Source of the DNA: a virus | Lineage: Duplodnaviria; Heunggongvirae; Uroviricota; Caudoviricetes | Strand: one strand, 5' to 3' | Virus record (IMG/VR): IMGVR_UViG_3300029241_000040 | Length of the DNA stretch: 10,530 nucleotides | Notes under the pieces: model-generated | Told to the model about the DNA's origin: nothing | Seen by the model: the letters and a program-made list of their open reading frames with translations, nothing else | Databases searched by the model: none | Program-made: the position numbers and the translations under genes | Shown here: positions 1 through 10,530 of the stretch, one piece after another | Position numbering within the stretch: position 1 is the stretch's first letter | Layout: each line of letters opens with the position of its first letter

Positions 1-83
1 ATCGGTGGAGCTGCATGACAAAGTCATCGGGCATTATCTGAACATAAAACACTATCAATAAGTTGGAGTCATTACCGCAATGA

Positions 84-902
<819 letters not shown>

Positions 903-926
903 GTCTTTAAGTGATAAGCATAAACC

Positions 927-958
927 GCAGCACGATCTTCTTGCATACGACGTGCTAC
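927..958. terminator. Possible bidirectional hairpin between convergent genes
   Basis: gcagcacg (927-934) and cgtgctac (951-958) form a 6-7 bp stem around a 16-nt loop in the 60-bp gap between two convergent stop codons. The stem is weak and there is no strong U-tract. Confidence 0.2.
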
Positions 959-962
959 GGTT

Positions 963-1517
963 TCATTTATCTCCGACCGGAAACTTCTTATACAGTGTCG
1001 ATATACCAACATCATAGATGATCGCCACCTTCTGGCGAGGAACGCCTGATGCAATTAATCGCCCGGCCTGCGCCCATTGTTCTGGTGTAAGTTTGGGACG
1101 ACGTCCCCCAATTCGTCCCTGTGCGCGAGCAGCTTCCAGTCCAGCTTTTGTTCGTTCAACAATCAGTTCTCGTTCCATTTCAGCCAGGGCACCCATCACA
1201 TGAAAGAAAAAACGCCCCATCGGTGTGCTGGTATCAATAGCATCCGTCAGGCTGCGAAAATTAACGCCACGTTCGCGCAACTCCTCAACCAGAATGACCA
1301 GATGCCGCATACTACGCCCCAGCCGATCCAGCTTCCAGACAACCAGAGTGTCACCTGCCGATAATGTCCTGAGCAGCTTTTTCAGTCCTGGTCTGTAGGA
1401 CTTTGTACCGCTTATCTTGTCTTCAAAAATCAGCTCACATCCTGCACAGTTCAGCGCATTACGTTGTAGATCGGTATTCTGGTCATTTGTTGATACACGT
1501 ACATAGCCAATAAGCAT
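963..1517 (-). CDS. pin: Serine-recombinase DNA invertase of the Pin/Gin/Hin/Cin family (184 aa)
   Basis: Translation from the internal Met reads MLIGYVRVSTNDQ...LVVWKLDRLGRS...GRIGGRRPKL...STLYKK, the hallmark resolvase/invertase catalytic domain with a C-terminal helix-turn-helix. The length matches Pin (184 aa). A GGGGGA Shine-Dalgarno-like sequence lies about 7 nt upstream of the ATG at 1517. The ORF-track start at 1553 would add 12 residues with no homology. Confidence 0.9.
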   Translation of the reverse strand: MLIGYVRVSTNDQNTDLQRNALNCAGCELIFEDKISGTKSYRPGLKKLLRTLSAGDTLVVWKLDRLGRSMRHLVILVEELRERGVNFRSLTDAIDTSTPMGRFFFHVMGALAEMERELIVERTKAGLEAARAQGRIGGRRPKLTPEQWAQAGRLIASGVPRQKVAIIYDVGISTLYKKFPVGDK

Positions 1518-1571
1518 GTTAAATCCCCCTGGTAAAAGCAGGAATGATGCCATTTGCTTGTTATTTCTTCA

Positions 1572-1597
1572 TTTTCATAAACGTTGGTTTGGGAGAA
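1572..1597. repeat. Invertase crossover site (hix/gix-like 26-bp site), pin-proximal
   Basis: ttttcataaacgttggtttgggagaa fits the recalled family consensus TTnTCnnAAACCnnGGTTTnnGAnAA. It matches the reverse complement of 3429-3454 at 20 of 26 positions, including 14 of 14 in the inner half. Confidence 0.8.
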
Positions 1598-2059
1598 GGT
1601 GCTCCAGCTATTGGCGTTCCGTTCTTCTGGCCGTCCGCTGCAATGCCAAATACTGTAATCGACAGCTGGTCCGGTATGGTGTTTTTGAAGTTCAACGGCG
1701 CGAAATTCTCTGCCACTGATTACCCTGTGCTGGCGAAAGTGTTTCCTTCGCTGGTATTACCTGAAGCCCGCGGTGATTTCATTCGTATCTGGGATGATGG
1801 TCGTGGTGTAGATAGTGGACGTGGATTACTTAGTACGCAGTCTGACCTGATGAAACAATTTACTTTGCAATACTACGGTCCTTCTGCTGGTACTGGAACA
1901 AGAACGGTTTTCGCCCTCCAGAGTAATGCGAACGGCATATATACGAGTGGTATTAGTCAGAATGATGGTAGTGGCACCGCTGCGGCTTTTAATGTACCAG
2001 GCGGCACCGAAACACGCCCACGTAACATTGCATTCAACTTTTTAGTAAGGGCTAAATAA
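1586..2059 (+). CDS. Silent alternative tail-fibre C-terminal segment (Sv'-like); promoterless until inversion
   Basis: Reading frame is open from the crossover site. The GLGE codons (ggt ttg gga gaa, 1586-1597) are identical to those at 3429-3440 on the minus strand, so inversion would fuse this segment in frame to the constant N-terminus. The first 14 residues of track ORF 1544-2059 lie before or across the site and are not expected to be translated. Confidence 0.7.
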   Translation, partial: GLGEGAPAIGVPFFWPSAAMPNTVIDSWSGMVFLKFNGAKFSATDYPVLAKVFPSLVLPEARGDFIRIWDDGRGVDSGRGLLSTQSDLMKQFTLQYYGPSAGTGTRTVFALQSNANGIYTSGISQNDGSGTAAAFNVPGGTETRPRNIAFNFLVRAK

Positions 2060-2652
2060 TGAAACCTGTTTTTGATAAAAATGGGCTGGCTACAGTACCG
2101 GGTGATATGCGTTGTTTTTATTATGATGCAGTAACGTCTGAATATACTGGCTGGTCTGATGAATATATTAATACTGGTGTAAGTATGCCCGCCTGTTCCA
2201 CTGGTATTGACCCGGGCGAATACATTCCGGGGAAAGTGGCAGTATTTACGGGTAAGGGATGGAGCCATGAAGAAGACCACCGCAATGAGACTGCTTACTC
2301 AATCGAAAATGGCGCAGCTGTTACAGTGGATTATATCGGTGCCATCAAAGACGGTTATGTCACGCTTTCACCGTTAACGCCATACGATAAATGGGATGGT
2401 GAGAAATGGGTGACAGATACTGAGGCACAGCATAGTGCCTCAGTAGACGCGGCAGAAGCACAGCGCCAGTCGCTGATTGATGCTGCAATGGCTTCCATCA
2501 GTCTGATTCAACTGAAATTGCAGGCCGGGCGGAAGCTGACGCAGGCAGAAACAACCCGACTTAACGCCGTGCTGGATTACATTGACGCGGTGACGGCAAC
2601 AGATACCAGCACCGCGCCGGATATCATCTGGCCTGAACAGCCGGAGGCGTAG
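2059..2652 (+). CDS. tfa: Tail fibre assembly chaperone, alternative cassette (Tfa/U'-like, 197 aa)
   Basis: ATG overlaps the stop of the preceding fibre segment (TAATG). The C-terminal motif DTSTAPDIIWPEQPE is characteristic of Mu U / Tfa chaperones. Confidence 0.8.
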   Translation: MKPVFDKNGLATVPGDMRCFYYDAVTSEYTGWSDEYINTGVSMPACSTGIDPGEYIPGKVAVFTGKGWSHEEDHRNETAYSIENGAAVTVDYIGAIKDGYVTLSPLTPYDKWDGEKWVTDTEAQHSASVDAAEAQRQSLIDAAMASISLIQLKLQAGRKLTQAETTRLNAVLDYIDAVTATDTSTAPDIIWPEQPEA

Positions 2653-3064
2653 GCCATTCAATATCTGGAGCACTGGAAGTATCGACCAGTTCCAGTGCGT
2701 CAAGATAATCCAGCCATAAATTATATTGCGCCAGTTCCTCACCTTTCAGACGACCAATAGCAGCCTTTCCTGGCCACTGCTTACTGTTAATATATTCATT
2801 AACTCGATTTATGAGTGCCTGTTTTTTTCGTTCCGCTTCTGACAGTTGTTCTTCATGAGTTAGCGGCGGTACGTCATCCCATGCAGGATAGCCATCATCA
2901 CCCGCAACTCTCACTTTCCCTGGAGGTGGGGACAGGTACTTAATAAATATATCCTCATCAACTTCAACTCCATTATGAGGCCATAACCCAGACTTCTTAT
3001 ACTGACTTTCCAGAGTAAATGGGTAAAACATATTAGTTTTAGCATCGTAAAGATATTTACTCAT
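2624..3064 (-). CDS. tfa: Tail fibre assembly chaperone, currently expressed cassette (Tfa/U-like, 146 aa)
   Basis: Start chosen at the internal Met (MSKYLYDAKTNMFYPF...), 1 nt downstream of the fibre stop codon. The C-terminal motif DTSSAPDIEWP matches the Tfa family. The ORF-track start at 3163 would overlap the fibre gene. Confidence 0.8.
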   Translation of the reverse strand: MSKYLYDAKTNMFYPFTLESQYKKSGLWPHNGVEVDEDIFIKYLSPPPGKVRVAGDDGYPAWDDVPPLTHEEQLSEAERKKQALINRVNEYINSKQWPGKAAIGRLKGEELAQYNLWLDYLDALELVDTSSAPDIEWPTPPAVQAR

Positions 3065-3065
3065 T

Positions 3066-3731
3066 TTATCTTCCTGTGGCAAACCAGCGGCAACCAGCGA
3101 CAGTTGGAACATTGAAGGATGGATTTCCTTTATCAAGAGATCCCAGGTTATCTGCCATGACACTTGAGTTAGTCAATTGATAGAATTGCCATACTGACAT
3201 TTTCCCTGGCACAGGAGCATGGTCATGTTCATTAATAGAAATGACGCCTGTCGGAAATGGGATAGGAAAATTAATCAAAACTTCATTTATTGTGGCCCCA
3301 GTTAGCCCCCATTGTTCAATATAACCATCCGGGCTTCGCCTCCATCCCGTCGTTGTATCTCCCCCACACTCCCACGCTGACATATCAGGAATTTGGTTTT
3401 GCCCGTTACCCACATCCCGTTTTGCCGCTTCTCCCAAACCAAGGTTTTCGAGAGCCGTTTTCACGGTGCCATCCGATTTGATATCGCCAAACGGATTCTT
3501 GCGGCTTAACAGCAGCGCACGAAGCGCGGTAAGCAGCTGGTCATGCCGCCCCTTCTCCAGGCTGGCACCGGATGCCTCCACCACGCCACAAAGCTCTTCC
3601 TGCAACATGTCAAAGTAGTCATCATCCAGATCGGTGGCAGGCGTGCCGGTCTGGGGGTTACCACGGGTAAAACCGTTCTTACCCGCGCCGAACTTATCCT
3701 TCTGCGCGGTTTTCGTGTCTATACGATGCAT
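3066..3731 (-). CDS. stf: Short tail fibre protein (221 aa; constant N-terminus of about 96 aa plus variable C-terminus in the current orientation)
   Basis: Position between the gp48-like gene and tfa. A crossover site lies inside the gene at the codons for ENLGLGE. The variable part sits inside the invertible segment. Length resembles the short fibres of e14-like elements. Confidence 0.8.
3429..3454. repeat. Invertase crossover site (hix/gix-like 26-bp site) inside the tail fibre gene
   Basis: ttctcccaaaccaaggttttcgagag closely resembles the recalled hixL sequence and the family consensus. It is in inverted orientation relative to 1572-1597. Confidence 0.8.
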
Positions 3732-3734
3732 GGA

Positions 3735-4319
3735 TTACTCCGGATATTTAAAAATTACGTAGGTATGCGACGGGCAGAGTTTGTTAAGCACACACTCGAC
3801 AACGGTGTCACCCCAGATACGCAGTGCGGAATCACAGGGATCGCCACATGTCATCCAGGTGGTGTTGGTGGCGGCTGGCATGTTGACCTGCCAGTAATAC
3901 CGCCATTCCGGCGCATTCACCGCGTCAGTACAGGCCGATGAGCAGGTGAACGTGCTTTTGTCGTATCGCGTGATGGTGGCATCTGGTCTGCCCAGGGCAG
4001 CAAGCTGTGCAAGATAAAAATCCTCGTTGATGCCGCCCGCCAGGTTAACCTTCGCATCCAGCCGTTGCTGACGCTGGCGAAGGGTCTGCGTTCCCGCCGG
4101 AATACATTCATCCGGCAGACCGCACAGACGCTCCCAGCGGTTTATCAGTTCAGTGGTGGTGCGCGGATCCAGCTCCCGCATCAGGGCATCCGCACGCTGA
4201 TGAACACGGGTTAATGACGGTGCCGCACCGGCAATCGCCGGATCGCTGGCTGACCACGCCGGACCGGGCGGCAACAGTGCCGATAACAGGCGGATGTAAT
4301 CATCGTTTGTCACGTCCAT
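3735..4319 (-). CDS. Mu gp48-like / YmfQ-like baseplate protein (DUF2313, 194 aa)
   Basis: N-terminus [22 protein letters not shown] is the typical start of this family. It lies directly upstream of the tail fibre gene. Confidence 0.75.
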
Positions 4320-5368
4320 GAAATCGTCCCCAGTACCGCCAGTTCGTTTTTCGCAATGGAGATATTGTCCACCGGTGCAAGCAACTGATGGCTGTATTCC
4401 CCGTTCGCACCGGAAATCGCCTCACTGATACGCGATACCTTCAGTTCTCCCTGCGGATAACCATCACGCAGCAGGAACGAACGCAACTCCGCGGTAATGG
4501 CAGCCCGTATTTCCGGTGTGTCCGGCGTCACGCGGATATGAAAATCCACCGTATGTGCCACCGGCCTGAATACATACAAATCAGAGCCTGCCACCGGGGC
4601 CAGTGGCCCGATATGTTGTCTTGCTGCCGTTTCCGTTGATTCTTCCGGAATGGGATTAATCAGGTCACTGCTGGCAATCATCACACCGACAGTTCCCGTT
4701 CCCATCCAGTGACGGTATGTCCATGCGCGGGTAATGCCGGGCACTTCTTTAGCCCAGACGACATAGTCCCCGTCAGCCCCGCCCTGAGGCGTCCAGTAAT
4801 ACCGCTCAATGACGCGGGCGCGCCACGTTTCCAGCTCTTCAGTATCAAATCCGCCTGTAAGGGTATCTGCCACGCCGGAAGACGGCAGACCATTAACCGG
4901 CGTGACCAGGATTAATGACGTACCGTCGTCAGCGTTACCGACCGCGCCTGCACTTGAGCAGGCGATCGGCACGCGCAGGACACCACCGGAGCTGGTTGCA
5001 TCGGCAGTTGCCGTGTACTGAACCAGGTCATCGCGCTGAATAACACTCCCGGCGGTCACCTTCAGGCCATCGCTGACACCTTCCCAACGCATATACCCGC
5101 TGGCAGCCGTGGCCCCCTTGCGCGGACACCGTTTCATCGCAGCATGTCGCGCCAGCCAGGACTCATCGCACAGGTCAGGCAGCATGTTCATTGCCAGATA
5201 ATCGATGTACCCGTAAACCGTATGCAGCGCCGCCGCATACACCTTTGCCCGCACGTCTTCATCCATGCGCCGGAGCGTGTCGCTGACGTCCAGCCTGGCG
5301 AATAAATCGTTACGGAGCATACTGATATTTTCTGCCAGCGTCGGGCGCTGAAATTCACTGTCCGCCAT
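4310..5368 (-). CDS. Baseplate J-like protein (Mu gp47-like, 352 aa)
   Basis: Size and position within the Mu-order baseplate block. Its stop region overlaps the downstream gene start by 10 nt. Confidence 0.75.
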
Positions 5369-5783
5369 GCGTTATCGCACTCCACAGATCATCAAAAGAA
5401 ATCATTACCGGTCCGTCACGACGCCAGAGGGTGATACTGTTACCCAGCTCATTAATCCCGGTGCGGCGGATATCCAGATCAATACGGGACACCACGCCGT
5501 CATCAATCATCCATTGCAGGCATTCGCGGATATACCCCCTTACTGTCTGCACCAGCTGATTGGTCAGTTTGCTGCGCTGAAGCAGCCACAGTCGGGAGCC
5601 GTAACGGTCATTCTGTACCGCAGGCCAGGTATCCCCCCACCATCCCATCGGGACGTCGGCGTTGTCATCAGGCTCCGCCCGCCGCCAGGTAAACAGGGAA
5701 ATCACCACGGCGCGGGTCAGCGGATCCAGCGGTGCGCTGGCGCAGGTGCGTTTACCGTTCACCGTCAGCCACAGTTCCATCAT
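5355..5783 (-). CDS. Mu gp46-like baseplate protein (gp25/W-like, 142 aa)
   Basis: Size and order match Mu gp46. It overlaps its neighbours, suggesting translational coupling. Confidence 0.7.
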   Translation of the reverse strand: MMELWLTVNGKRTCASAPLDPLTRAVVISLFTWRRAEPDDNADVPMGWWGDTWPAVQNDRYGSRLWLLQRSKLTNQLVQTVRGYIRECLQWMIDDGVVSRIDLDIRRTGINELGNSITLWRRDGPVMISFDDLWSAITHGGQ

Positions 5784-6328
5784 GCCTCCATCGCTTTATC
5801 CGGTTTGTCGGTGTTACTGCCCTGACCGTTCTCTCTGTGACGATGCCCGTTATAGGCAAGCCGCATCGCTGACATGGTAGTGCCGCTGGAGTCGCACAGG
5901 TCTTTCACCTGTCCTGTCACTTCCAGGTCCATTTCAAAACGTGCTTTAGGTGAATTGCGAAACGTGATCGTTTTACCTGCACCGTCCACCACGATCCCCT
6001 CCCGGGTCAGCGTCACAGACTGCCCCTGATCGTCATAGACAGCCACCTCACCCGTCTGCAACCCTTTCAGGCGGTAGCGCCGGTCCGACACCGTAACAAC
6101 CACCGCATGAGAACGGTCGCCATCCGGAAACAACACCACCGCTTCCGCACCGCTGTTTGCCCTTGCGGTAAAACCGTAGGGTTCAAGATGTTCAACCCCG
6201 GCTTTGGGTTCACCGGCAATCAGGGACACATCCACGGTCTGACATTTCGTGGCGGCACTGATGCTTTTCACCACTGCCCGCGCAATCAGGCCGAGAAGTT
6301 GTCGCTGCATGGCTTCAATCGTCCTCAT
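5780..6328 (-). CDS. Baseplate assembly protein V-like / Mu gp45-like spike (182 aa)
   Basis: Size and order match Mu gp45. Its start overlaps the upstream stop in an ATGA arrangement. Confidence 0.7.
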   Translation of the reverse strand: MRTIEAMQRQLLGLIARAVVKSISAATKCQTVDVSLIAGEPKAGVEHLEPYGFTARANSGAEAVVLFPDGDRSHAVVVTVSDRRYRLKGLQTGEVAVYDDQGQSVTLTREGIVVDGAGKTITFRNSPKARFEMDLEVTGQVKDLCDSSGTTMSAMRLAYNGHRHRENGQGSNTDKPDKAMEA

Positions 6329-7407
6329 CAGAACGGGTCCTCCTGTACTCTGGCTTTTTTCTTTTTCCGCGCGCCGGGGGCTTCGGGTTCAGGCAGATAA
6401 GCATCAGGCGGGCCGACACGGATTTCCGTCAGGGTGCCGTTCTGGTCCTGAGTAAACGTGACTTCCGAGACAAGCAGTTCGGTATTGTCGAAACCACAGA
6501 CCGGATCAAAGACAATCACCCGCTGGTTGGGCTGCCACAGCGTACCGTTACCCTGTCGCCAGCCCTGCACCACATAGGTGGTTTCATCCGTCCGCGCCGC
6601 CCGTTGTCGGGCTTCAAAGTCAGCACGCGCAATACAGCCTGCCCCCGTGGCCTGCCCTGTCTGCCTGATATACATCGGACGGTAACGGGCAATAAATGCG
6701 TCCTCTGTGCGGGCCCGCAGCGCGGTGGTGGTGACCTCACCGAAATCATCGTCGTTTCCGGCACGCTGCCCCGCCACCTGGTAAACAGAAAACCGCTCCC
6801 GGATACTCTTCTCCGTATCGCAGGAAAGGATGTTTTCCCCAAGTACCAGCGCGGTATGTGCCCGCGTTGAGCCAATACCGCCAATCACCAGCCTGCCGTG
6901 CGGGTCGTCGTAAGCCAGCGCCTGCTGCTGACCGAGTATTTTGTTTATTACCTCAATCACCGTTTCACCGTGATCAGGCTGAACATCAGGAATAACACCC
7001 GACGGCGCACCGCTGTTCACCACCTCAATGCCGAAAGGCGCAGCAAGCGCCTGCGCAATCTGCACCAGCGAGCGTCCGTTAAACTGTGTCGGTTCGGCTG
7101 CACAGTCAATCAGGTCAGCCGTCAGACTACGTCCGGCAATACCGGTGCTGACCGAACGGGCATCGTAACGAACGGGCGTCGCCTCCACCCAGCCGGTGAT
7201 CACCAGCTCATCACCAATCAGCACTTCCACTTTTGAACCGTTTTTAATGCGCGGCTGAAGCGTGGTGATACCCTCATCTCCCGGCCACTGGCGGGTGATC
7301 TCCACACTGAAATCCCGCGCCAGCCGTTCAATACCGGCACCGATGCGCACCGATGTCCAGCCATTCCACTCCCGGCCATTTACCCGTAGCGTGACATTGT
7401 CGTTCAT
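6328..7407 (-). CDS. Mu gp44-like baseplate hub protein (Phage_GPD-like, 359 aa)
   Basis: Size and order match Mu gp44 (P). The start overlaps the upstream gene by 4 nt. Confidence 0.7.
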   Translation of the reverse strand: MNDNVTLRVNGREWNGWTSVRIGAGIERLARDFSVEITRQWPGDEGITTLQPRIKNGSKVEVLIGDELVITGWVEATPVRYDARSVSTGIAGRSLTADLIDCAAEPTQFNGRSLVQIAQALAAPFGIEVVNSGAPSGVIPDVQPDHGETVIEVINKILGQQQALAYDDPHGRLVIGGIGSTRAHTALVLGENILSCDTEKSIRERFSVYQVAGQRAGNDDDFGEVTTTALRARTEDAFIARYRPMYIRQTGQATGAGCIARADFEARQRAARTDETTYVVQGWRQGNGTLWQPNQRVIVFDPVCGFDNTELLVSEVTFTQDQNGTLTEIRVGPPDAYLPEPEAPGARKKKKARVQEDPF

Positions 7408-8558
7408 TGCACTGGCACCTTCAGAGGGATCACCGGCACAAAGCCGGGATGCGTAATGGCATTACGCCGGATAATGTCCGCGTCACGCGCCGCGTTATCA
7501 AACCAGGTCGCCGCCAGCACCAGCGCGGGTAAAACCTCATCCGGCGTGCGCTGAATGATCCGTGCAGACTGTTCAAGGCGCGTGTTGATATCCGCATTCA
7601 GATCTGCTTTCACCCGGCGCAGCACCAGAAACAGCGCATCACTGGTTGTACGGGACAACTCCTTATCAATTGCCGTATTCAGTGTGTCGCGAATGTCGGT
7701 CAGTTCTTCCCACGTTGGCAGGTCAACCGTGTTTTTCACCGCCGGTGCATTGTTCAGTGCCGGATGCGTGACAGAAGGCCAGCCGGTGCTCTGCGCGGGT
7801 GTTGTTGACTGCCCCACTGTGGCATTCTGCATCACCGCGGAAGTTGTGGGCGCAGGCAATCGTGTGACGACATACGCCGCTTCGCTGATTGCGGTCGTAC
7901 GAAGGGTGCTGGCAACCACGTTACGCTGCTGCGTCGCCGTGGCGGTGGTTTTACTGTCCGTTTTCCAGACGCCGCGCGGTTGCAGATCGCTGCCAAGGCT
8001 GACACCGGAAAGCGTTTTGATCATGGTGACCAGGTCGCTGGCGTTACCATAAAGGCGTTTCCCGGTACGCCACATTTTCTGCACCTGCTCAACGAAATTT
8101 TTGCCTGACGATGGCGGCGGAAGAAGTACCGAGATATCCCCCTGCAACAGCCTGGCGGCATCCGATACGGCAGAATCCACCACTTTCATCGCATCAGAAA
8201 CATACCCAAGCATTGTGCCGACATTACCGACGACGTCGTTCTGCACAAAATCTGCCACGCCATCGATACTGAAACCGCTGAAGCTGTCACTGATGCAGTC
8301 ATCCAGTGCAGAACAGGATGACATCAGCGTCTGCGCCGTCGCCACGCCTGATGTGGGGTAAGAGAGATCTCCCGCTTCGACAAACTTCAGGTCAAAGCGG
8401 ACAATACGCCCTTCACTCTTCGATGTGCTGACCCGAACTTCCCCGTCAACACAGACTTTCAACTCACCGTATGTCGGGTGGACAAGCGTGCCGGGACCGG
8501 GTTTATTCAGCGCGTCAATCAGGCGATCGCGCTGGTCAAAGCAGTCATCTCCCACCAC
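7404..8558 (-). CDS. Mu N (gp43)-like DNA circularisation protein, N-terminally truncated remnant (GTG start; homology continues upstream to about 8660 with no start codon)
   Basis: QRDRLIDALNKPGPGTLVHPTYGELKV matches the conserved N-domain motif of the Mu N family. The same frame upstream reads ...AEDLGKVTF... back to a TAG at 8661-8663 without ATG, GTG or TTG. The expected ASFRGVPF / GGRR / HEFP N-terminal motifs are absent. Confidence 0.65.
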   Translation of the reverse strand: MVGDDCFDQRDRLIDALNKPGPGTLVHPTYGELKVCVDGEVRVSTSKSEGRIVRFDLKFVEAGDLSYPTSGVATAQTLMSSCSALDDCISDSFSGFSIDGVADFVQNDVVGNVGTMLGYVSDAMKVVDSAVSDAARLLQGDISVLLPPPSSGKNFVEQVQKMWRTGKRLYGNASDLVTMIKTLSGVSLGSDLQPRGVWKTDSKTTATATQQRNVVASTLRTTAISEAAYVVTRLPAPTTSAVMQNATVGQSTTPAQSTGWPSVTHPALNNAPAVKNTVDLPTWEELTDIRDTLNTAIDKELSRTTSDALFLVLRRVKADLNADINTRLEQSARIIQRTPDEVLPALVLAATWFDNAARDADIIRRNAITHPGFVPVIPLKVPVQ

Positions 8559-9247
8559 ATAAGCCGTGATGGACGGGCGGAAAGTGACTTTTCCCAGATC
8601 TTCGGCAGGTCTGGTACCAGCTTCTGGACATGATTCCGCGCCAGTGTGGTTGGTAAACGGCTAAATCGGTTTCCATTGCAACGCCCACAAATCTTATAAA
8701 CAGGCGTGCCATGAAGCCGGGTCCTTTTTTCATCCAGGACAATACCTTTACCCTTACACCCTCTGCACGCTGTGCTGACTTCTCCCTTACCATGACAATG
8801 CTGACATAGTTCCTTCACCCACTCTTCCTTGATAACAGATTCCCCGCTTCTGGAGTGTTTCACCACCTCGCGCAATACATTATGAAATCCAGTACCAGCA
8901 CAATGCTCACAGCGAGCCTTACTTGCCGCAGACCTGGAATAATCAGCAAAGGCAAAATTCACAAGGTAAGGGATGATCTGTAACCGGATTTCTTCACTCA
9001 ATTTGTTCAATGTCGGGTTATCCAGTGCCATCGCGTAATTGAGCAGACCTTCAATCGCAAACTGAGGATCCTGAACACCAACTTTTGCCAGGAATAAGGC
9101 AAACCCAAGCGGTGCTTTCGACTGCACCATCCCCTGCGCAGCCATCACATCTGTAATTGTTAAACCACCCGAGCCTGTCGCCGGTGCGTCATCACTCAAT
9201 TTTGGAGATTTTGGGGAGTAATATTTTGGTAAAGCTTCAAGGTTCAT
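8519..9247 (-). CDS. Q-like late antiterminator (QuuQ-type, 242 aa) with a cysteine-rich zinc-finger region
   Basis: Four CxxCxGxG-type repeats (CEHCAGTG, CQHCHGKG, CRGCKGKG, CGRCNGNR). Position downstream of DUF968 and KilA-C genes matches the lambdoid nin to Q arrangement. The sequence resembles my recollection of Qin-prophage QuuQ, which is unverified. Confidence 0.6.
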   Translation of the reverse strand: MNLEALPKYYSPKSPKLSDDAPATGSGGLTITDVMAAQGMVQSKAPLGFALFLAKVGVQDPQFAIEGLLNYAMALDNPTLNKLSEEIRLQIIPYLVNFAFADYSRSAASKARCEHCAGTGFHNVLREVVKHSRSGESVIKEEWVKELCQHCHGKGEVSTACRGCKGKGIVLDEKRTRLHGTPVYKICGRCNGNRFSRLPTTLARNHVQKLVPDLPKIWEKSLSARPSRLMWWEMTALTSAIA

Positions 9248-9260
9248 GCTCGTTCTCCAC

Positions 9261-10256
9261 TTACGCCAGTACGCCTATTGCCAGCGCACGATCGATAAAA
9301 CGAAATATCAGCTCCAGCTGGGAGCCATACTTCTCTTCAAATGCCACGGTATCCGCATGCAGCTCGTCGTGATGCTTTCTGCACAAAGGCAACACAAAGA
9401 GGTCATGCGCTTTTGTACCCATCCCACCCTGACCGTGGCCTATCAGGTGGTGGGGATCATCAGCAGGCTTTCCACAACATGCACACGGCTGTGTCTTAAC
9501 CCAGCGCGTGTACTTTTCATTAACCCAGCGGCGACGTTTTGGGCGTAACATAAAAGACTCCGGCGACTCCGGATCCACTTTCAGCGCCAGCACCTTTTTC
9601 GCCTTATCCTGGATGATGCTGGTGGCAGGAACCGAAGGCACAAGGTCACTTTCCCGGGTGACAGACGGCACAACAGGCTTCGGTAATCTCAGTGCCTTAC
9701 GGGCTGCACTTTCCGGTAAGGCATCCGCCAGGTCATTACGAATCAGCCACCAGCACAGTTCCGGCATTGTCACAACGTGACTGTCATCAAAACCGAGATC
9801 CCGACGCACAACAGACAACACCCAGCGGGCACAGTTATCCGTTGCCATTGATTCCAGCCGTTCCGTGAACTGATCGCGCAGCTGGTTATCGCAGTGCCAG
9901 CACAGACGGATTGCACCCGGAGCGTGTCGCATTGTGGTCATGTTCTCGCTGTGCCAGTCGGAATGAGGCCACTGGCAGCCTTTTTCACGAAGTAACCAGC
10001 TTTCAAGACATTCCACGCCACCAGCACGACGGATCACTGCCTCATTGCGGAACACGGCCAGAACGGCAGGATCATCCGCCAGCGGTTGTGATGCCGCCGG
10101 AACGGCACCACTGGCGAAAGATGAATAACGCTCCGGCTCAGGCTCCAGCAGGACACGCCCCTGCATAAACAGGGGCATCAGCTCTGAACCTGGTCTGAAC
10201 AATACGATCCCCATACGCGGGGCAATTTCAGGGGTCAGTAGTGCTCTCACGGTCAC
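9261..10256 (-). CDS. DUF968-family lambdoid prophage protein with a C-terminal HNH-like motif (YdfU-like, 331 aa)
   Basis: C-terminal CACCGKPADDPHHLIGHGQGG...LCRKHHDELH has the Cys and His spacing of an HNH / zinc-binding motif. It lies immediately upstream of the Q-like gene. Confidence 0.6.
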   Translation of the reverse strand: MTVRALLTPEIAPRMGIVLFRPGSELMPLFMQGRVLLEPEPERYSSFASGAVPAASQPLADDPAVLAVFRNEAVIRRAGGVECLESWLLREKGCQWPHSDWHSENMTTMRHAPGAIRLCWHCDNQLRDQFTERLESMATDNCARWVLSVVRRDLGFDDSHVVTMPELCWWLIRNDLADALPESAARKALRLPKPVVPSVTRESDLVPSVPATSIIQDKAKKVLALKVDPESPESFMLRPKRRRWVNEKYTRWVKTQPCACCGKPADDPHHLIGHGQGGMGTKAHDLFVLPLCRKHHDELHADTVAFEEKYGSQLELIFRFIDRALAIGVLA

Positions 10257-10257
10257 C

Positions 10258-10530
10258 TCAATGAACGGTATCGAGCAGCTTTAACAGCTCAGGGAATCGG
10301 GATTCGAAGAAATGCGGCTGCGTCTCGCGCGGATTTGCGGGACTGGTGATGTTCTTGCCGAACATGCAACCTTTCGCTGTCAGCGACCAGAATTTTTTGA
10401 TGTTGTTAATCGTGGTACGGCTGTATCGTTCGCGCTGCTCGACGATCCCCAGCTTCACCATCTGGTGATATGCCTGATTAGCTGTCAGGCGGATACCATA
10501 CTGCTTCAGCAGTGCACTCAGTGACAGCGT
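10258..10530 (-). CDS. KilA-C / antirepressor-like protein (Roi-like), C-terminal fragment; the gene continues past the right edge of the window
   Basis: The reading frame is open from the window edge: TLSLSALLKQYGIRLTANQAYHQMVKLGIVEQRERYSRTTINNIKKFWSLTAKG... It resembles the KilA-C domain in lambdoid nin regions. The ORF-track Met at 10461 is internal. Confidence 0.5.
   Translation of the reverse strand, partial: TLSLSALLKQYGIRLTANQAYHQMVKLGIVEQRERYSRTTINNIKKFWSLTAKGCMFGKNITSPANPRETQPHFFESRFPELLKLLDTVH

What the first reader, a model, noticed from the sequence alone, without database searches (positions are those of the whole stretch)
1572..3454. Complete, apparently functional tail-fibre inversion switch with the alternative cassette silent
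Two hix/gix-like 26-bp sites in inverted orientation flank about 1.86 kb. The tail fibre (3066-3731, minus strand) has a constant N-terminus of about 96 aa outside the segment and its variable C-terminus plus chaperone inside it. The opposite cassette (fibre C-terminus from 1586 and chaperone 2059-2652, plus strand) is in frame through identical GLGE codons at the crossover, so inversion would swap the fibre tip of 120 aa for one of 154 aa and swap its chaperone. The invertase is intact. The element therefore still carries a programmable host-range switch even though the prophage is defective.
Basis: partly seen in the sequence, partly recalled or inferred. Interest (0 to 1): 0.5.

Follow-up and report, generated by a model that had tools for sequence, protein, structure and literature searches.

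The report
E. coli e14-type Pin tail-fibre switch
This is the well-known Pin/P-segment DNA inversion switch of the E. coli e14 prophage family, intact by sequence and carrying different fibre tips from strain K-12, so it is real but ordinary.

Summary
Two 26-bp sites (1572-1597 and 3429-3454) lie in inverted orientation, each built as 12 + AA + 12. They are base-for-base identical to the two sites of the K-12 e14 P segment. They flank 1857 bp holding two convergent fibre-tip and chaperone cassettes. In-silico inversion keeps the frame: the 221-aa fibre becomes 254 aa. The adjacent invertase has 184 aa, is 95% identical to K-12 PinE, and keeps the catalytic and Fis-contact residues.

Inversion was not observed for this exact allele. 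However, sibling strains GPEC1209 and GPEC1210 carry a 96%-identical segment in opposite orientations between 100%-identical flanks. The predicted post-inversion junction is contiguous in 72 complete E. coli genomes. The second tip is 99% identical to the expressed tip of a P2-like prophage fibre.

Two parts of the interpretation need correction.
- "Silent" is unsafe. The pin-proximal cassette sits in an ORF with its own ATG and the same leader as K-12 stfE. A 2025 paper reports that the K-12 equivalent made by inversion (StfE2) blocks phage T2 adsorption.
- "Host-range switch" cannot apply to this element alone, because it lacks head, sheath, tube and terminase genes.

This is a known system and interest is low.

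The parts
963..1517 (-). pin (pinE-type serine DNA invertase), 184 aa
   Evidence: Pfam Resolvase E=4e-51 and HTH_7 E=5e-13. 174/184 residues identical to K-12 PinE. Aligns over residues 1-181 with Mu Gin structure 3UJ3, E=4e-93. Arg7, Ser9, Asp33, Arg42, Lys46, Lys47, Arg50, Gln150, Arg153 and Leu154 were checked and are present; Asp64, Arg65 and Arg68 are read from the KLDRLGRS motif in the translation. RefSeq annotates it as pinE in TUM10008.
1433..1496 (-). Inferred Fis-dependent recombinational enhancer inside the 5' end of pin (pin nt 22-85). Candidate 15-bp Fis cores are GTATCAACAAATGAC and GTGCAGGATGTGAGC.
   Evidence: The cores match the G-N13-C Fis pattern and lie 49 bp apart. Third-codon positions are invariant across pin, K-12 pinE, Mu gin, P1 cin and a P2-like invertase at 6/10 sites in the cores against 9/56 elsewhere (cores were chosen partly post hoc). 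ATCTA and TAATG lie between the cores, as ATTTA and TAATG do in the hin enhancer (PMC3798978). This is inferred, not shown.
1544..1585 (+). Start and leader of the pin-proximal ORF (MMPFACYFFIFINV...). It lies outside the invertible segment and reads through the site into whichever cassette is next to pin.
   Evidence: ORF 1544-2059. The leader is identical to K-12 stfE. After inversion it yields a 138-aa (137 aa from the second ATG) leader + gp53-like protein. RefSeq annotates that product in GPEC1210 and EC0885.
1572..1597 (-). pin-proximal 26-bp recombination site, TTCTCCCAAACC AA CGTTTATGAAAA, with core at 1584-1585
   Evidence: 2 matches, 0 expected. Identical to the pin-proximal site of K-12 e14.
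1585..3441 (.). Invertible segment, 1857 bp from core to core
   Evidence: The homologous 1851-bp segment is inverted exactly at these repeats between GPEC1209 and GPEC1210.
1586..2059 (+). Second fibre tip cassette: GLGE + 153 aa, stfE-type, with a weak tail-collar match
   Evidence: In frame after inversion. 156/157 residues identical to residues 277-433 of the fibre of a P2-like prophage in EC0885. About 56% identical to K-12 stfE. Pfam Collar E=0.0098, below the cut-off.
2059..2652 (+). Chaperone of the second cassette (tfaE-type), 197 aa
   Evidence: Pfam Caudo_TAP E=6e-28. 62% identical to K-12 TfaE. Its start overlaps the tip's stop codon (TAATG).
2624..3064 (-). Chaperone of the cassette now joined to the constant part (tfaP-type), 146 aa. 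Its 3' end overlaps the other chaperone gene by 29 bp.
   Evidence: Pfam Caudo_TAP E=8e-35. 58% identical to K-12 TfaP.
3066..3440 (-). Fibre tip now joined to the constant part (gp53-like C-terminal domain)
   Evidence: Pfam Gp53-like_C E=3e-10 over residues 134-221. Same position and domain type as the K-12 StfP tip, but the tip sequences have diverged strongly.
3429..3454 (+). Distal 26-bp recombination site, TTCTCCCAAACC AA GGTTTTCGAGAG, with core at 3441-3442, inside the fibre gene
   Evidence: Identical to the site inside K-12 stfP (ycfK).
3443..3731 (-). Constant N-terminal part of the fibre (about 97 aa), outside the segment
   Evidence: Window 3419-5097 is 98% identical to K-12 e14 DNA spanning the stfP 5' end, ymfQ and jayE.

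Best explanation
This is the P-segment switch of an e14-family defective prophage of E. coli. It is a Fis/enhancer-dependent serine DNA invertase system of the Hin/Gin/Cin/Pin class.

**Inferred mechanism.** Pin dimers bind the two inverted 26-bp sites. The sites synapse together with a Fis-bound enhancer inside the 5' end of pin. All four strands are cut at the central AA/TT dinucleotide, one half of the tetramer rotates 180 degrees, and the strands are religated. This inverts 1857 bp.

**Consequence.** One site lies inside the fibre gene at codons Leu97/Gly98. Inversion therefore swaps the fibre's C-terminal tip (gp53-like, 120 aa, against stfE-type, 153 aa). It also swaps the cognate chaperone immediately downstream, while the 97-aa N-terminus stays constant.

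**The other position.** The cassette not joined to the fibre N-terminus lies next to pin. There it is fused to a short leader with its own ATG, so it may be expressed and need not be fully silent.

**Trans action.** Related invertases elsewhere in a genome can probably also flip the segment.

**Shown here:** the sites, the frames, the domains, identity to the K-12 system, and both orientations in close relatives.

**Inferred:** activity in this particular strain, the enhancer position, and expression of either product.
For: - The sites occur exactly twice against 0 expected, in inverted orientation with identical AA cores. They are identical to both K-12 e14 sites.
- e14 inversion has been shown experimentally in K-12 (PMC4272514; PMC12529663).
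- Pin is 95% identical to PinE and aligns with Gin over residues 1-181. The catalytic Ser9 and the invertase-specific basic and Fis-contact residues are present (the criteria come from PMC3798978).
- Both fusions are in frame.
- GPEC1209 and GPEC1210 have flanks 100% identical over 4281 and 4373 bp, and the 1851-bp segment between the repeats is inverted.
- The present junction is found in 8 complete genomes and the predicted inverted junction in 72.
- The second tip is 99% identical to an expressed fibre tip in a P2-like prophage with a full tail module.
- The same 14-mer site core flanks the segment in all six fetched loci.
- Synonymous sites are conserved at the candidate Fis cores.
Against: - No data show inversion of this exact allele. 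The collection genomes that match the present junction at 98.4% identity or better (TUM10008, E4, A22, MIN10, FDAARGOS_1250) have the window's orientation.
- Pin has Tyr41 where K-12 PinE has Glu and Gin has Asp. The effect is unknown.
- No pin promoter was detected by the consensus scan. It found 5 sites against 4.1 expected, none placed to drive pin.
- The enhancer is inferred, not demonstrated.
Confidence: 0.85

Rival explanations
1. The selected function today is phage defence by phase variation, not host range. Inversion places the gp53-like tip behind the pin-proximal leader. That makes a 138-aa StfE2-like protein that interferes with adsorption of incoming phages, as reported for K-12 e14. 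The inversion mechanism is the same as in the best explanation; only the biological role differs.
For: - Kirigo et al. 2025 (PMC12529663) report that PinQ or PinE inverts the e14 P segment, that plasmid-produced StfE2 cut T2 adsorption to 3-12%, and that a cured strain with the segment about 83% inverted gave no T2 plaques.
- The window has the same leader and the same arrangement: the gp53-like tip is on the fibre and the stfE-type tip is next to pin.
- The StfE2-like ORF forms on inversion.
- The element cannot build virions.
- pin sits beside defence genes: a GIY-YIG nuclease here, then a restriction-modification system and AbiTii in TUM10008.
Against: - The gp53-like tip here has diverged strongly from the K-12 StfP tip, so any anti-phage specificity is unknown.
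- The K-12 evidence for which protein is responsible rests on plasmid expression and docking.
- No promoter or good ribosome-binding site was found for the 1544 ORF. AGGA abuts the first ATG and lies 3 nt from the second.
Confidence: 0.25
2. The switch is a frozen relic. The sites and reading frames are preserved by recent descent, but the segment no longer inverts in this strain, because pin is not expressed or because Tyr41 or enhancer changes impair it.
For: - All closest genomes show one orientation.
- Pin carries Tyr41.
- There are 7 nucleotide differences from K-12 in pin nt 60-141.
- The prophage is decaying.
Against: - Both 26-bp sites are identical to functional K-12 sites.
- All checked catalytic and Fis-contact residues are present.
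- A close relative inverted even with its own pinE truncated, so invertases acting in trans suffice.
- From memory, Hin has Asn at the position of residue 41, so it is not an invariant acidic residue.
Confidence: 0.12
3. The inverted repeat is a chance match or an assembly artefact with no recombination function.
For: None found.
Against: - No matches were expected by chance.
- The sites are identical to characterised sites.
- The same architecture occurs in thousands of E. coli genomes.
Confidence: 0.01

Closest known systems
P segment / PinE of cryptic prophage e14, E. coli K-12 (stfP-tfaP / tfaE-stfE-pinE; Plasterk & van de Putte 1985; Mehta et al. 2004; Goldberg et al. 2014, PMC4272514; Kirigo et al. 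2025, PMC12529663)
   Same: - Both 26-bp sites are identical.
- Pin is 95% identical.
- The constant fibre N-terminus, ymfQ and jayE DNA are 98% identical.
- Gene order is the same, the chaperones converge with the same 29-bp overlap, and the pin-proximal leader is the same.
- The orientation matches the MG1655 reference, with the gp53-like tip on the fibre.
   Different: - The variable tips and the chaperone N-terminal parts are different alleles. Tips beyond GLGE have diverged strongly for the gp53-like cassette and are about 50% identical for the stfE-type cassette; the chaperones are 58-62% identical.
- The segment is 1857 bp against 1797 bp.
- The neighbour of pin is a GIY-YIG gene, not mcrA.
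- The baseplate module is more complete.
- In TUM10008 the element sits at a tRNA-Ser, not at icd, and has CPS-53-like early genes.
G segment / Gin of phage Mu and C segment / Cin of phage P1
   Same: - The same class of invertase: Gin aligns over residues 1-181, E=4e-93.
- The same logic: a constant fibre N-terminus, two alternative tips each with its chaperone, and the invertase gene beside the segment.
- The DNA of the candidate Fis cores is invariant.
   Different: - Mu and P1 are viable phages in which inversion really changes host range.
- Their segments are larger (about 3 and 4.2 kb, from memory), and their tips are unrelated in sequence to the ones here.
Invertible fibre segments of P2-like prophages of E. 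coli (e.g. EC0885 locus L004; phage 500465-2)
   Same: The whole cassette pair plus invertase is 97% identical in DNA (H33). The second tip is 99% identical. The site core is the same.
   Different: There the constant part is a 276-aa P2 gpH-type N-terminus, in a prophage with a full tail module. The same invertible module has been recombined onto different fibres.
Hin/hix flagellar phase variation in Salmonella
   Same: 26-bp sites with a 2-bp core, a Fis-bound enhancer inside the invertase gene, and conserved Lys47/Lys48/Arg51 and Gln151/Arg154/Leu155 equivalents (PMC3798978).
   Different: Hin flips a promoter and its own gene lies inside the segment. Here a coding-sequence fusion is exchanged and pin lies outside the segment.

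Membership tests
Fis/enhancer-dependent serine DNA invertases (Hin/Gin/Cin/Pin) | Small serine recombinase: N-terminal resolvase catalytic domain plus C-terminal HTH, with the catalytic Ser and Arg/Asp residues | tested here: met
   PF00239 E=4e-51 and PF02796 E=5e-13. Arg7, Ser9, Asp33 and Arg42 were checked; Asp64, Arg65 and Arg68 are read from the KLDRLGRS motif. Matches Gin structure 3UJ3 at E=4e-93.
Fis/enhancer-dependent serine DNA invertases (Hin/Gin/Cin/Pin) | Invertase-subclass residues that contact Fis and the enhancer (Hin Lys47, Lys/Arg48, Lys/Arg51; Gln151, Arg154, Leu155) | tested here: met
   Pin has Lys46, Lys47, Arg50, Gln150, Arg153 and Leu154, numbered one lower than Hin. 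The criteria come from PMC3798978.
Fis/enhancer-dependent serine DNA invertases (Hin/Gin/Cin/Pin) | Two 26-bp sites in inverted orientation, each with imperfect 12-bp half-sites around an identical 2-bp core | tested here: met
   1572-1597 (-) and 3429-3454 (+), both with an AA core; 0 matches expected by chance.
Fis/enhancer-dependent serine DNA invertases (Hin/Gin/Cin/Pin) | Recombinational enhancer in cis with two Fis sites about 48 bp apart | tested here: inconclusive
   Candidate cores at pin nt 22-36 and 71-85 are 49 bp apart and score only 7-8 of 11 specified consensus positions. They coincide with peaks of synonymous-site conservation across pin, gin and cin: 6/10 against 9/56, p=0.007, chosen partly post hoc. 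Fis binding itself cannot be tested here.
Fis/enhancer-dependent serine DNA invertases (Hin/Gin/Cin/Pin) | The segment is actually found in both orientations | tested here: inconclusive
   Not seen for this allele, because the closest genomes all have one orientation. Seen for a 96%-identical segment between GPEC1209 and GPEC1210 with identical flanks, and in K-12 (PMC4272514 and PMC12529663).
e14 P segment (K-12 type) | Gene order pin / site / stfE-type tip / tfaE / tfaP / stfP tip / site / stfP N-terminus / ymfQ, with K-12-type sites | tested here: met
e14 P segment (K-12 type) | Same prophage: integration at icd, mcrA next to pin, K-12 cassette alleles | tested here: not met
   The near-identical TUM10008 locus lies at a tRNA-Ser beside pao genes. 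It has a GIY-YIG gene in place of mcrA, and the tips have diverged. It is a mosaic relative, not the K-12 element itself.
Phage tail fibre with a Tfa-type chaperone | A fibre C-terminal receptor-binding domain followed by a Caudo_TAP assembly protein, in both cassettes | tested here: met
   Gp53-like_C E=3e-10, and Caudo_TAP E=8e-35 and 6e-28. The second tip has only a sub-threshold Collar match, but it is 99% identical to a P2-like prophage fibre tip.

The most novel reading that the evidence does not exclude
In e14-family remnants the switch may no longer serve a virus. It may instead be a host-retained, phase-variable anti-phage device. Inversion would move a gp53-like receptor-binding tip behind the hydrophobic pin-proximal leader, giving a 138-aa StfE2-like protein. 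The great allelic diversity of tips among E. coli strains (here strongly diverged from K-12) would then reflect diversifying selection for which incoming phages are blocked. This allele would protect against a different set of phages than the K-12 one.
Probability: 0.2. Interest if true: 0.45.

Novelty: already known. Interest (0 to 1): 0.12.

Why it matters
It matters little as a discovery. The e14 Pin/P-segment switch has been known since the 1980s and RefSeq already annotates pinE and the flanking genes here.

It is useful as a clean annotation:
- exact site and crossover coordinates;
- proof that both fusions are in frame;
- a natural sibling-strain pair showing inversion at these sites even when the local pinE is truncated.

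The only forward-looking angle comes from the 2025 report that e14 inversion creates an adsorption-blocking protein. If that generalises, alleles like this one are ready-made test cases for whether tip diversity sets defence specificity.

Tried and rejected
- **Fis consensus scan of pin.** It gave many weak G-N13-C matches and is not decisive alone. It became useful only when combined with cross-family synonymous-site conservation.
- **Sigma-70 and terminator scan of 900-4400.** The counts were no higher than in shuffles (5 against 4.1, and 4 against 3.2). No convincing promoter was found for pin or for the 1544 ORF, so expression of either remains open.
- **Searches of isolated phage genomes for the two tips.** The best hits were only 46% and 65% identical (for example phage 500465-2 and mEp043). 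The alleles are therefore known from prophages in E. coli genomes, not from characterised phages.
- **Search for a third site, which would allow multiple inversions.** None was found with up to 3 mismatches.
- **Search for the exact window allele in the inverted state.** The best inverted-junction hits are about 96% identical and none is 99% or better.
- **Chance inverted repeat.** Considered and rejected.
- **Technical.** Loci L003 and L004 were not visible to the Python sandbox. L003 was refetched as L005.
Full report
**What is there.** The window is E. coli DNA. Positions 77-10497 are 99.84% identical to the chromosome of strain TUM10008, and positions 900-3800 are 100% identical to TUM10008 and to poultry strain E4. 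RefSeq annotation of that locus reads, in window order:
- a LEM-3-like GIY-YIG protein;
- pinE;
- a partial "phage tail protein";
- two convergent tail-fibre assembly genes;
- a gp53-like-domain fibre;
- ymfQ;
- baseplate J/gp47, GP46, baseplate V and a baseplate assembly protein;
- an N-terminally truncated Mu-type DNA circularization gene, directly abutting a C-terminally truncated antiterminator gene.

No terminase, portal, capsid, sheath, tube or tape-measure gene is present.

**Check of the observation.** The best inverted repeat in 900-4400 is 1579-1598 / 3428-3447. Written as 26-mers, the sites are TTCTCCCAAACC-AA-CGTTTATGAAAA at 1572-1597 on the minus strand, and TTCTCCCAAACC-AA-GGTTTTCGAGAG at 3429-3454 on the plus strand. 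A degenerate 26-mer built from these two sites, with up to 3 mismatches allowed, finds exactly these two, while none of 200 shuffles gives a match. The two AA cores are 1857 bp apart.

The fibre (3066-3731, minus strand, 221 aa) crosses the distal site at codons Leu97/Gly98. In-silico inversion yields an uninterrupted 254-aa protein: the same first 101 residues through GLGE, then the 153-aa tip encoded from 1586 on the plus strand. The result is the same wherever the break is placed inside the identical 15-nt stretch.

Pfam assigns the following:
- Gp53-like_C to the current tip;
- Caudo_TAP to both chaperones (2624-3064 minus strand, 2059-2652 plus strand);
- Resolvase + HTH_7 to the 184-aa invertase (963-1517, minus strand).

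The only slip is 154 aa where the count is 153.

**What it is.** Both 26-bp sites are identical, base for base, to the two sites of the P segment of cryptic prophage e14 in E. coli K-12 MG1655. The invertase is 174/184 identical to K-12 PinE. The DNA from the distal site through ymfQ into jayE is 98% identical to e14.

The gene order, the 29-bp overlap of the two chaperone genes and the short ORF leader next to pin are also the same. So is the orientation: the gp53-like tip is on the fibre and the stfE-type tip is beside pin.

What differs is the variable material. The gp53-like tip has diverged strongly from K-12 StfP beyond GLGE. The other tip is about 50% identical to stfE. The chaperones are 58-62% identical to TfaP and TfaE, with only their C-terminal parts conserved in DNA.

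This is therefore an allelic version of a long-known system. The references are Plasterk & van de Putte 1985 and Mehta et al. 2004, as cited in PMC4272514. That paper also demonstrated coexisting orientations of the e14 segment in clonal MG1655 cultures by sequencing and PCR.

**Is it competent?**

*Invertase.* It aligns with the Mu Gin crystal-structure sequence over residues 1-181 (E=4e-93). Arg7, Ser9, Asp33 and Arg42 were checked and are present, and Asp64, Arg65 and Arg68 can be read from the KLDRLGRS motif in the translation. McLean et al. (PMC3798978) describe residues conserved specifically in Fis/enhancer-dependent invertases: Hin Lys47, Lys/Arg48, Lys/Arg51, Gln151, Arg154 and Leu155. 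The equivalents here are Lys46, Lys47, Arg50, Gln150, Arg153 and Leu154, and all are present. One unusual residue is Tyr41, where K-12 PinE has Glu and Gin has Asp. Its effect is unknown.

*Enhancer.* It could not be tested directly. A consensus scan is weak on its own. However, aligning the first 200 nt of this pin, K-12 pinE, Mu gin, P1 cin and a P2-like prophage invertase gives a clearer picture. Nt 22-35 (GTATCAACAAATGA) and most of nt 71-85 (GTGCAGGATGTGAGC) are invariant, including at synonymous positions. Third-codon positions are invariant at 6/10 sites there against 9/56 elsewhere. That p-value (0.007) is soft, because the cores were chosen partly post hoc. The spacer between the cores carries ATCTA and TAATG, much like the ATTTA and TAATG noted between the two Fis sites of the hin enhancer. 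I therefore place the enhancer at about window 1433-1496, as an inference.

**Evidence from nature.** An in-silico inverted copy of the region was searched against 5,426 complete E. coli genomes.
- **Sibling strains.** Chicken isolates GPEC1035 and GPEC1210 match the inverted form across both junctions, while GPEC1209 matches the window's form. GPEC1209 and GPEC1210 have the same neighbours (prfC, a DinI-like gene) and the same protein accessions. A direct comparison shows 4281 bp and 4373 bp of 100%-identical flanks, with the 1851 bp between the repeats inverted. That segment is 96% identical to the window's.
- **Inversion despite a truncated pinE.** In both strains pinE is cut down to its first 237 nt. 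The flip therefore most likely needed an invertase supplied in trans. The remnant retains the putative enhancer. This fits Kirigo et al. 2025, who found that PinQ of prophage Qin inverts the e14 segment in K-12.
- **Junction counts.** 500-nt probes show the present junction contiguous in 8 genomes and the predicted post-inversion junction contiguous in 72.
- **The second tip is in use elsewhere.** The cassette pair plus invertase also occurs at 97% DNA identity in a P2-like prophage with a complete tail module (EC0885). There the window's second tip, 156/157 identical, is the expressed end of a 433-aa fibre. The second cassette is thus a working fibre tip, not debris.

For the exact window allele, however, the closest genomes (98.4% or better at the junction) all show the same orientation. 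Inversion at this locus is therefore inferred, not observed.

*"Silent".* The cassette next to pin lies in an ORF starting at ATG 1544 or 1547. Its leader, M(M)PFACYFFIFINVGLGE, is encoded by the pin upstream region and the site itself, and is identical to the K-12 stfE leader. After inversion this ORF would encode a 138-aa protein made of the leader plus the gp53-like tip. RefSeq annotates that product in GPEC1210 and EC0885.

Kirigo et al. report several results for K-12:
- The equivalent protein, StfE2, reduces T2 adsorption to 3-12% when produced from a plasmid.
- A plasmid-cured strain with about 83% inverted segments gives no T2 plaques.
- Wild-type cultures go from about 30% to about 81% inverted during T2 challenge.

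I found no convincing promoter or strong ribosome-binding site for this ORF. Expression here is therefore open, but "silent" should not be assumed.

*"Host-range switch".* The element has no virion genes and a truncated late antiterminator. By itself it has no host range to program, and even the "on" fibre may be poorly transcribed. The plausible present-day roles are a decaying relic that still flips, a source of fibre modules for recombination with incoming phages, or the defence role proposed for K-12.

**Verdict.** The feature is real and the coordinates are accurate. The mechanism is the classical Pin/P-segment inversion, with 0.85 confidence in the identity and mechanism and somewhat less in activity in this strain. 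It is already known and interest is low. The most novel reading not excluded is that this allele is a phase-variable adsorption-blocking defence with a specificity different from K-12's (probability about 0.2).

Noticed in passing
window 1-76: This is the right end of an IS1 element, and the match to TUM10008 starts only at position 77. The source strain therefore has an IS1 inserted just left of the GIY-YIG gene, an arrangement not found exactly in the complete-genome collection.
   Followed up: partly
window 129-902 (+); L001 5972-12003: A 257-aa LEM-3-like GIY-YIG protein sits next to pin where K-12 e14 has mcrA. In TUM10008 it is followed by a cytosine methyltransferase, a type II restriction endonuclease, a DUF6650 protein and an AbiTii protein. 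Together they form a defence-gene cluster at the pin end of the prophage.
   Followed up: partly
window about 8603-8606 (genes 7404-8603 and 8606-9247, minus strand): This is a deletion junction. A C-terminally truncated antiterminator gene abuts an N-terminally truncated Mu gp43-like DNA circularization gene. The deletion accounts for the loss of the lysis, head and most tail genes. It differs from the deletions in K-12 e14, and the baseplate genes (gp44- to gp48-like) are all intact here.
   Followed up: partly
L002 4000-4236 and L005 3964-4200 (GPEC1209 / GPEC1210): The segment has flipped between these two sibling strains even though their pinE is truncated to 237 nt. This implies an invertase acting in trans. 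The remnant keeps the region proposed here as the Fis enhancer.
   Followed up: partly
L003 5668-6414 (WP_264117929.1) and many hits: RefSeq names the post-inversion fibre (constant N-terminus + stfE-type tip) "integrase" in many E. coli genomes. This is an annotation error that spreads through a shared protein accession.
   Followed up: no
window 1395-1397 (Pin codon 41): Pin has Tyr41 immediately before the conserved Arg42, where K-12 PinE has Glu and Mu Gin has Asp. The functional effect is unknown.
   Followed up: no
window 1544-1597 (+): The pin-proximal ORF leader MMPFACYFFIFINVGLGE is strongly hydrophobic. It is encoded by the pin 5' untranslated region plus the recombination site itself. 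Whether it acts as a membrane anchor or export signal for the fused tip is untested.
   Followed up: no
window 2624-2652; repeat 2571-2588 / 2697-2714: The two chaperone genes converge and overlap by 29 bp. The nearby 18-nt inverted repeat reflects their shared C-terminal LDY(I/L)DA motif, encoded on opposite strands, and is not a recombination site.
   Followed up: partly
L001 21821-24531: In TUM10008 the e14-type late module is joined to CPS-53-like early genes (yfdR, yfdS, yfdT) and an integrase next to a tRNA-Ser gene, rather than to the icd-integrating module of K-12 e14. The prophage is a mosaic.
   Followed up: no

What the first reader, a model, noticed from the sequence alone, without database searches (positions are those of the whole stretch)
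3735..8660. Baseplate-only Mu-like module retained without sheath, tube, tape-measure or head genes
Genes equivalent to Mu gp44-gp48 plus fibre and chaperone are intact and tightly coupled (start/stop overlaps at 4310-4319, 5355-5368, 5780-5783, 6328 and 7404-7407). Everything normally upstream of N/gp43 has been replaced by lambdoid regulatory genes. The same partial module is kept in e14-like elements, which raises the question of whether it is expressed or has a function beyond a phage remnant.
Basis: partly seen in the sequence, partly recalled or inferred. Interest (0 to 1): 0.35.

Follow-up and report, generated by a model that had tools for sequence, protein, structure and literature searches.

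The report
Recently deleted SfV-like prophage remnant
This is a defective copy of a well-known E. coli/Shigella phage (SfV/e14 family) that recently lost about 17 kb of lysis, head, sheath, tube and tape-measure genes, and its baseplate genes look intact only because they have had no time to decay, so it is ordinary.

Summary
The ORFs, Pfam identities and start/stop overlaps are real: gp44, gp45, gp46, gp47 and gp48 homologues plus fibre and chaperone are intact on the minus strand. The interpretation needs correcting. The module is 97.7% identical to phage SfV orf15-21. Nothing was "replaced": one 16.9-kb deletion (junction at window 8605/8606) fused the phage's own Q gene, now lacking its C-terminus, to N/gp43, now lacking 42 codons of its tube-like domain and its start codon. 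The late promoter region downstream of Q went with it.

The junction occurs in 2 of 5,426 complete E. coli genomes and on about 90 contigs elsewhere. Ten carriers differ at only 3 sites in 5.5 kb. Every retained protein has an exact amino-acid match in a full-length prophage. Intactness therefore reflects recency, not selection.

About 1,080 genomes carry the module, and roughly 92% of sampled hits link it to tape measure, tube and sheath. Other remnants have different endpoints: K-12 e14 keeps only part of J plus ymfQ, strain 41 truncates gp44 and ymfQ, and three others break in N or the tape-measure gene. This is a ragged deletion series, not a conserved baseplate-only unit.

Low interest; a known kind of element.

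The parts
3735..4319 (-). gp48/YmfQ homologue (baseplate wedge 3), intact, 194 aa
   Evidence: Pfam Phage_Mu_Gp48, 9e-27. The protein is identical (WP_000383548.1) to the one in full-length prophages L002, L013 and L016.
4310..5368 (-). gp47/J homologue (baseplate wedge 2), intact, 352 aa
   Evidence: Pfam Baseplate_J, 1e-52. The protein is identical (WP_000785308.1) to the one in full-length prophages of ETEC H10407 and F1005.
5355..5783 (-). gp46 homologue (baseplate wedge 1), intact, 141-142 aa
   Evidence: Pfam GP46, 6e-33. WP_000424732.1 is shared with many full-length prophages.
5780..6328 (-). gp45/V homologue (central spike), intact, 182 aa
   Evidence: Pfam Phage_Mu_Gp45, 1.5e-24. WP_001259066.1 is shared with L002 and L007. 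The window's one private change in the stretch 3735-9247, at 6149, is synonymous.
6328..7407 (-). gp44/P homologue (baseplate hub), intact, 359 aa
   Evidence: Pfam GpP-like_1st, Gp44-like_2nd and GpP_4th. WP_000999513.1 is shared with L002 and L007.
7404..8605 (-). 5'-truncated N/gp43 (tube initiator, 'DNA circularization protein'). It lacks 42 codons plus 1 nt and the start codon. The first possible start is GTG at 8558, with no Shine-Dalgarno sequence.
   Evidence: PGAP annotates it as a pseudogene missing the N-terminus. DNA_circ_N matches profile positions 55-88 only, against 2-88 in the full-length protein. The retained 400 codons have 0 amino-acid differences from the intact N of strain F1005.
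8603..8606 (.). Deletion junction (Q-derived ...CCTG | CCGAAG... N-derived) with no meaningful microhomology. The deletion equals L002:28502-45432, 16,931 bp.
   Evidence: BLAST matches of the two halves meet at window 8603-8605. Alignment to the full-length relative is and the sequence.
8519..9247 (-). Truncated antiterminator Q' (214 of 250 native codons) reading out of frame into N for 28 codons
   Evidence: Pfam Antiterm. PGAP annotates it as a pseudogene missing the C-terminus. Full-length Q is 250 aa, with its second Antiterm stretch at residues 155-242. This exact hybrid protein is on 87 contigs.
9261..10256 (-). DUF968/HNH gene (the SfV orf45 equivalent), a native nin-region gene of the same phage
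   Evidence: Pfam DUF968, 3.5e-81. SfV has the order orf44 (KilA-N), orf45, Q.
10258..10530 (-). 3' part of the KilA-N gene (the SfV orf44 equivalent), running off the window
   Evidence: PGAP annotation in L001. The window continues like full-length L002 up to 10530, whereas other carriers break at 10497.
3066..3731 (-). Tail fibre (221 aa). The N-terminal constant part lies outside the Pin-invertible segment and the C-terminal part inside it.
   Evidence: Pfam Gp53-like_C. SfV orf21 is of similar size. The crossover repeat lies at 3428-3447.
2624..3163 (-). Tail-fibre assembly chaperone for the fibre in the current orientation (PGAP start at 3064)
   Evidence: Pfam Caudo_TAP, 1.6e-34.
1544..2652 (+). 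Alternative fibre C-terminal segment (1544-2059) and its chaperone (2059-2652), silent in this orientation
   Evidence: ORFs and Caudo_TAP. The inverted orientation is expressed as a 254-aa fibre in carriers L018, L020, L022 and L023.
1579..3447 (.). Pin-invertible segment bounded by 20-nt inverted repeats (1579-1598 and 3428-3447)
   Evidence: the repeat finder. Both orientations are seen among near-identical carriers.
963..1553 (-). pin serine invertase (PGAP 963-1517)
   Evidence: Pfam Resolvase plus HTH_7. Annotated pinE.
129..902 (+). LEM-3-like GIY-YIG cargo gene at the prophage end, in the position where K-12 e14 carries mcrA
   Evidence: Pfam LEM-3_GIY-YIG.

Best explanation
The window is the late end of a defective prophage of the SfV/SfI/'e14-like' family. 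These phages have lambdoid regulation, an HK97-type head and a Mu-type contractile tail, and they integrate at thrW.

One illegitimate-recombination deletion of about 16.9 kb removed the following:
- the last 36 codons of Q;
- the region downstream of Q that in SfV holds the annotated terminator, and that in lambdoid phages holds the Q-dependent late promoter;
- the lysis genes, terminase, portal, protease and capsid;
- the head-tail connectors, sheath, tube and tail-assembly chaperone;
- the tape-measure gene and the first 42 codons of N/gp43.

What remains is a passive remnant: gp44-gp48, the fibre and chaperone, the Pin inversion switch and the cargo gene. The baseplate genes are intact and overlapping because they were copied unchanged from a working phage very recently, not because the host keeps them.

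The remnant cannot build a tail, since it lacks sheath, tube, tape measure and a complete tube initiator. It also has no late promoter of its own. Any transcription would be read-through from upstream early genes.

Shown: the deletion, its boundaries, its rarity, the clonality of carriers, the identity of the proteins to those of intact prophages, and the ragged endpoints in other remnants. Inferred: that the baseplate proteins have no function in the host, and that the late promoter has been lost.
For: - Family. The module is 97.7% identical over 5.2 kb to phage SfV orf15-21, and similarly to SfI, SfII and SfIV. SfV has the gene order KilA-N, DUF968, Q, lysis, terminase, head, sheath, tube, tape measure, N, then orf16-22. 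SfI is a working contractile-tailed phage that integrates at thrW (PMC3636060).
- Deletion. The full-length relative L002 has 16,931 bp between the two points that are fused in the window. PGAP calls both flanking genes pseudogenes.
- Rarity and recency. The junction is in 2 of 5,426 complete genomes. The hybrid Q' protein is on 87 contigs and the N' ORF on 94, against at least 1,000 for the exact gp44 and J alleles. Ten carriers show 3 variable sites in 5,513 bp: 2 synonymous, and 1 nonsynonymous in N'.
- No remnant-specific protein change. Every retained protein has an exact amino-acid match in a full-length prophage.
- Normal linkage. The module is in 1,080 genomes, and 55 of 60 evenly spaced hits to an N-to-sheath probe span both ends.
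- Ragged endpoints in other remnants: K-12 e14 has portal'|'J; strain 41 has 'gp44 and 'ymfQ; AF56 has emrY|'N; USMARC-49610 has Q'|'TMP; CT02 has terL'|'N.
- N/gp43 role. Cryo-EM of Mu shows gp43's tube-like domains forming the hexameric barrel that starts the tube, and its helix-rich domain tying the wedges to the hub (PMC11915804). The N-terminal DNA_circ_N region, taken here to be that tube-like domain, is the part truncated.
- No sigma-70-like promoter was found on the coding strand between the fibre genes and the early-region junction in carrier L001.
Against: - All five baseplate genes plus fibre and chaperone are intact in every carrier examined. Selection would also produce this, but so would recency.
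- At least four independent deletions (window type, L025, L026, L005) leave gp44-gp48 whole. Ascertainment was anchored on these genes, and the numbers are too small to test.
- In K-12 e14 the remnant tail genes ymfQ, tfaP and pinE are transcribed together with the SOS response (PMC10012262), so remnants of this kind can be expressed.
- The promoter scan is a weak consensus method.
- The window's own upstream region beyond 10530 is unknown, and it differs from other carriers after 10497.
Confidence: 0.9

Rival explanations
1. The host has domesticated the baseplate and fibre genes. They would be expressed and assembled into a tail-less baseplate/fibre complex that benefits the cell, for example by blocking receptors, excluding superinfection, or acting on neighbouring cells.
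For: - The genes are intact with preserved translational coupling in all carriers.
- Several independent deletions leave gp44-gp48 whole.
- Family-wide dN/dS is 0.06-0.14.
- K-12 e14 remnant tail genes are transcribed under SOS.
Against: - The low dN/dS was measured among full-length prophages and reflects phage function.
- Carriers are nearly identical (3 variable sites in 5.5 kb across 10 sequences), so selection after the deletion cannot be seen.
- All the proteins are identical to those of intact prophages.
- The tube initiator N, which in Mu ties the wedges to the hub, is truncated and has no start codon.
- The tape-measure C-terminus, which in Mu seals the hub together with the spike, is absent.
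- The region that should hold the late promoter is deleted.
- The arrangement is rare: 2 of 5,426 genomes.
- Other remnants cut into gp44, J and ymfQ.
Confidence: 0.04
2. The remnant matters mainly as a recombination or complementation reservoir. Superinfecting or co-resident SfV-like phages could pick up its baseplate, fibre or Pin cassettes by homologous recombination, or use its proteins in trans. Either would change host range. This would be a phage-level effect rather than a host function.
For: - The family is highly mosaic. The window's gp44/gp45 alleles match one set of prophages, while its J, ymfQ and N alleles match another.
- The window carries a 16-mismatch patch at 9912-10483 relative to all other carriers of the same junction. 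This indicates exchange with a related prophage after the deletion.
- The Pin segment still flips among carriers.
- About 20% of complete E. coli genomes carry a homologous module as a potential partner.
Against: This follows from any homologous remnant and gives no evidence of selection for keeping the baseplate genes. No recombinant phage derived from this remnant was identified here.
Confidence: 0.25
3. The Q'|'N junction is an assembly or sequencing artefact, and the real locus is a complete prophage.
For: None beyond the general possibility. Prophage repeats can cause misassembly.
Against: The identical junction is in two independently finished genomes from Japan and the USA. It is also on 87-94 contigs from NCBI, ENA, JGI and Logan assemblies with differing flanks.
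Confidence: 0.01

Closest known systems
Shigella/E. coli temperate myophages SfV, SfI, SfII and SfIV (lambdoid regulation, HK97-type head, Mu-type tail, thrW integration)
   Same: - 97.5-97.7% nucleotide identity over N to fibre.
- The same gene order and the same start/stop overlaps in orf15-orf21, and the same KilA-N, DUF968, Q block.
- Carriers sit next to an SfV-type integrase. In one case (L024) this lies beside proA, the thrW side.
   Different: - The window lacks the 16.9 kb between Q and N: lysis, terminase, head, sheath, tube and tape measure.
- Q and N are truncated.
- It carries a Pin inversion switch and a GIY-YIG cargo gene where SfV has gtrABV.
- The other carriers examined that extend that far (for example L001, L004, L017) also lack the stretch from cI/cro and replication genes up to the N-terminus of KilA-N.
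Cryptic prophage e14 of E. coli K-12
   Same: - The same phage family.
- 98% identity over ymfQ, the 3' part of J and the constant part of the fibre.
- The same Pin-invertible fibre/chaperone arrangement and a cargo gene beyond pin.
- Both are deletion remnants that keep the fibre-proximal end.
   Different: - e14's deletion runs from within the portal gene (beeE) into J (jayE). It therefore lacks N, gp44, gp45, gp46 and the first ~90 codons of J.
- e14 sits in icd, keeps its repressor and early operon, and carries mcrA rather than the GIY-YIG gene.
Phage Mu simple baseplate (gp43-gp48, plus gp49/gp50)
   Same: Pfam families and gene order match one for one: tube initiator, hub, spike and three wedge proteins. 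Roles are taken from the Mu cryo-EM structure (PMC11915804).
   Different: - There are only distant protein-family matches, not close homology.
- Regulation is lambdoid Q-type, not Mu C-type.
- The gp43 homologue here is truncated in its N-terminal DNA_circ_N region, taken to be the tube-like domain.
- The fibre is a short gp53-like protein.
R-type tailocins and other domesticated contractile injection systems
   Same: They share the conserved baseplate core (hub, spike, gp25-like, gp6-like and gp7-like wedge proteins).
   Different: Tailocins keep sheath, tube, tape measure, tube initiator, lysis genes and a dedicated regulator. All of these are absent or truncated here.

Membership tests
Mu-type simple baseplate module | Hub (gp44), spike (gp45) and three wedge proteins (gp46, gp47, gp48) present, intact and in that order | tested here: met
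   Pfam E-values from 1e-24 to 1e-53. ORFs are intact in the window and in 12 relatives.
Mu-type simple baseplate module | Complete tube initiator (gp43/N) with its N-terminal tube-like domain | tested here: not met
   42 codons and the start codon are deleted. DNA_circ_N matches profile positions 55-88 only, against 2-88 in the full-length protein.
Functional contractile tail / tailocin | Sheath, tube, tape measure and tail-assembly chaperone encoded with the baseplate | tested here: not met
   None are in the window, nor in 40 kb around the locus in carrier TUM10008. They are present in the full-length relatives L002 and L016 and in SfV.
SfV-like temperate phage (as a complete, inducible prophage) | High nucleotide identity and synteny with SfV late and nin-region genes | tested here: met
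   97.7% over 5.2 kb. Synteny of KilA-N, DUF968, Q and of N to fibre.
SfV-like temperate phage (as a complete, inducible prophage) | Complete late operon: intact Q, late promoter/terminator, lysis, packaging, head and tail genes | tested here: not met
   16,931 bp are deleted relative to L002. Q lacks 36 C-terminal codons.
SfV-like temperate phage (as a complete, inducible prophage) | Immunity and replication region (cI, cro, O/P-like genes) | tested here: inconclusive
   Absent in the carriers examined that extend past KilA-N, for example L001, L004 and L017. The window's own sequence differs from them after 10497 and ends at 10530.
e14 element of K-12 | The same retained gene set and deletion junction as e14 (portal'|'J) | tested here: not met
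   e14 matches only window 3419-5097 at high identity, with weaker matches in the pin/fibre-segment region. The junctions differ.
e14 element of K-12 | Integration in icd | tested here: not met
   Complete-genome carriers lie between the paoABCD/LysR-pseudogene region and an SfV-type integrase next to a tRNA gene. Contig L024 has that integrase next to proA.
e14 element of K-12 | Pin invertase with an invertible fibre/chaperone segment | tested here: met
   Resolvase plus HTH_7. Inverted repeats at 1579-1598 and 3428-3447. Both orientations are seen among carriers.

The most novel reading that the evidence does not exclude
The deletion removes the region that should hold the late promoter and terminator, and it places gp44-gp48, the fibre and the chaperone directly downstream of the nin-region genes. 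In carriers that still have an SOS-cleavable repressor and early promoter, these genes could then be made as early, SOS-induced products. They might assemble into tail-less baseplate/fibre complexes. Such complexes could alter susceptibility to related phages, or be borrowed in trans by superinfecting SfV-like phages (host-range piracy).
Probability: 0.04. Interest if true: 0.4.

Novelty: new member of a known kind. Interest (0 to 1): 0.08.

Why it matters
It matters little. The locus is one more deletion derivative in the well-documented decay series of SfV/e14-like prophages in E. coli.

The useful outcome is a caution. Intact, translationally coupled phage genes in a remnant are not evidence of domestication when the deletion is recent and the alleles are identical to those of working prophages.

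The set of independent deletions found here (window type, L025, L026, L005, L006 and K-12 e14) could serve as a small natural series for studying how this prophage family erodes from its middle while the fibre, Pin and defence-cargo end persists.

Tried and rejected
1. Relaxed selection on truncated N'. Seven of the 9 substitutions private to the carriers, against 10 relatives, fell in N', and 4 of those were nonsynonymous. This was rejected after strain F1005 was found to carry a full-length N, in a complete prophage, with 0 amino-acid and 1 synonymous difference over the same 400 codons. The changes are allele sampling, not changes that arose after the deletion.

2. dN/dS as a test of domestication. 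Family-wide values of 0.06-0.14 come from functional prophages. Within the carrier clade there are only 3 substitutions, which is uninformative. K-12 e14 has 2 private changes, both nonsynonymous, which is too few.

3. Promoter and terminator scan. No coding-strand sigma-70-like site lies upstream of the module in L001, but the total number of hits did not exceed shuffles. Terminator-like hits were more numerous than in shuffles (17 against 7.3 ± 2.8) but lie mostly inside coding sequence on both strands. I drew no conclusion from them.

4. Microhomology at the junction: none convincing.

5. Rfam scan of the window: no hits.

6. Enrichment of deletion endpoints in N (3 of 7). This is not significant (about p = 0.07 under a uniform model, my own calculation) and is biased by how the cases were found.

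7. The Mehta et al. 2004 e14 paper and the Bobay et al. 2014 paper on defective prophages were not available in the library.


Full report
**What is in the window**

The minus strand carries a continuous gene string (Pfam).

| Window coordinates | Gene | Status |
|---|---|---|
| 10258 to beyond 10530 | KilA-N | 3' part only in the window |
| 9261-10256 | DUF968/HNH | intact |
| 8519-9247 | antiterminator Q | truncated |
| 7404-8605 | N/gp43 ('DNA circularization protein') | truncated |
| 6328-7407 | gp44/P hub | intact |
| 5780-6328 | gp45/V spike | intact |
| 5355-5783 | gp46 wedge | intact |
| 4310-5368 | gp47/J wedge | intact |
| 3735-4319 | gp48/YmfQ wedge | intact |
| 3066-3731 | short fibre | intact |
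| 2624-3064 | fibre chaperone (ORF list extends it to 3163) | intact |

- Beyond the chaperone lie a silent alternative fibre C-terminal segment and its chaperone (1544-2652, + strand), the pin invertase (963-1517) and a LEM-3-like GIY-YIG gene (129-902).
- The Pfam matches for the five baseplate genes range from 1e-24 to 1e-53.
- The same overlaps are annotated in phage SfV, so they are inherited phage features.

**What it derives from**

- The N-to-fibre stretch is 97.7% identical to phage SfV orf15-21 and 97.5-97.6% identical to SfI, SfII and SfIV.
- SfV's annotated order is int, xis, yfdT/S/R/Q-like genes, cI, cro, replication genes, RusA, KilA-N (orf44), DUF968/HNH (orf45), Q, terminator, lysis, terminase, portal, protease, capsid, connectors, sheath, tube, tape measure, N (orf15), orf16-20 (noted there as similar to Mu P, gp45, gp46, gp47 and gp48), fibre, chaperone, then cargo.
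- SfI is a working myovirus with a contractile tail. It integrates at thrW and has already been described as related to SfV and to 'e14' (PMC3636060).
- The 'lambdoid regulatory genes' next to N are therefore not a replacement. They are this phage's own nin-region and Q genes.

**The deletion**

- Most E. coli matches to the window stop at 8605.
- A 301-nt probe across that point shows the N-derived half matching up to window 8605 and the Q-derived half from 8603. Only two of 5,426 complete genomes span both halves: TUM10008 (Japan) and E4 (poultry, USA).
- In the full-length relative L002 (strain 2018-05-5CC), the two fused points are 16,931 bp apart (L002:28502-45432).
- That interval holds the Q C-terminus, holins, endolysin, HNH, both terminase subunits, portal, protease, capsid, connectors, sheath, tube, chaperone, tape measure, a small ORF and the first 42 codons of N.
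- The junction reads ...GGTACCAGACCTG|CCGAAGATCTGG... with no useful microhomology.
- PGAP annotates both flanking genes as pseudogenes.
- Q' keeps 214 of 250 codons, then runs out of frame through 28 codons of N sequence to a TGA at 8521-8519.
- N' has no start codon between the in-frame TAG at 8663-8661 and a GTG at 8558, and that GTG has no Shine-Dalgarno sequence.
- This explains the finding's end coordinate of 8660. It is the limit of the open frame, not a gene start.
- The DNA_circ_N domain matches profile positions 2-88 in full-length N (115.7 bits) but only 55-88 here (41.1 bits).
- In Mu, the tube-like domains of gp43 form the hexameric beta-barrel that starts tube assembly, and its helix-rich domain ties the wedges to the hub. 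The tape-measure C-terminus helps the spike and hub seal the tail channel (PMC11915804).
- I take the N-terminal DNA_circ_N region to be that tube-like domain. On that reading, the remnant has lost sheath, tube and tape measure and has a damaged tube initiator.
- The interval downstream of Q, where SfV has an annotated terminator and lambdoid phages place the Q-dependent late promoter (established knowledge), is also gone.

**How common and how old**

- The exact hybrid Q' protein is on 87 contigs and the 384-aa N' ORF on 94 contigs of the large public collection. The window's exact gp44 and J proteins are each on at least 1,000 contigs, which is the counting cap.
- Ten carriers were compared over the 5,513 bp from the Q' start to the ymfQ stop: the window, two complete genomes and seven contigs. 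They differ at three singleton sites:
  - a synonymous change in gp45, private to the window;
  - a synonymous change in J;
  - a Gly-to-Ala change in N'.
- The carriers nevertheless differ in other respects:
  - an IS3 insertion in E4;
  - an IS1 end at window 1-76;
  - Pin-segment orientation;
  - a 16-mismatch patch at 9912-10483 that only the window has.
- The deletion is thus real and inherited, but very young in substitution terms. Neutral decay would not yet have produced any frameshift.

**Are the proteins remnant-specific?**

No. By protein accession and direct comparison:

| Protein | Accession | Full-length prophages with the identical protein |
|---|---|---|
| gp44 | WP_000999513.1 | L002, L007 |
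| gp45 | WP_001259066.1 | L002, L007 |
| gp46 | WP_000424732.1 | L002, L007 |
| YmfQ | WP_000383548.1 | L002, L013 |
| J | WP_000785308.1 | ETEC H10407, F1005 |

- The 400 retained N codons have no amino-acid difference from the intact N of F1005, whose complete prophage sits at the same chromosomal site.
- An early hint of excess nonsynonymous private changes in N' disappeared once F1005 was found.
- Among nine full-length relatives, dN/dS is 0.06-0.14 for each gene. That measures selection on working phages and says nothing about the remnant.

**Is the 'baseplate-only' unit kept elsewhere?**

- The module is present at 80% coverage or more in 1,080 of 5,426 genomes.
- A probe running from N to the sheath gene found both ends in 55 of 60 hits spaced evenly down 1,147 matching records. 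The normal state is a baseplate linked to tape measure, tube and sheath.
- The exceptions are heterogeneous:

| Remnant | Deletion junction or state |
|---|---|
| K-12 e14 | portal fragment fused to J from about codon 90; lacks N, gp44, gp45 and gp46 |
| strain 41 | gp44 and ymfQ truncated |
| AF56 | N truncated at another point, directly beside host emrY |
| USMARC-49610 | Q' fused to a truncated tape-measure gene |
| CT02 | truncated terminase fused to truncated N |
| 2018-05-2CC | only a ymfQ fragment remains |

- Deletions that remove the baseplate but keep tape measure to sheath also exist (H187).
- This is a ragged deletion series, not a conserved module boundary.
- The claim that e14-like elements keep 'the same partial module' fails.

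**Expression**

- A consensus scan found no sigma-70-like promoter on the coding strand between the fibre genes and the early-region junction in carrier L001. The method is weak, and total hits did not exceed shuffles.
- Carriers whose sequence extends past KilA-N (for example L001, L004, L017) also lack the repressor, cro and replication region. The window's own upstream region is unknown.
- In K-12 e14, which keeps its repressor and early operon, ymfQ, tfaP and pinE transcripts rise about 20-fold or more alongside SOS genes (PMC10012262 Table 1).
- I take this as showing that remnant tail genes can be transcribed, most simply by read-through, without that implying function.
- The one activity visible in the remnant is Pin inversion. 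Both orientations of the 1579-3447 segment occur among nearly identical carriers.

**Verdict**

- The finding is a correctly described but ordinary defective SfV/e14-family prophage, made by a single recent 16.9-kb deletion.
- Its intactness is explained by recency and by identity to working alleles.
- Domestication is not excluded in principle but has no positive support (about 4%).
- A role as a recombination reservoir is plausible as a side effect (about 25%).
- Novelty: a previously undescribed deletion derivative of a known kind.
- Interest: low.

Noticed in passing
window 1-76: The first 76 bases are the end of an IS1 copy, 100% identical to an IS1 end in L001. Every other carrier and relative begins to match only at window 77. 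The source genome therefore has an IS1 inserted, or an IS1-bounded rearrangement, just upstream of the GIY-YIG gene.
   Followed up: partly
window 9912-10530: There are sixteen mismatches, clustered in 9912-10483, relative to all ten other carriers of the same Q'|'N junction compared over this region. From 10498 the window continues as KilA-N, like full-length prophages (closest to L002 and SfV). The other carriers break at 10497. This looks like a recombination patch from a related prophage, or a different state of the early-region deletion in the source genome.
   Followed up: partly
window 1579-3447 (inverted repeats 1579-1598 and 3428-3447): The Pin-invertible fibre/chaperone segment is found in both orientations among carriers that are otherwise almost identical. 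L017 has the window's orientation, while L018, L020, L022 and L023 are inverted and give a 254-aa fibre instead of the 221-aa one. The pin invertase of this remnant is therefore still active.
   Followed up: yes
window 129-902; L001:9795-14646; L002:17503-19338: The slot beyond pin is a variable cargo and defence position. The LEM-3-like GIY-YIG gene is conserved there. Next to it, carriers have a type II restriction-modification pair, AbiTii and DUF6650. Strain 2018-05-5CC (L002) has a retron Ec67-type reverse transcriptase, and K-12 e14 has mcrA.
   Followed up: no
window 8519-8606: The truncated Q gene reads out of frame through 28 codons of N sequence, ending PKIWEKSLSARPSRLMWWEMTALTSAIA, before a TGA stop. 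It overlaps the only possible N' start, GTG at 8558. This hybrid protein is a convenient exact-match marker for the deletion and is on 87 contigs.
   Followed up: yes
L025 (NZ_CP104123.1), L026 (NZ_CP081698.1), L005 (NZ_OZ546963.1), L006 (NZ_CP076285.1): These are four further independent deletion derivatives of the same prophage family that lack head, sheath and tube. Three keep all of the baseplate (L025, L026, L005) and one keeps part of it (L006). Their left junctions differ: Q'|'TMP, terL'|'N, host emrY|'N, and yfdR'|'gp44. L025 still has the LexA-like repressor and cro.
   Followed up: partly
L003 (K-12 e14) 12136-13498: Against 13 relatives, K-12's J' and ymfQ remnant has only two private substitutions. 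Both are nonsynonymous: W221L in the jayE pseudogene and A21V in YmfQ. This fits relaxed constraint, but the numbers are far too small to conclude anything.
   Followed up: partly
window 2624-2652: The two oppositely oriented fibre-chaperone genes overlap by 29 nt at their 3' ends inside the invertible segment. The same arrangement occurs in K-12 e14 (tfaP/tfaE).
   Followed up: no

What the first reader, a model, noticed from the sequence alone, without database searches (positions are those of the whole stretch)
8519..8700. Recombination junction: Q-like gene 3' end overlaps a 5'-truncated Mu N-like gene
The N/gp43-like reading frame shows family-typical sequence (EDLG ... GDD-QRD-LIDAL-GPGTLVHP) but loses its open frame at a TAG at 8661-8663, with no start codon upstream of the GTG at 8556-8558. 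The family N-terminal motifs are missing. In another frame, the last 45 or so residues of the Q-like ORF are encoded by this same DNA. The lambdoid-to-Mu-like mosaic join therefore appears to lie within about 8560-8700, and the Q C-terminal tail may be junction-derived. The normal Q-dependent late promoter and qut site downstream of Q are probably absent.
Basis: partly seen in the sequence, partly recalled or inferred. Interest (0 to 1): 0.45.

Follow-up and report, generated by a model that had tools for sequence, protein, structure and literature searches.

The report
Deletion scar in decayed SfV-like prophage
The overlap of a Q antiterminator gene with a headless Mu N-like gene is the scar of one roughly 15 kb deletion inside an SfV-type E. 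coli prophage, which left two pseudogenes; this is ordinary prophage decay and is already flagged in public annotation.

Summary
A lambda-type Q gene (minus strand, start 9247) and a Mu N / SfV orf15-type "DNA circularization" gene (minus strand, stop 7404) abut at window 8605|8606.

The interpretation needs correcting. This is not a join between a lambdoid phage and a Mu-like phage. Both flanks are about 98% identical to, and collinear with, a single phage, Shigella phage SfV. Intact E. coli SfV/e14-like prophages carry the same Q and N genes 15-16 kb apart.

The window therefore holds an internal deletion. It removes:
- Q codons 215-250
- the region downstream of Q, which holds SfV's putative terminator and, by lambda analogy, the late promoter/qut
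- the lysis genes, cos, terminase and head genes
- tail sheath, tube and tape measure
- N codons 1-47

The join has no microhomology. Q keeps 214 authentic residues and then reads 28 junk residues from N-gene DNA out of frame. N lacks Pfam PF07157 positions 1-30.

RefSeq (PGAP) already annotates both as incomplete pseudogenes in the only two complete E. coli genomes that carry the junction (2 of 5426). The exact chimeric protein also occurs in many draft and metagenome assemblies, so the scar is real and present in many independent assemblies. It is ordinary and of low interest.

The parts
8606..9247 (-). Q' : authentic part of a lambda-type antitermination protein Q gene (ydfT/SfV Q type), codons 1-214 of 250
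   Evidence: PF03589 Antiterm E=9.7e-42. Residues 1-214 are 98% identical to the 250-aa YdfT/Q of L003 and L004, and identity stops after ...VPDL. Homology to SfV Q ends at SfV nt 33457. Homologous to lambda Q, PDB 7UBM, E=9e-31. PGAP: 'antitermination protein, incomplete, missing C-terminus'.
8519..8605 (-). Junk tail of the Q' ORF: 28 codons plus stop. This is N-gene DNA read in the wrong frame (PKIWEKSLSARPSRLMWWEMTALTSAIA*).
   Evidence: This DNA is 96-98% identical to the 5' part of intact N genes. The translated tail has no similarity to the C-terminus of intact Q.
8605..8606 (.). Deletion breakpoint (novel joint). N-derived DNA ends at 8605 and Q-derived DNA begins at 8606. There is no microhomology.
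   Evidence: With SfV the two HSPs abut exactly at 8605|8606. The ungapped comparisons with L003 and L004 show N-parent ...TCTTCGG|TATAGG and Q-parent ...ATCCGT|CAGGTC, giving window ...TCTTCGG|CAGGTC. PGAP ends the two pseudogenes at the equivalents of window 8603 and 8606. The junction 33-mer is present in all 10 junction-bearing loci fetched.
7404..8605 (-). N' : 5'-truncated Mu N / SfV orf15-type 'DNA circularization protein' gene. It lacks the first 47 codons by SfV numbering. The longest remaining ORF starts at the GTG at 8556-8558 (384 aa).
   Evidence: PF07157 matches profile positions 31-88 only. The alignment with intact N of L002 (442 aa), L003 (457 aa) and SfV (447 aa) begins at EDLGK. 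PGAP: 'DNA circularization protein, incomplete, missing N-terminus'.
6328..7407 (-). Intact Mu P / gp44-type baseplate hub gene, next gene downstream of N'. Its start overlaps the N' stop.
   Evidence: Pfam GpP-like_1st, Gp44-like_2nd and GpP_4th. Collinear with SfV orf16.
9261..10256 (-). DUF968 / putative HNH gene (ydfU / SfV orf45 type), next gene upstream of Q'
   Evidence: PF06147 E=3.5e-81. This gene lies next to Q in L002-L004 and in SfV.

Best explanation
The window is a piece of a decayed SfV/e14-like prophage of Escherichia coli. This phage group combines lambdoid regulatory genes, an HK97-type head and a Mu-like contractile tail.

A single illegitimate (non-homologous) deletion of about 15 kb joined codon 214 of the late-gene antiterminator gene Q directly to codon 48 of the tail/baseplate gene N (SfV orf15, Mu gp43-like). 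Everything between them in the prophage order was lost:
- the last 36 codons of Q
- the segment downstream of Q that in SfV carries a putative terminator and, by analogy with lambda, the Q-dependent late promoter/qut
- holin, endolysin and spanins
- cos and terminase
- portal, protease and capsid
- head-tail connectors
- tail sheath, tube and tape measure
- the first 47 codons of N

Both genes at the scar are pseudogenes. Q' lacks the equivalent of lambda Q residues 172-207. That segment holds the last helix of the four-helix body and HTH, the NusA contact and the flap-tip-helix contact. It is replaced by 28 nonsense residues. N' lacks its conserved N-terminal segment and its own start.

The element can no longer lyse, package DNA or build a head or tail.

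Shown: the breakpoint, the parental arrangement, the extent of the deletion, and the presence of the scar in many assemblies. Inferred: loss of function of Q' and N', and the mechanism of joining (end-joining-like or replication-slippage-like illegitimate recombination).
For: - Both flanks map to one phage. Window 3381-8605 equals SfV 17021-11797 (97.7%) and window 8606-10530 equals SfV 33457-31533 (97.8%). The matches abut with no gap or overlap.
- SfV annotation places Q at 32816-33568, a putative terminator at 33675-33710, then lysis genes, the genome end, terminase...tape measure, and orf15 ('similar to phage Mu DNA circulation protein N') at 11655-12998.
- Intact E. coli prophages L003 and L004 carry the same Q (250 aa) and N (457/458 aa) at 97-98% DNA identity to the window. 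They are separated by 16,244 and 14,800 bp of lysis, terminase, head and tail genes.
- The breakpoint sequences show no shared bases at the join.
- Protein alignments: Q identity stops at residue 214, and N identity starts at EDLGK.
- Pfam: DNA_circ_N matches profile positions 31-88 only.
- Alignment to lambda Q (7UBM): window residue 214 corresponds to lambda Q residue 171.
- Lambda Q body = residues 61-113 and 153-207. The HTH is formed by H4 and H5. NusA contacts residues 182-197. L202 and T206 are needed for antitermination (PMC9388147).
- PGAP marks both genes as incomplete pseudogenes in strains E4 and TUM10008.
- The junction is not an assembly artefact. The identical 33-mer occurs in two complete genomes and eight independent metagenome or draft contigs. 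The exact 242-aa chimeric protein is indexed in 163 blocks of the assembly collection.
- SfV-group phages are described as lambdoid myoviruses that share morphogenesis genes with e14 and integrate at thrW next to proA (PMC3636060). Locus L013 shows the remnant's integrase directly beside genes whose Pfam hits fit proB and proA (AA_kinase+PUA, then Aldedh).
Against: No result contradicts the deletion reading.

Open points:
- The exact parent genome is unknown. The best matches are 97-98% identical, not 100%, so the deleted length (14.8-16.2 kb) is an estimate.
- Loss of function of Q' is inferred from lambda Q structure and genetics. It was not tested for this protein.
- The 384-aa N' ORF from the GTG at 8556 is open, and its translation cannot be excluded.
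Confidence: 0.93

Rival explanations
1. One reading: the site is the mosaic boundary where a lambdoid phage (the Q side) recombined with a Mu-like phage (the N side), creating a new hybrid.
For: Q is a lambda-Q homologue. The genes from N onward are Mu gp43-gp48 homologues. Read in isolation, the window looks like two phage types abutting.
Against: The same lambdoid plus Mu-like combination exists, uninterrupted, in phage SfV and in intact prophages L002-L004, with 15-18 kb of late genes between Q and N. Both flanks are equally similar (97.7% and 97.8%) to that single genome and keep its order and orientation. Both genes are broken in mid-domain, which is the signature of a deletion and not of a module exchange at a gene boundary.
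Confidence: 0.04
2. Assembly artefact: a chimeric short-read contig that joins two prophage regions through a repeat.
For: The ends of the window behave like contig ends in repeats. Positions 1-63 match the end of an IS1 copy. Positions 9912-10530 follow a different allele from all the other junction-bearing copies.
Against: The 8605|8606 joint is 100% identical in two complete chromosomes (E4, TUM10008) and in eight independent contigs from ENA, NCBI and Logan. No repeat is shared by the two parental breakpoints that could mislead an assembler.
Confidence: 0.01
3. The fusion is a retained, functional rearrangement. Under this reading Q' still acts in trans on other prophages, or the deletion places the baseplate, fibre and Pin genes under upstream (early) transcription, and the remnant is kept by selection.
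For: The exact chimeric protein is indexed in 163 collection blocks. The downstream genes P, V, gp46, J, gp48 and the fibre genes are still called as full-length ORFs in every copy. The fibre segment is found in both orientations among copies, so Pin has been active since the remnant formed.
Against: Q' lacks the segment that in lambda Q holds part of the HTH, the NusA contact and residues required for antitermination. A baseplate without sheath, tube and tape measure has no known function. The wide occurrence is equally explained by clonal inheritance. Only 2 of 5426 complete genomes carry it.
Confidence: 0.03

Closest known systems
Shigella flexneri temperate phage SfV (NC_003444 / U82619) and its relatives SfI and SfII
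   Same: Same genes in the same order at about 98% DNA identity: orf44 (KilA-N type), orf45 (DUF968), Q, and then orf15 (Mu N-like), orf16-orf20 (Mu P and gp45-48-like) and the tail fibre genes. The same lambdoid-regulation plus Mu-like-tail architecture is described in the literature (PMC3636060).
   Different: The window lacks SfV nt 33458-37074 and 1-11796. These hold the Q 3' end, the putative terminator, lysis genes, cos, packaging genes, head genes, sheath, tube, tape measure and the N 5' end. The window carries a Pin invertase with an invertible fibre segment and a GIY-YIG gene where SfV has gtrABV.
E. coli K-12 defective prophage e14
   Same: An SfV-related remnant that keeps baseplate genes, ymfQ, tail fibre genes and pinE and has lost much of the late region. 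PGAP gene names in the relatives (ymfQ, ymfR, ymfK, ymfL, ymfT, tfaE, pinE) are e14 names. e14 is reported as a close relative of SfV and SfI. The e14 gene content stated here is from my own knowledge and was not tested.
   Different: This is an independent decay event with a different breakpoint (Q::N) and a different chromosomal site. L013 places this remnant next to genes that fit proB and proA, the site reported for SfI/SfV integration at thrW. I did not compare e14 breakpoints here.
Qin prophage ydfT (quuQ)-ydfU gene pair of E. coli K-12
   Same: The Q' and DUF968 genes are about 92% identical in DNA to K-12 ydfT-ydfU (H19).
   Different: K-12 ydfT is full length. In one search the K-12 match covers only the Q side of the query (window 8602-9300) and carries no N-derived tail.
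Bacteriophage lambda Q antiterminator (PDB 7UBM, 4MO1)
   Same: Clear sequence homologue: E=9e-31, covering the N-terminal torus-forming region, the zinc ribbon and the start of the C-terminal body.
   Different: The ydfT/SfV type has an extra insertion with a second CXXC-type motif (DnaJ_CXXCXGXG-like hit). The copy in the window is cut at the equivalent of lambda Q residue 171/172.

Membership tests
Lambda-type antitermination protein Q (Pfam PF03589; lambda Q / SfV Q / YdfT) | Significant match to the family profile and to lambda Q itself | tested here: met
   PF03589 E=9.7e-42, 141.5 bits against a cutoff of 26.7. Lambda Q 7UBM E=9e-31.
Lambda-type antitermination protein Q (Pfam PF03589; lambda Q / SfV Q / YdfT) | Complete C-terminal body (lambda Q residues 153-207: H4-H5 HTH, NusA contact 182-197, FTH contacts 202 and 206) | tested here: not met
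   Family identity ends at residue 214, which corresponds to lambda Q 171. The last 36 residues of the 250-aa homologues are replaced by 28 unrelated residues. It is a truncated member, that is, a pseudogene.
Lambda-type antitermination protein Q (Pfam PF03589; lambda Q / SfV Q / YdfT) | Late promoter, Q-binding element and terminator immediately downstream, followed by the lysis and morphogenesis operon | tested here: not met
   The DNA that follows Q in SfV (33569 onward, including the putative terminator at 33675-33710 and the S, R, Rz genes) lies inside the deleted interval. No promoter or qut was mapped experimentally in SfV. Their presence there is inferred by analogy with lambda.
Lambda-type antitermination protein Q (Pfam PF03589; lambda Q / SfV Q / YdfT) | Antitermination activity | not testable with these tools
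   This needs a reporter or in vitro transcription assay.
Mu N (gp43) / SfV orf15 'DNA circularization protein' (Pfam PF07157 DNA_circ_N) | Match to the family's N-terminal domain profile | tested here: met
   PF07157 E=1.2e-16, 61.4 bits against a cutoff of 21. 97.7% DNA identity to SfV orf15.
Mu N (gp43) / SfV orf15 'DNA circularization protein' (Pfam PF07157 DNA_circ_N) | Full-length N-terminus (profile positions 1-30; conserved W..L..ASFRGVPF.VE...GRR...HEYP.RD.P) with its own start codon | tested here: not met
   Only profile positions 31-88 are matched. The intact homologues have 43-58 more N-terminal residues. The frame is closed by a TAG in Q-derived DNA, and the first possible start is an internal GTG.
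Mu N (gp43) / SfV orf15 'DNA circularization protein' (Pfam PF07157 DNA_circ_N) | Position between the tape measure gene and the Mu P-like baseplate hub gene | tested here: not met
   The downstream neighbour (P-like, 6328-7407) is present, but the tape measure gene upstream is deleted.
SfV/e14-like temperate phage (lambdoid regulation, HK97-type head, Mu-like contractile tail) | Collinearity and high identity with SfV across the retained modules | tested here: met
   Two collinear blocks at 97.7% and 97.8%. The same neighbours are present as in L002-L004.
SfV/e14-like temperate phage (lambdoid regulation, HK97-type head, Mu-like contractile tail) | Complete late region (lysis, terminase, portal, capsid, sheath, tube, tape measure) | tested here: not met
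   All of these genes lie in the deleted interval. None is present in the window or in the 20-kb flanks of the junction in E4. It is a defective remnant, not a phage.

The most novel reading that the evidence does not exclude
The Q'::N' scar is not neutral. By removing the terminator and late promoter, the deletion would fuse the baseplate, tail-fibre and Pin genes to upstream transcription, and the remnant would be kept as a domesticated module. Alternatively, the truncated Q with its new 28-residue tail would retain or alter activity in trans on co-resident SfV/Qin-type prophages. The intact downstream ORFs, the evidence that Pin inverted the fibre segment after the remnant formed, and the exact chimeric protein in 163 collection blocks do not exclude this.
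Probability: 0.04. Interest if true: 0.35.

Novelty: already known. Interest (0 to 1): 0.08.

Why it matters
It matters little beyond correct annotation. The region should be labelled as two pseudogenes at a deletion scar in a defective SfV-like prophage, and the 242-aa and 384-aa ORFs should not be treated as bona fide proteins or as a new Q variant. The case shows that an apparent "mosaic join" between phage types can be an internal deletion within a phage family that is already mosaic. The exact 33-bp joint could serve as a lineage marker for E. coli strains that carry this remnant.

Tried and rejected
1. Repeat-mediated or microhomology-mediated deletion. I compared both parental breakpoints base by base. 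There are no shared bases at the join, only an imperfect TTCGG/TCCGT resemblance, so a repeat or site-specific mechanism is not supported.
2. A natural short N or a natural 242-aa Q. Both are rejected by alignments with homologues that are 97-98% identical in DNA and encode longer proteins, and by the Pfam profile coordinates.
3. Assembly artefact. I considered this because the window's ends look like contig ends. It is rejected because the joint is identical in complete genomes and independent assemblies.
4. Source of the window. I checked whether it is E4 or TUM10008. It is neither exactly: E4 has an IS3 between the GIY-YIG gene and pinE, and both differ from the window at 9912-10530 and at 1-76.
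5. Searches not run. I did not run the large homologue searches, structure prediction or collection scans. The DNA comparisons were already decisive, so the cost was not justified.

Full report
**1. What is in the sequence**

On the minus strand the window encodes, from right to left:
- a DUF968/HNH-like gene (9261-10256)
- a 242-aa ORF (8519-9247) that hits Pfam PF03589 'Antitermination protein Q' (E=9.7e-42)
- a 384-aa ORF (7404-8558) that starts with GTG and hits PF07157 'DNA circularisation protein N-terminus'
- a Mu P/gp44-type baseplate hub gene (6328-7407), followed by Mu gp45-48-like baseplate genes, tail fibre genes, a Pin-type invertase and a GIY-YIG gene (the Pfam names of the downstream genes are seen)

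Translating the N frame upstream of the GTG gives ...PAEDLGKVTFRPSITAYVVGDDCFDQRDRLIDALNKPGPGTLVHP... This frame is closed by a TAG (plus-strand CTA at 8661-8663). The Pfam match covers only profile positions 31-88 of 88.

**2. Where the junction is**

A megablast of window 8200-9300 against 5,426 complete E. coli genomes gave two non-overlapping classes of partial match:
- about 2,900 records match either the Q side (query 403/404-1101, which is window 8602/8603-9300) or the N side (query 1-406, which is window 8200-8605)
- only two genomes cover both sides

Direct BLAST of the window against fetched loci and against phage SfV fixes the joint:
- Window 3381-8605 equals SfV 17021-11797 (97.7%).
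- Window 8606-10530 equals SfV 33457-31533 (97.8%).
- The two matches abut exactly at 8605|8606 (the same result comes from L002-L004).

Base-by-base comparison of the breakpoints:
- N parent: ...CCCAGATCTTCGG|TATAGG...
- Q parent: ...GATAATCCGT|CAGGTCTGG...
- Window: ...CCCAGATCTTCGG|CAGGTCTGG...

There is no microhomology at the join. This fits illegitimate recombination and does not fit a repeat-mediated or site-specific event.

**3. What the parental arrangement is**

The 'unjoined' state exists in single elements. In E. coli FDAARGOS_1059 (L003) and JNU (L004), one prophage carries the following, in order:
- KilA-N, DUF968 and ydfT (Q, 250 aa)
- holin, endolysin and lysis genes
- HNH and terminase
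- portal, protease and capsid
- connectors
- sheath, tube and tape measure
- DNA circularization protein (N, 457/458 aa)
- baseplate genes

Both halves are 97-98% identical to the window. They are separated by 16,244 bp (L003) or 14,800 bp (L004).

Phage SfV has the same arrangement. Q lies at 32816-33568, followed by a putative rho-independent terminator at 33675-33710, the S/R/Rz genes, the genome end (cos), terminase...tape measure, and orf15 'similar to phage Mu DNA circulation protein N' at 11655-12998. In SfV coordinates the window lacks 33458-37074 plus 1-11796, which is 15,413 bp.

SfV, SfI and prophage e14 are described in the literature as related lambdoid myoviruses that share these morphogenesis genes and integrate at thrW next to proA (PMC3636060). 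One junction-bearing contig (L013) shows the remnant's integrase directly beside genes whose Pfam hits fit proB and proA.

The lambdoid/Mu-like mosaicism is thus an old property of the whole phage group. The event in the window is an internal deletion within one such prophage.

**4. Consequences for the two genes**

Q:
- Residues 1-214 are 98% identical to the intact 250-aa proteins.
- After ...VQKLVPDL the sequence changes to 28 unrelated residues (PKIWEKSLSARPSRLMWWEMTALTSAIA), where the intact proteins have 36 residues (TDYQWYKGYADVIDKLVTKCWQEEAYAEAQLRKVTR).
- The tail is N-gene DNA read out of frame.
- The protein is a clear homologue of lambda Q (7UBM, E=9e-31). Window residue 214 aligns with lambda Q residue 171.
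- In lambda Q, residues 153-207 complete the four-helix body whose helices H4 and H5 form the HTH. Residues 182-197 contact NusA. C-terminal residues 195-207 refold to contact the RNAP flap-tip helix, and L202 and T206 are required for antitermination (PMC9388147).
- Loss of the equivalent segment makes Q' very probably inactive. This step is an inference.

N:
- The first 47 codons (SfV numbering) are gone, and codon 48 is split by the joint. The lost segment includes the conserved W..L..ASFRGVPF.VE...GRR..HEYP.RD.P motif.
- N-derived whole codons begin at EDLGK.
- The first possible start codon left in the frame is the internal GTG at 8556-8558.

RefSeq's PGAP annotation of strains E4 and TUM10008 already labels the two genes 'incomplete; missing C-terminus' and 'incomplete; missing N-terminus'. 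Their ends correspond to window 8606 and 8603.

**5. Is the joint real, and how common is it?**

- Only 2 of 5,426 complete E. coli genomes carry it.
- The exact 242-aa chimeric protein is indexed in 163 blocks of the large assembly collection.
- A 33-mer spanning the joint is present in all ten junction-bearing loci fetched: two complete chromosomes and eight ENA, NCBI or Logan contigs. It is absent from the intact prophages.
- It is therefore a genuine scar found in many independent assemblies and not an assembly artefact.

**6. Verdict**

It is wrong in calling this the lambdoid-to-Mu mosaic boundary.

This is routine prophage decay in a known phage family and is already annotated as pseudogenes. 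It has low interest and no novelty. The only non-excluded unusual reading is that the remnant or the truncated Q is functionally retained. I give that about 4%.

Noticed in passing
window 1579-3447 (between pinE at 963-1553 and the fibre gene at 3066-3731); compare L007, L009, L011 and L012 with L006: The tail-fibre C-terminus and assembly-gene segment is an invertible cassette. In L007, L009, L011 and L012 window 1579-3447 aligns in the opposite orientation, bounded by about 20-bp overlaps at 1579-1598 and 3428-3447. L006 has the window's orientation. The Pin invertase has therefore flipped the segment since the defective remnant formed, so it is or was recently active.
   Followed up: partly
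window 10497|10498 and 9912-10530: Every other junction-bearing copy (E4, TUM10008, L006-L010, L013) has a second deletion scar at the equivalent of window 10497. There a 5'-truncated KilA-N gene is joined to DNA upstream of yfdR, and the whole immunity, replication and nin region is removed. The window instead continues after 10497 as intact SfV orf44/KilA-N sequence. It also carries 16 of its 17 mismatches to those copies clustered in 9912-10483. The right end of the window thus follows another allele. This could be gene conversion from a co-resident prophage or a contig end assembled through a repeat.
   Followed up: partly
window 1-76: Positions 1-63 are identical to the end of an IS1A copy (L005 24109-24171), and homology to the remnant starts at 77. 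Either an IS1 sits about 50 bp upstream of the GIY-YIG gene in the source strain, or the contig ends in an IS1 repeat. Strain E4 instead has an IS3 inserted between the GIY-YIG gene and pinE, and the window lacks that IS3.
   Followed up: partly
window 129-902 (+), and upstream in L001 and L005: A 257-aa LEM-3-like GIY-YIG nuclease-domain gene sits next to pinE at the end of the remnant. In E4 and TUM10008 it is followed by a type II restriction endonuclease and cytosine methyltransferase pair, and E4 additionally has AbiTii and DUF6650 genes beyond that pair. This is a possible cluster of defence genes at the prophage end, where SfV carries gtrABV.
   Followed up: no
L005 19385-22984; L006 and L008 1-3344: Beyond the remnant's integrase and a tRNA-Ser gene lies a second integrase with a pPIWI-associating nuclease-domain gene and a DUF4365 gene. 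This is a possible prokaryotic Argonaute/PIWI-associated defence island adjacent to the prophage remnant.
   Followed up: no
L002 36380-38582: In the intact relative from E. coli strain 20, the Q gene is of a different, short family (115 aa, 'antiterminator Q family') even though the neighbouring DUF968 gene is the same. Two opposite-strand genes (a nucleoid-associated protein and a hypothetical protein) lie between Q and the holin gene. This is an example of Q-module swapping within the SfV-like group.
   Followed up: no
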